Source of the DNA: Minisyncoccota bacterium
GTDB taxonomy: Bacteria; Patescibacteriota; Minisyncoccia; Phycocordibacterales; Phycocordibacteraceae
DNA: 64,000 bases
Direction: 5' to 3'
Assembly (NCBI GenBank): GCA_022842945.1
Contig: JALHOO010000003.1
Location: forward strand, 14,458-78,457
The notes under the pieces were generated by a model, which was not told the DNA's origin, made no database searches, and was given only the letters and a program-made list of their open reading frames with translations. The position numbers and the translations under genes are program-made. Positions 1 through 64,000 of the stretch are shown here, in pieces; positions within the stretch are counted from its first letter, which is position 1, and every line of letters begins with the position of its first letter.

Positions 1-1203
1 ATCTCAGCGTCCATGTCATCGAACTCGATGGTAGACGCGTTTACGTCTCCCTGGAACTTGTCACGACCAATCTCAAGGGTTGCGCGGCGGATAACATCCG
101 ATGCGTCAACACCCATGTTCATGTCCGTAACATCGATAGTGAGGTCTGTGAGGAGCGAGTCAACGTCGTCACGGTTCTCAAGATCGAACACGAAGACATC
201 GTACTCGCCAGACTCGCGGTCCTCGTCAGCAACGAGAATCGATGCATCTGGGTTGTCAGAGTTTGTAGAGATGCGGAGGTCGCCGTTCTCCTCAGCGTCG
301 AAGCCGAAGGATACGGTCTCAGAGTCCTCACCCACATACTGCTGGATACCCTTAGCGTCAACAGCGCGGATGCCGCGGTCGTCAATGCTGAAGACGAAGG
401 TCTGAGCCATGTCAGCTGAGTCGATGTTTCCAGCGATGTCTGCAACAAGTGTGAGCTCAGCAGCGTCGTTCTCGCGAACGATGTGCTTCAGGCCTGTGAG
501 GGAGAGGCGGTAGCTGTCTCCAGAGCGGCTCCAGTCAGAACGAGAATCTACGTCCTTGTCCGCTACCTCCTTGCCGTCTGCAAGAATGGCGATGCGGTCA
601 AAGTAGCGCCAAGGCTGCGTGTTAAGGGATCCGTTCGATCCTTCAACACGGAGGTCAAGGCGCTCAACGCGGATGTCTCCACCGTCAACGTCGAACTCAA
701 CGGTTGCGACCTCAACCTCCTTGTCACCCTCGTTACCTGAGGACTGCTCGCGAACAAGATCGAAGTTGGAGAGGCGAGCCTCATCACCGTCGAGTTCGTT
801 CGAGCCGTTGCCTGGGTTCGTTGGTGTTCCAGGAACGATAACAATTGCCTGGTTCACGTGTGCACGAGTCACTGGGCCGAAGTAGCCTACTGCAGGTGCG
901 ATAGCATTCGCTGCCTGGTAGCGAGCGAGCGCTGCCTGTGTCTGGGCACCGAAGTAGCCAGTTGCACCAGCGGGGATAGCGTGTCCCTTACTAATAAGCC
1001 AGTTCTGAAGTGCTGTAACGTCAGCACCGGTAGAACCGATCGTCATATCGCGATAGAACGCGGTAACCGCAGTAGCAGTCTGGATGGTCGTTGTCTGGGC
1101 ACGAGCCTGTGGGGCAAGTACGGCGACAGACGAAGCCACGAGACCTACAACCGCAAGTACCGCGAAAAGCTTCGCGACGAGTGTGTTGTTCGTAGTAGTC
1201 ATA
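1..1203 (-). CDS. Secreted protein with peptidoglycan-binding-like domain (PG_binding_1-type). Start codon at 1203; the 3' end runs past the window edge (partial)
   Basis: Manual translation of the minus strand from ATG at 1201-1203 gives MTTTNNTLVAKLFAVLAVVGLVASSVAVLAPQARAQ (signal peptide), then GSTGADVTALQNWLISKGHAIPAGATGYFGAQTQAALARYQAANAI, which resembles peptidoglycan-binding domain repeats. The open frame continues to position 1. It is absent from the ORF track because the stop lies outside the window. Confidence 0.6.
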
Positions 1204-1373
1204 ATGCCAATAAGGGTATTACTTGATAGGATGCTTGGTAATGCACGGTTTTAGCGATATTTTAGTCCCGCAAGGCAAAGCGTGCGCTACCGGGGACATA
1301 TATAGGACAGGCCAGGCTCCAGAACCTTACAGGTTCGGGTCTGTAACACTTTGCTCGTTCATCTGTCCTACAT

Positions 1374-1874
1374 ATGGGTAAGATCACTGAAACAGCCTTC
1401 ATCAAGGCATATGACGAGTATGCGGACGAGATTTTTCGCTTCTGCGCCTTCAAGCTCTTTGATCGCGAGAAGGCACAGGACGTTATGCAGGACAGCTTCA
1501 TGAGAACCTGGGCCTATGTGGCTGCTGGGAATGAGATTGAGAACCTGCGCGCCTTTCTGTATAAGACTGCTCGCAATCTCTGTGTGAATGAGATGGTACG
1601 CGGGAAGACCTACTCGCTCGACGAGATGCAGGAGGTGGTAGGCTTTGATCCTGAGGACTCTCAATTGGAGAGTCCAGAGGACATTGCTGAGGCTTCGATG
1701 CTCATGCAGAATATCGCAACCCTCGACGACGCCTTTCAAGAAGTCCTTACGCTCCGCTATATGAACGGTCTTGCCGTGAATGAGATTGGGGAGATACTAG
1801 GAGAAGCCCCCAACACGGTCTCGGTCCGCATCCACCGAGCCATTCAGGAACTGAAGAAACGGATGCATCTATAG
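1374..1874 (+). CDS. ECF-type RNA polymerase sigma-70 family sigma factor
   Basis: 166 aa. The region 2-like stretch FMRTWAYVAAGNEIENLRAFLYKTARNLCVNEM and the region 4 HTH stretch LRYMNGLAVNEIGEILGEAPNTVSVRIHRAIQELKK match the family. Confidence 0.8.
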   Translation: MGKITETAFIKAYDEYADEIFRFCAFKLFDREKAQDVMQDSFMRTWAYVAAGNEIENLRAFLYKTARNLCVNEMVRGKTYSLDEMQEVVGFDPEDSQLESPEDIAEASMLMQNIATLDDAFQEVLTLRYMNGLAVNEIGEILGEAPNTVSVRIHRAIQELKKRMHL

Positions 1875-1877
1875 CCT

Positions 1878-2852
1878 ATGAACACCAACGAACCTATTGA
1901 GAAGAACCTCACCCGTCTTGCAGAGACGGTGTCGTTGCGTGTGTCTGAAAAGGCTGAGGGCCTGGAGACTCTAAAGGCCTACATGGCACAGACGCGTGTG
2001 CCGGTGCGTTCTCCATTCGCGTGGCTGCATGCTCCGAGCATGCGGTACATGAGCGCGTTCATGCTGTTTGTTGTGGTGAGTGGTACGGGTGCGGTGTCAG
2101 TTGCAGAGGCGTCTCGTCCGGGAGACCCTCTATATGGAGTAAAGCTTCGGGTAACAGAGCCAGCGCGGTCGGCACTTATATTTGATAAAGAAGAGAAAAC
2201 AAAGTTTGAGATCGAACGAGTAGACCGCCGTCTTAAGGAGTTCTCCCTAGCAACCCTAAAGAGTCCCGACAAGGAAACAACCGCCCTTATTAAGGAGTCT
2301 CTCGCAGAGAGTATTGAGCAGGTGTCTAAAGACGTGTCAGAACTCTCAGCGTCAGGAGAGGCTGATAAGGCACTTAACGCAAACACAGACATCAAGTCAG
2401 TGCTTTCAGCACACAGCCTTGTGCTGAGAGAGGTATCAGAACGCAATCCATCGTCTGCAGAAGATATTGCGTCCATAGCGCTTTCGGTTGATTCAGGTAT
2501 CGCGGCGTCTGAAAACGTAGAGCAGGGTATAGAAGACGCTCTCGATTCTTCTCTTGAGGACGGCTCCGCTGTTGAGGAGCAGGAAGCAGAGACTGAAGGC
2601 TCTCTCACGGGTGTCTTTAGTCAGTTGCTTGAAGAGGCGGCAAGTATTGACGTCGAGGATCGCGCTGAGATTGATGAGTCTCTCACCTACATATACGAAA
2701 CCATTGCAGAAGCACGAGACGCACGAGACGAAGGGTCCCGCAAGGAGGCATATCTGTTATACCTCGAAGCAAAGGAACAGCTTGATAGCCTTATAACCCT
2801 CGTTGAGGCGGACCGCGATCTCGGTATTGGTGTTATTGGTTCAGACAACTAA
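1878..2852 (+). CDS. Putative anti-sigma factor / single-pass membrane protein with acidic C-terminal extracytoplasmic domain
   Basis: It starts 4 nt after the sigma factor stop. It has a ~55-aa N-terminal cytoplasmic part, one TM helix (YMSAFMLFVVVSGTGAVSV) and a long D/E-rich C-terminal region. The assignment rests only on this gene position and architecture. Confidence 0.45.
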   Translation: MNTNEPIEKNLTRLAETVSLRVSEKAEGLETLKAYMAQTRVPVRSPFAWLHAPSMRYMSAFMLFVVVSGTGAVSVAEASRPGDPLYGVKLRVTEPARSALIFDKEEKTKFEIERVDRRLKEFSLATLKSPDKETTALIKESLAESIEQVSKDVSELSASGEADKALNANTDIKSVLSAHSLVLREVSERNPSSAEDIASIALSVDSGIAASENVEQGIEDALDSSLEDGSAVEEQEAETEGSLTGVFSQLLEEAASIDVEDRAEIDESLTYIYETIAEARDARDEGSRKEAYLLYLEAKEQLDSLITLVEADRDLGIGVIGSDN

Positions 2853-3487
2853 GAAGACTTCTGTGCTCTGTGCTTGAGGTAGAGATAGGCAAGGATGCCA
2901 AGGGTTATACATACAAGGAGTCCAAGAAGGAGTGTCTCAATGGTCTTGAAACGTGCAAGGAGCATGCCGGCAACCTCAAGTCCTGCGTACCCTGCATAGA
3001 GGAAGAATGCATCGCGCACAATAGAGCCAATGAAGGTAGAGAATATAAAGAGGCGGAGGGGTATCTTGAGTACGCCGCTTCCGGCACTTATAACGGCACT
3101 TGGCACAAACGGCAGCATGCGAAGCACTGTAAGGAGAACATAGTCTTTCCAGCCGTTCCCAAGGCGCTGTCCGAACGATTCTATCTGCGCATGCGTAACG
3201 CCTATAAGGGAACCAAGACGTCCTGCAAGAATATCCTCTGCCTTGTCTGCGATGACATACACGACGAGTGCGCCCAGGAGCTTTCCGAAAGCCGCAACTA
3301 CCGCGAGGCCAAAGAGCATGAGAAGGGTATATCCCTGTACCTGTGCCAAAGAGCCCATCACCAGCATCACAGGTCCAGACGGAATAGGAGCGATAATCTC
3401 CTCTACAAAGGAAGAGACTGCCGCAAAGACGGGAAGGGGGAGGATATCAGCGAGAGAGATAACCAGTTCTTCAAGGGCGTGCAACAT
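2849..3487 (-). CDS. DedA/SNARE-associated (TVP38/TMEM64-like) family membrane protein
   Basis: Multi-TM protein containing the DedA-type core GSLAQVQGYTLLMLFGLAVVAAFGKLLGALVVYVIADKAEDILAGRLG and FVPSAVISAGSGVLKIPL. An alternative start exists at 3505. Confidence 0.7.
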   Translation of the reverse strand: MLHALEELVISLADILPLPVFAAVSSFVEEIIAPIPSGPVMLVMGSLAQVQGYTLLMLFGLAVVAAFGKLLGALVVYVIADKAEDILAGRLGSLIGVTHAQIESFGQRLGNGWKDYVLLTVLRMLPFVPSAVISAGSGVLKIPLRLFIFSTFIGSIVRDAFFLYAGYAGLEVAGMLLARFKTIETLLLGLLVCITLGILAYLYLKHRAQKSS

Positions 3488-3540
3488 GTTCCTTAGGTAT
3501 ACCACATGAAGTAGGGGTATCTGCCTGGTACACTATTTGT

Positions 3541-4326
3541 ATGGATATCTTTCTAACCGCGCTTCTGTTTCTGTTCGTATACATGTGTGTGGCATTCGTT
3601 ATATCGCTTATTCGCAAGGACAATGGAACGGCAGACATTGCGTACGGGTGGGGATTTGTATTGGTTGCGTGGACAACGTACCTGCTCGGGAACCCGGGAC
3701 TCGTGGCATTCTTTGCGAGTGTATGTGCAACCATATGGGCAGCACGTCTCTCCATACGCATTTACCTTCGTAACATTGGCAAGCCTGAAGACTTTAGATA
3801 CAAGGAGTGGCGCGAGGCATGGGGGAAGACGTTTGTTCTGCGAAGCTTCCTGCAGGTCTATGTTCTGCAGGGCGCTATTATCTTCCTTGTTGCGCTCCCG
3901 CTCTCGCTTCTGAACGTGTACGGTCCAGGTTCTGCTGTGCCTACGCTCGCGCTTGTTGGGTTCGGGTTGTGGATCATAGGATTCTTCTTTGAGGCGGTGG
4001 GGGACTTCCAGCTGGCTCAATTTTTAAGGAACCCAGAGAGCAAAGGCGCGGTTATGGACAAGGGTCTGTGGCGCTACACCAGACACCCGAACTATTTCGG
4101 CGAGTCACTCATGTGGTGGGGTCTTGGACTCGCAGCGGCCTCAACACTCCTTCCGTTCATTGGTCTAGGAGCACTTGCGGCCTTCATAAGTCCAATCCTT
4201 ATCACGTTCCTGCTTCTTAAGGTCTCAGGCGTGCCTATGCTTGAGAAGCGGTTCGAAGGGAAGCCTGCGTGGGAGGCATACAAGAAAAGGACGAGTGTCT
4301 TCTTTCCGTTGCCGCCGCGCGCGTAA
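3541..4326 (+). CDS. DUF1295 / steroid 5-alpha-reductase / isoprenylcysteine carboxyl-methyltransferase-like membrane protein
   Basis: Polytopic membrane protein with the C-terminal motif WRYTRHPNYFGESLMWWG that is typical of this family. Confidence 0.6.
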   Translation: MDIFLTALLFLFVYMCVAFVISLIRKDNGTADIAYGWGFVLVAWTTYLLGNPGLVAFFASVCATIWAARLSIRIYLRNIGKPEDFRYKEWREAWGKTFVLRSFLQVYVLQGAIIFLVALPLSLLNVYGPGSAVPTLALVGFGLWIIGFFFEAVGDFQLAQFLRNPESKGAVMDKGLWRYTRHPNYFGESLMWWGLGLAAASTLLPFIGLGALAAFISPILITFLLLKVSGVPMLEKRFEGKPAWEAYKKRTSVFFPLPPRA

Positions 4327-4333
4327 CAAAAGC

Positions 4334-5686
4334 ATGCTCGTCCCTTCTGACGCAAAAACACTTCCACGCTTCAGTATTCCGGTACTGATTGCGGTACTTG
4401 GCGTACTTATCCTTGGGGTAGCATCCTCAATATACGTGTATCAGAAGGTTGACGAGTCTGGACGTAGCTCGGTACTTCAGCGAACCCAGACCTTTGCTGC
4501 GGGTGTGCCTGCTCTTGAGCTCGAGCGTCTCCAGGGAACAGAAGAGGATTCGGGTACGCCGGAATACGAGACAATCAAGACATACTTGACCGTTATGCGC
4601 TCGGTTAATGCTGATGCGCGCTTCCTGTATATCATCGGACAGAGAGAGGAGGGGCTCTTCTTCTATGCAGACTCTGAACCTGCGGAGTCTCCTGACTATT
4701 CACCCCCAGGCCAAATCTACTACGAAGCCACGCCTGCGATGTTCGCGGTCTTTGCAGATGGGCAACGGCATACTGAAGGACCCGACCAGGACCGTTGGGG
4801 GCTTTGGATATCTGGGTATACACCTATAACTGACGACGCTGGAAACGTTGTGGCGCTCCTTGGAATGGACCTGCCTGCCAACGAGTACCTAACCGATCTT
4901 GCCACCTACTCCTCCCTCCCTCTTCTGGTAGCGGTGGCGCTTGTCTGCATCCTCCTTATACTTGAACAGACACGTAGGAAAGAACGGGCCTATGTTGAAC
5001 AAAAGACAGAGTTCCTTTCCATTGCGTCACATGAGATACGTACACCGCTCACGGGTATACGTTGGGCGGTTGAGGGCTTGTTGAAGCGCCAGAACCCACC
5101 ACTTGATCCAAAGTCCCGTGTGATACTCTCGCTCGTGCACGAGAGCTGTCTTGGTCTCGTGGGAAGGGTAAACAACCTCCTTGATCTTTCGGGTCTCGAA
5201 GGAAAGACTCAAGTGCTGCGTATGGAATCCATTTCCATGCGCTCGTTCCTTGAGGACATTGTAGACAGTCTACTGCTTTCGGCACGCCAACGAAATGTAA
5301 CGCTACACATCGACGTCTCTGTATCAGAGGATTTGGTTGTTACGGGAGACCGACAAATACTGCACCATGCGTTCTTCAATCTTCTAACGAACGGCATTAA
5401 GTACACGCATGAAGGTACGAGAGTATCTATTTCATACGCAGCGGAGCAGGGCATGCACGCGTTTAGTGTGTCGGACGCCGGAGACGGTATCGCGCAAAGC
5501 GAACAAACCACTATATTTACTGGATATCATCGTACCCGTGAGGCGATACGATCCGGCCAGTACGGTACGGGACTCGGTCTTTACTTGGTTAAGAAAGCTA
5601 CAGAGCTGCACAACGGATCCGTGCGGGTTCAGTCTACGCCCGGGAACGGTGCCACCTTTACGGTGCGCATTCCCTCGAGTACCTAA
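4334..5686 (+). CDS. Sensor histidine kinase (two TM helices flanking an extracytoplasmic sensor domain, then HisKA and HATPase_c)
   Basis: The H-box FLSIASHEIRTPLTGIRWAVEGL and the N, G1 and G2 boxes (NLLTNGIKYT, DAGDGI, GTGLGLYLV) are present. The ATG at 4334 is chosen so that it does not overlap the upstream gene. Confidence 0.8.
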   Translation: MLVPSDAKTLPRFSIPVLIAVLGVLILGVASSIYVYQKVDESGRSSVLQRTQTFAAGVPALELERLQGTEEDSGTPEYETIKTYLTVMRSVNADARFLYIIGQREEGLFFYADSEPAESPDYSPPGQIYYEATPAMFAVFADGQRHTEGPDQDRWGLWISGYTPITDDAGNVVALLGMDLPANEYLTDLATYSSLPLLVAVALVCILLILEQTRRKERAYVEQKTEFLSIASHEIRTPLTGIRWAVEGLLKRQNPPLDPKSRVILSLVHESCLGLVGRVNNLLDLSGLEGKTQVLRMESISMRSFLEDIVDSLLLSARQRNVTLHIDVSVSEDLVVTGDRQILHHAFFNLLTNGIKYTHEGTRVSISYAAEQGMHAFSVSDAGDGIAQSEQTTIFTGYHRTREAIRSGQYGTGLGLYLVKKATELHNGSVRVQSTPGNGATFTVRIPSST

Positions 5687-6069
5687 ACTTTGCTGATGTG
5701 CTCTTCAACGAGCGCAACCACGCTATCTATCTGGCGGTCTGACTTAAGGAGGTACGCAACCGCACCAAGCTCCATAGCGCGTGATACGTAGTCCATATCA
5801 TTTGCGTTGCTGAGTACAATGAAGGGTACTTTGGTCTCAGGGAATGCAGCACGGATTTCCTGAAGCATTTCAACACCATCCTTTACGGGCATCATCACAT
5901 CCATAATTACGGCGTCTGGCTGTTCTGAAGTAAACTGTTCAACCCCTTTAGCGCCGTCGGTTGCGGTTGTTACAACATAACCAGCGTCCTCGAACTGGTG
6001 GGTTAGGGTAACGAGGAGGAGGTTGTCGTCTTCAACGATAAGTACGTTCTTTTTGTGTGCCGAGGTCAT
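5683..6069 (-). CDS. Stand-alone receiver-domain response regulator (CheY-like, no output domain)
   Basis: KKNVLIVEDDNLLLVTLTHQFEDAGYVVTTATDGAKGVEQFTSEQPDAVIMDVMMPVKDG shows the conserved DD, D and K receiver positions. Start is set at MTSAHKK (ATG at 6069) rather than the long upstream extension. The gene is convergent with the HK gene and its 3' end overlaps it. Confidence 0.75.
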   Translation of the reverse strand: MTSAHKKNVLIVEDDNLLLVTLTHQFEDAGYVVTTATDGAKGVEQFTSEQPDAVIMDVMMPVKDGVEMLQEIRAAFPETKVPFIVLSNANDMDYVSRAMELGAVAYLLKSDRQIDSVVALVEEHISKV

Positions 6070-6170
6070 AGGTCTTAGTGTAGCAGAGTGTTCATAAAGT
6101 CTTAATAAAAGGTGTGAGAAGATAGGTCTCACACGGTTTTGTAACCGCTTAATTCCTATACCCAAACTGT

Positions 6171-6839
6171 ATGAAGCCATACGCACCTCTTGCTCTCCTA
6201 TTCGCACTAAGTCTTGCAGGAGGCGTTGAGGCACAAGTGCTCGACACAGGACTTGACGCCACTCTTACAGGAGGCTCTTCAGAAGCGGTACTTGATGCTT
6301 CTCTCAGCACCAACGCAAGCGTGAATGAAGAAGACACTGCAGAGAGTGCGCTCGATATTTCCTTCACCCGCACGTCTATTGAAGAAGGTACTACCTATAG
6401 CGTAACGGAGTCTGGACGTGTCCGTTCAGTCTCTGGACTTGAGTCCTATTTGGGTGCGTCTGTGCAGAACGATGAGCGTCTCACGTCTGTTGCTATTAGT
6501 GACAACCGTATGGATCTTACCTACAAGCGAGATGGCCGTCTTCTATGGATTGTTCCTATACAGATGGGTACCCGTGTTTCCGTCGATGCCGAAGGGGAGG
6601 TGTCCGTGAGGTATCCCTGGTATTCCTTTCTTGTAGCAACCGACGAGAGTAGGGTAGACCTTGAAGCTAGGCTTAGAGGCGAGGTGAATGCGGTTGAAGC
6701 AGGCCTCGCGGCAAACGCTGAGGCCACGCGTTCAGGTACGAGCCAGACGGGTATTCAGGTTGGTACTGATGAGGTGCGTCGCTGGGCCCGCATTCTTGAT
6801 CGTCTGCATGCAGAACTCTCTGCGGAGGTAACTGCGTAA
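6171..6839 (+). CDS. Secreted hypothetical protein
   Basis: Signal peptide MKPYAPLALLFALSLAGGVEAQ. No recognised domain. Confidence 0.5.
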   Translation: MKPYAPLALLFALSLAGGVEAQVLDTGLDATLTGGSSEAVLDASLSTNASVNEEDTAESALDISFTRTSIEEGTTYSVTESGRVRSVSGLESYLGASVQNDERLTSVAISDNRMDLTYKRDGRLLWIVPIQMGTRVSVDAEGEVSVRYPWYSFLVATDESRVDLEARLRGEVNAVEAGLAANAEATRSGTSQTGIQVGTDEVRRWARILDRLHAELSAEVTA

Positions 6840-6883
6840 GCAATATGTTTGAACATAAAAGGGCCCGCTTGGGGCCCTTTTGC

Positions 6884-9800
6884 TTATCCTTCCTTTGCGT
6901 AGCGCGCACGCACTTCTTTTCCTGGCCAGCGATGGTAGAGAACCGGTACGAGTACCAAGGTCAGAATCATAGACCAGGCAAGACCAAACATAATAGAGAA
7001 GGCGAGGGGTCCCCATATGCCCGCTGCAAGCGAGAGTGGCACCATACCAATAACGGTTGTAATTGTGGTAAGCACAATAGGACGGAAGCGAGAGGATGCT
7101 GCTTCAACAACTACGTCCGTAAGACTCTTCGTGTCGTGCTCTTTTCCAATACGTGCCACGGAATCCATGAGGATAATGGCGTGATTAATAATCACCCCTG
7201 CCAGCGCAATAACGCCAAGCATAGATGGGAAGGAAAGCGGCGAGCCGGTAATAAGGAGACCGAAGAACACCCCCACAAGTGAAAGCGGAATAATAGAGAG
7301 CAGATAGAGCGAATGGCGGAATGAGTTAAACTCAAGGACGAGAATAGCGAGCATGAGTGCTGCTCCTGCAAGGAGTGCAATACCCATCTCCGCAAAGGAT
7401 TGATTCACGTCCTCGCTCTCGCCTCCAATCTTCATGTTTACCCCTTCAGGAAGGGTGACGCTCTCCATCTTCTTCGTGAAGTCAGATGCAATCATGAGAG
7501 GATTGCCTCCGGCTTTGGCGTCTGCGGTAAGGGTGGCAATACGCGTCCCGTCCTCATGTCGAATAACTGCGTTTGCGGGTTCGTACGTAATGGTTGCAAT
7601 CAAAGAGAGAGGAATCGGTCCGTTCTTCCCTGGCACCGTAAGGCTACGCACGGCGTCGATGGTAGCGTTTGCGGTCTCGGAAGGGTCACGATATCCAGGG
7701 TTGAGGTCGAGCTTGGTGCGCACTTCAATGTCTGTTGCGCCGTCCCTAATATCGGTTGCCTTAACGCCAAAGAGGGCACCACGAAGCGTCTCTGCAACCG
7801 TCAGAGGAGAGACGCCAAGTTCTGCAGCTCTCGCGGAATCAAGGCGCACCACGAACTCAGAGCCGTCGTCCTTCATAGAAGTGTCTATGTTTGTGGTACC
7901 AGCTACGTCAGAGAGTACGCGGGCACCTTGGTCTACTGCAGTACCAAGACTTGCAAGATCCTCACCCACAAACGTTACCGAGATTGCGGCACCTGTTGGA
8001 GGTCCTCCGGCAGGCTCAGACACAACGATGCGTGCGGAGGTTATCGCTGAGAGCTCTTCGCGCAGGCTCGTTACAATCTCGCCACTCATCTCCTTGCGGT
8101 CACTCGCAAGATTAACGGTTATATTTCCGATGTTGCTTCCGGACGCTCCGCTGCCGCTAAACGCGCTCCCCACACCAACGTCAGATACGAAGGACTCAAT
8201 GCGGCTGTCGCCATAGAGCATTTCTTCAACCTCGCGCACCGCGAGGTCCGTATCAGTTAGTGCGGTACCGAGCGGCTTCTCAATCTCGATGTAGACGAAG
8301 TCCATGTCTTCGGTTGGGAAGAACACCACCTTCACGAGTCCAACCATGGGAAGGAGTAGAGACAGGAAGAAGAGTCCTACCATCGTAAGGAGGAAGCGAT
8401 TCTCTTTCTTGCGGTTGCCGAGAATGCCTCGTAGGTACTTCTCGTACCATGCCTTTGCACGCTCGTTGTATCCTTCTTGCAAGAGCTCTATGCGGGATGG
8501 TTCTTTGCGGATGAGGTATATCGCGAGAAGCGGAACGAGACCGAGCGCTACGAAGATGGACGCAAGGAGTACGAAGATAACGGTGAAGGGAATTGAGGCG
8601 ATGAACTTGCCCACAATGCCTGAAAGGAAGAAGAGGGGAACGAATACCGCAACCGTAGTGAGGGTGCCGGCAATGAGCGGCCAGGCGTACTCTTGAATGG
8701 CCTGTATGGCAGCCTGACGCTTCCCGCCAGCGGTCATAAGACGGGTGTGAATCGCTTCCACCACCACGATGCCCGAGTCCACGAGAATACCAATGGCAAG
8801 AATAAGCGAGAACAGCGATATGAAGTTAATAGTGTTTCCAGACGCCGCAAGACCAATGAAGGCGATGAGGAAGGAAAGAGGAATGGATGCAGCAGCAACA
8901 AGTGACTCCCTCCAGCCAAGCGTAAGGAAGAGAAGAATCATAACGAGCACCACGGTCTCAAGTGCTACCTTCGATAGCTCTTTAAGATCGTGTGCGATAT
9001 CGTCGCCAGCATCGTACGTAATAACGGTCTTTGTTCCTGAGAGCGATGTCGTCTCTAGGCTCTCAAGGGTCTTCTTCACGTCGCTTCCGGTCTCTAGGAT
9101 GTTTCCGCCACGGCTTTTGAATACAGAAAGGGTAAGGGCGGGAACAGACGGTTCGCTCTCAACAGACACACGTGAATAGGTGGAGGGGTCTGCAAGACCG
9201 TCTACGACGTCCGCAACGTCCCCCACACGTAGGGCACTTCCTCCGGGGCCTGGGAGTGCGATGGCGCGTACCTGGTCGGTATCGGTTATGCCCGCCTCAA
9301 GGCGCACTGCGTAGCGAATACCGTCTACGGTTATGGAGCCGGCGGGGGACGCAACACCCGACGCACGAAGCGCGTTGGTTACGTCAGACATCGAGAGGCC
9401 GTACTGGCGAAGCTTTGCCTGCTCAACGATAACCTGCACCTCACGCGCACGAACACCCGACACGGATACTGAGGACACGCCACGAACGCGCTCAATCTCG
9501 TTAGCAACGGTCTCGCCAAGGGCCGTAAGCTCAGCAGGAGCGAGCTCGCCTGCGATAGAGATAATGAGGATGGGCTGATCAGCGAAGTTGATGTCGCTTA
9601 CGATTGGATCGTTCGCGGTCTCCGGGAGCTCGGGACGCACCGTGTCCACCTCGTCCTTCAGAAGCTGAATGGACTTATCAATGTCTGCGTTCGCATTGAA
9701 CTCAACACTCACCGACGACACGCCGTCGCCTGAGGTTGAGGTTACTTTTGAAACGCCCTCGATACCGAGTACACGGTCCTCAATCTTGTCTGTGATGAGA

Positions 9801-9985
9801 GACTCAACGTCTTCAGCAGACGCGCCGGGAAGTACGGTGGTAACCACACCAATAGGAATCTGTATCTCAGGCGATGACTCCTTCGGGATAACGGCAACAG
9901 CGTAGAGGCCACCGAGAATAAGCACGATTGAGAGAAGGATCGTGAAATGGTGCTTATCAATGAAGAACGTCCAGAATTTAGTCAT
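6884..9985 (-). CDS. RND superfamily efflux transporter permease (AcrB/HAE family)
   Basis: 1033 aa. N-terminal MTKFWTFFIDKHHFTILLSIVLILGGLYAVAVIPKESSPEIQIP followed by 12-TM architecture and two large periplasmic loops, characteristic of AcrB-type pumps. Confidence 0.85.
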   Translation of the reverse strand: MTKFWTFFIDKHHFTILLSIVLILGGLYAVAVIPKESSPEIQIPIGVVTTVLPGASAEDVESLITDKIEDRVLGIEGVSKVTSTSGDGVSSVSVEFNANADIDKSIQLLKDEVDTVRPELPETANDPIVSDINFADQPILIISIAGELAPAELTALGETVANEIERVRGVSSVSVSGVRAREVQVIVEQAKLRQYGLSMSDVTNALRASGVASPAGSITVDGIRYAVRLEAGITDTDQVRAIALPGPGGSALRVGDVADVVDGLADPSTYSRVSVESEPSVPALTLSVFKSRGGNILETGSDVKKTLESLETTSLSGTKTVITYDAGDDIAHDLKELSKVALETVVLVMILLFLTLGWRESLVAAASIPLSFLIAFIGLAASGNTINFISLFSLILAIGILVDSGIVVVEAIHTRLMTAGGKRQAAIQAIQEYAWPLIAGTLTTVAVFVPLFFLSGIVGKFIASIPFTVIFVLLASIFVALGLVPLLAIYLIRKEPSRIELLQEGYNERAKAWYEKYLRGILGNRKKENRFLLTMVGLFFLSLLLPMVGLVKVVFFPTEDMDFVYIEIEKPLGTALTDTDLAVREVEEMLYGDSRIESFVSDVGVGSAFSGSGASGSNIGNITVNLASDRKEMSGEIVTSLREELSAITSARIVVSEPAGGPPTGAAISVTFVGEDLASLGTAVDQGARVLSDVAGTTNIDTSMKDDGSEFVVRLDSARAAELGVSPLTVAETLRGALFGVKATDIRDGATDIEVRTKLDLNPGYRDPSETANATIDAVRSLTVPGKNGPIPLSLIATITYEPANAVIRHEDGTRIATLTADAKAGGNPLMIASDFTKKMESVTLPEGVNMKIGGESEDVNQSFAEMGIALLAGAALMLAILVLEFNSFRHSLYLLSIIPLSLVGVFFGLLITGSPLSFPSMLGVIALAGVIINHAIILMDSVARIGKEHDTKSLTDVVVEAASSRFRPIVLTTITTVIGMVPLSLAAGIWGPLAFSIMFGLAWSMILTLVLVPVLYHRWPGKEVRARYAKEG

Positions 9986-9996
9986 GAGTTCTGAGG

Positions 9997-11553
9997 TTAG
10001 CGAATGCCGTCTGCGCTTGCCACTTGCACGAGCTCGCCCTCTGCAAGACCGCGCGCGTCTGCAACGATGCGCAGCTCTTTAGGAAGATCGGTGCGCACTT
10101 CAATGCGGTCTCCACGTACCTCGCCAACCTCAACCGCGTGTGCAACAAGACGCTGGTCTTCGCCAACGGAGAACACGATGCGGTCTCCTGCGCGGAGCTT
10201 AACTGAAGCCAACGGCAGAAGGATCGGACCCTCTGCAACTACTTCAGTTTCTTCTCGCGGAGCGAGGTCTGGAAGAGCGATATGTACAGACTGTCCGTTT
10301 ACGAGCTCGCTCGCTCCCGTAACGGCTACGTGTACCTCAATCTGCTTGGTTATAGGGTCGAGAGCCGGAGCGATAGAGGTAATAACGCCTTCGTACTTCC
10401 CGTCAACGGTAGCGCGCCCTCCTGCAGCAAGAAGATCGCGGTTGTCTTCAGAGACGTACGCCACAATCTCAAGCGCACCGTTCTGTGCAACGGTTGCGAC
10501 GTGCTGAAGTGGCGTTACGTAGTCGCCAACACGAATCGGAAGGAAGTTAATCTGCCCGCCAATAGGTGCACGTACAACCGTGCGCTCAAGGGCCGCCTGT
10601 GCGCCGCGCAGGGCACCGAGCGCCTGTTTGATAGATGCGTCCGAACTTGCGGTTGCGGACACGGTACCGGTGCGTAGTCCCGCTCGAGCTGAAGTAATGC
10701 TCGAAAGTACGCCATTAACACCTGCGCGTGCGCTTGCGAGTCCTGCCGTCTGTGCGGCGGTAACTCTTGAGTCACGCTGGTTAGCGGCATCAGCAAGCTG
10801 GTTTAGGAAGGTTTGTATCTGACGGGTGATTCCTTCAGCTTCATTCAAAAGTGTCTCTGGAGTACGACTGTTTGCGCTCGCAAGACCGGTTTCGTAGGAA
10901 GCCATGAGGGTATTGAGACGTGCACGCTCGCGTGAGAGGCGGTTTGCGGTGTCTGCACCAGGATAGATCAAGAGATCGGGTCCAACCGGAGTAGGGCCTC
11001 CAAAGAAGGTGTCGACATCGTTCTCAAGAAGCGTGTCGAGTGTAGTGAAGATACTGCGGTAGGAGTCACGTGCGGACGCTTGAGTGTCGGGGAGAGACTG
11101 TGCATTGCGGCTTGCGATAGCAGCGTCGTACGCGCCTTCAGCCTGAAGCACCACTGCGCGCTCTGCAGCGTTCTCAAGTTCTGCAATAACGGAGCCCGCC
11201 GGGACGGTGCCGCCAATACGTGCGCGCACACTGCGGACGGTACCGCCATTCTGTGCAAGGAGGTTTGCCTCGGTTACGGAGCGAACCGTACCTATAAGGT
11301 CAACACTGCCACCGGTTCCTGAAAGCTCTCCAACAGTTGCGAGTGTTACAAAGCGACCCTCTGCGCGAGTGTCGTCTGACTTCTCTCCGTTGAGGAGCAT
11401 GAATGCACCAATAAGGAGTACGAGAAGAAGAAGGGCAATACCAACTCTCTGCCAGAGGGGTAGGGCAGCGTAGAGAGCCCAGAGCGCTTTGGCGTTCGCT
11501 GGGAGAGAGGTAAGGAATGTGCGCACGCGGGAAAGAATCGATGTAAATGACAT
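9997..11553 (-). CDS. RND efflux periplasmic adaptor (membrane fusion protein, HlyD family), unusually long
   Basis: N-terminal TM anchor, long coiled-coil region, then beta-barrel/lipoyl-like C-terminus (RAPIGGQINFLPIRVGDYV...). It lies immediately upstream of and co-oriented with the RND permease. Confidence 0.7.
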   Translation of the reverse strand: MSFTSILSRVRTFLTSLPANAKALWALYAALPLWQRVGIALLLLVLLIGAFMLLNGEKSDDTRAEGRFVTLATVGELSGTGGSVDLIGTVRSVTEANLLAQNGGTVRSVRARIGGTVPAGSVIAELENAAERAVVLQAEGAYDAAIASRNAQSLPDTQASARDSYRSIFTTLDTLLENDVDTFFGGPTPVGPDLLIYPGADTANRLSRERARLNTLMASYETGLASANSRTPETLLNEAEGITRQIQTFLNQLADAANQRDSRVTAAQTAGLASARAGVNGVLSSITSARAGLRTGTVSATASSDASIKQALGALRGAQAALERTVVRAPIGGQINFLPIRVGDYVTPLQHVATVAQNGALEIVAYVSEDNRDLLAAGGRATVDGKYEGVITSIAPALDPITKQIEVHVAVTGASELVNGQSVHIALPDLAPREETEVVAEGPILLPLASVKLRAGDRIVFSVGEDQRLVAHAVEVGEVRGDRIEVRTDLPKELRIVADARGLAEGELVQVASADGIR

Positions 11554-11695
11554 ATCTCAATTATTATCACATAATAGGCATATTGTCAAATATTGTCGCC
11601 GCGGCATAGCCATAAAGTAGGCCGTTTTATAAGAATAGGCTCCAGGTTGAATCTCGTGTGCACATAGGAGGAAGAACAGGTGGTATTCTGAAGAG

Positions 11696-12517
11696 ATGAA
11701 GATTCACGAACACGTCTCCTCGCACCACTCATTCATGTATCTTTGGATTGTGGGAGCACTTCTGGTGCTCGGAGGGCTTGTCTACTCCTATGTAGGATCA
11801 CATCCTGCCGGCATCATCGACGGACAGCATGAGGGAGATGTGCGTACAACGGTTGCAGGATTCGGCAACCAGCTAAACTCGGTATCACTACTTTCTCCGC
11901 GCGTTTCTGAGGAGATACAGCGTGCGTACCGTCCGTATGTAACACCTGAATTACTTACAGGTTGGATAGCAGATCCGAGTACTGCCCCTGGACGCGGTTC
12001 CTCAAGTCCGTGGCCTGACCACATCGAAGTTGATAGCGTCACGCTCAGGGAAGACGGAAGTTATGAGGTTATGGGGCGTGTCATGCTTAGGGCGAGTGAT
12101 GGTGACGCAGGAATTATTCCGGTTGCACTCACGGTTGCAAGTATTGAAGGAAGCTACCTCATCACCAAGTACGAAGAGAATCCTCAAGAAGTAGAAGTTG
12201 CAACTGAGGACACAGTTACACTCAGTCTTAACGAAACGGGTTCTCTCTATGGTGTGCGCATAACGCCACGCATGGTTACTGAAGACAGTCGTTGTCCGCA
12301 AGACGTTGCCTGCATTCAGGCAGGACAGGTTCGTATCCAGGCAGAGCTCATAGATGGTATGGGTACCAGCACCATGGAGTTCACCCTTGGAGCAGAAGAA
12401 TCTATTAGCTCAGAAGTCGCTATGTTCTGGCTCACGACCGTTACGCCAGAGAAAGCCTCAACAACCCACACAGAAGACGCGCAGTATCGTTTTACGTTCA
12501 CAGCTGAAAAACGCTAG
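11696..12517 (+). CDS. Hypothetical membrane-anchored protein
   Basis: N-terminal TM helix MYLWIVGALLVLGGLVYSYV. No recognised domain. Confidence 0.5.
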   Translation: MKIHEHVSSHHSFMYLWIVGALLVLGGLVYSYVGSHPAGIIDGQHEGDVRTTVAGFGNQLNSVSLLSPRVSEEIQRAYRPYVTPELLTGWIADPSTAPGRGSSSPWPDHIEVDSVTLREDGSYEVMGRVMLRASDGDAGIIPVALTVASIEGSYLITKYEENPQEVEVATEDTVTLSLNETGSLYGVRITPRMVTEDSRCPQDVACIQAGQVRIQAELIDGMGTSTMEFTLGAEESISSEVAMFWLTTVTPEKASTTHTEDAQYRFTFTAEKR

Positions 12518-12528
12518 CTTCCTTTCAG

Positions 12529-14199
12529 ATGACTCAGGCTGAAGCGCTTTCGATACTAAAGACAGGTGCGAATGTATTTCTTACGGGAGAACCGGGAAGC
12601 GGCAAGACACATACCGTTAATGCATACATCGCGTGGCTTCGTTCGCACGGTATCGAGCCCTCTATAACGGCATCAACGGGTATTGCTGCTACACACGTGG
12701 GTGGCATGACGCTTCATGCATGGAGTGGTATCGGTATTGCAGACCAGATGACACCAGAACTCCTCGACACCATTGCAAACAAAGAACATGTTGCAAAGCG
12801 TCTTCAGAAAGCAAAGGTGCTCGTTATAGACGAGGTGTCCATGCTTTCAGCGGGGGTGCTGTCTATGGTGGATGAAGTAGCGCGAGAAGTGCGCCATCGG
12901 CCGGAACACGCGTTCGGAGGATTGCAGGTAGTGCTTGTGGGAGACTTCTTCCAGTTGCCGCCGGTCTCCCGCGGTCAGGTGCAGTTTGCGTTTCAGTCTC
13001 CTGCGTGGACGAAGCTTAATCCTATGGTCTGTTATTTAACTGAACAACATCGCCAGGACGATGCGCAGTTTCTTTCGGTACTTGGCGCTATTCGCTCGGG
13101 TGAGTGGGATCACACGCACGTGTCGCAGATAATGGCACGCGAAGCGGAGTACGACAGTATTGAGGAAGGAGTACCGCAATTGTTTACACATAATGCAGAT
13201 GTTGATCGCATCAATAGCGACCAGCTTACGAAGCTTCCCGGAAGCACGAAGACGTTCGCCATGTCCGCGTCGGGGTCTGCGGCACTCGCAGAGTCTATGA
13301 AGCGCGGATGCCTTTCTCCAGAGTCTTTGGTTCTTAAGGAAGGTGCGGTTGTTATGGCAACGAAGAACAATCCGGTTGCAGGATATGCAAACGGTACGCT
13401 CGGTATTGTTATTGGATTTGAACGGGGAACAGGGTTTCCTATTGTTGAGACACGCGACGGACGTGAGCTTACCATTGCACCGGCTGAGTGGGCTGTTGAG
13501 GAGGGAGGGAAGGTTAAGGCGAAACTCACCCAGATTCCTTTGAAGCTTGCCTGGGCCCTCACTATTCATAAGAGCCAGGGGCAAAGTCTTGATGCTGCGG
13601 CAATGGACCTGTCTCGTTCATTTGAGTACGGACAGGGATACGTAGCGCTCTCACGTGTACGAAGTCTTGCGGGTGTCCACTTGCTTGGATGGAGCGAGAA
13701 CGCACTTATGGTGCACCCACTCGTGGCGTCGCTCGACAAGGATCTGCGTATAACGTCAGAGGCAGCTGCGCGTGCATTCGAAGCGCTCGAGGTGTCCGGC
13801 GAGCGGGAGATAATGGAGCAGAACTTTATAAAGGCCTGCGACGGTACGCTTGAAGCTGTTCCTATTGGCGAGCGACTTGAGAAGCGCTCAACATTTGATG
13901 AGACGTTCGCGCTCCTCGAAGAAGGAAAGAGTCTTGCAGACATCGCAAAAGAACGGAAGCTTACCCTTGGCACTATTGCAGACCATGCAACTAAACTCGT
14001 TTCTTCAGGACGCATAACCACTGAACTGGTTGAGGCACGTATACCAGCACGCCTTAAGGGTGCTCTTCCCTCCATTTACCATGCCTTTGAAGAGAATGGC
14101 ACCGAGAAGCTTACGCCCGTCCATGCTTTTCTTAAGGCCAAGTACTCGTTCGACGAGCTGAAACTCGCACGTATTCTATACACAGCGGAACGAGGATAA
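12529..14199 (+). CDS. Pif1/RecD-like ATP-dependent DNA helicase (AAA_30 family) with C-terminal helix-turn-helix extension
   Basis: Walker A FLTGEPGSGKTH, Walker B VLVIDEVSM, motif III VLVGDFFQLPPV and the RecD/Pif1 C-terminal LTIHKSQGQSLD..YVALSRVRS are all present. Confidence 0.75.
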   Translation: MTQAEALSILKTGANVFLTGEPGSGKTHTVNAYIAWLRSHGIEPSITASTGIAATHVGGMTLHAWSGIGIADQMTPELLDTIANKEHVAKRLQKAKVLVIDEVSMLSAGVLSMVDEVAREVRHRPEHAFGGLQVVLVGDFFQLPPVSRGQVQFAFQSPAWTKLNPMVCYLTEQHRQDDAQFLSVLGAIRSGEWDHTHVSQIMAREAEYDSIEEGVPQLFTHNADVDRINSDQLTKLPGSTKTFAMSASGSAALAESMKRGCLSPESLVLKEGAVVMATKNNPVAGYANGTLGIVIGFERGTGFPIVETRDGRELTIAPAEWAVEEGGKVKAKLTQIPLKLAWALTIHKSQGQSLDAAAMDLSRSFEYGQGYVALSRVRSLAGVHLLGWSENALMVHPLVASLDKDLRITSEAAARAFEALEVSGEREIMEQNFIKACDGTLEAVPIGERLEKRSTFDETFALLEEGKSLADIAKERKLTLGTIADHATKLVSSGRITTELVEARIPARLKGALPSIYHAFEENGTEKLTPVHAFLKAKYSFDELKLARILYTAERG

Positions 14200-14216
14200 G
14201 AGATACGGTACAATAG

Positions 14217-15239
14217 GTGTCCATGCAGGCATCGTTCATTGAGTCTTTCAGACGACGTCGTCCCACACGTCGTCACCTTCTTATAGGAGGCGCTGCATTC
14301 GTACTCTTTCTTATAGTGTTCGTACTGGTATACGCAAAGTATTTCGGACCTGTTACTCCTGCATCGATTCCCGCTTCTGACTTCATCGTGTCTCCAGACA
14401 GCGAGTTTGAAACTGTTGTGCAAGAACTGAAAGCCGGCGGTTACATAAAGAGTATGACGGCCTTTCGTATTGCGTACGGTACCCAGGGAGGTATGCGCGA
14501 GATTAGAGAGGGAGGCTACGTTATCTCGCCGTCTATGGACGTGTGGACCGTTGCGGACCGTCTGTCACAGTCTCCGTATCTTGCGTGGATAACGTTTCCG
14601 CCCGGCTGGCGAAAGGAGCAGATTGCAGACTACCTCACCCGAAAGCTCGATTGGACCGAAGAACAGAAGAGACAGTTTATTGAGGTGGACACGGCACCTT
14701 CGTTTGAAGAGATTGAGGGTGTGTACTATGGCGATACGTATCTCATTCCTTCAGACCAGAATCCCGCACAGATTGCCGCACGTCTGAGAGATCGCTTTAA
14801 GGAAATGTTCGCGCCCTATGCCGCGCAGACTGTTGAGAAGAATGTCACCTGGACCGAGACGCTCATTATGGCGTCCTTAATTGAGCGTGAGGCGGCAAAG
14901 AACGACAAGCATCTTGTTGCGGGTATTCTCTGGAACCGCATTAATGACGGCATGCGTCTGCAGGTTGATGCAAGTCTGCAATATATCCGTGGAGTAGAGG
15001 GGAACTGGTGGCCGCAGCCACGCTCTGAGGATAAGGATCTTGAATCTCCCTTTAATACGTACAGAAATTCCGGACTTCCTCCGCACCCCATTGCAAACCC
15101 GTCCCTTGAGTCCATTGAGGCGGCCCTCAACCCGGAAGACACCAACTGCATGTACTACCTACATGACAACGACGGACAGATACACTGTTCGGTTACGTAT
15201 GCAGGACACGTGGCGAACGTGAATAGGTATCTTCGCTAG
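14217..15239 (+). CDS. mltG: Endolytic murein transglycosylase MltG (YceG family)
   Basis: N-terminal TM anchor followed by a YceG-like domain (ETLIMASLIEREAAKNDKHLVAGILWNRINDGMRLQVDASLQY..NTYRNSGLPPHPIANPSLESIEAAL). Confidence 0.8.
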   Translation: MSMQASFIESFRRRRPTRRHLLIGGAAFVLFLIVFVLVYAKYFGPVTPASIPASDFIVSPDSEFETVVQELKAGGYIKSMTAFRIAYGTQGGMREIREGGYVISPSMDVWTVADRLSQSPYLAWITFPPGWRKEQIADYLTRKLDWTEEQKRQFIEVDTAPSFEEIEGVYYGDTYLIPSDQNPAQIAARLRDRFKEMFAPYAAQTVEKNVTWTETLIMASLIEREAAKNDKHLVAGILWNRINDGMRLQVDASLQYIRGVEGNWWPQPRSEDKDLESPFNTYRNSGLPPHPIANPSLESIEAALNPEDTNCMYYLHDNDGQIHCSVTYAGHVANVNRYLR

Positions 15240-15323
15240 TCTCTCTTTACAAGGCTGGGCGAGAGGAGTAGCGTTCCTGGTATAGAACCGGTTACGGGTT
15301 CATAAGATCCTTGGGAGGTAAAC

Positions 15324-15761
15324 GTGGTTAAAGAAGTAGAAGTTACCGCTGCAGACGCCGAGAATGCTCTTGACTCCGTGAGCCCGATCATCATGGGCCT
15401 GGTTGCTGTTGGCGCCCACAAAGGGGCGTATGTCAGAATCGGAAACCGTACATCCGGTGAACGGCTTGCAGAGCGCGGATTCGGCGTTGTGAAGCCTCAG
15501 GAAAATCTGGACTACAAGGATTTATCTGGGCAGAAATACAGCGTCGTGTTTAAGCGTGGGGTGTCGATGCGCTACGCATTGAATAATCCTGCGATGCTTG
15601 ATCCGAACGAGCGCAAACTACATAGAGGCGCTTTTCTTTTCGGGGATTGCATCATTGCTGTAGCAGGGTTGGGGGATTCGAGCGAGACCATTGCATTTGT
15701 TCTCGCTCAGTACCTCGGACTGCTCTATGTACCGGCCGTGGAGACCCTTGCTGCTGAATAA
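15324..15761 (+). CDS. Hypothetical protein (GTG start)
   Basis: 145-aa ORF with a GGAGG Shine-Dalgarno 5 nt upstream of GTG and a strong terminator downstream. Confidence 0.5.
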   Translation: MVKEVEVTAADAENALDSVSPIIMGLVAVGAHKGAYVRIGNRTSGERLAERGFGVVKPQENLDYKDLSGQKYSVVFKRGVSMRYALNNPAMLDPNERKLHRGAFLFGDCIIAVAGLGDSSETIAFVLAQYLGLLYVPAVETLAAE

Positions 15762-15771
15762 GCCAACAGAC

Positions 15772-15812
15772 CCGCCCGCAACCCCCGTGGTTGCGGGCGG
15801 GCTTTCGTTTCC
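15772..15812 (+). terminator. Rho-independent terminator
   Basis: CCCGCCCGCAACC-loop-GGTTGCGGGCGGG followed by CTTTCGTTT. Confidence 0.7.
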
Positions 15813-15899
15813 CCGCGTTGACGCATTACCTATATAAAGGTACTTTATAGACATCAACGCCCAAGGGGCATTTTTATTTTACCGAGCCCGCAATTACCT

Positions 15900-17687
15900 A
15901 TGGAAATCCGAAACATCGCCATCATCGCGCACGTGGACCACGGCAAGACCACGCTGACTGATGCCATCATGAAGCAGACCGGTGCTGCCGCTGAGGGTGT
16001 GTCTATGGACTCAAACGCGCTTGAGCACGAGCGTGGTATCACCATCTACTCGAAGAACACCTCTATTGAGTACAAGGGAACCAAGATCAACATCGTGGAC
16101 ACCCCAGGCCACTCCGACTTCGGTTCTGAGGTTGAGCGCGTGCTTCGCTCCATCGACTCCGTGCTTCTCATTGTTGATGCGCAGGAGGGTCCAATGCCAC
16201 AGACTCGTTTCGTACTTAAGAAGTCTCTTGAGCTTGGACTGAAGCCAATCGTAGTGCTCAACAAGATTGATAAGCCAGCGGCAGACCCGGCGAGGGCAGA
16301 AGACCAGGTACTTGAGCTCTTCCTAGAGCTTGGTGCGTCTGACGAGCAGTCTGACTTCACGACCGTATACGCTATTGGGCGAGAGGGTGTTGCTATGAAG
16401 AAGCTTGATGACGAGCGTAAGGATCTTACGCCGCTTCTTGACGTTATTCTTGAGCACGTTGCCCCTACCTCAAGCGACGAGAGCGCGGCTAAGCCACTTA
16501 AGCTCCAGACCTTCAACCTTGCCTACGACAACTTCCTCGGACGTCTTGCTATTGCGCGCGTGTACGAGGGGGTGGTTAAGGCGGGACAGGCCGTTATGGT
16601 AAAGAAGCCGGACGGCACAAGTCGGAACGCTAAGATCACCAAGCTCTTCACCTTCAAAGGTCTTGAGCGTGTGGACGTTGCAGAGGCAGGTGCTGGAGAC
16701 ATTGTTATTGTTGCTGGTATTCCGGACGCTTTCATCGGCGAGACCGTTACGACTGACGCGTCAGTTGAAGCAATGCCTGCTATCGCAATTGATGAGCCAA
16801 CCATCACCGTTAACTTCCTCGTTAATAACTCTCCGTTTGCCGGACGTGAAGGAAAGTACGTAACCAGCCGTCAGCTCCGCGAGTATCTTGAGCGCGAGCT
16901 TGAGGTTAACGTGGGACTTAAGGTGGACTTCGTATCTCCTGACGCCTTTAAGGTGTCCGGACGTGGAGAGCTCCACATCGCTATTCTCCTTGAGAACATG
17001 CGCCGTGCTGGGTACGAGATGCAGGTCTCTCAGCCACAGGTAATTATCCGCGAGGAGGAGGGCCAGAAGCTTGAGCCATACGAGGAGGTTACTATCGACA
17101 CGCCTACCGAGTTCCAGGGCTCTATTATCGAGCGCCTCGGCACCCGTGCGTTCGTCCTTCAGAACCTCGTGCAGGAAGGGGACACTGTCCGCCTCACGCT
17201 TGAAGGTCCTACTCGTGGACTCCTTGGATACCGCAACCAGTTCGTGGTGGACACAAAGGGCGAGGGAATTCTCTCTACACGCGTTATCGGCTTCAAGCCA
17301 TACGCAGGCGAGATCAAGAAGCGCCAGGTTGGTTCCATGATCTCCATGGCAAGCGGCAAGGCACTCGGCTACGCTCTCTGGAGCATGCAGGAGCGCGGCG
17401 TGCTCTACATCATTCCCGCTACGGAAGTGTATGAGGGTATGGTTGTGGGCAACACCTCGAAGGGAGAGGAGATGGTGGTTAACCCAACCAAGGGAAAGAA
17501 CCAGTCCAACGTCCGTTCGTCTGGTATGGACGAGGCTATCAACCTCGTACCTGCCTTTACGCTCACCATTGAGCGCGGACTTGAGGTTATGTCTGACGAC
17601 GAGTACCTCGAGATCACACCGCTCTCAGTACGTCTTCGCAAGCAGGGTCTCACCGAGACCGATCGTGCGAAGAGCAAGCGATCCTAA
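15900..17687 (+). CDS. typA: Translational GTPase TypA/BipA
   Basis: 595 aa. N-terminus MEIRNIAIIAHVDHGKTTLTD with a G-domain and EF-G-like domains. The protein is collinear with BipA. Confidence 0.9.
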   Translation: MEIRNIAIIAHVDHGKTTLTDAIMKQTGAAAEGVSMDSNALEHERGITIYSKNTSIEYKGTKINIVDTPGHSDFGSEVERVLRSIDSVLLIVDAQEGPMPQTRFVLKKSLELGLKPIVVLNKIDKPAADPARAEDQVLELFLELGASDEQSDFTTVYAIGREGVAMKKLDDERKDLTPLLDVILEHVAPTSSDESAAKPLKLQTFNLAYDNFLGRLAIARVYEGVVKAGQAVMVKKPDGTSRNAKITKLFTFKGLERVDVAEAGAGDIVIVAGIPDAFIGETVTTDASVEAMPAIAIDEPTITVNFLVNNSPFAGREGKYVTSRQLREYLERELEVNVGLKVDFVSPDAFKVSGRGELHIAILLENMRRAGYEMQVSQPQVIIREEEGQKLEPYEEVTIDTPTEFQGSIIERLGTRAFVLQNLVQEGDTVRLTLEGPTRGLLGYRNQFVVDTKGEGILSTRVIGFKPYAGEIKKRQVGSMISMASGKALGYALWSMQERGVLYIIPATEVYEGMVVGNTSKGEEMVVNPTKGKNQSNVRSSGMDEAINLVPAFTLTIERGLEVMSDDEYLEITPLSVRLRKQGLTETDRAKSKRS

Positions 17688-17705
17688 GTATCGGTAGGTG
17701 CGCCT

Positions 17706-17731
17706 CAATATCCCGCGAAAGCGGGATATTG
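17706..17731 (+). terminator. Hairpin terminator after typA
   Basis: CAATATCCCGC-GAAA-GCGGGATATTG. Confidence 0.5.
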
Positions 17732-17756
17732 ACTTTATATACAAAATGTATATAAT
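17729..17756 (+). promoter_or_regulatory. Near-consensus sigma-70 promoter (TTGACT-16-TATAAT) driving the GC-rich ORF at 17798
   Basis: TTGACT at 17729-17734 and TATAAT at 17751-17756. A GGAGG SD lies 8 nt before the ATG. Confidence 0.5.
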
Positions 17757-17797
17757 AATGTCCGCATGCTGTTTGAATTCTGACCGAGGAGGGTCAC

Positions 17798-18178
17798 ATG
17801 GAATATCAGAAAAATGTCCGCTTGTTAGCCAAACTGATGGGAATCACCAATCCCGACTCCATTCCTGAAAACGAGCTCGGCATCGAACGGCTGGTCTACA
17901 GAAATGAAGCCGGTGACGCGTTCATCGTAGACGCCCTGCCTTCGAACCGGGGCGGCCGGCTTTTCTGGCAGAGTGTCGCCGCATTCCAGGACAGGAAGAC
18001 GCTCGAGTATGTCGCTCGAAGCGACTATGTGAAGTTCGGCCCCGGTTTCAAACAAGCCGCGGCTGACTTCTTCTTGGATGCTTGGGGTGACCTCAGTTCT
18101 GTGAAAAGGACCCTGCTCTATGGCATCGCGACCTACACCAGCGTCGAGATCTTCTGGAAGGAGGGCTTCTTCGACTAG
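17798..18178 (+). CDS. Hypothetical protein encoded in a GC-rich (~60%) island
   Basis: 126-aa ORF with a canonical promoter, SD and terminator. Its composition differs from the flanking DNA. Confidence 0.5.
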   Translation: MEYQKNVRLLAKLMGITNPDSIPENELGIERLVYRNEAGDAFIVDALPSNRGGRLFWQSVAAFQDRKTLEYVARSDYVKFGPGFKQAAADFFLDAWGDLSSVKRTLLYGIATYTSVEIFWKEGFFD

Positions 18179-18197
18179 GATTTCCTCCAAACCATCA

Positions 18198-18230
18198 AAG
18201 GGCGCTTCCGCAAGGAGGCGCCCTTTCTTC
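18198..18230 (+). terminator. Rho-independent terminator
   Basis: GGGCGC-TTCCGCAAGGAG-GCGCCC followed by TTTCTTC. Confidence 0.6.
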
Positions 18231-18292
18231 ATCTCACCTCCAGGTTCCTTTGTGTACGGTATACGCTTGTTACCTCATTCATTCCGTACACC

Positions 18293-18445
18293 ATGCTGTA
18301 TACCATCGCTGTTATCCTCCTTGTACTCTGGCTTCTAGGCAACGTTCTGTCATTTACTCTCGGCGGCTTCGTACACCTGCTTCTTGTTATCGCCATTATC
18401 GTAGTGCTCGTGCGTCTCATTCAGGGAAAGAACCCTATTGCCTAA
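18293..18445 (+). CDS. lmo0937-family small membrane protein (50 aa)
   Basis: MLYTIAVILLVLWLLGNVLSFTLGGFVHLLLVIAIIVVLVRLIQGKNPIA fits the MLWTIxVILLVLWLLG..HLLLVIA pattern of this family. It is missing from the ORF track because it is under 60 aa. Confidence 0.6.
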   Translation: MLYTIAVILLVLWLLGNVLSFTLGGFVHLLLVIAIIVVLVRLIQGKNPIA

Positions 18446-18477
18446 CTGAGGACATGAGCAAACAAAGGGTCGAGTAG

Positions 18478-19290
18478 TTACTCGGCCCTTTGTTTGCGGT
18501 GCAGTTCAATATTTATCGAACCGCTCGACTCTTCCACCGTCCAATTCTGAAGGTATTTCTTGAACATGGCAGAAAAGAGACGGGAGCGTGCGCGTGACCG
18601 ATCCCTGCTGTTTGGGTGGGCTCCGAGAAAATGCTCACCAAACAGATCTTTATACATCTCGAAAAGCCGACCACCCTCGTATGCTCCAGAAAATGATAGG
18701 AGTTCTTCGCGGGTATAGACCGTGTCTGGATGGGTAAGGATCTTATCTATACATGCCTTAATATCATCAACTGAATATGAAACTCCTGAAGGGCTACTTT
18801 CAATACGTTGTACTAGGCCGTTAGCGTAGTCTGTAAAGCTTTCAACAAAGGCAGCTCTCGTTCGGAAAAGTTCCTCGCTACTTTCGGGGTCGAGGTTAGT
18901 TGTGGCAAAGCCATATCCTTCCGTCTCTGTTTGCAGGGTAAAGGAATGTGGACTGAATTGGCCCTGTGCCAGTCTGAAACGATATGCGTGCCCACCGATG
19001 GTTTTTGAAAGAATGAACCGATGATAGGTTTTTTCCTCCGGATCATTCCAATACGAAGTACGGTAATGCACAATCGAACCCTCAGCCGGATCGGGCCTGT
19101 CTTTACCTTGGTATACACCCTCGTCCTCAATAATGGGGAATCGCTCAAGGTTCTCCTGCGATTCTTGAGATGCAGTAGGCATCTTACGACGCTCCGTGGG
19201 CAATTTCTCGCTCATGACCTCATTAAAGCACGTGAGTAGCTCTAGTCCTGAGTTTAAAATCCCCATAGACACTTGCAAAAAAGCCCACAT
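18478..19290 (-). CDS. Hypothetical protein (AT-rich gene)
   Basis: 270-aa ORF with no recognisable motifs. The true start may be the internal MSEKLPTERR. Confidence 0.45.
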   Translation of the reverse strand: MWAFLQVSMGILNSGLELLTCFNEVMSEKLPTERRKMPTASQESQENLERFPIIEDEGVYQGKDRPDPAEGSIVHYRTSYWNDPEEKTYHRFILSKTIGGHAYRFRLAQGQFSPHSFTLQTETEGYGFATTNLDPESSEELFRTRAAFVESFTDYANGLVQRIESSPSGVSYSVDDIKACIDKILTHPDTVYTREELLSFSGAYEGGRLFEMYKDLFGEHFLGAHPNSRDRSRARSRLFSAMFKKYLQNWTVEESSGSINIELHRKQRAE

Positions 19291-19463
19291 CTGCTATACT
19301 ATTTCCACAACGGTTATTCCACGGTTTGTCGTCTTGAAGAGTTATTCAAGACCAGACACCGCGCTACGGCGCACGTCTTGAAACTCTCGAGAACGGTTGA
19401 GTCAGATTCCTGGCTACTTACACAAACCGCACGCCCTACAGCGTGCACTAGCATTCCAAATAC

Positions 19464-20918
19464 ATGAATTCAAAGAATGACACGCGTTCGCGCGGTCCTC
19501 GTCGTGAGGGTGGCGCACCGCGTCCACGTTCTGGCGGACGTCCAGCTCCTATGAGCTCGGCATACGAAGCGGGCATGAAGTTCGCTCTCGATAATGGTTT
19601 CAAGCGCCCTGCAACAGCGGCGGTTGAGTTTAAGCGTTCCCGTCCCTCGGGAGGCGCTGGATCTCGCGGTCCTCGTCGCGATGCTGGACCGTCTCGTAGC
19701 CCTTCGCGTGGAGGCTCGACAAGCTCACGCGGTGGCTACTCTCGCCCACAGTCTGGCGGTTCTCGTTCTGGAGGTGGACGCTCAGGCGGACGCAACTTCC
19801 AGGAGATGAACGTCGATCTCTCAAAGCTTGTTAACAAGGCAACGGCTCCAGCTGAAGTTGAGGTATACGTACCAACACACACCTTCGCAGAGTTCGCCGT
19901 TGACGAGCGTTTGAAGACAAACATCGCAAACAAGGGCTACGTTGCGCCAACTCCTATCCAGGACCAGTCTATTCTTCCTATGCTCGCAGGACGCGACGTA
20001 GTGGGAATCGCTAACACGGGTACCGGAAAGACCGCAGCATTCCTTATTCCTCTCATCGACAAAGTACTCAAGTTCCGTGCCGCGGGTACAGACGAGCGTG
20101 TGCTCGTTATGGTGCCAACGCGTGAGCTTGCTATCCAGATTGAGGACGAGTTCTTCGGCTTCGCTAAGGGTCTTGGTGTTAACTCCGTAACCTGTGTCGG
20201 AGGCGCAAACATCGTGCCGCAGATTCGCGTGCTTAAGCGCAACCCAGCCTTCGTTATCGGAACCCCAGGACGTCTTAAGGACCTTATGGAGCGCCGCGAG
20301 CTTAACCTTGAGCACTTCGGTACGGTTGTACTCGACGAGGCAGATCGCATGCTCGACATGGGATTCATCGACGACATGCGTTTCATCATGTCGAAGATGC
20401 GCAAGGAGCGTCACACACTCTTCTTCTCAGCTACAATGTCCCGCGACATTCAGGCACTTATCGGTGCGTTCTTGAACGATCCGGTACATGTGTCTGTTAA
20501 GACTCGTGAGACGTCGCACACCATTGATCAGGACGTGATCAGGGTGCATCACACTCAGAAGTTCGACAAGCTCGTAGAGCTTCTTAAGGACGAGAGCTTT
20601 GACAAGGTACTCGTGTTCGGACGCACCAAGCATGGCGTAGAGCGCCTTGCGAAGGATCTCCGTTCGTCTGGTATCCGTGCAGACTCTATCCACGGGAACA
20701 AGACGCACTCTGCCCGCCAGAAGGCACTCATCGCCTTCAAGCGTGGCGACGCGCGTGTGCTTACGGCAACTGACGTTGCGGCACGTGGTCTTGATATCTC
20801 GGGCGTCTCGCACGTGATCAACTACGACCTCCCGTCGACTTACGAGGACTACACTCACCGTATCGGCCGCACTGGCCGCGCGGGGAAGGCGGGCATGGCC
20901 CTTACCTTCATTCCGTAA
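19464..20918 (+). CDS. DEAD-box ATP-dependent RNA helicase with ~115-aa RG/SG-rich N-terminal extension
   Basis: Q-motif, GTGKT, PTRELA, DEAD (VLDEADRMLDMGF), SAT and HRIGRTGRAG motifs. The N-terminal low-complexity stretch is RSRGPRREGGAPRPRSGGRP...GGSRSGGGRSGGRN. Confidence 0.85.
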   Translation: MNSKNDTRSRGPRREGGAPRPRSGGRPAPMSSAYEAGMKFALDNGFKRPATAAVEFKRSRPSGGAGSRGPRRDAGPSRSPSRGGSTSSRGGYSRPQSGGSRSGGGRSGGRNFQEMNVDLSKLVNKATAPAEVEVYVPTHTFAEFAVDERLKTNIANKGYVAPTPIQDQSILPMLAGRDVVGIANTGTGKTAAFLIPLIDKVLKFRAAGTDERVLVMVPTRELAIQIEDEFFGFAKGLGVNSVTCVGGANIVPQIRVLKRNPAFVIGTPGRLKDLMERRELNLEHFGTVVLDEADRMLDMGFIDDMRFIMSKMRKERHTLFFSATMSRDIQALIGAFLNDPVHVSVKTRETSHTIDQDVIRVHHTQKFDKLVELLKDESFDKVLVFGRTKHGVERLAKDLRSSGIRADSIHGNKTHSARQKALIAFKRGDARVLTATDVAARGLDISGVSHVINYDLPSTYEDYTHRIGRTGRAGKAGMALTFIP

Positions 20919-20943
20919 GGAAACTAAACGCTTTTACAACGCA

Positions 20944-20970
20944 CACCCTCGCCTTTGGCGGGGGTTTGCT
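20944..20970 (+). terminator. Rho-independent terminator
   Basis: CCCTCGCC-TTTG-GCGGGGG followed by TTT. Confidence 0.6.
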
Positions 20971-21009
20971 ATACTTAGGGACATAGTATTTAAGGGCATA
21001 TATATTCGT

Positions 21010-21702
21010 ATGGAAACTAAAGTTAATGGCGCAGGTACCTTTTTCGAGAAGTACGGTACGGCACTTGCGGTACTCGTTGGTGCACTCATCATCGGAAGCG
21101 CATTCGCATTCGGACAGGGTGGGGAGCGTGCACCCGTTGCAGGAGAGCCTATCGCGGTTGATATCAAAGATGTAGAGCTCGACAATGGTCCTTCGGTTGG
21201 GCCTAAGTCTGCAAAGGTATCTGTAGCGGTATGGTTTGATTACCAGTGCCACTTCTGCAAGCAGTACGAGACCACTACTATTCAGGAGATTATCGCTGCA
21301 TACGGAAACGATGTGCGCATCGTATACAAGGACTTCCAGTTCCTTGGAAGCGCATCGAACGATGCGGCACTCTACTCACGCGCTGTGTGGGACGCATACC
21401 CAGACCGTTGGAGCGAGTGGTTCGCAGGTATGTTCGAGGCAGGTCCTGACAGCGAAGGAACCCTTAACCTCGCTGCCATGGACGCACTCTCGTCTCGTCT
21501 TGGACTTGATGTCGCGCGCCTGACTAAGCTCCGCACGGATAAGGCCTCTGAGTACCAGGCTGCTATTGATGCAGACCGTGCTGAGGGTCAGTCCTTCGGT
21601 ATTAACGGAACCCCGGGTACCATCATCGGTACTACGCTTGTCGCTGGCGCTCAGCCATTCGCAAGCGTAAAGGCGCTCATTGACGCCGAGCTCGCTCGCT
21701 AG
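21010..21702 (+). CDS. DsbA-family thiol:disulfide oxidoreductase (membrane-anchored)
   Basis: N-terminal TM anchor, thioredoxin-fold active site WFDYQCHFCKQYE, and the cis-Pro region GINGTPGTII. Confidence 0.75.
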   Translation: METKVNGAGTFFEKYGTALAVLVGALIIGSAFAFGQGGERAPVAGEPIAVDIKDVELDNGPSVGPKSAKVSVAVWFDYQCHFCKQYETTTIQEIIAAYGNDVRIVYKDFQFLGSASNDAALYSRAVWDAYPDRWSEWFAGMFEAGPDSEGTLNLAAMDALSSRLGLDVARLTKLRTDKASEYQAAIDADRAEGQSFGINGTPGTIIGTTLVAGAQPFASVKALIDAELAR

Positions 21703-21717
21703 CAAGAAGTGTAGATA

Positions 21718-21747
21718 GCAAAAGCCGCTCAATTGAGCGGCTTTTGC
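21718..21747 (+). terminator. Rho-independent terminator
   Basis: AAAAGCCGCTCAATTGAGCGGCTTTTGC. Confidence 0.65.
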
Positions 21748-21759
21748 TATTATGTGCAC

Positions 21760-22269
21760 ATGACTCCCAAAGACGTGCTCGTGAACGATCTCATGCAGAG
21801 CGGGTATCGGTATGTTAGAAGCGAACCCGTAGGCAAGAACTTTGCGAAAGACTTCACGCCGGATCTTACACCAAAGGAAGTCCTTCAGTTGGGTGCGTTT
21901 GGTGGAAAGTATATGACGGACTGCAAGGATGAATTTCCGAAGGACTGGTATGACGGCGTTAAGCTTTGTCACGAAAAGCATGTAGCAGAGTTCAACTGCT
22001 TCGGTGTGAACGCATCCCAGCCTTTGTCGGTGTGGCGAGCTAAAGGATGGATATACGAAGAGGATCCTCGCGGGTGGTTCCAATGGTACTGCCGGTACTA
22101 TATGGGTCGCAGGATTCCAGAAGAGGATGCGCGGCAGATTAAGCGGTGGAAGCAGATGGTGCGACACGTGGCGCAGGTTAAGTATGGGTGCCGTGCGGGA
22201 GACACCACGTGCCGTCCGCGTCAGAGGCAGGCCCTGTTGCACTGGGCGTATGATAGTAGGAAGCTATGA
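21760..22269 (+). CDS. Hypothetical Cys/Trp-rich protein
   Basis: ATG at 21760 is preferred because the track start at 21733 lies inside the terminator hairpin. The ATGA at 22266 overlaps the next gene, so the two are translationally coupled. Confidence 0.5.
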   Translation: MTPKDVLVNDLMQSGYRYVRSEPVGKNFAKDFTPDLTPKEVLQLGAFGGKYMTDCKDEFPKDWYDGVKLCHEKHVAEFNCFGVNASQPLSVWRAKGWIYEEDPRGWFQWYCRYYMGRRIPEEDARQIKRWKQMVRHVAQVKYGCRAGDTTCRPRQRQALLHWAYDSRKL

Positions 22270-22676
22270 GCGAGTACGAGTTTGAACAGATTGCAGAAGG
22301 AGAGTGGGCGCGTATGCCAGAGCGCTTTAAGCGCGAGATTGTGAACGTTGCCCTCCTTATTGAAGACGAGGTGAGTGACGAGATACGTGCGCTCGAGGGA
22401 CTCGAAGAAGGAGATACACTCCTCGGCCTATACCAGGGCATTCCGTTAACCGAGCGCGGAAGCGAGTACGGCATTGGTATGACGATGCCCGACACCATAA
22501 CCCTCTACCGACTACCTATCCTTGAGGAAGCAGAAGAAATGGATAGAGCGTTTAGGGACGCGGTCCGCATCGTTGTACGGGAGACGCTATGGCACGAGGT
22601 TGGACATTACTTTGGGCTTCAGGAACATGCAGTTAACGAGAGGGAGAATGAGGGGACGAATGGGTTCGATACCTAG
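22266..22676 (+). CDS. Zincin-like metallopeptidase family protein (PF06262/Zincin_1-like)
   Basis: 136 aa with the C-terminal HExxH motif TLWHEVGHYFGLQEH. Size and layout are typical of the family. Confidence 0.55.
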   Translation: MSEYEFEQIAEGEWARMPERFKREIVNVALLIEDEVSDEIRALEGLEEGDTLLGLYQGIPLTERGSEYGIGMTMPDTITLYRLPILEEAEEMDRAFRDAVRIVVRETLWHEVGHYFGLQEHAVNERENEGTNGFDT

Positions 22677-22937
22677 TCTGCCAGCAATGAAACTCCCCCG
22701 ATTACTCGGGGGAGGGCTTCAGGTTATTCGGATGAGAGATCGCTAACATCGCTCGTTTCTGGTCTTCCGTAAGCGGCGATGAGGCGCTGTCGGTCGGCAC
22801 GGATCTGCTTCTGAACTGAGGCAGGCGTTGAGCAAGAGGTCTTATGCGATGTGAAATGGCGGCGTGGTCAACGGTACGAGGATGTCTCGCGGTCATGCTA
22901 TTTTCTCCTATAACTACCCGGAGTAACCGTAGCATGT

Positions 22938-22969
22938 ACCAACACGTGTTCCAACATCGCCCCATACAG
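22938..22969 (+). repeat. Degenerate copy of the cassette-boundary element
   Basis: GTTCCAACATCGCCCCATACAGCCAAGCTATA. Confidence 0.6.
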
Positions 22970-22987
22970 CCAAGCTATACTGAATGC

Positions 22988-23395
22988 ATGAGTGAAATCA
23001 AACACATATGTCTTTGTGGCTCCATGTCTGTTCTTCCACGCATTCTGGAAGTTAAAGATACTCTCGAATCAAAGGGTATCATTGTTGAGACCCCTAGTCT
23101 TAATGAGCCGAGCGACTACTCGACACTCTCTGAAGCGGATCGTGCACCTATAAAGACTGAAATGATTAGACGTCATCTGGAACGAATTAAGACCTCGGAT
23201 GCGATTCTTGTAGTGAATGAGACTACAAAGGGGATTGAGAGCTACATTGGTGCAAATTCATTCCTTGAAATGGGTATTGCATTCGCATTTGAGAAGCCAA
23301 TTCTTTTACTGAATTCTGTACCTCAGCAACCTAATCGTGATGAGTTGCTCGGCCTAAATCCAAGGGAACTCAAGGGAGACCTGGATTCCATATAG
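22988..23395 (+). CDS. Cassette gene: flavodoxin-like/SLOG- or nucleoside 2-deoxyribosyltransferase-like small protein (tentative)
   Basis: The 136-aa sequence MSEIKHICLCGSMSV...ILVVNET...YIGANSFLEMGIAFAFEKPI resembles Rossmann-like nucleotide-processing folds. The start is set after repeat copy 2. The stop TAG abuts repeat copy 3. Confidence 0.4.
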   Translation: MSEIKHICLCGSMSVLPRILEVKDTLESKGIIVETPSLNEPSDYSTLSEADRAPIKTEMIRRHLERIKTSDAILVVNETTKGIESYIGANSFLEMGIAFAFEKPILLLNSVPQQPNRDELLGLNPRELKGDLDSI

Positions 23396-23424
23396 ATTCC
23401 AACATCGTCCCAGCCTCCAGCAAT
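23396..23424 (+). repeat. Cassette-boundary element copy 3
   Basis: TTCCAACATCGTCCCAGCCTCCAGCAATC. Confidence 0.85.
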
Positions 23425-24186
23425 CTATAAAATCTTATACAACACTTCGCAGTACTCGAAGTCTGTTCCGAACTGCTCTGATTGTCGTCGAGAGAACTCC
23501 ATGATTCGCGAAGAAAGATCCCCGCCTACAAAAAGCTCAAGTGGCAGTATTTGAGACTTATACATCATTATCGCTTCAGTCTTCTTCAACACTTGCTCTT
23601 TTAAAAGAGGGGCGACTACCGTCTCTGCATTCGCTACGCTTGTTATGTGATCTGCGCTGAGCTTTTCTTGAGGAAGGGTGCAGGCGTACGGCAAGTCCTG
23701 ATATAGGAAGCAATGGACATTTCTGGATACTAAATGCGGAATAGCAGCATGCAAGACCTGCTTTATAAGTCGGTGATCCTGATGCAATTCCAGTCCAGGC
23801 GCATAGAGGTTAAGCTCCCTTTGTCCGCATCCTTCTAGGAAGGAAAGAAGGCCCCGAAGGAGAACTTCTTGAAGTTCTCCTTCGCTTGATCTGCGAAATA
23901 TACTGCTTCGGTATTGCTGGTCTAAGTGTCCCAGATTAACAATCTGTTCCTGCGGAACTCCAAGGAATTCAAGAGCCTGGCTATTTTCTTCTACTCTGGC
24001 TTTGTGCGCTTGATTGCTGTTAAGAAATCCAGAAGAAAGATCCCAGGGAGTGATATGAAGAGTGTCAGGCTTGCCGGCAAAGAATGTTATTACCGTTGAG
24101 ATGGCGCCTTCTTTCGCCAAGAGTCCGCCCAGAGAAAGGACAGCATCATCAAAGTGGGGTGAAAGTATAATGTTATATCTTTCCAT
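23425..24186 (-). CDS. Cassette gene (inverted): PIG-L/LmbE family N-acetylglucosaminyl deacetylase
   Basis: N-terminal ILSPHFDDAVLSLGG (the HxDDxxxG zinc-binding motif) and the downstream HQDH motif. Start is set at MERYNI. Longer starts at 24216 and 24228 would run into repeat copy 4. Confidence 0.7.
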   Translation of the reverse strand: MERYNIILSPHFDDAVLSLGGLLAKEGAISTVITFFAGKPDTLHITPWDLSSGFLNSNQAHKARVEENSQALEFLGVPQEQIVNLGHLDQQYRSSIFRRSSEGELQEVLLRGLLSFLEGCGQRELNLYAPGLELHQDHRLIKQVLHAAIPHLVSRNVHCFLYQDLPYACTLPQEKLSADHITSVANAETVVAPLLKEQVLKKTEAIMMYKSQILPLELFVGGDLSSRIMEFSRRQSEQFGTDFEYCEVLYKIL

Positions 24187-24218
24187 ATCTAGAAGTATAT
24201 ATCTTTCCTTCTGCATGG

Positions 24219-24250
24219 ACTCCAACATCGTCCCAGACTGCCAGCAAAAT
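24219..24250 (+). repeat. Cassette-boundary element copy 4
   Basis: ACTCCAACATCGTCCCAGACTGCCAGCAAAAT. Confidence 0.85.
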
Positions 24251-24268
24251 TAGCCGTATACTTAGAGA

Positions 24269-24718
24269 ATGATCCCTCTCAAGAGGCTTTTATATACGTT
24301 CATCCAACCATTCAGAAAGCTGTATTGGTTTATGGTACGGCCGCATACCTTAGGAGTTAAATGCCTAATCGAACACGAGGGAAAATTTCTTTGCATACGC
24401 AATTCGTACTATCCATATTGGACGCTCCCTGGAGGGGGAGTTGGCAAGAACGAACTACCTAAACAAACAGCCCGAAGGGAGACGCTAGAGGAAGTAGGAA
24501 TTGATGCAGCAGACTGGAAGGAAATAGGAGAGTACCAAAGCAGGCGCGAGCATAAGAAAGATGTTGTGCACTGCTTCTACGTAGAGGTAGAGAGTCCGGA
24601 ATTTCAGATTGATAACGACGAAGTAATTGAAGCTCGTTGGTTCAGTGAAGACGAGATTCCTGAGAACCGATCGTTTGCTGTGGAGGAGGTCCTAGCTCTG
24701 TATGAGGGATCAAGATAA
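24269..24718 (+). CDS. Cassette gene: NUDIX hydrolase
   Basis: Nudix box GGGVGKNELPKQTARRETLEEVGI. Confidence 0.8.
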   Translation: MIPLKRLLYTFIQPFRKLYWFMVRPHTLGVKCLIEHEGKFLCIRNSYYPYWTLPGGGVGKNELPKQTARRETLEEVGIDAADWKEIGEYQSRREHKKDVVHCFYVEVESPEFQIDNDEVIEARWFSEDEIPENRSFAVEEVLALYEGSR

Positions 24719-24740
24719 AGGTTCCAGACTGCCAGCAATA
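24717..24740 (+). repeat. Cassette-boundary element copy 5 (deletion variant)
   Basis: AAGGTTCC-AGACTGCCAGCAATA. It lacks AACATCGTCCC. The deletion is bounded by TCCA microhomology. Confidence 0.8.
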
Positions 24741-24763
24741 CTTTACAGGCTATAATCTCAGTA

Positions 24764-25420
24764 ATGGATTTCGTCGATGCCCTGGCAATAAAGCTCTGGA
24801 ACTATCACCACGTAGGTCATAAGTGGGAGAAAGCGGACATCATCTTTGCGCTCGGAAGTCATGATCTAGGCGTAGCGCGCTTTGCAGCACTCCTGTTCCA
24901 GGAGGGGTGGGCTCCGCTTCTGGCATTTTCGGGAGGCATCGCACATCAGGGTGATTCGTTGCGAACTGGCTGGGACAAGTCAGAGGCTGAGATGTTTGCT
25001 GATGTAGCGATGAGTGTGGGTGTCCCTAAGGAAGAAATCCTTATTGAAGACAGGGCAACAAATACGGGTGAGAACTTCGCGTTCATGGAGCAAGTGTTTA
25101 AAGACCAAGGACTGAATCCCAAGAAAGTAATTCTTGTACAGAAGCCTTACATGGAACGTAGGGCACTTGCCACGGCGCTCGCGCATTGGCCACAAAGAGA
25201 ATTCATTTCAACCTCTATGCCCATATCATTTGAGGACTATACGAGCGGGGATATACCGAAAGATCGCATCATTAACATCATGGTTGGCGATCTGCAAAGA
25301 ATTAAGCTCTACGGGGAAAAAGGATTCCAGGTTCCTCAGGAGATTCCAGAGGACGTATGGGATGCATACGAGAAGTTGGTTCAGTTGGGCTACACCTCAC
25401 ATTTGGTTACTGAAGCATAA
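24764..25420 (+). CDS. Cassette gene: DUF218 (YdcF/SanA-like) domain protein
   Basis: ADIIFALGSHDLGVARFAALLFQEGWAPLLAFSGG matches the DUF218 core. Confidence 0.65.
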   Translation: MDFVDALAIKLWNYHHVGHKWEKADIIFALGSHDLGVARFAALLFQEGWAPLLAFSGGIAHQGDSLRTGWDKSEAEMFADVAMSVGVPKEEILIEDRATNTGENFAFMEQVFKDQGLNPKKVILVQKPYMERRALATALAHWPQREFISTSMPISFEDYTSGDIPKDRIINIMVGDLQRIKLYGEKGFQVPQEIPEDVWDAYEKLVQLGYTSHLVTEA

Positions 25421-25453
25421 AGGTTCCAACATCGTCCCAGACTGCCAGCGATA
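25419..25453 (+). repeat. Cassette-boundary element copy 6
   Basis: AAAGGTTCCAACATCGTCCCAGACTGCCAGCGATA. Confidence 0.9.
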
Positions 25454-25469
25454 ACGCTATACTAGCTAC

Positions 25470-26030
25470 ATGCAATATAAGGCCCTTGTGTTCGACTTCT
25501 TTGGAGTGGTTTGTTCTGAAATATCTCCGTTCTGGTTCGCAGAGCACCTCCCGGATCGCGCAAAAGAACTTAAGCACCAATACCTGCGTCCTGCGGATCA
25601 AGGTGAAGTATCGCAAGAAGAACTATTTAATCAGCTCGCTATGTTGTCCAACCTTCCTGCGGAAGAAATTGAGCAGGACTGGAACGCACGTGCGGTTTTC
25701 AATACAGAGCTCGTAAGCTTCATAAGAGAATTGAAGGGTGAGTATAAACTTGGCCTTCTTTCAAACAGTATGGCTCCGCTCTTTCATACGCTCGCAGAGA
25801 AGGTTAATGTAGCCGACTTATTCGAACAGGTAGCGGTATCGAGCGAGATTGGTCATGCCAAGCCTGAACCAGAAGCATTTCAAGCAATACTGGCAAAGTT
25901 AAGCGTGCTTCCTGAGGAGGCACTAATGATTGATGACAATCAGGTTAATCTTGATGGTGCGAGGGAGATAGGAATGCCAGGATTCCTTTTCACATCAGTT
26001 TCGGGACTGAAGGCTGCATTAGGGAAGTAG
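25470..26030 (+). CDS. Cassette gene: HAD-superfamily hydrolase (subfamily IA)
   Basis: Motif I ALVFDFFGVV (DxD-type), motif II LLSNS, and a C-terminal DD motif. Confidence 0.75.
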   Translation: MQYKALVFDFFGVVCSEISPFWFAEHLPDRAKELKHQYLRPADQGEVSQEELFNQLAMLSNLPAEEIEQDWNARAVFNTELVSFIRELKGEYKLGLLSNSMAPLFHTLAEKVNVADLFEQVAVSSEIGHAKPEPEAFQAILAKLSVLPEEALMIDDNQVNLDGAREIGMPGFLFTSVSGLKAALGK

Positions 26031-26038
26031 GTTCCAAC

Positions 26039-26072
26039 ATCGTCCCAGACTGCCAGCAATAAAATCTGATAC
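26039..26072 (+). repeat. Cassette-boundary element copy 7
   Basis: AGGTTCCAACATCGTCCCAGACTGCCAGCAATAA. Confidence 0.9.
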
Positions 26073-26081
26073 AGTCTAAGC

Positions 26082-26741
26082 ATGCAAAAGGCTTTTATAT
26101 TCGACATGGACGGCGTACTCGCAAATACTGAACCCTATTGGGAGGCCGCTAAAGCCGAGGTCTTCAACGAATTCTTAAATCCATTGGTAGTACAGAAGAT
26201 GGGTCCAACCATGGGCCTCAACATGGATAGTATCTACAATCTCGCTGTAGAATGCGGCGCGTCTTTAGATAAGGAGGCGCTCATCAGCGCCTTTTATGCT
26301 AAAGCACACTGGGTGTATGAGAACGCTGCATTAACGCCTAACGTAGAAGAGTTGGGAAGAGCTCTTCAGCGAATGAACTACGCCATTGCCATCGTATCCG
26401 CATCTCCAACAGATTGGATGAGTACAATTGTTGGCCGGCTTCCATTTCGAGAGTCTATTCGCCATCTAATATCTTTGGAAGACCGAAAGGATCTGGCGCA
26501 CAAGCCTGCGCCTGACGGATATCTTGAGGCTATGAGGGAGCTGGGTTCTGGACCCGAGACAACTATTATCCTAGAGGATTCAAATACCGGCATCGCGTCG
26601 GCAAAAGCTTCCGGTGCCTATACGATCGGACTGCGAGAGAATCTCATTGAGGGATACGTACAGGAAGGCGCCGATACATACGTTGAGAACATGGGAGATG
26701 TACTGCAGATTCTAGAGAATCGAGAAAAGGCCTCGGTTTAG
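26082..26741 (+). CDS. Cassette gene: HAD-superfamily hydrolase, beta-phosphoglucomutase-like
   Basis: AFIFDMDGVLANTEPYW (DxDG motif I), IVSAS motif II, and a C-terminal EDSNTGIASAKASG. Confidence 0.8.
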   Translation: MQKAFIFDMDGVLANTEPYWEAAKAEVFNEFLNPLVVQKMGPTMGLNMDSIYNLAVECGASLDKEALISAFYAKAHWVYENAALTPNVEELGRALQRMNYAIAIVSASPTDWMSTIVGRLPFRESIRHLISLEDRKDLAHKPAPDGYLEAMRELGSGPETTIILEDSNTGIASAKASGAYTIGLRENLIEGYVQEGADTYVENMGDVLQILENREKASV

Positions 26742-26742
26742 G

Positions 26743-26775
26743 AAGGTTCCAACATCGTCCCAGACAGCCAGCAAT
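26743..26775 (+). repeat. Cassette-boundary element copy 8
   Basis: GAAGGTTCCAACATCGTCCCAGACAGCCAGCAATA. Confidence 0.9.
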
Positions 26776-26787
26776 AATATATAAAAA

Positions 26788-26826
26788 AGCGCCTCCTGCT
26801 GGTACATGCAGTTGGCGCTTTCGCTT
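26788..26826 (+). terminator. Hairpin terminator inside the gene-less unit
   Basis: AGCGCC-TCCTGCTGGTACATGCAGTT-GGCGCT followed by TTCGCTTC. Confidence 0.5.
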
Positions 26827-26916
26827 CAGGTGTCTGATGGCCCAGACATTTTCCCCTCAGTCGCTGGTTCTGATAGGCCCCAGTAAGCCATCACCGAATG
26901 AACGACGATGCTAGAA

Positions 26917-26986
26917 CTATACTAGCAGGATATATTTATTTGTCAAGTACAAAAAGTTCTAACATCGTCCCAGACCGCCAGCAATA
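26917..26986 (+). repeat. Cassette-boundary element copy 9, extended version (~70 bp)
   Basis: Shares an extra upstream segment CTATACTAGCAGGATATATTTATTTGTCAAGTACAAA with copy 10. The core is AAGTTCTAACATCGTCCCAGACCGCCAGCAATA. Confidence 0.85.
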
Positions 26987-27044
26987 ACAAAAGCCGCTCA
27001 AAATAAAAGCTAAACGGCTTTTGTCTTTGAACGGCTTAGGGGAA

Positions 27045-27527
27045 TTAACCCCAATAGCTGCAGAGGAGAAGTTCAGGTTCGCGGAACTCGATTCCGGCAC
27101 GTTTGCAGAACGCAGCCAGTTTCTCGCGCCACTCGGGTTTGACCTCAACGCCCTGTCCGAAGGAAAGTGGCGAGCCTCGACTGCTCACGTGGTCGCAGTC
27201 CTTGACGGCGAGAATCCACATGGGGTATTCGCCCGAGCAGTGCTCGACCAGGGTAACACCGAATTCCTCCTCCAGATTCCTTTTCTTGGCCCAGTAATCG
27301 GACCAAGTCTGGGCATACGCAGGATCGGAGTCGTACTTCTCCTTATCGAAGGAGTCTGGCTCCCGGAGACCGACGAGGTTTGCAAGGAAATCCTCGAATT
27401 CCATCGACTCCTCGTCGTCGTCGCCAGGCAGCGTCAGCCATTCGGGTGATTCGCCCTCGACTTCGTCCCCATCTTCATTGTGGATTCGAAAGCCGTAGCA
27501 GAGAATTCCGTTCGTTGAGACGCCCAT
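27045..27527 (-). CDS. Cassette gene (inverted): acidic hypothetical protein
   Basis: 161 aa starting MGVSTNGILCYGF. The gene is GC-richer than its neighbours and is flanked on both sides by extended repeat copies. Confidence 0.5.
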   Translation of the reverse strand: MGVSTNGILCYGFRIHNEDGDEVEGESPEWLTLPGDDDEESMEFEDFLANLVGLREPDSFDKEKYDSDPAYAQTWSDYWAKKRNLEEEFGVTLVEHCSGEYPMWILAVKDCDHVSSRGSPLSFGQGVEVKPEWREKLAAFCKRAGIEFREPELLLCSYWG

Positions 27528-27581
27528 GGCATTTCTCCCTTTAGCTTGTGATAGATCAATTGGCCACAAATAGGCTTGGTA

Positions 27582-27652
27582 CTATCATAGCACGATATTG
27601 CTTATTTTGTCAAGTACAAAGGTTCCAACATCGTCCCAGACTGCCAGCAATA
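27582..27652 (+). repeat. Cassette-boundary element copy 10, extended version
   Basis: CTATCATAGCACGATATTGCTTATTTTGTCAAGTACAAAGGTTCCAACATCGTCCCAGACTGCCAGCAATA. Confidence 0.85.
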
Positions 27653-27670
27653 TTTGGTACACTTTCAATT

Positions 27671-28132
27671 ATGAAATGGGACATTCCGCCAGATATAAAG
27701 ATATATGAAGCGCTGGGAGCAGTTGCCGATGAGCGAGTTAAGGCAGACGAAAATCGAGCCAAAGTTTATTCCTCAAGTGGTAATAAATTCTACGACGTAG
27801 AATATGACGCAGACTCGGGGTCAATCATGACGAACGATAATGGATCGTATTGGAAGGGGTATCTTGGTTATCCAGCCGTTGCGTACTTAATGTCGCTCAG
27901 GGTACTAACATACAACTCTAATCTCGGGAGTTTAATGCAGGGAATCGCCTGGAAGGATCTCAATACCAAGTACAAGAATGATTTTGAGAAGACGCTTGAT
28001 TTCATACTTAAAGACCTACCTATAGGGGCTAAACAGGAGCTTCAGGATTATGTATCCCAGGTTCAGGGAGAGATAGTAAGTCTCGACCTAAGCCTCTTAG
28101 GTAAGAAAACTCTACCGCCGCAGGGATACTAG
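27671..28132 (+). CDS. Cassette gene: hypothetical protein
   Basis: 154-aa ORF starting MKWDIPPDIKIYE, 19 nt after repeat copy 10 and 6-7 nt after a TACACT box. Confidence 0.5.
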   Translation: MKWDIPPDIKIYEALGAVADERVKADENRAKVYSSSGNKFYDVEYDADSGSIMTNDNGSYWKGYLGYPAVAYLMSLRVLTYNSNLGSLMQGIAWKDLNTKYKNDFEKTLDFILKDLPIGAKQELQDYVSQVQGEIVSLDLSLLGKKTLPPQGY

Positions 28133-28171
28133 AAAACCATATACCTTCCTTGCCTCCTAGCTTTAAAAATC

Positions 28172-28214
28172 ACACCTCCAGCTGGTAAGGCTGGAGGTGG
28201 TCGTCTTGTTTTCA
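28172..28214 (+). terminator. Bidirectional hairpin terminator between convergent cassette genes
   Basis: CACCTCCAGC-TGGTAAG-GCTGGAGGTG followed by GTCGTCTTGTTTTC. Confidence 0.6.
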
Positions 28215-28406
28215 GGCATGGCGTGCAATCAGCCCAAGCTCGTGTTGAGAAAGTCCCAGCTGTTCTGCAGTGAGACCGCGTTTGAGATCCTTCTCCAGTC
28301 TTACAATACGAACCGAAGTCTTGTCTCCTGAATGGAGAGCCTGAAGAAGTTCTTGGGCGTTCTCTTTCGCAGCAGCCAGTACGTTTGGCGTAATTGATTT
28401 GGCCAT
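28212..28406 (-). CDS. Cassette gene (inverted): small hypothetical protein (64 aa)
   Basis: MAKSITPNVLAAAKENAQELLQALHSG... on the minus strand between the terminator and repeat copy 11. Confidence 0.4.
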   Translation of the reverse strand: MAKSITPNVLAAAKENAQELLQALHSGDKTSVRIVRLEKDLKRGLTAEQLGLSQHELGLIARHA

Positions 28407-28453
28407 AGTTCTTGTCCCGTGTTGCTCCTAGACAAAACCTAGCACAGTTGCAT

Positions 28454-28487
28454 AAAGGTTCCAACATCGTCCCAGACACCCAGCAAT
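28454..28487 (+). repeat. Cassette-boundary element copy 11
   Basis: AAAGGTTCCAACATCGTCCCAGACACCCAGCAAT. Confidence 0.9.
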
Positions 28488-28506
28488 CATCTGCTCAGGT
28501 ATATAC

Positions 28507-28804
28507 TATAGAAATTATGGAAACCCTCATTGCGAAGATAGTTCTTTGGGCAATAGCGATGTCTATGGTGCTTTTGCTGATAAGAGCCGCAAGAATTGGA
28601 AGAATTCCGGCACTCCGTCCACCTGGAGTTTATTACAAGGGCAAGGAAGGGCGGGTTGATGTGCACAAAGAGCCAATTCTGTTTTGGTTTAATTGCACTG
28701 TGATATTGCTGGTTACTTTAATTGCTCTTGGCATAATCTTTGAGGTACCGTTCTCAATCTTTGATTTTGGAGCAGATGCTGTTGAAGCACTCAATTTGAA
28801 TTAA
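28507..28804 (+). CDS. Cassette gene: small two-TM membrane protein
   Basis: METLIAKIVLWAIAMSMVLLLIRAA...ILLVTLIALGIIFEV. The stop TAA abuts repeat copy 12. Confidence 0.45.
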
Positions 28805-28838
28805 AAAGGTTCCAACATCGTCCAAGACTGCCAGCAGA
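28805..28838 (+). repeat. Cassette-boundary element copy 12 (last)
   Basis: AAAGGTTCCAACATCGTCCAAGACTGCCAGCAGA. Confidence 0.85.
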
Positions 28839-28946
28839 CTTTCTAGTGAGGCCATTTTAGGTGCATTAGCTAGTGGAGGCGCTCTTTCTTACTCAGTCTC
28901 ACTAAAAACAGGTGGTTTAATTTTTCTTGCACGCTATACTTAGCAT

Positions 28947-29147
28947 ATGGAATCACTCATTTCTTTCGTATCAGCACTCACACTCACCCTTACCACGTGG
29001 TTGGGTCTCGTCGAGCAATCAGTAACGAACATTACTGATCTTGGAGCTATTGATGCAACTCTAAATCAACTTACCGAACTGGGTTCTTCGACAATTGAAG
29101 AGCTGGTTGTGGGCGAAGAGGGAAGTGAACCGACCGAAGGGAATTAA
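28947..29147 (+). CDS. Small hypothetical protein (66 aa) downstream of the last repeat copy
   Basis: Preceded by CGCTATACT-N6-ATG, like the cassette genes. Confidence 0.35.
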   Translation: MESLISFVSALTLTLTTWLGLVEQSVTNITDLGAIDATLNQLTELGSSTIEELVVGEEGSEPTEGN

Positions 29148-29339
29148 TTTCTATAGCGTCGCGGCATGATGCATGGGTGTTGGTTGCTGAGGCCATGCTA
29201 AATCGAGTGTGTTAGCTCGAAGCGTCTAATCATGCGAAGCGGTGGGAAGTCCTCTCTTTCAGAATAGCTAGATTTTCTCGAGTATCATCCGAGACTAAAC
29301 ACAAAAGCCGGGTTCCAAGGAATCCGGCTTCGAGCATTG

Positions 29340-29558
29340 CTACGGACGAGTCTCAGGAACGCGAGGGAGGGCGAAGGGTTCATTGCTGAACCGGATGTCG
29401 CCTGCACTTGCGGCAAGGTCGGTTGCGACACTTGCAGAGACTTGTGCACCCCGAAGGAATGCAATAGCGGTAGCTTCAATTTCTGAAAGGACCCCGGGAA
29501 GCAGAAGCTTGAGGACGATGATGACAATCCCGAGTCCTATGGCTTTGGTAAATGCCAT
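29340..29558 (-). CDS. Small hydrophobic protein (72 aa)
   Basis: MAFTKAIGLGIVIIVLKLLLPGVL TM helix. A hairpin GCCGGGTTCC-AAGG-AATCCGGC lies just downstream at 29301-29330. Confidence 0.35.
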   Translation of the reverse strand: MAFTKAIGLGIVIIVLKLLLPGVLSEIEATAIAFLRGAQVSASVATDLAASAGDIRFSNEPFALPRVPETRP

Positions 29559-29755
29559 ACGCGTAGACGTAAGTGGATAAGGGAACGGAGATCTGGAACA
29601 GATCTCGCATCAATCGTCTTTCAAGGTCCTGGCTCCCTCTACTTATAAGAACACTATCTCCTGGGAATAGGTTTCAGGAGCGGGTAGACGAGCTAGTACA
29701 CGCGGGCGTATAGTACCGGAGGATAAGAGGGCATAGTGCCCAGGAGGATATAGAA

Positions 29756-30262
29756 ATGGGAGTGCGAGGTGTCACACATGCTGCTGGGTGGACGCCAGAT
29801 AGGCTCGACTCTCTTAAGAAACTTTGGCTTGCAGGCAAATCTGCAAGCCAGGTCGCAGAAGAGCTTGCTGGCGGAGTTACAAGAAGTGGCGTTTTAGGAA
29901 AGGTTCGTGATCTAGGTCTTTCTGGAGATGGGGCGCCGACGCGGTCTACCCGCTCGTCGTTCAAGCCGAAAAAGCGGGCACCACAGAAACCTTCGACGGC
30001 CGATAAGTCATCAGAGGTTCCAGCAACGCCCGCAAAGCCTCCCGTCCCGGAATTGCCCGGGACAGCGAACATCGAGACGCTCGGCGCACACATGTGCAAG
30101 TGGCCTATCGGAGACCCTGACAACACGTCCTTCTCCTTCTGTGGGAGAAGGACAGACGGTAGGTGTGTGTACTGTGTTGAACACGCACGCGTGGCATACC
30201 AGCCCAAAAGCAAGAATCCAAATTCGAACCGGGTGTATGTACACCCATCTCACTATCGTTAA
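29756..30262 (+). CDS. GcrA-like cell-cycle regulator family protein
   Basis: N-terminal WTPDRLDSLKKLWLAGKSASQVAEELAGGVTRSGVLGKVRDLGLS and C-terminal CKWPIGDP...FCG..C.YC.EH match the conserved N- and C-terminal blocks of the GcrA family (PF07750). Confidence 0.7.
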   Translation: MGVRGVTHAAGWTPDRLDSLKKLWLAGKSASQVAEELAGGVTRSGVLGKVRDLGLSGDGAPTRSTRSSFKPKKRAPQKPSTADKSSEVPATPAKPPVPELPGTANIETLGAHMCKWPIGDPDNTSFSFCGRRTDGRCVYCVEHARVAYQPKSKNPNSNRVYVHPSHYR

Positions 30263-30273
30263 TCACAACCTGA

Positions 30274-30312
30274 AGAGGCCGCTTCGCAAACGCGAAGCGG
30301 CCTCATTCCTTT
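30274..30312 (+). terminator. Bidirectional terminator
   Basis: GAGGCCGCTTCGC-AAA-CGCGAAGCGGCCTC followed by ATTCCTTT. Confidence 0.65.
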
Positions 30313-30324
30313 AGGTTGTATGCA

Positions 30325-30491
30325 TTACGCGTCCGCCCGTTCAGCTGCGTCTGCCGCCTCATCTTTGCGGTCTGCAGCCTCATCTAGATTACGCGCAGCT
30401 GCATCATGGTCTTCCTGGGTCCTGCGCTCGTCGTCTGCACGCTGGCGGTCTTCTTCTGCGCTCTCGCGGATGTCATCAGATGGATCAATCA
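30325..30491 (-). CDS. Possible small acidic protein (55 aa), not in the ORF track
   Basis: Minus-strand MIDPSDDIRESAEEDRQRADDERRTQEDHDAAARNLDEAADRKDEAADAAERADA. It ends right at the bidirectional terminator. Confidence 0.3.
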
Positions 30492-30546
30492 TAGGAATGG
30501 GTAGTTACGCTAACCCTTTCTGTATACCAGTCGGTATATGGAGGGT

Positions 30547-30969
30547 TTATGAAGGATTGGTGTCCTTCTTTTCAAACTCCAGCGCTACAGAATTGATGCA
30601 ATAGTGTTTGCGGTCCTCGTTCTGAACGGTCTCGTCGAACACGTGGCCCAAGTGGCTTCCGCAATTCTTGCAGAATACCTCGGTGCGTACCATACCGTGT
30701 GAAGTATCAGGCCTCAATCCAATGTTCTCCATGAGAGCTGCATCTGAGAACGAGGGCCAGCCATGGAGGCCTGGTCCACTTTCACTCGAATCAAGCTTCT
30801 TATCTGACGAAAAGAGAAGCACCTTGCATGCCTTGCAATGGTACATACCCTCGGTGTCTGTAGTTACGTACGCGCCGCTAAAGGGCGTCTCTGTGGAGCC
30901 TTCGCGGAGCACCGCATACTCCTCAGGGCTCAGCAGCTTCTTCCATTCCTCTTCGGTCATTTGGGACAT
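30547..30969 (-). CDS. msrB: Peptide-methionine (R)-S-oxide reductase MsrB
   Basis: SelR domain with the zinc-binding CxxC pairs (YHCKACKV, FCKNCGSHLGHVF) and the GWPSF motif. Start is set at MSQMTEEEW. Confidence 0.85.
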   Translation of the reverse strand: MSQMTEEEWKKLLSPEEYAVLREGSTETPFSGAYVTTDTEGMYHCKACKVLLFSSDKKLDSSESGPGLHGWPSFSDAALMENIGLRPDTSHGMVRTEVFCKNCGSHLGHVFDETVQNEDRKHYCINSVALEFEKKDTNPS

Positions 30970-31041
30970 ATCCATGCCTACATCATACCGTTCAACCATG
31001 AAGGTTGCCGGTACGGGAGTGTACGGGGTAAGATTATGTTC

Positions 31042-31488
31042 ATGAATCGCACCCTCCTTGTTGTTCTTTTGGTTGTCCTCTCGCTCTTTGGCATCGTAGA
31101 CTCTTGGTACCTGTATCAGAGTGCGGTCACCGACACTGCGCTTACGTGCGACATCGGGGCCGGGCTTGATGGATGCAACATTGTGGCGCAAAGTCCGTAC
31201 TCTCAGTTCATGGGACTCCCGCTCGCGCTTTATGGGATAGGATTCTTCTCCCTGTTGTTTATGCTTAGCATGGCACTACTCGTGCTTCCTGTGCGCCTCC
31301 TCTATCGTGCAATCTACATCCTCTCTCTCCTTGGGGCTGTAGCGTCGGTAGTATTCTTGTTTATCCAATTCGCCCTCATTAAAGCTATCTGCATATACTG
31401 CATCGCCTCTGCGGGTATCGTGTTCGGTATGTACGTAGTTTCAAGAGTGCTGTGGAAGCGGTTCACACCGTCTGTGCCTTCACTATAG
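31042..31488 (+). CDS. Vitamin K epoxide reductase (VKOR) family membrane protein
   Basis: 4-TM protein with loop cysteines (CDIGAGLDGC) and the active-site CIYC. Start is set at MNRTLLVV. Confidence 0.7.
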   Translation: MNRTLLVVLLVVLSLFGIVDSWYLYQSAVTDTALTCDIGAGLDGCNIVAQSPYSQFMGLPLALYGIGFFSLLFMLSMALLVLPVRLLYRAIYILSLLGAVASVVFLFIQFALIKAICIYCIASAGIVFGMYVVSRVLWKRFTPSVPSL

Positions 31489-31491
31489 AAA

Positions 31492-31986
31492 ATGGGTATC
31501 TACCAATCTAGCGGAAGACAGAATCAGGGATTCACGCTCATCGAGCTCCTGGTGGTGATTGCGATTATCGGTCTCCTCTCCTCCATAGTCCTTGCGAGCC
31601 TGAGCACGTCTCGAAACAAAGCGCGGTTAACCAAGGCGGTCTTAACCATGCAAGAGATTAACAAGACCGCGTATCTCTGTAGTTTGAGTGGTACAGCGGT
31701 AAATATCCCCCCTACAGGTTCAACCGGGGGCACTGCAGTTTGTGCAACAGAACCAATGATTCTTCCGAATCTGAATGATATTGGTTTTACCTATTGCGGC
31801 TCGGGAGGGTGTGGGGGATGGACGGGCAGCAGCGACAGCTATGCAATCTCAATTTATTCCGATGCGTATCCTGGCCAAAGAAAGATCGTGATATGCGGTT
31901 CCAACTACAACGCCAGTGGATGGTTCTTTTCAGGCTCATCCTTTAACTTTTCAGGTACCACAGGCTGCTTGAAGAGCGGATTCTAG
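31492..31986 (+). CDS. Type IV pilin-like protein (prepilin-type N-terminal cleavage/methylation domain)
   Basis: GFTLIELLVVIAIIGLLSSIVLASL after a short leader. Confidence 0.7.
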   Translation: MGIYQSSGRQNQGFTLIELLVVIAIIGLLSSIVLASLSTSRNKARLTKAVLTMQEINKTAYLCSLSGTAVNIPPTGSTGGTAVCATEPMILPNLNDIGFTYCGSGGCGGWTGSSDSYAISIYSDAYPGQRKIVICGSNYNASGWFFSGSSFNFSGTTGCLKSGF

Positions 31987-32027
31987 ACATCTTGACGATT
32001 GTCGGATTGTGCTAGAATGGTCCCACC

Positions 32028-33188
32028 ATGACCTATCCTCGGATTCTGGCGGTCATCCTCCTCGGGGTACTCACCGTGCCTCTCAGTGCTTCTGCGGCAA
32101 CCTTCTTTAGCGAACGAACTATTGTGGTGTCTGAGGCCCCAGAGGACAACCTGTATCTTGCCGGAACAGATGTAACGGTTGCCACCGCTCTTCAGGCAGA
32201 CGTACTTGCCCTCGGCGGTACACTGAGTCTTCGTGCTCCTATTGCACACGACGCACTTCTTGCGGGCGGCACCATTGTTGTTGACGGAGATGTGGGAGGA
32301 GACCTGCGTGCTGTTGGTGCGCGCATTGTGGTTACCGGTGACGTTACCGGGGACCTCTCACTCGCAGGTGGCACCATTATTACCTCGTCCTCAGCCCAGG
32401 ACGCACGTATGGTAGGGGGGTCGCTGCGGGTGAACGGGGGAGGTGCACGAACGGTGCTCTATGGCGCTGACGTACATCTCGCAGGAAGCTTCACAGGAGA
32501 CGTGGAGGTTGTGGCCTCTGACAGTCTTACGCTTGCAGAAGGAACCGTTATCGAAGGAACGCTCCGCTATGACGCTCCTCAGGAAGTTACGCTTCCAGCG
32601 ACAGCGACGGTAGCTGAAGGAGTTACATACACCGGTTCGTCTTCATATCTGCCAACGGTGGAGCAGGCCAAAACCTTCGCTATCGCAGGAGCGAGCGTGT
32701 TTCTCGTAGTACGTATTCTGTCGCTTGTTATTGCCGCTGCGCTTCTTGCAGGGCTCTTCCCAGCATTCGCACAGAAGGTCTCAGATCGCGTACTCTCTCG
32801 TACTCCGGGAAGGTTTGCGCTCCTTGCGCTCCTTGGCTTTGCGGTTGTTATTGCAACCCCGGTACTCATATTCCTTCTCCTCGTATCGTTTGTGGGTATG
32901 TCCGTTGCCTTCGTTATGCTCTTTGGATACTTGCTCCTTATCATGCTGGCATATCTCTATGCCGGCATAATCGCAGGAGCGTCTCTCGCACAAGGCCTGT
33001 TTAAGCGCACCCAGGTTACCTGGAAGTTCGCAGTACTTGGTATGCTCGGTCTCTATCTTGTGGGCACCGTCCCGGTTATTGGCGGACTCATTGTTTCCAT
33101 ACTCTTCTTTGCGGCCGCCGGCGCTATTGTGGCGATAGCGCACCGTGCGGTGTTTGGGCGTCTCCCGGAAGATATAGCCGCTGAATAG
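32028..33188 (+). CDS. Membrane protein with N-terminal secreted repeat (beta-helix/bactofilin-like) region and C-terminal multi-TM domain
   Basis: Signal peptide, then repeated G-[DT]-[VL]-x-G-D-L segments (GTDVTVATAL, GDVGGDLRAVGARIVVTGDVTGDLSLAGGTII), then 4-5 TM helices. Confidence 0.5.
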   Translation: MTYPRILAVILLGVLTVPLSASAATFFSERTIVVSEAPEDNLYLAGTDVTVATALQADVLALGGTLSLRAPIAHDALLAGGTIVVDGDVGGDLRAVGARIVVTGDVTGDLSLAGGTIITSSSAQDARMVGGSLRVNGGGARTVLYGADVHLAGSFTGDVEVVASDSLTLAEGTVIEGTLRYDAPQEVTLPATATVAEGVTYTGSSSYLPTVEQAKTFAIAGASVFLVVRILSLVIAAALLAGLFPAFAQKVSDRVLSRTPGRFALLALLGFAVVIATPVLIFLLLVSFVGMSVAFVMLFGYLLLIMLAYLYAGIIAGASLAQGLFKRTQVTWKFAVLGMLGLYLVGTVPVIGGLIVSILFFAAAGAIVAIAHRAVFGRLPEDIAAE

Positions 33189-33192
33189 TCCT

Positions 33193-33657
33193 ATGATTCC
33201 TCAGATAGGCACAATAGCTCCAGACTTTACGCTTCTTGATCAGGACGGCGTTTCTCATACACTCTCATCACACAAAGGAACTAACGTTCTTATCTATTTC
33301 TATCCGAAGGACAATACCCCAGGCTGCACCAAGCAGGCCTGTGCATTGCGCGATGCTATGCCCGAGCTTTCAAAACTCGACGCTATTGTCTTTGGTGTTT
33401 CGGCAGACTCTGTTATCAGCCACAAGAAGTTCGCCGAGAAGTATGGCCTCCCGTTTACGCTGCTCGCAGACGAGGATCACGCGGTCTCAGAAGCCTATGG
33501 TGTGTGGGGTACCAAGAAGATGATGGGGCACGAGTTTCAGGGTATACGCCGCACCTCGTTTCTTATAAGCAAAGAGGGAATGATTGAGAAGGTGTACGAG
33601 AACGTAAAGCCAGAACTCCATGCGGATCAGGTGCTCGCTGATCTTGCACATGCCTAG
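33193..33657 (+). CDS. bcp: Thiol peroxidase / peroxiredoxin Bcp (AhpC/TSA family)
   Basis: APDFTLLDQDGVSHTLSSHKGTNVLIYFYPKDNTPGCTKQACALRD contains the peroxidatic-Cys motif. Confidence 0.85.
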   Translation: MIPQIGTIAPDFTLLDQDGVSHTLSSHKGTNVLIYFYPKDNTPGCTKQACALRDAMPELSKLDAIVFGVSADSVISHKKFAEKYGLPFTLLADEDHAVSEAYGVWGTKKMMGHEFQGIRRTSFLISKEGMIEKVYENVKPELHADQVLADLAHA

Positions 33658-34315
33658 TACACCAGAGCAACGCAAAGCACGTGCACAGAAGCTAGTTCGC
33701 TACCTGAAGAAAGCCTATCCGGTCCCCGAGACTGAGCTTGAGTTCACTACACCCATACAACTGGTTGTTGCGGTTATGCTGTCTGCGCAGTCTACCGATA
33801 AGCGCGTGAATCTTGTAACAAAGACACTGTTTACGAAGTACAAGACCGTGAGGGATTTTGCCGAAGCAGACCCGGCCAATTTCACAGAGCAGATTTCCTC
33901 CATAACGTTCTTTAGGAACAAAGCCCGCCACATCATTGCAACTGCAAAGATGATCCAGGAAGAGTTCGGCGGGAAAGTTCCGAAGACTGAGAAAGAGCTC
34001 GTGCGCCTTCCGGGTGTGGCATACAAGACCGCACACGTGATTCTCGGAGAACTGCACGGTATATGGGAGGGTATACCAACTGACACTCATGTGCGCCGCT
34101 TTGCGCTTAAATTTGACCTTACGGACAGAACCGAACTCACAAAGATCTCCAAAGACCTTGAGCTCCTCATACCAAAGGAAGACTGGAAATATGTTAACAA
34201 CGGGCTCGTGCTGTATGGCCGCTACGTATGCAAGGCAACGCCGCATGCTTGCGAGGATCATGCGTTAACCAAGTTGTGGCCGCAGGCTGCAGAGCGGTGG
34301 CCGAAGGCGAAGTAA
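33650..34315 (+). CDS. nth: Endonuclease III-like HhH-GPD DNA glycosylase
   Basis: LVVAVMLSAQSTDKRVN, the HhH segment LPGVAYKTAHVIL and a catalytic D. Start is set at MPSTPEQ, overlapping the bcp stop by 8 nt. The C-terminus has only a partial Fe-S cysteine cluster. Confidence 0.7.
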   Translation: MPSTPEQRKARAQKLVRYLKKAYPVPETELEFTTPIQLVVAVMLSAQSTDKRVNLVTKTLFTKYKTVRDFAEADPANFTEQISSITFFRNKARHIIATAKMIQEEFGGKVPKTEKELVRLPGVAYKTAHVILGELHGIWEGIPTDTHVRRFALKFDLTDRTELTKISKDLELLIPKEDWKYVNNGLVLYGRYVCKATPHACEDHALTKLWPQAAERWPKAK

Positions 34316-34524
34316 TTGCCATATCATCCAGTCAGGCTTATATTCTTCTGTAGGTTCTTGGTTTCTTGCGAGAGGGTCGAGATCACTTACGATCAGGTCC
34401 TAGTGAGCCTGGATGGAGTACTCCTTCGTCCTAAGGTAACGCCCTTCCATAAGGCGACCATTCTCACACAGAGACCAACACCATTGTCCCTTGAGCCCAC
34501 TCACACGTGAACCAAGAACCTACC

Positions 34525-34554
34525 TCGCCCCCTCTGCTTTGGGGGCGTTTCTTT
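34525..34554 (+). terminator. Rho-independent terminator
   Basis: CGCCCCC-TCTGCTT-TGGGGGCG followed by TTTCTTTT. Confidence 0.65.
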
Positions 34555-34573
34555 TATCCTTAGAACAGCGCAT

Positions 34574-34831
34574 TTGGTATACTTGAATGATATGGAAAAG
34601 AAACTCACCAGAAGCAGGAAGAACAGGGTACTTGCAGGTGTTATGGGAGGTCTCGGAGAGTTCTTTGGTGTTGACCCAGTACTCCTTCGCCTTGGGTACC
34701 TCATCCTTACGGTATTCTCCGGATTCCTTCCCGGCTTTATTGGATACATGCTCGCTATCCTCATAGTGCCTGAGGAGCCTCTCTCGGTGCCTTCTACGCC
34801 TGCGGAGGCACATGACACCGAAACGGTTTAG
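34574..34831 (+). CDS. PspC-domain membrane protein
   Basis: LTRSRKNRVLAGVMGGLGEFFGVDPVLLRLGYLILTVF matches the PspC domain core. An alternative start at MEKK (34592) is possible. Confidence 0.65.
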   Translation: MVYLNDMEKKLTRSRKNRVLAGVMGGLGEFFGVDPVLLRLGYLILTVFSGFLPGFIGYMLAILIVPEEPLSVPSTPAEAHDTETV

Positions 34832-35621
34832 GACGCTTGTCCTCACACATTACGCGCAGTCTGGCAGGCATACGCTTCCGTGGAGAGAGACGAAGGATCC
34901 GTACAAGATCCTGGTGTCTGAAATCATGCTGCAGCAGACGCAGGTTGAGCGTGTTATCCCGTTCTACCAGACCTTCCTCAAAGAGTTTCCAACGGTAGGG
35001 GTGCTCGCAGAGGCACCTCTTTCGTCTGTGCTCGTACGCTGGCAGGGTCTAGGCTACAACCGTCGTGCAAAGATGTTGCATGAAGCGAGTAAGGCAATTG
35101 TTCGCGACTATGCAGGGAAGATGCCAAGGACGGTTGAAGAGCTCGAGAAGCTTCCAGGGATAGGACCCTATACCGCTCGTGCGGTTGCGGCGTTCGCATA
35201 CAACCAGGACGTAGTATTTGTTGAGACAAACCTACGCACCGCGGTTATCCATCACTTCTTTCCTGGAGAAGCGAAGGTTAGCGATGTGCAGATATATCCC
35301 ATACTTGAGAAAGCGCTCGTGCAGGGAGATGCGCGTACCTGGTACGCGGCACTCATGGACTACGGTTCCTTCCTCAAGCGCTCCGGTGTGCGAGTAAACG
35401 CAAAGAGTGCGCACTATGCGAAGCAAGCACCCTTCAAAGGGTCCGGAAGGGAGGCAAGAGGAGCGATATTGAGAGCGCTTATGGACGGTGCAAAAACTGA
35501 GAAAGCGCTTCTAGGCACCTTCGAGACTGATAGGGCTGAACAGATACAGGAGCAACTTGTTAAGCTTCAGAAGGAAGGTCTTATACAAAAGACGGGAGCT
35601 AGATACCTCCTGTCTGCATAA
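34812..35621 (+). CDS. MutY-like HhH-GPD DNA glycosylase (A/G-specific adenine glycosylase family, no C-terminal NUDIX-like domain)
   Basis: LPWRETKDPYKILVSEIMLQQTQVERVIPFY and LPGIGPYTARAVAAFAY match the MutY N-terminal and HhH blocks. Confidence 0.6.
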   Translation: MTPKRFRTLVLTHYAQSGRHTLPWRETKDPYKILVSEIMLQQTQVERVIPFYQTFLKEFPTVGVLAEAPLSSVLVRWQGLGYNRRAKMLHEASKAIVRDYAGKMPRTVEELEKLPGIGPYTARAVAAFAYNQDVVFVETNLRTAVIHHFFPGEAKVSDVQIYPILEKALVQGDARTWYAALMDYGSFLKRSGVRVNAKSAHYAKQAPFKGSGREARGAILRALMDGAKTEKALLGTFETDRAEQIQEQLVKLQKEGLIQKTGARYLLSA

Positions 35622-35633
35622 CCCTGCTACGAT

Positions 35634-36518
35634 ATGTCTATGACGTTTAACGGACCTCCAAAGCCAGTACACGAGAAGGCTCCTGGTGCTGTAGTGGAAA
35701 CACCAGAATACTGGGAGGGTAATAAGCCATTCAAATCTCCAAGAAAGTATTACGAGGCTCAGTTTGAGTTGGCGAAAATGATGGCCGAGCGCACAGGAAT
35801 GTCCTTAGTAGATGCTGTGGATTTATATGCACCTGTCATAAAGAATCATATTCATACGTTCAACGAAGAGAGTGATTGGGAAATCACTGGACTTGAAGAA
35901 GGTGTTACTGACGAGAACATGCTCGAGCATGCCTGGGAACGATCCTTGGTGCGTCACATTGAACGTAATAGCGAGCCTACGGAATACCATCCGGAAGGTT
36001 CGCGTTTTGGGTGTCATTACTATGATTACGACGAAGCCTCAAAGACTATAAATATTCATTTCTTCAATGCAGAGTTCGAAGAAGAATGGGTAGACGGAGC
36101 CGATGTTTCCAAGGGTCCTCTTGATAGAGTGAAGATTGAACGAAGGCTGCACGAGCTAGCGGACATGTTCCGAGATATTAAAGCTCGATATCCTGATGCA
36201 GAAAAGGTTCGCTGCCAGACAACTCTAAACAATCTCGAATCCTATCTTAGATTGTTTCCAGAATCCTACAGAGATTCCGTAGGCGGCATTGACTACGACC
36301 CTAAGCTTTGGGGTCAGGGCACAACGGTCTGGGGTCAGTTTGTCGGCGGGAATAACAAGAAGAAGGGAGAGTACGGGTTTAAGGAAGAACTCGTCGCTTC
36401 ATTTCTAGAGAAAGCTAAACACGTGCCTATAGATAAGCTACCTGAAGCACTACCTAATCCCGTTCGCACCGGAGAGGCGCCGATAGAGGATTTCTACGAT
36501 CTCTACCGGGTTGCATAG
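35634..36518 (+). CDS. Hypothetical protein
   Basis: 294-aa ORF in an AT-richer segment. No recognised domain. Confidence 0.45.
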   Translation: MSMTFNGPPKPVHEKAPGAVVETPEYWEGNKPFKSPRKYYEAQFELAKMMAERTGMSLVDAVDLYAPVIKNHIHTFNEESDWEITGLEEGVTDENMLEHAWERSLVRHIERNSEPTEYHPEGSRFGCHYYDYDEASKTINIHFFNAEFEEEWVDGADVSKGPLDRVKIERRLHELADMFRDIKARYPDAEKVRCQTTLNNLESYLRLFPESYRDSVGGIDYDPKLWGQGTTVWGQFVGGNNKKKGEYGFKEELVASFLEKAKHVPIDKLPEALPNPVRTGEAPIEDFYDLYRVA

Positions 36519-36613
36519 TAGAGTTTAGTTCGCACCTTGTCTCAAGGTGCGTGCTCGACAAGTCTACATTTTTATACTATAAGTAACCTAGTTGAATTTA
36601 TGGAGGTACAGCT

Positions 36614-36973
36614 ATGGCTACTCGTGTGGAGCGGCTCCTAGCCGCCTTCGACAAGATCTTTTCCAGACATCACGATCGGAGTACTCCGGGGTCCAATGGT
36701 GCCGCGTACTCTGAGACCTACTGGTCTGGTATCGGCACCAAGTTCTGCTTCGTCGACAAAGCAAGCAACGTCTCATGGCTCGGGAATTCTTTCTGGGTCA
36801 TTCATCAATATGATGAGAATGGCGTCCTACTGAGTCGGAAACGCGTGGTTGAAATGGCTGGTCCTGACGAGCGTATCATCTACGGCCATGACCAGGTGTA
36901 TCAAGCGTACCGTGATCAGCCGAATGATCAGCGGTTCCCCAGGTCTCCTGGGACGATGACTATCTGCTACTGA
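36614..36973 (+). CDS. Hypothetical protein
   Basis: 119-aa ORF. Confidence 0.4.
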   Translation: MATRVERLLAAFDKIFSRHHDRSTPGSNGAAYSETYWSGIGTKFCFVDKASNVSWLGNSFWVIHQYDENGVLLSRKRVVEMAGPDERIIYGHDQVYQAYRDQPNDQRFPRSPGTMTICY

Positions 36974-37053
36974 AAGCCTTCAGCGACGGCCCGAGAAATC
37001 GGGCCGTTTCTACTTGCCTGTATTCGAATATTATCCCTCGCGACCAGCACCAG

Positions 37054-38235
37054 CTAGCGCACATCCCTAAGCGGAATCGTAACAATAATGCCAAGAGCAA
37101 CAATGAGTGCACCTGAAACCATAAAGAAGAGCAGATAGTTCCCGGTAATAAGAAGGAGACTCGCAAACAAAGGAGCGATAAGTGCACCAACCGGTCGCAT
37201 CATGCGGTATACCGTTATGGTTGAGGCATCTCGTTCCGTTACGCTCCTAAAGAAATGCCCCTCAACCATAGCCTCAACAAGCGCCGCGCCAATGCGCGAC
37301 ACAAAGAGTATGGCGGCAATAACAACGAGAGAGGTTGATGCAGTAACGAGCGCGAGTGCTCCGAATGCTATGCCTGTAATAACAAAACCGGCAATAAGCA
37401 TTTCCTTGTCGCCAAGCCACTTGTCCGCAATAATCCCGGCCGGATATTCAAGAAATACAAACGGCAGGAGCATAACGGCAAACACCCATCCTAAATCGCT
37501 CCATGGGAATCCTAATACCGTGTGCAGATAGAGTGGAATGTAGAGAGGCGCGAGATGGAAGAAGAACTGAAGCACGCCATTTCCAAGTGCCGCAGCTCTA
37601 AGGTCTGGATTCGCCCATATACACGCAAGGGTGGTAGCTATTTTAGATACGTGGGGAACCTCTCCTGTAGGAAGACGCTCAAAGAGAAAGAGTGCAATGA
37701 ACGGAGTAAGCGAAAGAGCCGCAAAGAGAAACACACGTCCGTATGCTTCTGTCCCATCGAGCACCCAGCCGATAATCAAAGGAGCTAACAGAAGCGCTAC
37801 GCTTCCTGCAGTTATGAAGAGTGTACGAACACGCCCTGTTGTTCCTTCCTCGTCCGTAACCGCCTCAAGCAGAAGATCAAGCTGATAGGACAGAATGGGG
37901 GCGAGCGCCATAACCACAACCACACACAGAACTGCAAACAGTACACTTGGCGAGAGGGCGAGTACAGACAGAAACACTGCCTGCAGCGCTGCGAGTATGA
38001 GCGCTAATCGCTTCGCGCCAATCGTGCGCACCATCTGTGGCACGAAGGGAAAAAGAATGAGTGTGGCAAGCGCGCCAAGCGACACCACCAGCCCGGTCTT
38101 GCTTGCTGGCATCAAGAGCGCCAAGTACGGCGCTACAATATAGATAACGAGAAAGAAGTAGATAGCCGAGAGGAAGTTCCCGATAGAAAGGACAAGACGC
38201 GGGTGCATTACTTCGATTCTAGCATTCGCATGCAC
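37054..38235 (-). CDS. MFS transporter
   Basis: 12 predicted TM helices in a 6+6 arrangement. Confidence 0.8.
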   Translation of the reverse strand: MHANARIEVMHPRLVLSIGNFLSAIYFFLVIYIVAPYLALLMPASKTGLVVSLGALATLILFPFVPQMVRTIGAKRLALILAALQAVFLSVLALSPSVLFAVLCVVVVMALAPILSYQLDLLLEAVTDEEGTTGRVRTLFITAGSVALLLAPLIIGWVLDGTEAYGRVFLFAALSLTPFIALFLFERLPTGEVPHVSKIATTLACIWANPDLRAAALGNGVLQFFFHLAPLYIPLYLHTVLGFPWSDLGWVFAVMLLPFVFLEYPAGIIADKWLGDKEMLIAGFVITGIAFGALALVTASTSLVVIAAILFVSRIGAALVEAMVEGHFFRSVTERDASTITVYRMMRPVGALIAPLFASLLLITGNYLLFFMVSGALIVALGIIVTIPLRDVR

Positions 38236-38335
38236 TGCTTTTCACACAGCACGAATGAGCTAGCAAATCTTGTTAAGGGGATGTATGACGTTGTACGTAC
38301 AATGTATTGACAGACTCAAAGAGCGAGTATAGACT

Positions 38336-38611
38336 ATGTCCATGACTACCACGATACAAGTCCGCGTTGACGCTAAAGTAAAGAAAGAAGCCCAAGCAGT
38401 GTTTGAGAATATGGGACTCGATCTCTCCAGTGGTGTGAAGCTGTATCTTACGCAGGTTGTGCGTGAGCAAGGACTTCCTTTTACGCCACGCACGGCAAAT
38501 GGCTTCTCGTCCGCATATGAGACTAAGCTCTTACGTGAGGCAGCGAGCACGAAGAAGAACGGAACTTCTTATCGTTCAGCTAAGACGGCAATGCGCGACC
38601 TACTCTCCTAG
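38336..38611 (+). CDS. dinJ: Type II antitoxin, RelB/DinJ family
   Basis: MTTTIQVRVDAKVKKEAQAVFENMGLDLSSGVKLYLTQVVREQGLPF matches the DinJ N-terminal RHH region. Confidence 0.75.
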   Translation: MSMTTTIQVRVDAKVKKEAQAVFENMGLDLSSGVKLYLTQVVREQGLPFTPRTANGFSSAYETKLLREAASTKKNGTSYRSAKTAMRDLLS

Positions 38612-38614
38612 TCC

Positions 38615-38890
38615 ATGTACGAACTTCGCTCCTCTCGTCTTGCGAAGAAATCGCTCAAGAAGCTCAGTCGCAGTGGCTCGTTTGATGCTCAAGCCTTTGA
38701 AGATTTGTTAGAGCACTTCATAGCAGGAGGGAAGATCCCGTCCAGATATAAAGATCATCAGCTTCAAGGAAACCTCTCCCTGTTCCGGGAGTGTCATCTA
38801 GTGTTCGATCTTCTTGTTATATACGAGCGAGACGAAACGCACCGAACCGTTACCCTCCTTGATATCGGTACGCACGACAGTCTTTTCTAA
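38615..38890 (+). CDS. yafQ: Type II toxin YafQ (RelE/ParE superfamily mRNA interferase)
   Basis: SRLAKKSLKKL...KDHQLQGNLSLFRECHLVFDLLVIYERDETHRTVTLLDIGTHDSLF matches the YafQ pattern. It starts 4 nt after the dinJ stop. Confidence 0.75.
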   Translation: MYELRSSRLAKKSLKKLSRSGSFDAQAFEDLLEHFIAGGKIPSRYKDHQLQGNLSLFRECHLVFDLLVIYERDETHRTVTLLDIGTHDSLF

Positions 38891-38950
38891 GAGAGTAAGC
38901 AAGAAGCCCGCGTGACCTAGGTCACGCGGGCTTCTTTGTATAGGCGGTAC

Positions 38951-40867
38951 CTAGACTCCGATGAGTACCGGGATAACCATAGGCGCTTTGTTGGTGCGCG
39001 TGAAGAGGTATCCAGCCATCGTGTCCGAGAGCGCGTTCTTCACGAAGTCGAGGTCAACCGGGTTCATGCCCTCAGTTGAGTCCTCAACCGTCTTCTTAAT
39101 AAGAAGGCGTGCTTGGTTCAGCATGTCCTGGTTCTCACGCAGGTATACGAACCCGCGGGAGATGATATCCGGAGACTTGCGGAGCTTTCCAGTCTTCAGG
39201 TTAACGGTGGCGATGATAACGAACATACCATCCTTCGCGAGCGCAAGACGATCGCGGATAACCACTTCCTGGAGGTCGCCGATAGAGAAGCCATCCACCA
39301 CGAGTGGGGTAGAAGGAACCTTCTGCTTGTGGATCTCCATGCGGGTACCCTGGTCTACGATGTCGATAACGGTACCGTTGTCAGCCACAACGATAGACTC
39401 GCGCGGACGCCCTGCCTGCTCAACGGCCTTTGCGTGGCTTGCGGTCATCGAGTAGTAGCCGTATGCAGGCATGAAGAACTTTGCGTTCACCTGCTGGTTA
39501 ATCCAGATAAGCTCGCCCGTGTTTCCGTGTCCGGTTGAGTGCACGTCGCTTGAGCGGTAGTGGATGAGGGATGCACCGCTGCGATACAGATTGTCCTTCA
39601 AGCGCTGCACAGAGATCTCGTTTCCAGGAATAACCGAAGACGAGAGGACAACGGTATCGCGCGGATTAAGCGTAATGGACTTGTGCTGCTTGGTTGCGAT
39701 GCGCATGAGGGCCGCAAACTCCTCTCCCTGAGCACCGGTTGAGAGGATAACTATCTTGTCTGGTGGATAGTCTCCAATCTCCGCAGCAGAGATAATCGTC
39801 TCCTTCTTAACCTTAAGAAGGCCGGTCTTCTGGGCAATCTCGAGGTTGGTCTTAATGGAGCGACCTTCGGTAACAATCTTCTTGTTGAGAGACTCTGCGA
39901 TCTCGATGATACGGACCATGCGTTCGAACTGCGAGGCGAAGGTTCCGATAATGAGACGGCCCTTAACGGTCTTAATGATCTCTTCGAGCGTCTCATGTAC
40001 TTTGCGCTCAGGCACCGAGAAGCCGTCACGCTCAGCGTTCGTTGAGTCTGCAATGAAGAAGAGGTTCTTCTGTGCCGCAAGCGCACCCCACTTCTTCTGC
40101 TCAGCCGCGGTTGGAATACCGTTCTCGTGGTCGAGCTTCAAGTCTCCGGTTGCGATAACGTTTCCGTAGGGTGTCTCTACCGCAATACCCATAGAGTCAG
40201 GAATAGAGTGCGTCACGGGGAAGAACTGAACCTTGGTTGAACCAATGGTCATGGTTGAATTCGGATCAACCGTAATCACATTAAGTTCTGGTTGGTCAGG
40301 GTACTCTTCCTGACGCTTCTTGATCATTACGGCAGAAAGGTTCTGCGTATAGATAGGGGGATTGCCCATGCGCTCCATAAGGAAGGGGATACCGCCGATG
40401 TGGTCGAGGTGGCCGTGCGTGATGAAAATACCGCGAATACGGTCCTTGTTAACCTCAAGGTACTTGGTGTTTGGAAGAACGTAGTCGACGCCTGGCTGTG
40501 TATCCTCAGATACGAACTGGAAGCCTACGTCAAAGACGAAAATGTCGCCATTGGTTTCAACGGTAAACATGTTACGTCCCACTTCCTCAACACCGCCAAG
40601 AGGAACGATACGGACCACGTCCTTGCCCGGAGCTGCCGGGAGGTACTCGGCAACCTTCTTCTGGATGCCTTCGCCTCCTCCGGTGCTTCGCATAGGGCGA
40701 GGACCGCCGGAACCCGGACGTCCTGCGTTGGTGCGTCCGCGACCACGGCCGCGACCCGCGTCACGTGGGGGACGTGGCGTGTCGCTCTGCGCACGCTCGC
40801 GAGGAGCGCTTGCAGGAGTTTGAGAACGAGGGCTTGGCGCCGGAGCTGGCGCAGGTGCTGCTGACAT
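38951..40867 (-). CDS. rnj: Ribonuclease J with ~70-aa Pro/Arg/Gly-rich N-terminal extension
   Basis: Metallo-beta-lactamase motif HGHLDHIGG, beta-CASP and C-terminal domains. The N-terminus is MSAAPAPAPAPSPRSQTPASAPRERAQSDTPRPPRDAGRGRGRGRTNAGRPGSGGPRP. Confidence 0.85.
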   Translation of the reverse strand: MSAAPAPAPAPSPRSQTPASAPRERAQSDTPRPPRDAGRGRGRGRTNAGRPGSGGPRPMRSTGGGEGIQKKVAEYLPAAPGKDVVRIVPLGGVEEVGRNMFTVETNGDIFVFDVGFQFVSEDTQPGVDYVLPNTKYLEVNKDRIRGIFITHGHLDHIGGIPFLMERMGNPPIYTQNLSAVMIKKRQEEYPDQPELNVITVDPNSTMTIGSTKVQFFPVTHSIPDSMGIAVETPYGNVIATGDLKLDHENGIPTAAEQKKWGALAAQKNLFFIADSTNAERDGFSVPERKVHETLEEIIKTVKGRLIIGTFASQFERMVRIIEIAESLNKKIVTEGRSIKTNLEIAQKTGLLKVKKETIISAAEIGDYPPDKIVILSTGAQGEEFAALMRIATKQHKSITLNPRDTVVLSSSVIPGNEISVQRLKDNLYRSGASLIHYRSSDVHSTGHGNTGELIWINQQVNAKFFMPAYGYYSMTASHAKAVEQAGRPRESIVVADNGTVIDIVDQGTRMEIHKQKVPSTPLVVDGFSIGDLQEVVIRDRLALAKDGMFVIIATVNLKTGKLRKSPDIISRGFVYLRENQDMLNQARLLIKKTVEDSTEGMNPVDLDFVKNALSDTMAGYLFTRTNKAPMVIPVLIGV

Positions 40868-40967
40868 AATAGTTTTAATTGTTAGGTATGTTAATGGTAT
40901 AGGTGCACACCAGAATGGTTTGAGTGCGCAGTAGGCAGACAGGAGGAACGGTCCTCTGGTCTATCTA

Positions 40968-42653
40968 CTAATCACTCGTTCGCGCAAATACGGGCCACAC
41001 GTGCTCAGTAGTACGGTACCAGCCTCTAACACCTGCGAACCGGTCTGATGGTGTTGCTATCTGGGGAAGGCGCACTCCGTGGACGCTGTTAGGAATAGCA
41101 TACAGGAAGTCGGGTGCATGCGTAAAGGCGGCGGGATAATCGCTCGCGATAAGTGTGGATACCTCCTGTAAATCCTCCGTTGCTACAGCAGGATCCTGCT
41201 CTTCACGAATACGCTCAAGCAGAAGGTCAACGGTACGATTAGCGTACGCGGCAATGTTAAGTCCCGGATCACTACGCTCTCCAGAGTCCCAGAACGCAAA
41301 CAAATCGCGGTCTCGTCCCACAACCATACCGAAGAAGAGTATCTCGTATGCGCGTGGGCGAATAACAGTCGTGGCAAGGTCTCCTGGTTCGTACAGCTCA
41401 ACTTCAACCTGTACACCAAGACGCTCCCAGTCTGCCTCTACGGCGGAGGCTATAGCCTTGAGTTCAGGTACGTTCGACGTCTTGAGGGTAACGGTTTCAA
41501 GGGTGTACTCTCCATCGCCCCACACCCCTGTTTCCGGATCCCGCTCCCAACCCTCTTTTTCAAGGGTCTCGATAGCAAGGGTAAGGCTATCTCCCTCGGG
41601 GAACGGGAAGCTCTCTACGCCGCTTCCAGGCGGCACGGGTCCCGTGAGGGGAGTGGCAAAGCCGCTCAGTACCTCGTCTACGATATATGCACGGTTAACA
41701 GCAAGAGAGAGTGCCTTGCGTACTTCAGTCTTTGCAAAGACCGGGTTCTCGTCGCTATTGAAGAACGCACCGAAGATACGAGAGTACGGGGAGCGTAGAG
41801 ACGTAGGGGTGCTCAGACCATGCGCGCTCTGAATGCTCTTGCGAGCATACGCATCCTTAAGCTTTTCAGTGTCGTCATAGAACTTTACGTAGATGCGATC
41901 GAGATAGGGACGCCCGAGTGCGTACGAATCAGAAGCCTTAAGTTCATAGGAGATAACGCTTCCGTCACTATCACGGGTTACCTTGGCAACCTCAAAGGGA
42001 CCGGCACCGATAGGGTTGCTCATGAGTGGCGAGAACGAGAATTCGCTGAGCGGTATGTTGCGCCACTTATCCGCCGGAAGGATACCGAGTGTCGTATCTA
42101 TGAGGAACGGCGCATAGGGCTTTGGAAGGGTAAAGACAACGGTGCGTGCATCAAGGGCCTGTGCACGAATGTTTGCCCAGTTAGCGAGCTCTGGACTGCG
42201 AAGCGCTGGGTCTTGTGCCTTCTCAACCGTAAACACCACATCGTTTGCGGTTACGGGCGTACCGTCTGAGAACCTGGCGTTCTCTCTCAGAGAGAACGTG
42301 TACTCAAGACCGTCTTCTGATACGCGGTACCGTTCAGCAAGTACCGGTACGAGATTTCCCTCGTCGTTAAGACCCATGAGTCCAGCGTAGGTTAGGGCCG
42401 TAAGGTCGCGGTCTGCGTCCGTGAGTGCAAGAAGGGGGTTCACAAAGCGCGGAGACCCCACAACGCCTTCCGTAAGCGTGCCCCCGTAGGCCGGCACTTC
42501 AACGAGGAACGTTCTCTGAAATGCAATGAGGCCTGCAAGGCTCGTTCCGAGCACAACGAAGCCAAGGAAAGACGCAATAAAGCGATCTCCCGGAGAGAGC
42601 TGCTTGAAGAAAGACACTATGCGCTTAAGGGGGGAGCTTTGGGAGCTATCCAT
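40968..42653 (-). CDS. ABC transporter substrate-binding protein, family 5 (peptide/nickel/oligopeptide type)
   Basis: N-terminal TM anchor. SBP_bac_5-like length and conserved stretches (TFTLRENARFSDGTPVTANDVVFT). Confidence 0.7.
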   Translation of the reverse strand: MDSSQSSPLKRIVSFFKQLSPGDRFIASFLGFVVLGTSLAGLIAFQRTFLVEVPAYGGTLTEGVVGSPRFVNPLLALTDADRDLTALTYAGLMGLNDEGNLVPVLAERYRVSEDGLEYTFSLRENARFSDGTPVTANDVVFTVEKAQDPALRSPELANWANIRAQALDARTVVFTLPKPYAPFLIDTTLGILPADKWRNIPLSEFSFSPLMSNPIGAGPFEVAKVTRDSDGSVISYELKASDSYALGRPYLDRIYVKFYDDTEKLKDAYARKSIQSAHGLSTPTSLRSPYSRIFGAFFNSDENPVFAKTEVRKALSLAVNRAYIVDEVLSGFATPLTGPVPPGSGVESFPFPEGDSLTLAIETLEKEGWERDPETGVWGDGEYTLETVTLKTSNVPELKAIASAVEADWERLGVQVEVELYEPGDLATTVIRPRAYEILFFGMVVGRDRDLFAFWDSGERSDPGLNIAAYANRTVDLLLERIREEQDPAVATEDLQEVSTLIASDYPAAFTHAPDFLYAIPNSVHGVRLPQIATPSDRFAGVRGWYRTTEHVWPVFARTSD

Positions 42654-42707
42654 ACGTACGTAAATAGGGGAGTGGCCACCTAAGTGGCAGGGAGCGAGTC
42701 TGAAAGA

Positions 42708-42938
42708 CTAGATAAAGAACCCAGCGACAACCGACAGCACAAAAAGAATAGCCGTTACGATGGTCGCATTGAACAGGAACTTCTCAGCACCTCGGCGCTT
42801 GTAGAAGGTCGATGCGAAGTTGTCGCCTCCAAAGGCTCCTCCGAGGGACGCCCCCCGGTTCTGGAGGACAATACCTATGATAAGGAGTAGGGAGAGGGCT
42901 ATCTGAATGTAGGGCAATCCTGCCGAAAGAGTCTCCAT
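42708..42938 (-). CDS. secG: Preprotein translocase subunit SecG
   Basis: 76-aa two-TM protein METLSAGLPYIQIALSLLLIIGIVLQNRGASLGGAFGGDNFASTFYKRRGAEKFLFNATIVTAILFVLSV with the Gly-rich loop. Start is set at the internal METL. Confidence 0.7.
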   Translation of the reverse strand: METLSAGLPYIQIALSLLLIIGIVLQNRGASLGGAFGGDNFASTFYKRRGAEKFLFNATIVTAILFVLSVVAGFFI

Positions 42939-43017
42939 CTGTGGGGTCGAGTATAGCAAATAGGGGACAGGAATGCAAAAGCCCCCGGTTCCTTTCGGAT
43001 CCGAGGGCGACTGGTGT

Positions 43018-43218
43018 TCAGGAAGATAGGGAAGTGTTGAGCGATCGTCGAGGCCCCCGCTTGGTGCCTTTCTCAACCGTTCCTGTGGGGTGATCGACTT
43101 CGTGGTCGATCTCCCAAGAACGGAGCCAGACCCTTTTCGTGTTATTTCCGCGTGCGACTTCGTACCACGAGCGGCCGTTGGTCAGAGCGCGGTACCATCC
43201 GAAGTTACGCCAAAACAT
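43018..43218 (-). CDS. Possible small Trp/Arg-rich protein (66 aa), uncertain
   Basis: MFWRNFGWYRALTNGRSWYEVARGNNTKRVW... It overlaps the 5' region of the long secG ORF in another frame. No homology recognised. Confidence 0.2.
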   Translation of the reverse strand: MFWRNFGWYRALTNGRSWYEVARGNNTKRVWLRSWEIDHEVDHPTGTVEKGTKRGPRRSLNTSLSS

Positions 43219-43309
43219 CCTTTATTCCTCCTGTGCTGCAAAGGTGCGTCAAAAGAAAAATAGCATATTTTTAATGCAAAGTCAATTACCCAGAGAATAG
43301 TTAGGGAAG

Positions 43310-43337
43310 TTGACGCTCACTACCGCCGTTCTATACT
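43310..43337 (+). promoter_or_regulatory. Candidate sigma-70 promoter for groES-groEL (TTGACG-16-TATACT)
   Basis: TTGACG at 43310-43315 and TATACT at 43332-43337. This leaves a leader of ~88 nt. No CIRCE inverted repeat was seen. Confidence 0.45.
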
Positions 43338-43425
43338 GTGGATAACTCGGTGAGGCACAACAGCGCACCGAATGGGGAATCTTTCAGTTTGACGTTTATA
43401 ACCGCACTAAGCGAAACATTTTCCT

Positions 43426-43734
43426 ATGGCTACCTCAGACAAAAAACTCGCTATTACGCCACTTGCAGACCGCGTGGTAGTACAGCCTTTGGCGAAAGAC
43501 GAAGTGTCTGCATCCGGCATCATTATCCCGGACTCGGCAAAACAAGAAGCGCCCTCAAAAGGAACCGTTGTAGCGGTCGGTGAAGGTCGGTATGACGATG
43601 GCGACCTTATCCCTATGACGGTTAAGGTTGGAGACCAGATTCTCTTCTCGAAGTATGGCTACGACGAAGTGAAGATTAATGGTCAGGAGTACTACATTCT
43701 TTCAGAGTCTAGCGTCCTCGCTATTCTCGGTTAG
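43426..43734 (+). CDS. groES: Co-chaperonin GroES
   Basis: 102 aa collinear with GroES (LADRVVVQP...GIIIPDSAKQ...GTVVAVGEG). Confidence 0.9.
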   Translation: MATSDKKLAITPLADRVVVQPLAKDEVSASGIIIPDSAKQEAPSKGTVVAVGEGRYDDGDLIPMTVKVGDQILFSKYGYDEVKINGQEYYILSESSVLAILG

Positions 43735-43762
43735 CGACTCCCCTTTTATTTCCCTTTCTTAA

Positions 43763-45409
<1,647 letters not shown>

Positions 45410-45429
45410 CGCTAAAGAGGGAAACTGAA

Positions 45430-45470
45430 AAGCGCCGCGGTCCTTACGGACGGCGGCGCTTTCATTTATG
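45430..45470 (+). terminator. Bidirectional terminator
   Basis: GCGCCGCGGTCC-TTAC-GGACGGCGGCGC followed by TTTCATTT. Confidence 0.6.
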
Positions 45471-45735
45471 CCTGCTCTCGGGCAGAGCGTTGCTTTTCTT
45501 CGCACCGAGTTTCGTAGTCGTCATCAGCGCAGCTCAGCTGGACAACAAACGAAACGATGAGCTCTCCGAGAAAGCTGAGTGGTCGGGCAAGCACGCTTGC
45601 GAGGATGAGAATCGCTGCGAGTCCAAGTGAGATTGCCACCAAAGGCTCGATGAGACCCCCGACAAAATCTGATACATACTGCCCGACCCCGTTCCATACG
45701 GACTCCGACATAGACCTAACTGTTCCGTTGTGCAT
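45466..45735 (-). CDS. Small membrane protein, hypothetical
   Basis: Start chosen at MHNGTV. Two TM helices (LIEPLVAISLGLAAILILASVLA and LGELIVSFVVQL). Confidence 0.4.
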   Translation of the reverse strand: MHNGTVRSMSESVWNGVGQYVSDFVGGLIEPLVAISLGLAAILILASVLARPLSFLGELIVSFVVQLSCADDDYETRCEEKQRSAREQA

Positions 45736-45850
45736 TTCAAACCTCCCTTTTCCGTCTCTGACCATACGCCTACTCGCAAAAACACGCAATGAAGGAGGGG
45801 GTGAATTGCCGTTCTTGCGTTTGCACCTGAAGAACTTACAATAGAGGTAT

Positions 45851-46411
45851 ATGACTATTCTTTACATTGTGCTCGGCGTACTTGCCCTCTTGGTTTTGTG
45901 GGTGGTGCTTACCTATAACGGATTTGTTTCTCTACGGAATCGTGCAAAAGAAGCATGGTCTGACATCGAAGTGCAGATGAAAAGGCGCTATGACCTTATC
46001 CCTAACCTCATCGAGACGGTTAAGGGATACGCAGCACATGAGAGTCAGACACTCGCAAGCGTAACTGAGGCGCGCACCGCCGCTATGGGAGCACAGACGG
46101 TTGAGCAGCATGCAGAAGCTGAGAATATGCTCACCGGAGCTCTTAAGTCGCTCTTCGCAGTATCAGAGGCGTACCCAGACCTTAAGGCGAACACCAACTT
46201 CCTCGAGCTGCAGCGCGAGCTCTCAGACACTGAGAACAAGATCATGGCGTCACGCCGCTTCTATAACGCGAACGTACAGACCATGAACACGGCGGTTGAG
46301 CAGTTCCCTGGGAACGTCCTTGCAGGACCCTTCGGCTTTGCGCAGATGGATCTCTTCGAGCTTACGGACGCTGAGCAGGCCGCTCGCGAGCCGGTGAAGG
46401 TTGCGTTCTAA
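45851..46411 (+). CDS. LemA family protein
   Basis: N-terminal TM helix, then NGFVSLRNRAKEAWSDIEVQMKRRYDLIPNLIETVKGYAAHE..YNANVQTMNTAVEQFPGNVLAGPFGF. Confidence 0.8.
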   Translation: MTILYIVLGVLALLVLWVVLTYNGFVSLRNRAKEAWSDIEVQMKRRYDLIPNLIETVKGYAAHESQTLASVTEARTAAMGAQTVEQHAEAENMLTGALKSLFAVSEAYPDLKANTNFLELQRELSDTENKIMASRRFYNANVQTMNTAVEQFPGNVLAGPFGFAQMDLFELTDAEQAAREPVKVAF

Positions 46412-46417
46412 CGCTCT

Positions 46418-46729
46418 ATGCTGAACGAAGCTCAGAAACGTATCGACGACTGGGCACAGCAGTTCGCTGAGCCGTACTGGCCACCGTTGTCTCAGTTCGC
46501 GGCTCTCACTGAGGAGGTGGGCGAAGTAGGCCGGCTCCTCAATCACCTGTACGGCTCGAAGCCGAAGAAGCAGGAAGAGGCTGCACAGGAACTCGGCGGG
46601 GAGATTACCGACGTTATATTCGCAGCCATGTGTCTCGCGAACCGGCATGGGATCGATCTCGACGCTGCATTCGAGAAGAAGATGGATACCTGCTACGGTC
46701 GCGACAAGGATAGGTTCGAGAAGAAATAA
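46418..46729 (+). CDS. MazG-like nucleotide pyrophosphohydrolase domain protein
   Basis: LTEEVGEVGRLLNHLYG...ELGGEITDVIFAAMCLANRHGIDLDAAFEKKMD is an EExxE-type MazG core. Confidence 0.65.
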   Translation: MLNEAQKRIDDWAQQFAEPYWPPLSQFAALTEEVGEVGRLLNHLYGSKPKKQEEAAQELGGEITDVIFAAMCLANRHGIDLDAAFEKKMDTCYGRDKDRFEKK

Positions 46730-46741
46730 TTCGTTCACTCT

Positions 46742-47644
46742 ATGGCATCAACCCTCTACCAACAGCGTTCACGCAATGTGCTCAAGACCTATGCCCTCAT
46801 GGCTGGGTTCTTGGTTGTAGTTATTGCTATTGGGTGGGCGATCTCTTGGTACTACGGCAACCCAGCCATCCTCTACGGCGCGGTAGTCTTCTCCCTCATC
46901 ATGAACGTAGGGAGCTACTGGTTCTCGGATAAGATTGCGCTTTCGATGAATGGCGCACGCCCGGCCTCGCGAGAGGAGTTCTTCGATCTCTATACCGTTA
47001 CGGAGAACCTCGCCATAACAGCGGGGCTTCCCATGCCTCGACTCTACGTTATTGAAGATCCCGCACCCAACGCATTCGCAACTGGACGAGACGAGAAGCA
47101 TGCGGTTGTTGCCGTCACCACCGGACTTCTTGCGATACTCGACCGCACAGAGCTTGAGGGTGTTATCGCGCACGAGCTCGCGCACATCCAGAACAAGGAC
47201 ATGCTCGTTATGACGGTTGCGGTTGTGCTTGCAGGGTTTGTGGCAATTGTCGCTGACATCTTCCTTAGGATGTCTTTGTTTGGTGGAGGCGGACAGGAGC
47301 GTGACAGCAGGGCAGGTGTTCTCTTTATGGTGCTTGCGGTTGTAGCAATTATCCTTGCACCCATCGCCGCCCAGCTCATCCAGCTCGCTATCTCTCGAAG
47401 GCGTGAGTTCCTCGCCGACTCTTCAGGCGCTCTTCTTACGCGCTATCCCGAGGGCCTCGCGTCTGCACTCCAGAAGATTGCCAGCGATGGTACGCCGATG
47501 CGCCGCGCGAATCACGCAACGGCGCACCTCTTCATAGGAAATCCGTTTGGAAGTCAGGCGGGGAAGTTCATGAACAAATTGTTTGCGACACACCCGCCGG
47601 TTGAAGCAAGGGTTGCGGCACTTATGGGCAGCAAGGCAGAGTAG
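46742..47644 (+). CDS. htpX: Protease HtpX (M48 family zinc metalloprotease)
   Basis: Four TM helices, HELAHIQNKD (HExxH) and a downstream EFLAD motif. Confidence 0.85.
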   Translation: MASTLYQQRSRNVLKTYALMAGFLVVVIAIGWAISWYYGNPAILYGAVVFSLIMNVGSYWFSDKIALSMNGARPASREEFFDLYTVTENLAITAGLPMPRLYVIEDPAPNAFATGRDEKHAVVAVTTGLLAILDRTELEGVIAHELAHIQNKDMLVMTVAVVLAGFVAIVADIFLRMSLFGGGGQERDSRAGVLFMVLAVVAIILAPIAAQLIQLAISRRREFLADSSGALLTRYPEGLASALQKIASDGTPMRRANHATAHLFIGNPFGSQAGKFMNKLFATHPPVEARVAALMGSKAE

Positions 47645-47687
47645 AAAGCTGTACACAGAAAGTACACAAGTTTTATAGATATTTTAT

Positions 47688-47721
47688 CTGTGCTTTATCT
47701 GAAATCCGTACCATTAGTTTA
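47688..47721 (+). terminator. Perfect 14-bp-stem hairpin (htpX terminator candidate). Its 3' arm contains the first ATG of the homing-endonuclease ORF
   Basis: GAAATCCGTACCAT-TAGTTT-ATGGTACGGATTTC followed by TTCGCTT. Confidence 0.5.
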
Positions 47722-48392
47722 TGGTACGGATTTCTTCGCTTCAGTATCCTAAAAAGAGTCACCGGAAAGTGGTTACACTTCCTGATCCTTCGATTGAGCT
47801 TGCAGAGTTCTTCGGCATCATGATGGGTGACGGGGGAATCAACAATGCGTGGCAGGCGAATATTTGTCTCAACTCAGTTGCAGACAAAGACTTCGTCGTC
47901 TATGTCTGCACAGCTATAAAGAAGCTTTTTGGAATTCAACCATCTGTATTCAAGTGCAAGAACAGCCAAGCTACAAAGATACTCATTTCTAGTGTTGCTC
48001 TTGTCGATTTTTTAGTCGACAAAGGACTTAAAAGAGGAGGCAAGCTCAAAAATGGATTATCTATTCCGGAATGGATACTTGGTAGTACTGAATACAAAAT
48101 AGCCTGTGTGCGGGGACTTATGGATACTGACGGTTGTTTATATATTCACAAGCATACAGTTGCAGGAAAGATCTATAAGAATATTGGTCTTTGCTTTTGC
48201 AGTCACTCACCTGTAGTTATTGCGCAGATATGCGCGGTATTTGAAGAATTCGGCATTATCCCGCATATTAGTAATCAGGGCCGCAGTATCTATCTATATA
48301 AGGAAAGTGCTGTGGCTCGGTATCTTGAGGTGTTTAGTACCTTAAATGAACGTATACGTTCGGTATACAAGAAATTCGGAGGCGTCTCATAG
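47721..48392 (+). CDS. LAGLIDADG-family homing endonuclease (double-motif, free-standing)
   Basis: Two motifs, LAEFFGIMMGDGGI and VRGLMDTDGCLYI. The gene is AT-rich relative to its flanks and its last 15 nt overlap tRNA-Ser. Confidence 0.8.
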   Translation: MVRISSLQYPKKSHRKVVTLPDPSIELAEFFGIMMGDGGINNAWQANICLNSVADKDFVVYVCTAIKKLFGIQPSVFKCKNSQATKILISSVALVDFLVDKGLKRGGKLKNGLSIPEWILGSTEYKIACVRGLMDTDGCLYIHKHTVAGKIYKNIGLCFCSHSPVVIAQICAVFEEFGIIPHISNQGRSIYLYKESAVARYLEVFSTLNERIRSVYKKFGGVS

Positions 48393-48462
48393 CGGTCTAG
48401 TGAGCACGCTTGGAAAGCGTGTGAACCGAAAGGTTCCGAGGGTTCGAATCCCTCCGCCTCCG
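48378..48462 (+). tRNA. tRNA-Ser (anticodon GGA), no encoded CCA
   Basis: Acceptor stem GGAGGCG/CGCCTCC. Three-bp D-stem with GG in the D-loop. Anticodon stem-loop CACGC-TTGGAAA-GCGTG. Long variable arm GAACCGAAAGGTTC. T-arm GAGGG-TTCGAAT-CCCTC. Discriminator G. Confidence 0.85.
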
Positions 48463-48497
48463 CACAGATTAGTGATTAACATTAGTGTCACGCACAT

Positions 48498-49418
48498 ATG
48501 AAAGCAGTTATTTGTGAAAAATATGGACCTCCAGAGGTTTTAAAAATACGTGAAGTCGATACGCCGTCACCGAAGACTGACGAAGTCTTAATAAGAATCA
48601 TGGCTACGGCCGTTAACTCCGGCGATGTGCGAGTCCGAAGTCTCGGGGTTTCCGGAGTAATGAGAGTAGTCATGCGTGCTGTGCTCGGATTTCGTGGGCC
48701 GCGCAAACAGATTCTGGGAGTTGCGCTTTCGGGTGTCGTAGAAGCTGTGGGAGATCGAGTAACGAAGTTTAAGGTGGGTGATGAGGTGTATGCTGCTACT
48801 GGCTTCGGTTTCGGCACGTATGCGCAGTACACGACCCTGTCAGAAAACAAGGCGATTGCGCTCAAGCCTAGAAAAGCTTCGTTTGAAGAAGCAGCGGTAA
48901 TACCCTTCGGCGGTACCACGGCTCTATACTTCCTCCATAAAGCGGGCATTGAAGAGGGTAGAGGCAAAAAGGTTTTGGTGTACGGTGCTTCGGGTGCCGT
49001 TGGAACAGCAGCCGTTCAGATTGCAAAGCATTATGGTGCTGACGTAACTGCGGTGTGTGGAGAAGATGGTGTGGGCCTGGCGTCATCCCTTGGAGCCGAC
49101 ACCGTCATCGTCTACACCAAAGAGGACTTCACTACTAGTAAGGAACAGTACTCGATTATCTTTGATGCTGTGGGTAAAACTACAAAAAAAGCATGCACAC
49201 AGGTACTCGCCCCAAATGGTGCTTTTGTAACCGTAGGAGGTCTTGATACGGCGTCTGAGACCAAGGCACAGTTAGATTTCCTAAGTGAGCTGTTTGATAC
49301 GGGTGCATACAAAGCAGTTATCGACCGCACATACACACTCGATGAAATTGTCGAGGCACATCGCTATGTTGATCAGGGTACAAAGAAGGGTAATGTGGCC
49401 ATTAACATTTCCAGTTAA
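48498..49418 (+). CDS. Zinc-binding alcohol dehydrogenase / NAD(P)-dependent MDR-family oxidoreductase
   Basis: MKAVICEKYGPPEVLKIREVDTPSP..., the nucleotide-binding site VLVYGASGAVGTAAVQIAK and a GroES-like N-terminal domain. Confidence 0.8.
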   Translation: MKAVICEKYGPPEVLKIREVDTPSPKTDEVLIRIMATAVNSGDVRVRSLGVSGVMRVVMRAVLGFRGPRKQILGVALSGVVEAVGDRVTKFKVGDEVYAATGFGFGTYAQYTTLSENKAIALKPRKASFEEAAVIPFGGTTALYFLHKAGIEEGRGKKVLVYGASGAVGTAAVQIAKHYGADVTAVCGEDGVGLASSLGADTVIVYTKEDFTTSKEQYSIIFDAVGKTTKKACTQVLAPNGAFVTVGGLDTASETKAQLDFLSELFDTGAYKAVIDRTYTLDEIVEAHRYVDQGTKKGNVAINISS

Positions 49419-49501
49419 GACCTTCTTGGCCGTGAATTCCGGAAAAGATTGAGCTTGAACTAGAATATACTTGCAGCTTTCAATCTCTGATACATCACAC
49501 C

Positions 49502-49990
49502 ATGTCTATCAAACTAGCAGTAGCATCTGCCATTCTTGCAATCGCTATAGTCGGTACAGGAGTCTTCTTCTTCATGCAAAACAACAAGGTTGCTACAGAA
49601 GAATCTGAGCGCACGTCTTTGGTTAGAGACTCAGTGCCAACGGTAGTCGAGACCGTGCAGGACTTTGAGTTTGAAATAGTGGCTTCTCCTGAGGCACGTG
49701 CCCAAGGATTGTCTGGTCGTGCAGATGTACCTCCCGGATACGGCATGCTGTTTGTGTTCGATGTGTCTGAGCGGTATGGGTTTTGGATGAAAGATATGCT
49801 CGTGTCTATCGATATCATCTGGCTTTCAGACAACGGCACCATAATCGGCATCGAGGAGAATGTCTCGCCTGCAACATACCCAACGGCGTTCCAGCCGCCC
49901 GTTCCCGTGCGTCTTGTTCTTGAGACGCGCGCGGGAGAAGCGGGAGCACGGGGATGGAGTGTGGGAACACGGATTCCACTCCCGCTCTAG
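49502..49990 (+). CDS. DUF192 domain protein (secreted)
   Basis: N-terminal signal/TM region, then ARAQGLSGRADVPPGYGMLFVFD..YGFWMKDMLVSIDIIWLSDNGTII, matching DUF192. Confidence 0.7.
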   Translation: MSIKLAVASAILAIAIVGTGVFFFMQNNKVATEESERTSLVRDSVPTVVETVQDFEFEIVASPEARAQGLSGRADVPPGYGMLFVFDVSERYGFWMKDMLVSIDIIWLSDNGTIIGIEENVSPATYPTAFQPPVPVRLVLETRAGEAGARGWSVGTRIPLPL

Positions 49991-50004
49991 ATATGAAAGA
50001 ACCC

Positions 50005-50035
50005 GCTTGCGCGGATTCTTTCAATTGTTCGGACC
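50005..50035 (-). terminator. Terminator after rnpB
   Basis: Minus strand GAAUCCGCGCAAGCGGGUUC followed by UUUCAU. Confidence 0.55.
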
Positions 50036-50037
50036 GG

Positions 50038-50351
50038 ACTATAAGCCGAATTCTGTCTAGGACGACCATCTATCTGGGACGTACGTTGCCGTACGCCTCG
50101 AGCGGCGCTCCCGCTTTCACGGGCACGGCCTTGCACAGCGGTAAGGATTTAGCCGTTTCAGTCTGACGTTGCAGTCAGCCCATCCTCCAAGAAGGATCTC
50201 TAGTCTTTCGACATCGAGCGTTTCTGTTCGCACCTCGCGCATCACTGCGGACGGGCGTTACCCGCTACCATGCTGCTCCTAAGAGCCTGTGTTCGGACTT
50301 TCCTCCCTACCTCCCTAAAGGAGGGTAGAGCGATCGTCACATCCGGTCCTC
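50038..50351 (-). ncRNA. rnpB: RNase P RNA (rnpB), bacterial type, compact (~314 nt)
   Basis: The minus strand reads GGACCGGAUG...GGGAGGUAGGGAGGAAAGUCCGAACACAGG...GGUAACGCCCG...CGUGAAAGCGGGAGCG...ACAGAAUUCGGCUUAUAGUCCGGUCC. This contains the universal GGAGGAAAGUCCG, GGUAACGCC and ACAGAAnnCGGCUUA blocks. P1 pairs GGACCGGA with UCCGGUCC. Confidence 0.8.
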
Positions 50352-50479
50352 ATAGATAATACAACGAACCTACATAAAAGCAATCAAGTGCATGTAGTCA
50401 GTCCACAGATGTTTCCCTAGGCGTCACTTCAAGCAGGGTATACTACCTAGTATTACAAGGGCCGTTTTTATCTTTACCT

Positions 50480-52894
50480 ATGCACGAGAATCACTCTGGA
50501 GAGAACGTAGTACGCCGTAGGCGCCTGTCGTTCGATATTGCTACGAATTGGGCAGTAGTACTTACGTTCGCGCTCAGTGTTATTGCGTTTATTCCTGTAA
50601 ACACGATTCCGTTTCTTTATACAAAGGTAACGGTTCTGGCGCTCGGTGTCCTCGTGACGCTCGTGCTCTTCATACTTGCGCGTCTCACGCGCGGAAATGC
50701 CATCATTCCACCACTCCCGCTTCTTGCGAGTCTCTGGATTGTGCCGTTCGCATACCTCCTGTCCTCGCTCTTCTCAGGAGCCGGCGTCGGTGCCTCATTC
50801 TTCGGTACGGAGCTTGAGTCCGACACCTTTGGGTTCATGCTGCTTCTCGCGACATTCGCAACGCTTACGGCCCTAGCGTTCCGTCGCACCGCAACCTACC
50901 GGATGTTCTATGGTGTTGCAGCTATCGTTACCGCACTTGTTGTTGTGAGTCAGGTACTTGTGGTTATCGTTAGTCGTTTTGCACCAACCATCATCGCTCC
51001 AACCACCAACCTTGTTGGTTCGTTCGTTGATATGGGCATGTTCCTCGGTCTTGCTCTCGCTACGGGTCTTCTCGCGCTTCGCCTCCTAACGCTTTCTTCG
51101 AAGACGCGCACCATGATCTATGTAGGGGGCGGTGTCGCACTCTTCTTGCTCGCGCTCGTTAACTCGGTTGTGGTGTGGGTGCTTGTGGCACTTGTCGCGC
51201 TCGCACTCTTTATTGAGGCAATCATGCGTAACCGTGCGTCAGGAGACCAGACTGATCTTGATGGTGTTGCACTTCTTCTTGCTGAGGAAAGCGACGATTT
51301 ACCGCAGTCCTCTCGCTCACTTATTGCTCCGCTTGCAACACTCGCTATCGCGCTCTTCTTCCTTATTGGAGGCTCAACCATCGGCAACGCCCTTGCGAGC
51401 GGGTTTGGAATTAGTCTCGTTGATGTTCGTCCATCGTGGCAGTCAACCTTTGATGTGGGTAGTCACACGTATGCATCGTCCCCGCTCTTTGGTTCAGGTC
51501 CCGGCACGTTCGACACTCAGTGGGTTAAATTCCGTGATCGTAGTTTGAACGACACACTCTTCTGGAACGTTGACTTTGTATCGGGTATTGGAACCATTCC
51601 AACCTCGTTTGTAACGACGGGTCTCATGGGAGCACTTGCCTGGATTGGATTCATTGGTCTCTTCCTCTTCTTTGGTCTACGCGCACTCTTGATGCGCCTC
51701 CCAGAGGATCCGTTCATCCGCTTCGTATCCGCTTCTTCATTTGTGGGAGCGCTCTACGTGCTCGCGCTCGCAGTGTTCGCGGTCCCAGGGGAACTCGTCC
51801 TCCTCTCTGGGTTCCTACTCTTGGGTATCTTCATCTCGTCGTTGCGCTACGGCACTGACGCGAGAGAGTTCGGTATTATCTTCGCGCGCAGTCCTAAGGT
51901 TGGATTCATCATTGTGTTCGTGCTCACGCTCTTGCTCCTTGCTTCAATCCTAGCGGCATATGTTGTAGTTGAACGATATCTTTCGAGTATCGCGTACGCA
52001 GAATCTGCAACCGCGCTTCAGGCTGGAGACCTTGAGAGAGCAAACAATGCGGCAAATCAGTCCATTACATTCTCTCCGAGCGATAGGGCGTACCAGCTTA
52101 TATCTGCTATTGGTATTGCTCGCATGAATCAGGTGGCAAGTGACACAACGCTTGCACAGGCAGACGCACAGACACAGTTCCAGGCTGCACTCTCCGGCAG
52201 TATTAGTGCCGCGCTTGCTGCAACGAAGCTCAATCCAAACGACTACCGAAACTGGGCAATGCTTGGAAACGTGTACCAGACCGTTGTGCCGCTTAAGATT
52301 GAAGGCTCCTATGACAATGCGAAGAGTGCGTACGATCAGGCAATCGCACTCAACCCTACAAGTCCCGCACTTCCGTTCGTAGTAGCGCAGCTTGAGATTG
52401 CGAACGAGAACCCGGTTGCAGCGGGAGAGTCACTCATGGCAGCCATTACCCTCAAGCGTGACTACACGCAGGCTATCTTCCTCCTCTCTCAGCTTGAGGC
52501 ACAGCAGGGTAGGGCTCGCGAGGCGCTCGAGGCGGCAGAGGCGGCAGCGTACTTCGCACCGAACGACCCAACGGTTCTCTTCCAGGTTGGTATCCTCCGT
52601 TCTGCTAACGGCAACAATGCGGGAGCAATTGCGGCTCTTGCACGCTCCGTAGAACTCAATCCTCAGTATGCCAACGCACACTTCTTCCTGGCGGTTATGC
52701 AGGCTATTGCAGGCAATTACCCAGCGGCAACCGCACAGCTCGAGTTTGTTGCAGGTCTCTCGCCAGAGAATGCAGAGGCCGTGGCAGCAGACCTTGCGGC
52801 CGTCCGTGCAGGAAGGAACCCGTTCCCACCTAGTCGTCTTGGCGCACTTGGTATTCCTCAGGCCCCTCTTAGGGAGACTGCACCCGTTCAATAG
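50480..52894 (+). CDS. Polytopic membrane protein with O-antigen ligase/Wzy-like N-terminal domain and C-terminal TPR repeats
   Basis: About 12 TM helices over the first ~480 aa, then TPR-like repeats (NWAMLGNVYQTV..AKSAYDQAIALNP, VELNPQYANAHFFLAVMQ). Confidence 0.55.
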   Translation: MHENHSGENVVRRRRLSFDIATNWAVVLTFALSVIAFIPVNTIPFLYTKVTVLALGVLVTLVLFILARLTRGNAIIPPLPLLASLWIVPFAYLLSSLFSGAGVGASFFGTELESDTFGFMLLLATFATLTALAFRRTATYRMFYGVAAIVTALVVVSQVLVVIVSRFAPTIIAPTTNLVGSFVDMGMFLGLALATGLLALRLLTLSSKTRTMIYVGGGVALFLLALVNSVVVWVLVALVALALFIEAIMRNRASGDQTDLDGVALLLAEESDDLPQSSRSLIAPLATLAIALFFLIGGSTIGNALASGFGISLVDVRPSWQSTFDVGSHTYASSPLFGSGPGTFDTQWVKFRDRSLNDTLFWNVDFVSGIGTIPTSFVTTGLMGALAWIGFIGLFLFFGLRALLMRLPEDPFIRFVSASSFVGALYVLALAVFAVPGELVLLSGFLLLGIFISSLRYGTDAREFGIIFARSPKVGFIIVFVLTLLLLASILAAYVVVERYLSSIAYAESATALQAGDLERANNAANQSITFSPSDRAYQLISAIGIARMNQVASDTTLAQADAQTQFQAALSGSISAALAATKLNPNDYRNWAMLGNVYQTVVPLKIEGSYDNAKSAYDQAIALNPTSPALPFVVAQLEIANENPVAAGESLMAAITLKRDYTQAIFLLSQLEAQQGRAREALEAAEAAAYFAPNDPTVLFQVGILRSANGNNAGAIAALARSVELNPQYANAHFFLAVMQAIAGNYPAATAQLEFVAGLSPENAEAVAADLAAVRAGRNPFPPSRLGALGIPQAPLRETAPVQ

Positions 52895-52909
52895 CGTTCG
52901 TACGGGCGC

Positions 52910-54592
52910 ATGGTACGAAAGATACTCACGTCGCTTGCAGGGCCTGTACGTGGTCTGCATCAGGCCGCGTACGTGCTTGCAGGGTTAACGCTCGCGTCTC
53001 AGGCTCTTGCGCTCCTGCGTGACCGATTGTTCGCACACAGCTTTGGCGCAGGCGACGTACTCGACTTGTACTACGCTGCTTTCAAGGTGCCGGACTTGGT
53101 CTTCGCACTTGTAGCGTCCTTGGTGTCAGCGTACGTGCTTATACCACGCATTGCCGGAGGATCTCGTGCTCAGTCTCGAGAACTCATATCGCAAACCGCG
53201 TCGTTCCTCTTGATTGGGGGCGGCGCGCTTTGCGCGGTGTTAGCACTCTTTGCGCCCACGCTTCTCTTTGCGCTCTTTCCGAATGCGCAAGATTCGGTGC
53301 ATGCAGAATCGTTTGTGCTCCTTGCCCGCATTCTTCTCATCCAACCCATTCTTCTCGGGCTCTCGGGAATTGTAACGAGCGTGACGCAGGTGCGCAGACG
53401 TTTCTTCTTGTTTGCGCTTTCTCCGGTGCTCTACAACCTCGGCATCATATTCGGCACGCTCGCGCTCTACCCTCTGTATGGTTTGCCGGGCATTGGTATG
53501 GGTGTGCTTATAGGAGCGTTTGCGCATCTCTTGATCCATATACCCGTGCTTGCGGGAGAGAAGCTCTTGCCACGGCTTGTGGTGCCGTCTCCGCGCTTAT
53601 TGTGGGGTGTGATACAGGACTCGGTGCCGAGGTCACTCGCGCTCGCTATGGGCTCTATTACCGCGCTTGCCCTTACTATTCTTGCGGCGAGAACGGGTGA
53701 GGGGAGTATCGCAGTGCTATCACTTGCCATGAACTTGCAGGCAGTACCGCTTTCCCTCATTGCCGCCTCCTATGCAACGGCTGCGTTCCCGGTGCTTGCA
53801 CAGAGTATGGAAGAGAAGAAGTATGATGCGTTCAAGGCGACGCTTTCAGCAGCCGCACGTCACATCGTATTCTGGTCTGCGATTCTGTCGGTGCTCATTC
53901 TTGTTATGCGGGCACACATCGTGCGTATTGTGCTCGGGACCGGTGCGTTTGACTGGGATGCAACCAGACTTACCGCAGCCATTCTCGCCATACTGGTTAT
54001 TGGCCTTATGGCGCAGGGTATCGTATTGCTTGCGTCCCGTGCGTTTTACGCAGCGCAGAGGTCCTGGAACCCGCTCCTTATTCAGGTTGGAGGCCTTATC
54101 GTCTCTATTGGAAGCGCTATCGGTCTTCTTATGCTTGCGCAGGCATTCCCACCAGTTCGCTACTTCGTAGAGGCGCTACTGCGCGTTGAGGATATACCGG
54201 GAACAGACATTCTCCTCATTGCCGTAGGTGCCATGCTCGGCCAGGTCTTCATGGGCTTCCTTGCGCTTGTTACGCTTCGCACAGTTGCGCCTGGGGTGAG
54301 TCGTTCACTCGAGCGTCCGGTGTTCGAGGGGGCTGCAGCGGCCATACTTGGAGGCGCCTCTGCGTATGGGGTCCTTTCGTTCTTTGGAAACCTCGCGCCA
54401 GCCACCACCCTCCTCTATGTCTTCACTGAAGCCGCTCTCGCTGGTATGGTGGGTCTAGTGGTGTCTGGTGCGGTTCTGGCTCTCCTTGCCAACAAGGAGT
54501 TTAAGGACCTCTCAGACTCTCTACGGCGTCTCAAGCCCTCGACCGCCCTTGCGCCTTCCGGGCCGGTCTTATCTGATCGCTCGGATGCGTAG
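52910..54592 (+). CDS. murJ: Lipid II flippase MurJ (MviN)
   Basis: N-terminal AYVLAGLTLASQALALLRDRLFAHSFGAGDVLDLYYAAFKVPDLVF and 14-TM architecture. Confidence 0.85.
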   Translation: MVRKILTSLAGPVRGLHQAAYVLAGLTLASQALALLRDRLFAHSFGAGDVLDLYYAAFKVPDLVFALVASLVSAYVLIPRIAGGSRAQSRELISQTASFLLIGGGALCAVLALFAPTLLFALFPNAQDSVHAESFVLLARILLIQPILLGLSGIVTSVTQVRRRFFLFALSPVLYNLGIIFGTLALYPLYGLPGIGMGVLIGAFAHLLIHIPVLAGEKLLPRLVVPSPRLLWGVIQDSVPRSLALAMGSITALALTILAARTGEGSIAVLSLAMNLQAVPLSLIAASYATAAFPVLAQSMEEKKYDAFKATLSAAARHIVFWSAILSVLILVMRAHIVRIVLGTGAFDWDATRLTAAILAILVIGLMAQGIVLLASRAFYAAQRSWNPLLIQVGGLIVSIGSAIGLLMLAQAFPPVRYFVEALLRVEDIPGTDILLIAVGAMLGQVFMGFLALVTLRTVAPGVSRSLERPVFEGAAAAILGGASAYGVLSFFGNLAPATTLLYVFTEAALAGMVGLVVSGAVLALLANKEFKDLSDSLRRLKPSTALAPSGPVLSDRSDA

Positions 54593-54639
54593 TTTTCAAT
54601 AATCGCGCTACAAGCTCACGGCATGGTAAAATTGCTCGC

Positions 54640-55470
54640 ATGGGAAGAACAAAGATTCTCATACCTGAAGCTGAGTTGCGACATCTCTATGAAGATGAGC
54701 GTTTATCTCCTGCAAAGATAGCCCAGAAATTTAATTGCACGTCCATAACAATCCGGTCTCGTCTCATTGAAGCGGGAATACCTCTTAAAACTAAAAGTGC
54801 CGCACAGACAAAGTACCCGAAGTATGATTTTGATGGCACTGATCTAGAAAAGGCATACATGCTGGGCTTCAGATATGGAGACTTGAATGTATACCAGCCG
54901 GCAGGTGCCTCAGAGACTATTGTGGTACGGTCACACTCGACACACCTAGTTCAGGGTGATCTTTTTAAGAGGCTGTTCGAACGATACGGAACCATAACGG
55001 TCCATGCAAATGAACGGAGCACCCAAATGAACTGCTATTTAAATTCAAGCTTTAGTTTTCTTCTTAATAAATATCCTCGAGAGATGCGCTCATGGCTTTC
55101 TTCCAACGAGGCATTCCTTTGGGCATTCGCAGCAGGATATAGCGATGCCGAGGGAACATTTGGACTTAATCAAGGCAAGGGACGCTACAAGATTGATTCG
55201 TATGATTTTGAAATACTTTCTGATATCCATTCACTACTTGCCAGGAACGATATACGGACCACTTTTCGTGTAATAGCAAAGAAAGGCGAGAACGATTACG
55301 GTTGGATATGGAAGGAGGATTTATGGAGGTTGTCAGTAAATGAAGCAGGTTCTCTTGAAAGATTGATCTCAAACCTTAAACCGTTCTCACTTCACAAAAA
55401 GCGCGTTAAAGATGCAAATATGGTATTACAGAATATAGCGACCAGAAGACACAATGGAACAATCTCGTAA
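54640..55470 (+). CDS. LAGLIDADG-type homing endonuclease-like protein with N-terminal helix-turn-helix
   Basis: Motifs AYMLGFRYGDLNV and FLWAFAAGYSDAEGTF. N-terminal HTH LSPAKIAQKFNCTSITIRSRLIEAG. AT-rich gene. Its last 17 nt overlap the lepA start. Confidence 0.6.
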   Translation: MGRTKILIPEAELRHLYEDERLSPAKIAQKFNCTSITIRSRLIEAGIPLKTKSAAQTKYPKYDFDGTDLEKAYMLGFRYGDLNVYQPAGASETIVVRSHSTHLVQGDLFKRLFERYGTITVHANERSTQMNCYLNSSFSFLLNKYPREMRSWLSSNEAFLWAFAAGYSDAEGTFGLNQGKGRYKIDSYDFEILSDIHSLLARNDIRTTFRVIAKKGENDYGWIWKEDLWRLSVNEAGSLERLISNLKPFSLHKKRVKDANMVLQNIATRRHNGTIS

Positions 55471-57253
55471 TATACGTAACTTCAGTATCATAGCTCACGT
55501 GGACCATGGAAAGTCCACGCTTGCTGATCGTATGCTCGAGCGAACTGGGACTATTGAGACCCGCAATATGCGGGACCAGGTGCTCGACAAGATGGACCTG
55601 GAGAGAGAGCGTGGCATAACCATCAAGATGCAGCCGGCACGTATGAAGTACGTGGGTGCTGACGGCACACCGTACACGCTCAATCTTATTGATACACCAG
55701 GACACATCGACTTTTCGTACGAAGTATCCCGCGCCCTCTCCGCGGTTGAGGGCGTTATTCTCCTTGTTGATTCAACACAGGGTATTCAGGCGCAGACCCT
55801 CACAACGCTCCAAATGGCGAAGGACGCGGGATGTGTGATTATTCCCGTACTCTCAAAGATTGATTCAATTGCCGCACGTGTCGACGACGTGTCTTTGGAA
55901 CTTGCGGAGTTGCTTTCTATTGATCCTGATACGGTGCTTACGGTTTCCGGAAAGACCGGCGAAGGTGTTACGGAGCTTCTCGAGGCGGTTGTTGCTAGAG
56001 TGCCCGCACCCCGTCCAAGTGCAGGAGGGCCCCGTGCACTTATCTTCGACTTCTCCTATTCCACTCATCGCGGCATAACGGTGTTCATGCGCGTCTTTGA
56101 CGGGGAGTTTAAGAAAGGGGACGTGCTGCGCTTTGCGGCCGCTGGAGAGCGTTTTACGGCCCTTGAGACGGGCATATTCATGCCCGACGAATTGATTACG
56201 GAGTCTCTAACGGCAGGCGAGATTGGGTACCTGGTTACGGGTGTGAAGCAGGCGGGTGTGGTTAACGTGGGAGATACGGTTATTGCGAACGCTGGATCAA
56301 CTGCAGGTCTTGAAGGGTTCGACCGCCCGCGTCCGGTTGTGTGGGCATCGGTATACCCAGAGAGCCAGGACGATCTTACAGAACTCCGCCAGTCTCTTGA
56401 GCGTCTGCGTCTCTCAGACTCCTCGCTTGCCTTTGAGGAAGAATCCTCCGGTATGCTCGGGCGCGGGTTCCGTTGCGGATTCCTCGGCATGCTTCACCTT
56501 GAGATTATTGTGGAGCGTTTGAAGCGCGAGTTCAATCTTGAACTTATCGTTACCATTCCCACCATCGCGTACCTTGTTACGGACAAACGCGGCAAGCGCG
56601 AGACCGTGTACACCCCGTCCAAGTTCCCAGCGTTCGGCGAGACTGAGGCTATCGAGGAGCCATGGGTGAAGGTTACGCTCATAACCCCGAACGAGTCGCT
56701 CTCAAACATGATCCAGCTCTTCCACGACCATGAGGGCAATGTGCTTGAGACGGAGACGCATCTTGATGGACGTATTGAACTGCGTGTGGAGATGCCGCTT
56801 CGCGAGCTTATGCGCGGGTTCTTCGACAAGGTGAAGAATGCGTCGTCTGGCTACGCATCCCTTTCCTACGAGTTTATGGATGAGCGTCCTGCTGACGTCG
56901 TAAAGCTTGAGATATACGTGGCAGAAGAACCTGTGCCAGCGTTCGCACGTGTGGTGTCCCGTAGACGCGTGGTTGAGGAAGGAGAGCGCATGGTTGAGAA
57001 GCTCCATGAGATTCTCCCGCGCCAGATGTTTGTGCTTAAAATCCAGGCACATGCCTTGGGACGCATCGTTGCGTCGCGCTCTATCTCAGCGCTTCGCAAG
57101 GACGTAACGGGGTATCTGTACGGAGGCGACATAACCCGCAAGATGAAACTTCTTGAGAAGCAGAAGAAAGGAAAGAAGCGCCGCGGGGCACACGCAAAGA
57201 TGGATATCCCCCAGGATGTGTTCATGAAGATGGTGCAGGACTCGGAGCGTTAG
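55454..57253 (+). CDS. lepA: Elongation factor 4 (LepA)
   Basis: IRNFSIIAHVDHGKSTLADRMLERTG and full-length collinearity with LepA, including the C-terminal domain. Confidence 0.95.
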   Translation: MEQSRNIRNFSIIAHVDHGKSTLADRMLERTGTIETRNMRDQVLDKMDLERERGITIKMQPARMKYVGADGTPYTLNLIDTPGHIDFSYEVSRALSAVEGVILLVDSTQGIQAQTLTTLQMAKDAGCVIIPVLSKIDSIAARVDDVSLELAELLSIDPDTVLTVSGKTGEGVTELLEAVVARVPAPRPSAGGPRALIFDFSYSTHRGITVFMRVFDGEFKKGDVLRFAAAGERFTALETGIFMPDELITESLTAGEIGYLVTGVKQAGVVNVGDTVIANAGSTAGLEGFDRPRPVVWASVYPESQDDLTELRQSLERLRLSDSSLAFEEESSGMLGRGFRCGFLGMLHLEIIVERLKREFNLELIVTIPTIAYLVTDKRGKRETVYTPSKFPAFGETEAIEEPWVKVTLITPNESLSNMIQLFHDHEGNVLETETHLDGRIELRVEMPLRELMRGFFDKVKNASSGYASLSYEFMDERPADVVKLEIYVAEEPVPAFARVVSRRRVVEEGERMVEKLHEILPRQMFVLKIQAHALGRIVASRSISALRKDVTGYLYGGDITRKMKLLEKQKKGKKRRGAHAKMDIPQDVFMKMVQDSER

Positions 57254-57278
57254 CTCAGGAGTTGCTATACTCAGAGGA

Positions 57279-57647
57279 ATGCCTCGAAAGTCCAAGAAAC
57301 AACAAGTGCGACAATTAGGTGAATACCTCTTGGCTGCTTTCTTGGTGCTGGTGGTCCTCGTACTTGCCTGGGCTGTGTGGGGTATTGCACAGAAGGAGAG
57401 AATCGCACGAAGCGCGGTTGATGACAGGAAGGCAGAGCTTGCTGTTCTCAAAGAGCGCAAGGCGGTCTTTGAAGAGAATATGGCTGAACTCTCAACTGAT
57501 CGAGGACAAGAAGCAACCCTTCGCCAGAATCATGGCGTCGCGAAAGCGGGGGAGGACGTGATTATCGTGGTGCCTCCTAAGGAGGATGAACTTGAGCCAC
57601 GCCTGCCATGGTACAAGCGATTCCTTGGATTCTTTGGTATTTGGTAG
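57279..57647 (+). CDS. Septum formation initiator-like (FtsB/DivIC-like) small membrane protein, tentative
   Basis: N-terminal TM helix followed by a coiled coil (ELAVLKERKAVFEENMAELS). Confidence 0.4.
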   Translation: MPRKSKKQQVRQLGEYLLAAFLVLVVLVLAWAVWGIAQKERIARSAVDDRKAELAVLKERKAVFEENMAELSTDRGQEATLRQNHGVAKAGEDVIIVVPPKEDELEPRLPWYKRFLGFFGIW

Positions 57648-57714
57648 AAAAGTCCTTTAATACAGTGTATTTGACATAATAGCAAGTATATGCTATTCTC
57701 CTAGACAGAAGGCC

Positions 57715-58428
57715 TTGGGTCTTCATGTTCCACTTCAACAGGAGAAGACTGTGCACAAAGCTTCCTATCTGGCAGCGGCTGCCGCCGCTCTGTTCATCAG
57801 CCTCGGCGCCTCGCCCGTTCTGGCCCAGTCCCACGACTGGACCGGCTGGCAGGCCACCCTCGGCGCGTCGTCGGTCGAATCCAACCTGGAAGGCGAAGGG
57901 TTCTACAATCCCTATGATCTGGCGCCCTCGGGCACCGTGGTCAGTGTCGGCCTGAACCATCGCTGGAACGCCGGCCACATCGCGCTTGGCGTCTACACGA
58001 ACGCCCAGTTCGGGTCCGTCGAGGCATCCGGTTCGGGCATTTCGTGCGAGATCAGCGACTGCGGCTTCGAAGAGATCGAGTATCGGACCGAGCGCACCAA
58101 CTATACCGTGAACGCCGGCCTGTCCGCCGGCCACGAGATCGGCCCTGTGCTGGTCTCTGTGCTCGGCGGCGTGACGGTGGGCGACTACATGCGCTCCGTC
58201 CGCTACGATGTGAACGGCACCGTCGACTACTGGTACGAAGGCAAGGGGTTTCGTGCGGGCTACCACTACGGCATCGCCGTCGAGTACGCCTTCACCGACC
58301 GCTGGTCGGCCCGCCTCGAACTCCGCCAGACGGAGCTGATCGAGGACGTGTCCGAAAGTCCCTTCTACACCGACGAGTCGGGATTCAGTCAGACGAGCGC
58401 CACGCTCGAAGCCGGCTGGAAGTTCTGA
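57715..58428 (+). CDS. Outer-membrane beta-barrel protein (Omp25/OmpA-like porin family) encoded in a GC-rich (~65%) island
   Basis: Signal peptide ending SPVLAQS. Alternating amphipathic beta strands. C-terminal ...LEAGWKF with a terminal aromatic residue. The true start may be the GTG at 57751. Confidence 0.6.
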   Translation: MGLHVPLQQEKTVHKASYLAAAAAALFISLGASPVLAQSHDWTGWQATLGASSVESNLEGEGFYNPYDLAPSGTVVSVGLNHRWNAGHIALGVYTNAQFGSVEASGSGISCEISDCGFEEIEYRTERTNYTVNAGLSAGHEIGPVLVSVLGGVTVGDYMRSVRYDVNGTVDYWYEGKGFRAGYHYGIAVEYAFTDRWSARLELRQTELIEDVSESPFYTDESGFSQTSATLEAGWKF

Positions 58429-58456
58429 TCCACGGCTAACTGGATATGAAGAAAAT

Positions 58457-58492
58457 GGGGCCCGTTGCGCATGCGCAACGGGCCTTTTCTTA
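58457..58492 (+). terminator. Rho-independent terminator
   Basis: GGGGCCCGTTGCGCATGCGCAACGGGCC followed by TTTTCTTATT. Confidence 0.7.
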
Positions 58493-58542
58493 TTCCTATT
58501 ACACCTAAAATGCTATACTGAAAGGACATAAGCAATACATTC

Positions 58543-58800
58543 ATGGAAAAGACAGTCACCATTTACACCACGCCAACGTGCCACTTCTGCCAGATGAGCA
58601 AGGAGTTCTTTAAGGAGAACAACGTTGCCTACACTGAGTTCAATGTTGCAAACGACATGGAGAAGCGCCAGGAGATGATTGATAAGAGCGGCCAGATGGG
58701 CGTTCCTGTGGTCTTCATCGGCGACGACATGATCGTAGGCTTCGACAAGAACAAGTTCGTTGAGCTCCTCGGTCTTGGGGAGGCTCCCGCAGCAGTGTAG
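58543..58800 (+). CDS. Glutaredoxin-like protein (NrdH/Grx family)
   Basis: VTIYTTPTCHFCQMSKEFF with the CxxC active site. Thioredoxin-fold size. Confidence 0.75.
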   Translation: MEKTVTIYTTPTCHFCQMSKEFFKENNVAYTEFNVANDMEKRQEMIDKSGQMGVPVVFIGDDMIVGFDKNKFVELLGLGEAPAAV

Positions 58801-58811
58801 GGAAGCACCAT

Positions 58812-58845
58812 AAAACCCGCGACCTGAATGGTCGCGGGTTTTATG
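58812..58845 (+). terminator. Rho-independent terminator
   Basis: AAAACCCGCGACC-TGAATG-GTCGCGGGTTTT. Confidence 0.7.
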
Positions 58846-58860
58846 CTACTCTCTCGATAC

Positions 58861-58932
58861 GCTCTCTTAGTTCAATGGATAGAACGGAGGTTTCCTAAAC
58901 CTTAGATTCAGGTTCGACTCCTGGAGAGAGCA
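58861..58932 (+). tRNA. tRNA-Arg (anticodon CCT)
   Basis: Acceptor GCTCTCT/AGAGAGC. D-arm GTTC-AATGGATA-GAAC. Anticodon arm GAGGT-TTCCTAA-ACCTT. T-arm TCAGG-TTCGACT-CCTGG. Discriminator A. Not in the ORF track. Confidence 0.75.
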
Positions 58933-58957
58933 TGTAAATGGTATACTCGACATACTC

Positions 58958-59269
58958 ATGCCACCCGTTGAAGGACACGCAGAACTAAAGAAACTGCTTG
59001 AAGAAAACCTGGCGGTTGCCAAGGACAATAACCGTCTCCTGCGGGAACTTCGCCGCAACGCTATCCTCGGTCTTATCGCAAAGGTAGTTATTTGGCTTGT
59101 TATTCTCGGCGTCCCACTCTTCTTCCTTTCGGCATACCTCGGTCCCCTCATGGAAGTCCTCTCAGGGCAGAATACAGGCTCAGAGAGCCTTCCTACAAGT
59201 ATTCTTGGTTTCCCCTCAGAGGAGCAGATTAGCCAGATACTTGAACAGTATAGGGCGGCAGGAGAGTAG
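58958..59269 (+). CDS. Hypothetical small membrane protein
   Basis: 103-aa ORF. TM helices in LGLIAKVVIWLVILGVPLFFLSAYLGPL. Confidence 0.45.
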   Translation: MPPVEGHAELKKLLEENLAVAKDNNRLLRELRRNAILGLIAKVVIWLVILGVPLFFLSAYLGPLMEVLSGQNTGSESLPTSILGFPSEEQISQILEQYRAAGE

Positions 59270-59317
59270 GAGGCGGGGGATGAAAGCTCCGTTCTAATGT
59301 GATAAAGTGCTGATATT

Positions 59318-59393
59318 GCTTGGATAGCTCAGTTGGTAGAGCACACCCCTGAAGAGGGTGGGGTCCCCGGTTCGAGCCCGGGTCCAAGCACCA
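59318..59393 (+). tRNA. tRNA-Phe (anticodon GAA) with encoded CCA
   Basis: GCTTGGA-TA-GCTC-AGTTGGTA-GAGC-A-CACCC-CTGAAGA-GGGTG-GGGTC-CCCGG-TTCGAGC-CCGGG-TCCAAGC-A-CCA. Confidence 0.9.
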
Positions 59394-59425
59394 GAAGACA
59401 CGTCAGTATGGCGTATAGTTAATGC

Positions 59426-60508
59426 ATGATCCGAAACATGCTCTCCTGGGCACAGCGGAATGAACGACACCTTGGCGCGGTGGTGTTCGTGTTTGGCTTT
59501 ATAACGGACATCATTACGTTCGTGTTTCTTGATATATCGGTAGTGAACCTGGTGTTCCTTGGATACCTTGGTCTCGCAACATTGTCGCTGCTGGTAAGCC
59601 ATATTCTTTCCTCTCGCCAGCCAGAGAATCCCTCAGTCCGGTATCGTAGCGCGCTCGTTATTCTTCCTCTCATAACGCAGTACCTCATCGGAAACCTGCT
59701 CTCAGGGTTCCTCATCTTCTATACCAAGAGCTCGGTACTCGGGGCATCCTGGCCGTTCTTGGTTCTCCTTGCGCTTATCTTCATCGGAAACGAATGGTTC
59801 CGAAAGTACAAGGACCGTATCGCTTTCATGGCGGTGCTCCTGTTCTTTACGACCTACGCCTATACGCTTTTTGCGCTTCCGTTATTTGTGTATTCGCTCG
59901 GCCCTCTTGTGTTTGTGGGAAGCACGCTCATAGCGCTCGGATGGTTCGCCCTGTTTCTGTTCTTGTTGTACCTAGCAGGAAGAGCGAAGCTGGTGCAAAG
60001 TTTGGCGCCAATTATTGGTTCGATGCTGGTTATAACCACACTGGTATCAAGTGCCTACTTCTCGGGCCTTATCCCGCCCATACCGCTCACGCTCAAAGAA
60101 GGCGGTATATATCACACCGTAGTTCCGGAAGCAGGGAACTATGTCCTCACCGGAGAGCCAGAGCGTCCGTGGTATGACCTACGGCCTGCCGTTGTGCATG
60201 TGTTGCCCGGACAATCTGTATCAGCCTTTGCCTCTGTGTTCGCACCCATACGGTTTGGTACGGTTGTGGTGCACCGATGGCAGCGATATGACGAAGAGAA
60301 AGGATCGTGGGTTACACAAAGTCGTATAGCGTTTCCTATATCTGGAGGACGCCAGGGCGGGTACAGAGGCTACTCAGAAATCTCAAACACTATACCGGGA
60401 GAGTGGCGGGTGCGTGTTGAGACTGAACACGGACAGGTTATCGGACAGATTAGGTTTACAATTGAGCGCACTTCTGTACCGCCATCCTTAACAAAGACCA
60501 TACGATAG
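59426..60508 (+). CDS. Hypothetical polytopic membrane protein with C-terminal soluble domain
   Basis: About 7 TM helices followed by a ~120-aa C-terminal domain (GEWRVRVETEHGQVIGQIRFTI). Confidence 0.5.
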   Translation: MIRNMLSWAQRNERHLGAVVFVFGFITDIITFVFLDISVVNLVFLGYLGLATLSLLVSHILSSRQPENPSVRYRSALVILPLITQYLIGNLLSGFLIFYTKSSVLGASWPFLVLLALIFIGNEWFRKYKDRIAFMAVLLFFTTYAYTLFALPLFVYSLGPLVFVGSTLIALGWFALFLFLLYLAGRAKLVQSLAPIIGSMLVITTLVSSAYFSGLIPPIPLTLKEGGIYHTVVPEAGNYVLTGEPERPWYDLRPAVVHVLPGQSVSAFASVFAPIRFGTVVVHRWQRYDEEKGSWVTQSRIAFPISGGRQGGYRGYSEISNTIPGEWRVRVETEHGQVIGQIRFTIERTSVPPSLTKTIR

Positions 60509-60509
60509 A

Positions 60510-60542
60510 AAAAGCCCCGGGAATACCGGGGCTTTTCTCAAA
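60510..60542 (+). terminator. Bidirectional terminator
   Basis: AAAAGCCCCGG-GAATA-CCGGGGCTTTTCTC. Confidence 0.7.
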
Positions 60543-60548
60543 GAAAGG

Positions 60549-61058
60549 CTATCCTGCCTTAACGCGCAGCTTCGTCTGTCGTGCCTTATCTAGTTTAGGA
60601 AGGATAAGGGAGAGGAGGCCGTCTTTTGCGCCGGCAGTACAGTTGTCTACATCAACTTCTTGGGGCAAGAGAATGGTGCGAGAGAACGAGCCCCAGAAGA
60701 GTTCGCGGGTGAAGTAGTCTGAGTCAACCACTGAATCACGCTCATCACGAGATCCTTCAATCACTACCATGTCGCGGCTTATGGAAACATTGAGCTCGTC
60801 GGGGCGTACGCCTGCCACAAATGCACGGATAACAATCTCGTTAGGAGTCTGGTACACGTCTACCGGAAGCTGTCCCTCGCTCTGGTCCTCCTCAATAACG
60901 TTCGCGAACGAGCGCTCAGGAAAAGCCTGTGTAGCTATTGGGCGAGAAGCACCGTTGATGATGGTCTGCTGAGGCAGGATGTCGTCGTCGAAAGAGTCGT
61001 ACCCGTCATCCATCGGGACGGAACCAGAGAGGCGGTCGAAGAAAGATCGTTTTTTCAT
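60549..61058 (-). CDS. Hsp20/alpha-crystallin family small heat-shock protein
   Basis: Alpha-crystallin domain PVDVYQTPNEIVIRAFVAGVRPDELNVSISRDMVVIEGSR...AGAKDGLLSLILPK. Confidence 0.8.
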   Translation of the reverse strand: MKKRSFFDRLSGSVPMDDGYDSFDDDILPQQTIINGASRPIATQAFPERSFANVIEEDQSEGQLPVDVYQTPNEIVIRAFVAGVRPDELNVSISRDMVVIEGSRDERDSVVDSDYFTRELFWGSFSRTILLPQEVDVDNCTAGAKDGLLSLILPKLDKARQTKLRVKAG

Positions 61059-61065
61059 AAGAGTG

Positions 61066-61779
61066 TTAGATATCGCACGTGTTCTTGGGTACGTTCCGAT
61101 ACCGGAAGTATTTTAAAGTCTCAAAGAGTGCGAAGAGTACTACGGCCCCACTCCACACCATGAAGAAGGCAAGGAGCGTGAACGAACCGCTTCCATCAAT
61201 TATAAGGAAATTGAAAAGGGCATGCAATGCGATAGCAAGGATAAGTCCAATGGTTGCGAACACGGTACGCACTACGCGACTCTTGCGGAACGAGAAGGCC
61301 AGTGCAAATCCAATTGCCGACGACGCAACTACATGAAGAAGCGTAGAACCAATGAAGCGTAGGTTTCCGGTGAGGAATCCTTCAGCAATATTTCCTCCGG
61401 AGAGCGGTGCAAGTAGGAAGAGTGCGTTCTCAAGTGCGGCAAACCCAAGTGCCACCGTAAGCATGTAGATAACAAGATCGAGAGACTCATCTACTGACCT
61501 CCTCCATAGCACCATAATAGCGGCCAGCAAATACTTCACGGTCTCCTCAATAGCTGCCCACGCGATAATAACCGGGATACCTGCGGGCAAGATGAGTACC
61601 GAGAAACGCTCAAGGGGAAGTACCAACGGAACCGAAAGAATACCGGCAAAGAATGCCAGTGCAATCATGTGGCGTGGCTCAGGACACCGACGATCCTCCT
61701 TTAAAAGGAAGTACAGCCATACAAGGGCCGGCAGAATGCCGCCGAGGAAGGCGTATATAAGGGTCTCAGTGGAGAGCAT
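61066..61779 (-). CDS. PrsW-family intramembrane metalloprotease
   Basis: Motifs AAIEETVKY, GFAALENALF and HALFNFLIID match the conserved EExxK, FxxxE and HxxxN of PrsW/CPBP-type proteases. Confidence 0.7.
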   Translation of the reverse strand: MLSTETLIYAFLGGILPALVWLYFLLKEDRRCPEPRHMIALAFFAGILSVPLVLPLERFSVLILPAGIPVIIAWAAIEETVKYLLAAIMVLWRRSVDESLDLVIYMLTVALGFAALENALFLLAPLSGGNIAEGFLTGNLRFIGSTLLHVVASSAIGFALAFSFRKSRVVRTVFATIGLILAIALHALFNFLIIDGSGSFTLLAFFMVWSGAVVLFALFETLKYFRYRNVPKNTCDI

Positions 61780-61789
61780 CCTCCTTATT

Positions 61790-63937
61790 CTACACTGCTG
61801 TCGCTGGCCACTTTTCCACCATCAAGAGTGTGTCCTTAGTTCGGACGCTCTTCCAGATCTCTTCCGTAACAAACGGCATGAATGGGTGGAGGAGCTTCAA
61901 GATATCGGTTAGGAGCGATAGAAGAAGTACCTTGCGTGAAGCTTTTGCCGCTTCGTCTTCGCCAGTAAAGATCGTCTTGGATTCTTCGATGAGTTCGTCA
62001 GCGAGACGGTGCCAGGCGAAGTGGTAGAGCTTCTCTGCAGCCATGTAGATACGATGCTCGTTAATATCTCTCGTTACATCTGCTGCGAGTGCCGCTAACT
62101 CTTCGCGCACTGCAGAGTCAGTCTCGGTTAGCGGCGCGTCTTTTGCTCCTTCAGTTTCTGTAAGAACATAGCGGGTGATGTTCCAGAGTTTGTTAGCGAA
62201 GTTCTTGTAGCCCTTAATCTTGTCCTCGCTAATGCGGGTGTCTGTGCCGGGTGTGTTGCCCACAATAAGTGCCATGCGTGCCGCGTCTGCACCGAACGTG
62301 TCGGCAATCTCAAGCGGATCAAGATTGTTGCCAAGAGACTTCGACATCTTGCGTCCTTGTGCGTCACGCACGAGTCCATGGAGATAGACCGTCTTGAACG
62401 GCACCGTATCAAGTGCAAAGCCGGTCATGAGAATCATGCGGGCAACCCAGAAGAAGAGGATGTCGTATCCGGTTTCAAGAAGAGCGGTAGGGTGGTATGC
62501 GACAAGCTCCGGTGTCTCTTCAGGCCAGCCGAGAGTTGAGAAGGTCCAGAGTCCAGACGAGAACCAAGTATCGAGCGTATCCTCGTCTTGTACCCATCCC
62601 TCTCCCTCGGGTGCGGCACCAACCACGATCTCCTCTCCTCGATACCACACCGGTACGCGATGTCCGTACCAAATCTGGCGGCTGATGCACCAGTCCCTCA
62701 GGTTCTCAATCCAGTGGAAGTACGTCTTATCAAAATGCTCCGGGATAATCTCAATGCGCCCGTCCTTAACCGGGTCAAGCATAAGCTGCTTCAGAGACTT
62801 TCCACGTCCTGGAATCTCCTTGTTCACGTCGATGAACCACTGCAACTTCGGCAAGGGTTCGATAACACCGCTGGTGCGCTCTGCAAGAGAAATGTTCTGC
62901 GTAACCTCTTCCTCCTTTTCTAGAAGACCTTCAGTGCGTAGCCACTCAACAACCGTTGAACGTGCCTCGCCAACTTTCATGCCGTTCAATTGTCCCTCTA
63001 CGGTCATCTTCGCGTACTCGTTAATAACCGGTATACGAGGAAGGTCATGGCGGTCAGCAATTTCCCAGTCAATCTGGCTGTGTGCTGGAGTAACGCCAAG
63101 GGCTCCGGTACCGAACGCTGGGTCAACCTCCTTGTCTGCAACGATGCGAACCGTTATCGGTACGTCGCAGAATACCGCTTCATAGGTCTTGCCAACGAAC
63201 TTCGCATAGCGCGTATCGTCCGGATGCACGGCAACCGCAACATCCCCCACCTTTGTTTCAGGGCGTGTGGTGGAGATGGTAATAGGGAAGTCCTTTGCAT
63301 ATTTAAACGTATAGAGCGTTCCCTTGCGCTCCTCATGCACAATCTCGTCGTCTGAAATGGTGGTCTGGCCTTTGGGGTCCCAGTTAACAATACGGTTGCC
63401 ACGATATATGAGACCCGCGTCATACATCTGCTTGAAGACGGTGTACACCGCTTTGGTGCGCGGTGCGTCGAGCGTGAATGCTTCGCGAGACCAGTCGAGA
63501 GACGCGCCCATAACTTTCAACTGAGAGACGATGGTGTCATGACTCTCGTTTGCAAAATCTCCAATCCGGCGCAACAGTTCTTCGCGTCCAAGATCATGAC
63601 GACTCTTGCCCTCTTTCTTCATGATGTCTTTCTCAACCACAGACTGTGTAGCGATAGCTGCGTGATCGGTTCCTGGAATCCAGAGCGTGCGGAATCCCTG
63701 CATGCGCTTGGTACGTACGAACACGTCTTCAACCGCAAGCATGAGTGCGTGACCCATATGAAGGCGTCCCGTTACGTTCGGTGGAGGAAGGACTATGGAA
63801 TAGGTTTCAGCAGAAGCCTCAGTTAGGCCATCTTTGATCATCTGGTCCGGGTTGAAATACCCACTCTCCTCCCACTCCGCATAGATACGAGCTTCGGTTG
63901 CTTTGGGGTCGTACGGCTTCAAGAATTTGTCGTCCAT
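61790..63937 (-). CDS. valS: Valine--tRNA ligase (short form lacking the C-terminal coiled coil)
   Basis: PPPNVTGRLHMGHA (HIGH region) and GRKMSKSLGNNLDP (KMSKS). Start is set at MDDKFLKPYDP (ATG at 63937). The track start at 63955 is a TTG. Confidence 0.85.
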   Translation of the reverse strand: MDDKFLKPYDPKATEARIYAEWEESGYFNPDQMIKDGLTEASAETYSIVLPPPNVTGRLHMGHALMLAVEDVFVRTKRMQGFRTLWIPGTDHAAIATQSVVEKDIMKKEGKSRHDLGREELLRRIGDFANESHDTIVSQLKVMGASLDWSREAFTLDAPRTKAVYTVFKQMYDAGLIYRGNRIVNWDPKGQTTISDDEIVHEERKGTLYTFKYAKDFPITISTTRPETKVGDVAVAVHPDDTRYAKFVGKTYEAVFCDVPITVRIVADKEVDPAFGTGALGVTPAHSQIDWEIADRHDLPRIPVINEYAKMTVEGQLNGMKVGEARSTVVEWLRTEGLLEKEEEVTQNISLAERTSGVIEPLPKLQWFIDVNKEIPGRGKSLKQLMLDPVKDGRIEIIPEHFDKTYFHWIENLRDWCISRQIWYGHRVPVWYRGEEIVVGAAPEGEGWVQDEDTLDTWFSSGLWTFSTLGWPEETPELVAYHPTALLETGYDILFFWVARMILMTGFALDTVPFKTVYLHGLVRDAQGRKMSKSLGNNLDPLEIADTFGADAARMALIVGNTPGTDTRISEDKIKGYKNFANKLWNITRYVLTETEGAKDAPLTETDSAVREELAALAADVTRDINEHRIYMAAEKLYHFAWHRLADELIEESKTIFTGEDEAAKASRKVLLLSLLTDILKLLHPFMPFVTEEIWKSVRTKDTLLMVEKWPATAV

Positions 63938-64000
63938 GTATACGGAATATAGCAAAAAAGCGCCTTATACGCTCGCAGGAGAAAGGGAGAGGTTGCCGCT

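What the first reader, a model, noticed from the sequence alone, without database searches (positions are those of the whole stretch)
54640..55470. Second LAGLIDADG-like endonuclease gene, HTH-fused, overlapping the start of lepA
The 276-aa AT-rich ORF has an N-terminal helix-turn-helix followed by two LAGLIDADG-like motifs (LGFRYGDLNV and FAAGYSDAEGTF). It is inserted between murJ and lepA, and its last 17 nt overlap the lepA start codon region. Two unrelated free-standing LAGLIDADG genes each overlap the 5' end of a highly conserved gene (tRNA-Ser and lepA) within 8 kb of each other. This suggests active homing-endonuclease traffic in this lineage, or selfish elements that ensure retention by overlapping essential genes.
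Basis: partly seen in the sequence, partly recalled or inferred. Interest (0 to 1): 0.55.

Follow-up and report, generated by a model that had tools for sequence, protein, structure and literature searches.

The report
Homing endonuclease gene inserted into lepA
This is a selfish, probably mobile LAGLIDADG endonuclease gene of ultrasmall (Patescibacteria) bacteria that sits inside the start of the conserved lepA gene and repairs the damage by carrying its own replacement lepA start, a design previously described in fungal mitochondria.

Summary
The 276-aa ORF (54640-55470) is real. It is a two-motif LAGLIDADG endonuclease with an N-terminal helix-turn-helix: Pfam above cut-off, AlphaFold2 pLDDT 92, and only LAGLIDADG homing enzymes among the listed Foldseek matches. 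Both catalytic acids (D81, E171) are invariant and dN/dS is 0.06-0.12.

It is not simply between murJ and lepA. In 62 of 71 species genomes that carry a relative, lepA follows immediately. In 48 of 62 loci a leftover copy of lepA codons IRNFxIIAH lies just upstream. So the cassette is inserted in the lepA P-loop region (AH|[I/V]DHGKST) and supplies a new lepA start codon inside its own last codons. A -10 promoter box sits 5-9 nt before the endonuclease start in 54 of 60 loci.

None of 38 close relatives carries it (LepA up to 94% identical). Occupied and empty alleles are interleaved in the LepA tree. GC3 is 0.40 against 0.6 for the neighbours. Paralogs sit at the groEL 3' end and upstream of a metG-like gene.

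Verdict: a site-specific homing endonuclease cassette that replaces a gene end. It is a new bacterial variant of fungal mitochondrial "mORFs". Cleavage and transfer are inferred, not shown.

The parts
52910..54592 (+). murJ (lipid II flippase), the upstream neighbour. It abuts lepA directly in relatives that lack the cassette.
   Evidence: Pfam MurJ E = 5e-48. Empty sites show murJ stop, 10-45 nt, then lepA ATG.
54593..54610 (+). Decayed remnant of the original lepA 5' end (TTTTCAATAATCGCGCTA = F-S-I-I-A-[H>L]). Its start codon and first four codons are deleted.
   Evidence: Compare the empty allele in L120, AATTTCTCGATAATCGCCCAT. The same remnant is in L124 and L001. The family-wide PWM test finds the remnant in 48 of 62 loci. 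The window copy alone scores weakly (p = 0.13).
54611..54639 (+). Left end of the cassette: a 29-nt spacer with an extended -10 box (TG at 54624-54625, TAAAAT at 54627-54632) 7 nt before the endonuclease ATG. This predicts a leaderless or very short-leader mRNA.
   Evidence: A -10-like hexamer ends 5-9 nt before the start in 54 of 60 distinct loci (shuffled mean 17, max 29), with TG in 35. The generic promoter scanner finds no full -35/-10 site in the window.
54640..55470 (+). HTH-LAGLIDADG endonuclease ORF, 276 aa. HTH is aa 10-44 (54667-54771). LAGLIDADG helix 1 is aa 68-81 with catalytic D81 (54880-54882). Helix 2 is aa 157-171 with catalytic E171 (55150-55152).
   Evidence: D81 and E171 are 100% conserved in 50 homologs. 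dN/dS is 0.06-0.12.
55454..55498 (+). Cassette-borne replacement lepA 5' end (ATG...Ala-His). The ATG lies inside the endonuclease codons Asn-Gly (AAT GGA). The overlap with the endonuclease ORF is 55454-55470.
   Evidence: The endonuclease stop overlaps the lepA start in 61 of 62 loci. Occupied LepA N-termini are 3-8 residues longer than empty ones.
55499..55501 (+). GTG (Val) codon of AH-V-DHGKST, immediately right of the inferred junction. It is a candidate target-site immunity change or a change that travels with the cassette.
   Evidence: In the close clade, 11 of 11 occupied alleles have Val against 3 of 38 empty alleles (Fisher p = 1.2e-8). Family-wide the figures are 30 of 62 against 2 of 35.
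55454..57253 (+). lepA (elongation factor 4), reconstituted and intact.
   Evidence: Pfam GTP_EFTU, EFG_III, EFG_C and LepA_C. It is 94% identical to LepA of relatives without the cassette.

Best explanation
The ORF encodes a monomeric, two-motif LAGLIDADG homing endonuclease with an extra N-terminal helix-turn-helix DNA-binding module. It is carried on a cassette of about 0.9 kb (about 54611-55498) that occupies one specific site: the codons for the GTPase P-loop of lepA (Ala-His | Ile/Val-Asp-His-Gly-Lys-Ser-Thr).

Inferred life cycle:
1. The enzyme cuts lepA alleles that lack the cassette, at or near this site.
2. The break is repaired from an occupied allele, which copies the cassette in.
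3. An insertion about 40 nt into an open reading frame would destroy lepA. The cassette avoids this by carrying a replacement lepA 5' end at its own 3' end. The new start codon is embedded in the endonuclease's conserved C-terminal Asn/His-Gly codons.
4. The displaced native 5' end stays upstream as a non-functional remnant. In many lineages its GCA-CA codons serve as the -35 box of a hybrid promoter, while the cassette supplies the -10 box 5-9 nt before the endonuclease start.
5. The regenerated site in occupied alleles differs from empty sites (Ile to Val, ATH to GTG, in the window's clade), which would protect it from re-cutting.

Shown here: the architecture, the fold, conservation of the catalytic residues, purifying selection, site-specificity across classes of Patescibacteria, and presence/absence among close relatives.
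Inferred: cleavage activity, the exact cut site, immunity, and cell-to-cell DNA transfer (presumably by natural transformation).
For: Fold and family: Pfam LAGLIDADG_3 is above its cut-off. The AF2 model has pLDDT 92.2 and pTM 0.80. The top Foldseek PDB hits are PI-PfuI, I-AniI, E-DreI and I-DmoI, all at probability 1.0.

Active-site conservation: D81 and E171, plus R182, K184 and D186, are 100% conserved in 50 homologs down to about 40% identity. dN/dS is 0.06-0.12 in all unsaturated pairs.

Site-specificity: in 62 of 71 species loci lepA starts -38 to +10 nt from the endonuclease stop, while the upstream genes vary.

Duplicated lepA 5' end: a PWM of genuine lepA codons IRNFxIIAH matches upstream of the endonuclease gene in 48 of 62 loci (33 at the minimum empirical p). 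The match lies at fixed distances of 27 nt or 17-19 nt. It is absent from paralogs that are not next to lepA. Several remnants still translate perfectly.

Patchy distribution: 0 of 38 murJ-anchored relatives carry the gene, including L120 (MurJ 86%, LepA 94% identical). Occupied and empty alleles are interleaved in the LepA tree in at least six places.

Composition: GC is lower than lepA in 66 of 67 records, by 12 points on average. GC3 is 0.40 against 0.59-0.62.

Decoupled histories: the ratio of endonuclease distance to LepA distance ranges from about 0.55 (L029/L035: 0.20 against 0.37) to 4 (window/L001: 0.28 against 0.07).

Promoter.

Paralogs at other conserved gene ends (groEL 3' end, upstream of a metG-like gene) show that the family diversifies by target.

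Precedent for the design: fungal mitochondrial mORFs (PMC3630166).
Against: No biochemical evidence of cleavage exists, and the target site is inferred only from the position of the junction.

Endonuclease and LepA distances are positively correlated (r = 0.71). Endonuclease GC tracks host GC (r = 0.79). Much of the transmission is therefore vertical or within clades, and long residence is possible.

No clearly degenerate copies were seen among the loci, although the motif-based search is biased towards intact genes. The classic gain-decay-loss cycle predicts such copies.

No co-conversion tract could be resolved (synonymous sites saturated).

The Val 'immunity' change is absent from about half of occupied alleles family-wide.

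The window's own remnant is short and individually non-significant (p = 0.13).

The exact left junction is uncertain by about 12 nt in the window's clade, where a GAYCAYGG-like motif occurs in the spacer.
Confidence: 0.75

Rival explanations
1. Trapped former homing element. The cassette invaded lepA long ago, is now inherited only vertically, and persists because lepA depends on it for its promoter, ribosome entry and start codon. Absence in relatives would reflect repeated replacement by empty alleles or loss, not ongoing homing.
For: Endonuclease and LepA distances correlate (r = 0.71). Endonuclease GC tracks host GC (r = 0.79). The window, L124 and L001 share the same 22-nt deletion in the remnant, which indicates one ancestral insertion for that sub-clade. 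The lepA ATG lies inside the endonuclease ORF.
Against: Dependence of lepA constrains only the last ~20 nt and the promoter. It does not explain dN/dS of 0.06-0.12 over the whole ORF or 100% conservation of the catalytic D and E. Near-intact remnants in many lineages are hard to reconcile with very old insertions. Some pairs have endonucleases much more similar than their LepA proteins. GC3 remains 20 points below the host.
Confidence: 0.13
2. Domesticated LAGLIDADG-HTH protein (WhiA-like). It would be a host DNA-binding regulator co-transcribed with lepA and no longer a nuclease or mobile.
For: The protein combines an HTH with a LAGLIDADG scaffold, as WhiA does (my knowledge). It is under strong purifying selection, all ORFs are intact, and it is tightly operon-like with lepA.
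Against: Both catalytic acidic residues are invariant, whereas WhiA has lost them (my knowledge). The gene is missing from 38 of 38 close relatives, which does not fit a useful host regulator. It is flanked by a target-gene duplication. Paralogs sit at the ends of other housekeeping genes. Its codon composition is foreign.
Confidence: 0.08
3. Remnant of an intein or a group I/II intron that once interrupted the lepA P-loop, with the endonuclease ORF left behind.
For: P-loop motifs are classic intein insertion sites and inteins carry LAGLIDADG domains (my knowledge). The top Foldseek hit is the intein endonuclease PI-PfuI.
Against: Pfam reports no Hint or intein splicing domain. The ORF starts with an HTH and is separated from the lepA remnant by stop codons in most loci. 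Rfam finds no intron in 54300-55800. lepA is restored by duplication, not by splicing.
Confidence: 0.02

Closest known systems
Fungal mitochondrial mobile endonuclease ORFs ('mORFs'): Allomyces macrogynus atp6, and Glomus atp6/atp9/cox2/nad3 (PMC3630166)
   Same: A free-standing LAGLIDADG (or GIY-YIG) ORF inserted into a conserved protein-coding gene. It carries a replacement copy of the gene's terminus, so the gene stays whole. The displaced native terminus remains beside it as a diverging remnant. Presence varies between close relatives.
   Different: This element is in bacterial chromosomes, not mitochondria. It replaces the 5' end (start codon included) rather than the 3' end. The endonuclease is not fused in frame to the host gene. 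It brings a -10 promoter box and has an N-terminal HTH. Its target is the GTPase P-loop of lepA.
Free-standing homing endonucleases of T-even phages (Seg and Mob proteins; 'intronless homing'). From my knowledge; a phage survey is listed as PMC10448857.
   Same: Endonuclease genes without an intron or intein, lodged beside or inside conserved genes. They spread by double-strand-break repair and vary in presence between related genomes.
   Different: Those enzymes are GIY-YIG or HNH, phage-borne, usually intergenic, and do not rebuild the target gene's end. No phage relative of this protein was found.
LAGLIDADG endonucleases in rRNA insertion sequences of CPR/Patescibacteria (PMC11270868)
   Same: Same phylum, same enzyme superfamily, and homing to highly conserved sites.
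   Different: Those lie in intervening sequences that are removed from rRNA transcripts. This one is in a protein-coding gene, has no splicing element, and compensates by duplicating the gene's 5' end.
I-DmoI, I-AniI and PI-PfuI (solved LAGLIDADG enzymes)
   Same: A two-domain LAGLIDADG core with one catalytic acid at the end of each LAGLIDADG helix (Foldseek probability 1.0, TM to target up to 0.70).
   Different: Sequence identity is only 13-17%. Those enzymes are encoded in introns or inteins and have no N-terminal HTH module.
WhiA/DUF199 (domesticated LAGLIDADG plus HTH; from my knowledge)
   Same: A LAGLIDADG scaffold fused to a helix-turn-helix.
   Different: In WhiA the HTH is C-terminal, the catalytic residues are lost, and the gene is conserved across its lineage. 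Here the HTH is N-terminal, the catalytic residues are invariant, and the distribution is patchy.

Membership tests
LAGLIDADG endonuclease superfamily | Profile match to a curated LAGLIDADG model above its threshold | tested here: met
   PF14528 scores 29.2 bits against a cut-off of 22.5, aa 162-244. Only the second domain is detected by sequence.
LAGLIDADG endonuclease superfamily | Two alpha-beta-beta-alpha-beta-beta-alpha domains packed through the two LAGLIDADG helices | tested here: met
   AF2 secondary-structure order. Foldseek hits to I-DmoI, I-AniI and PI-PfuI at probability 1.0.
LAGLIDADG endonuclease superfamily | A conserved acidic residue at the C-terminal end of each LAGLIDADG helix (metal-binding active site) | tested here: met
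   D81 (GDLN) and E171 (DAEG) are invariant in 25 and in 50 homologs.
LAGLIDADG endonuclease superfamily | Site-specific DNA cleavage with 4-nt 3' overhangs | not testable with these tools
   Needs a biochemical assay.
Homing endonuclease gene (mobile, site-specific) | The same insertion site in a conserved target across hosts | tested here: met
   62 of 71 loci are at the lepA 5' end. The remnant ends at the His codon in 48 of 62.
Homing endonuclease gene (mobile, site-specific) | Presence/absence polymorphism among close relatives | tested here: met
   0 of 38 murJ-anchored relatives carry it. Alleles are interleaved in the LepA tree.
Homing endonuclease gene (mobile, site-specific) | Horizontal transfer (element tree conflicts with host tree) | tested here: inconclusive
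   Overall r = 0.71, with outlier pairs in both directions. No bootstrapped reconciliation was done.
Homing endonuclease gene (mobile, site-specific) | Co-conversion of flanking target sequence | tested here: inconclusive
   Sister pairs differ by about 22% at nucleotide level, so no tract is resolvable. Enrichment of Val next to the junction is suggestive.
mORF-type cassette (endonuclease plus replacement gene terminus) | Duplication of the target gene's terminus on both sides of the endonuclease ORF, with one copy functional and one displaced | tested here: met
   PWM test, junction comparison and intact downstream lepA.
mORF-type cassette (endonuclease plus replacement gene terminus) | The native remnant is closer to relatives' genes than the inserted copy is | not tested
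   The repeats are only about 30-40 nt, and no empty-site relatives were available for the lineages with intact remnants.
Intein | Hint splicing domain in frame with the host protein | tested here: not met
   No Hint domain. Not in frame, with stop codons between remnant and ORF.
Group I/II intron-encoded endonuclease | A surrounding ribozyme | tested here: not met
   Rfam E-value scan of 54300-55800 found no intron family.
WhiA-like domesticated LAGLIDADG | Loss of catalytic acids, and conservation across the lineage | tested here: not met
   The acids are invariant. The gene is absent from close relatives.

The most novel reading that the evidence does not exclude
These genes represent an unrecognised class of bacterial chromosomal 'gene-end-replacing' homing cassettes, the bacterial counterparts of mitochondrial mORFs. 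They would act as natural gene drives among Patescibacteria, probably through natural transformation. They would retarget by changing or multiplying N-terminal HTH modules (1 to 5 per protein), and different branches hit the ends of different housekeeping genes (lepA P-loop, groEL 3' end, a metG-like gene). The hybrid promoter built from the target's own codons and the start codon written inside the endonuclease tail would be adaptations that make insertion into a coding sequence harmless.
Probability: 0.45. Interest if true: 0.72.

Novelty: new variant of a known kind. Interest (0 to 1): 0.62.

Why it matters
Homing endonucleases normally need an intron or intein to make insertion into a gene harmless. 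This family shows a third solution working in bacterial chromosomes: carry a spare copy of the gene's start.

It gives direct genomic evidence for DNA exchange and gene-drive-like spread among Patescibacteria, which are uncultured, ultrasmall and poorly understood genetically.

It offers a set of natural meganucleases with long, conserved targets (the GTPase P-loop of lepA, the groEL 3' end), each with an accessory HTH module. That is of interest for enzyme engineering.

It also explains annotation oddities: extended LepA N-termini, overlapping genes, and small pseudo-ORFs upstream.

Public records currently label these proteins only as 'hypothetical' or 'LAGLIDADG family homing endonuclease'. 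I found no paper describing the lepA association or the duplicated-end architecture.

Tried and rejected
1. Co-conversion tract. I compared sliding-window nucleotide identity of occupied and empty sister loci on both sides of the junction. Divergence is about 20-25% everywhere, so the test is uninformative.

2. Direct self-alignment of the 110 nt upstream against the downstream lepA 5' end. Only 5 of 62 loci reach z > 4, because short AT-rich sequence gives low power. I replaced it with a PWM test.

3. The idea that the remnant continues through the whole 27-nt spacer up to the endonuclease ATG (lepA +30..+57). Rejected: identity is 6.6 of 27 against 6.9 for shuffled sequence, p = 0.73. A GAYCAYGG-like motif in the spacer of the window's clade remains unexplained.

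4. The generic sigma-70 scanner finds no promoter in the window. The window has only an extended -10 box, and the full -35/-10 arrangement appears in 19 of 60 loci.

5. A Shine-Dalgarno sequence for lepA encoded by the endonuclease tail. Support is weak: a strict core occurs in 17 of 55 loci, so I do not claim it.

6. Intein or intron origin and a WhiA-like domesticated protein: rejected.

7. A remnant-plus-replacement design at the paralogs. Only L072 shows a plausible groEL tail remnant, and there is none at the metG-like gene. No tRNA-Ser duplication was found for the window's other LAGLIDADG gene.

8. Phage relatives: none.

9. Empty alleles L089, L090 and L109 carry Val. I considered them footprints of cassette loss, but the upstream sequence there is simply the murJ 3' end.

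Full report
An ATG-initiated ORF of 276 aa runs from 54640 to 55470 on the + strand, and its last 17 nt overlap the ATG of the next gene at 55454. The neighbours are murJ (52910-54592; Pfam MurJ E = 5e-48) and lepA (GTP_EFTU, EFG_III, EFG_C, LepA_C). GC drops to 0.41-0.45 over the ORF from 0.55-0.59 on either side. The drop is at synonymous sites too: GC3 is 0.40, against 0.62 for lepA and 0.59 for murJ.

**2. The protein is a genuine LAGLIDADG enzyme.**
- Pfam LAGLIDADG_3 matches aa 162-244 above its gathering score (29.2 against 22.5 bits). The N-terminal HTH models give only weak hits.
- An AlphaFold2 model built on 25 homologs is confident (pLDDT 92.2, pTM 0.80). It shows a three-helix bundle (aa 10-44) followed by two alpha-beta-beta-alpha-beta-beta-alpha halves, whose leading helices end at D81 and E171.
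- All 50 listed Foldseek matches in the PDB are LAGLIDADG proteins: homing endonucleases, engineered meganucleases, one maturase (bI3) and intein-associated endonucleases. Examples are PI-PfuI, I-AniI, E-DreI, I-DmoI and I-OnuI variants. The listed matches run from E = 2.6e-8 to 3.8e-6, and 114 matches in all reach E <= 0.001.

**3. The family is large and uniform, and the active site is conserved.** A protein search returned 132 relatives. Nearly all are 270-280 aa, share 42-100% identity and come from Patescibacteria. They are named at best 'LAGLIDADG family homing endonuclease'. D81 and E171 are invariant in 25 and then in 50 homologs, together with R182, K184 and D186. dN/dS is 0.06-0.12 in every pair where synonymous sites are not saturated. 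An exhaustive profile search of 1.84 billion cluster representatives found 370 clusters at E <= 1e-30 and 1829 at E <= 1e-10. Many are 320-556 aa with two to five matched stretches, which I read as tandem N-terminal HTH modules, although I confirmed the duplication by eye only in P0067.

**4. The gene is tied to lepA across the phylum.** A scan of one genome per species returned 71 loci. In 62 of them, which include every hit with at least 37% identity whose contig continues past the endonuclease gene, lepA starts between -38 and +10 nt of the endonuclease stop, most often at -17, -14, -23 or -4. The upstream gene varies (murJ in many, unrelated genes in others). The hosts carry names such as Kaiser-, Wolfe-, Taylor-, Staskawicz-, Nomura-, Falkow-, Moran-, Berkel- and Kerfeldbacteria.

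**5. Close relatives lack it.** I anchored a metagenome scan on MurJ, which is neutral with respect to the endonuclease. It gave 47 loci from close relatives (MurJ 33-86% and LepA 54-94% identical to the window over full-length matches). lepA is in view in 38 of them, and none has the endonuclease. In 37 of these murJ is followed directly by lepA. In a LepA tree that excludes the N-terminal region, occupied and empty alleles are interleaved: window with L077, L001 with L120, L007 with L087, L008 with L106, L009 with L101, and L011 with L117. The shallowest four taxa are nearly equidistant, so that part of the topology is unreliable. The deeper pairs are not affected.

**6. The gene is inside lepA, not beside it.**
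- Empty sites read: murJ stop, 10-45 nt, then ATG AAC ATA CGT AAT TTC … GCC CAT ATT GAC CAT GG (M-N-I-R-N-F…A-H-I-D-H-G).
- In the window the murJ stop is followed at once by TTTTCAATAATCGCGCTA. This is a decayed copy of lepA codons F-S-I-I-A-H whose start codon has been deleted. Next come 29 nt, then the endonuclease ORF. A complete lepA then begins at an ATG inside the endonuclease's Asn-Gly codons (AAT GGA) and adds MEQSR before N-I-R-N-F.
- In other lineages the upstream copy is far better preserved, for example ATAAGAAATTTTTGTATTATTGCACAT = IRNFCIIAH in L043.
- A position weight matrix (PWM) built from genuine lepA 5' ends matches the 120 nt upstream of the endonuclease gene at p <= 0.05 in 48 of 62 loci, and at the minimum attainable p in 33. 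The match ends at fixed distances from the ATG: 27 nt in 18 loci and 17-19 nt in 13. The eight paralogs that are not next to lepA show no such match.
- The 27-nt spacer itself is not lepA-like. The left junction therefore lies at or just after the His codon of AH|[I/V]DHGKST, the GTPase P-loop.
- In the window's clade a GAYCAYGG-like motif in the spacer leaves about 12 nt of uncertainty.

**7. Expression signals.** A -10-like hexamer ends 5-9 nt before the endonuclease start in 54 of 60 distinct loci (shuffled mean 17, maximum 29), and 35 of these have the TG of an extended -10 box. In 19 loci there is a full -35/16-18 nt/-10 arrangement (shuffled mean 2.8). The -35 is TGCACA in 16 of them, which comes from the remnant's Ala-His codons. 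The window has TGgTAAAAT 7 nt before the ATG and no -35. I infer a leaderless or near-leaderless transcript. This is a prediction only.

**8. Candidate immunity change.** In the window's clade, all 11 distinct occupied alleles encode AHVDHGKST (CAY GTR GAY), while 35 of 38 empty alleles encode AHIDHGKST (Fisher p = 1.2e-8, not corrected for phylogeny). Family-wide, Val occurs in 30 of 62 occupied alleles against 2 of 35 empty ones. The change sits next to the inferred junction, where LAGLIDADG enzymes are most sensitive to substitutions (my knowledge). It is not universal, so it may be specific to certain lineages or may simply travel with the cassette.

**9. Vertical or horizontal transmission?** Endonuclease and LepA distances correlate (r = 0.71), and the endonuclease usually diverges faster (window/L001: 0.28 against 0.07). 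Some pairs show the reverse (L029/L035: 0.20 against 0.37; L060 with L043 and L063: 0.30 against 0.47). Endonuclease GC is lower than lepA GC in 66 of 67 records, by 12 points on average, yet it tracks the host (r = 0.79). The window, L124 and L001 share the same deletion in the remnant, so they descend from one insertion event. My reading is mostly vertical or within-clade transmission, with repeated gain or loss. A purely vertical 'trapped' element is the main rival. It does not explain whole-ORF purifying selection or the invariant catalytic residues.

**10. Paralogs.**
- Relatives with 30-34% identity lie convergent with groEL. In L068, L071, L072 and L075 the two stop codons overlap. In L073 and L074 the genes are 44-52 nt apart.
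- Two others (33-37% identity) lie about 70 nt upstream of a gene whose N-terminus (…SALPYANGSLH[L/C]GHM…) looks like methionyl-tRNA synthetase. I identified it by eye and did not scan it against a family library.
- Only L072 shows a possible displaced GroEL tail (GMPGMGGGMDY).
- The family therefore diversifies by target, always at the end of a highly conserved gene.

**11. Exclusions.** There is no Hint or intein domain, no intron in Rfam and no phage relative. The WhiA-type domestication model fails on catalytic residues and on distribution.

**12. Comparison with known systems.** The architecture matches the 'mORFs' of fungal mitochondria. Those are endonuclease ORFs inserted in atp6, atp9, cox2 or nad3 that carry a replacement C-terminus and leave the native one as a remnant, first reported for Allomyces atp6 (PMC3630166). 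The differences here are a bacterial chromosome, the 5' end rather than the 3' end, a start codon written into the endonuclease tail, a hybrid promoter, and an HTH module. LAGLIDADG genes in CPR bacteria have been described in rRNA insertion sequences (PMC11270868). I found no paper on protein-gene targets or on lepA.

**13. Verdict.** This is a real, well-supported free-standing LAGLIDADG homing endonuclease cassette that occupies the lepA P-loop site and replaces the gene's 5' end. It is a new bacterial variant of a known kind. Activity, cut site, immunity and transfer route remain to be shown.

Noticed in passing
window 47721-48392 (+) and tRNA-Ser(GGA) 48378-48463; L103 3-413 and 412-497: The window's other LAGLIDADG-like ORF (223 aa; Pfam LAGLIDADG_3 20 bits, just below the cut-off; GC3 0.40) overlaps the 5' end of tRNA-Ser(GGA) by 15 nt. 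A 63%-identical homolog in relative L103 ends exactly at the same tRNA, so it also looks site-specific. It is unrelated in sequence to the lepA-linked gene (E = 1.3). I found no duplicated tRNA 5' end.
   Followed up: partly
L068, L071, L072, L073, L074, L075: Paralogs of 340-396 aa with an extra N-terminal HTH lie convergent with groEL. Their stop codons overlap the groEL stop by 4 nt in L068, L071, L072 and L075, and the genes are 44-52 nt apart in L073 and L074. L072 has a possible displaced GroEL C-terminal tail (GMPGMGGGMDY) on the far side of the paralog.
   Followed up: partly
L065 4689-5771 and L067 3338-4420: Two 360-aa paralogs sit about 70 nt upstream of a gene whose N-terminus looks like methionyl-tRNA synthetase (HIGH-type motif near the start). 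I identified it by eye only. The contigs are labelled 'Methanosarcinales archaeon', so either the family reaches archaea or these contigs are mis-binned.
   Followed up: no
L004 6818-9187 (Wolfebacteria lepA): This LepA is 789 aa instead of about 600. It has an in-frame insertion of about 130 aa in the GTPase domain that resembles a GxxExxY/PD-(D/E)XK-like protein, plus other insertions. The gene caller recorded only a 150-aa C-terminal product here. L129 LepA is also long (649 aa).
   Followed up: no
window 57715-58428 (+), GC 0.64-0.66: A 237-aa ORF in a sharply GC-rich patch (background about 0.53). Its counterpart in L001 carries Pfam OMP_b-brl (outer-membrane beta-barrel). That is unexpected in Patescibacteria, which are generally thought to lack an outer membrane, and it may be a horizontal acquisition.
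   Followed up: no
L089, L090, L109 (empty lepA alleles): These three relatives lack the cassette but encode AHVDHGKST (and ADRMLE), as occupied alleles do. They may be naturally resistant target alleles.
   Followed up: partly
P0067 and many proteins: Family members of 320-556 aa match the profile in 2-5 stretches. In P0067 this is a tandem duplication of the N-terminal HTH module. This hints at modular extension of DNA recognition.
   Followed up: no
window 54611-54623; L001, L009, L125, L129 spacers: In the window's clade the spacer after the lepA remnant carries a conserved G[A/C]YCAYG motif that resembles lepA GAY-CAY-GG (Asp-His-Gly). It is either a further piece of remnant or a partial second duplication.
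   Followed up: partly
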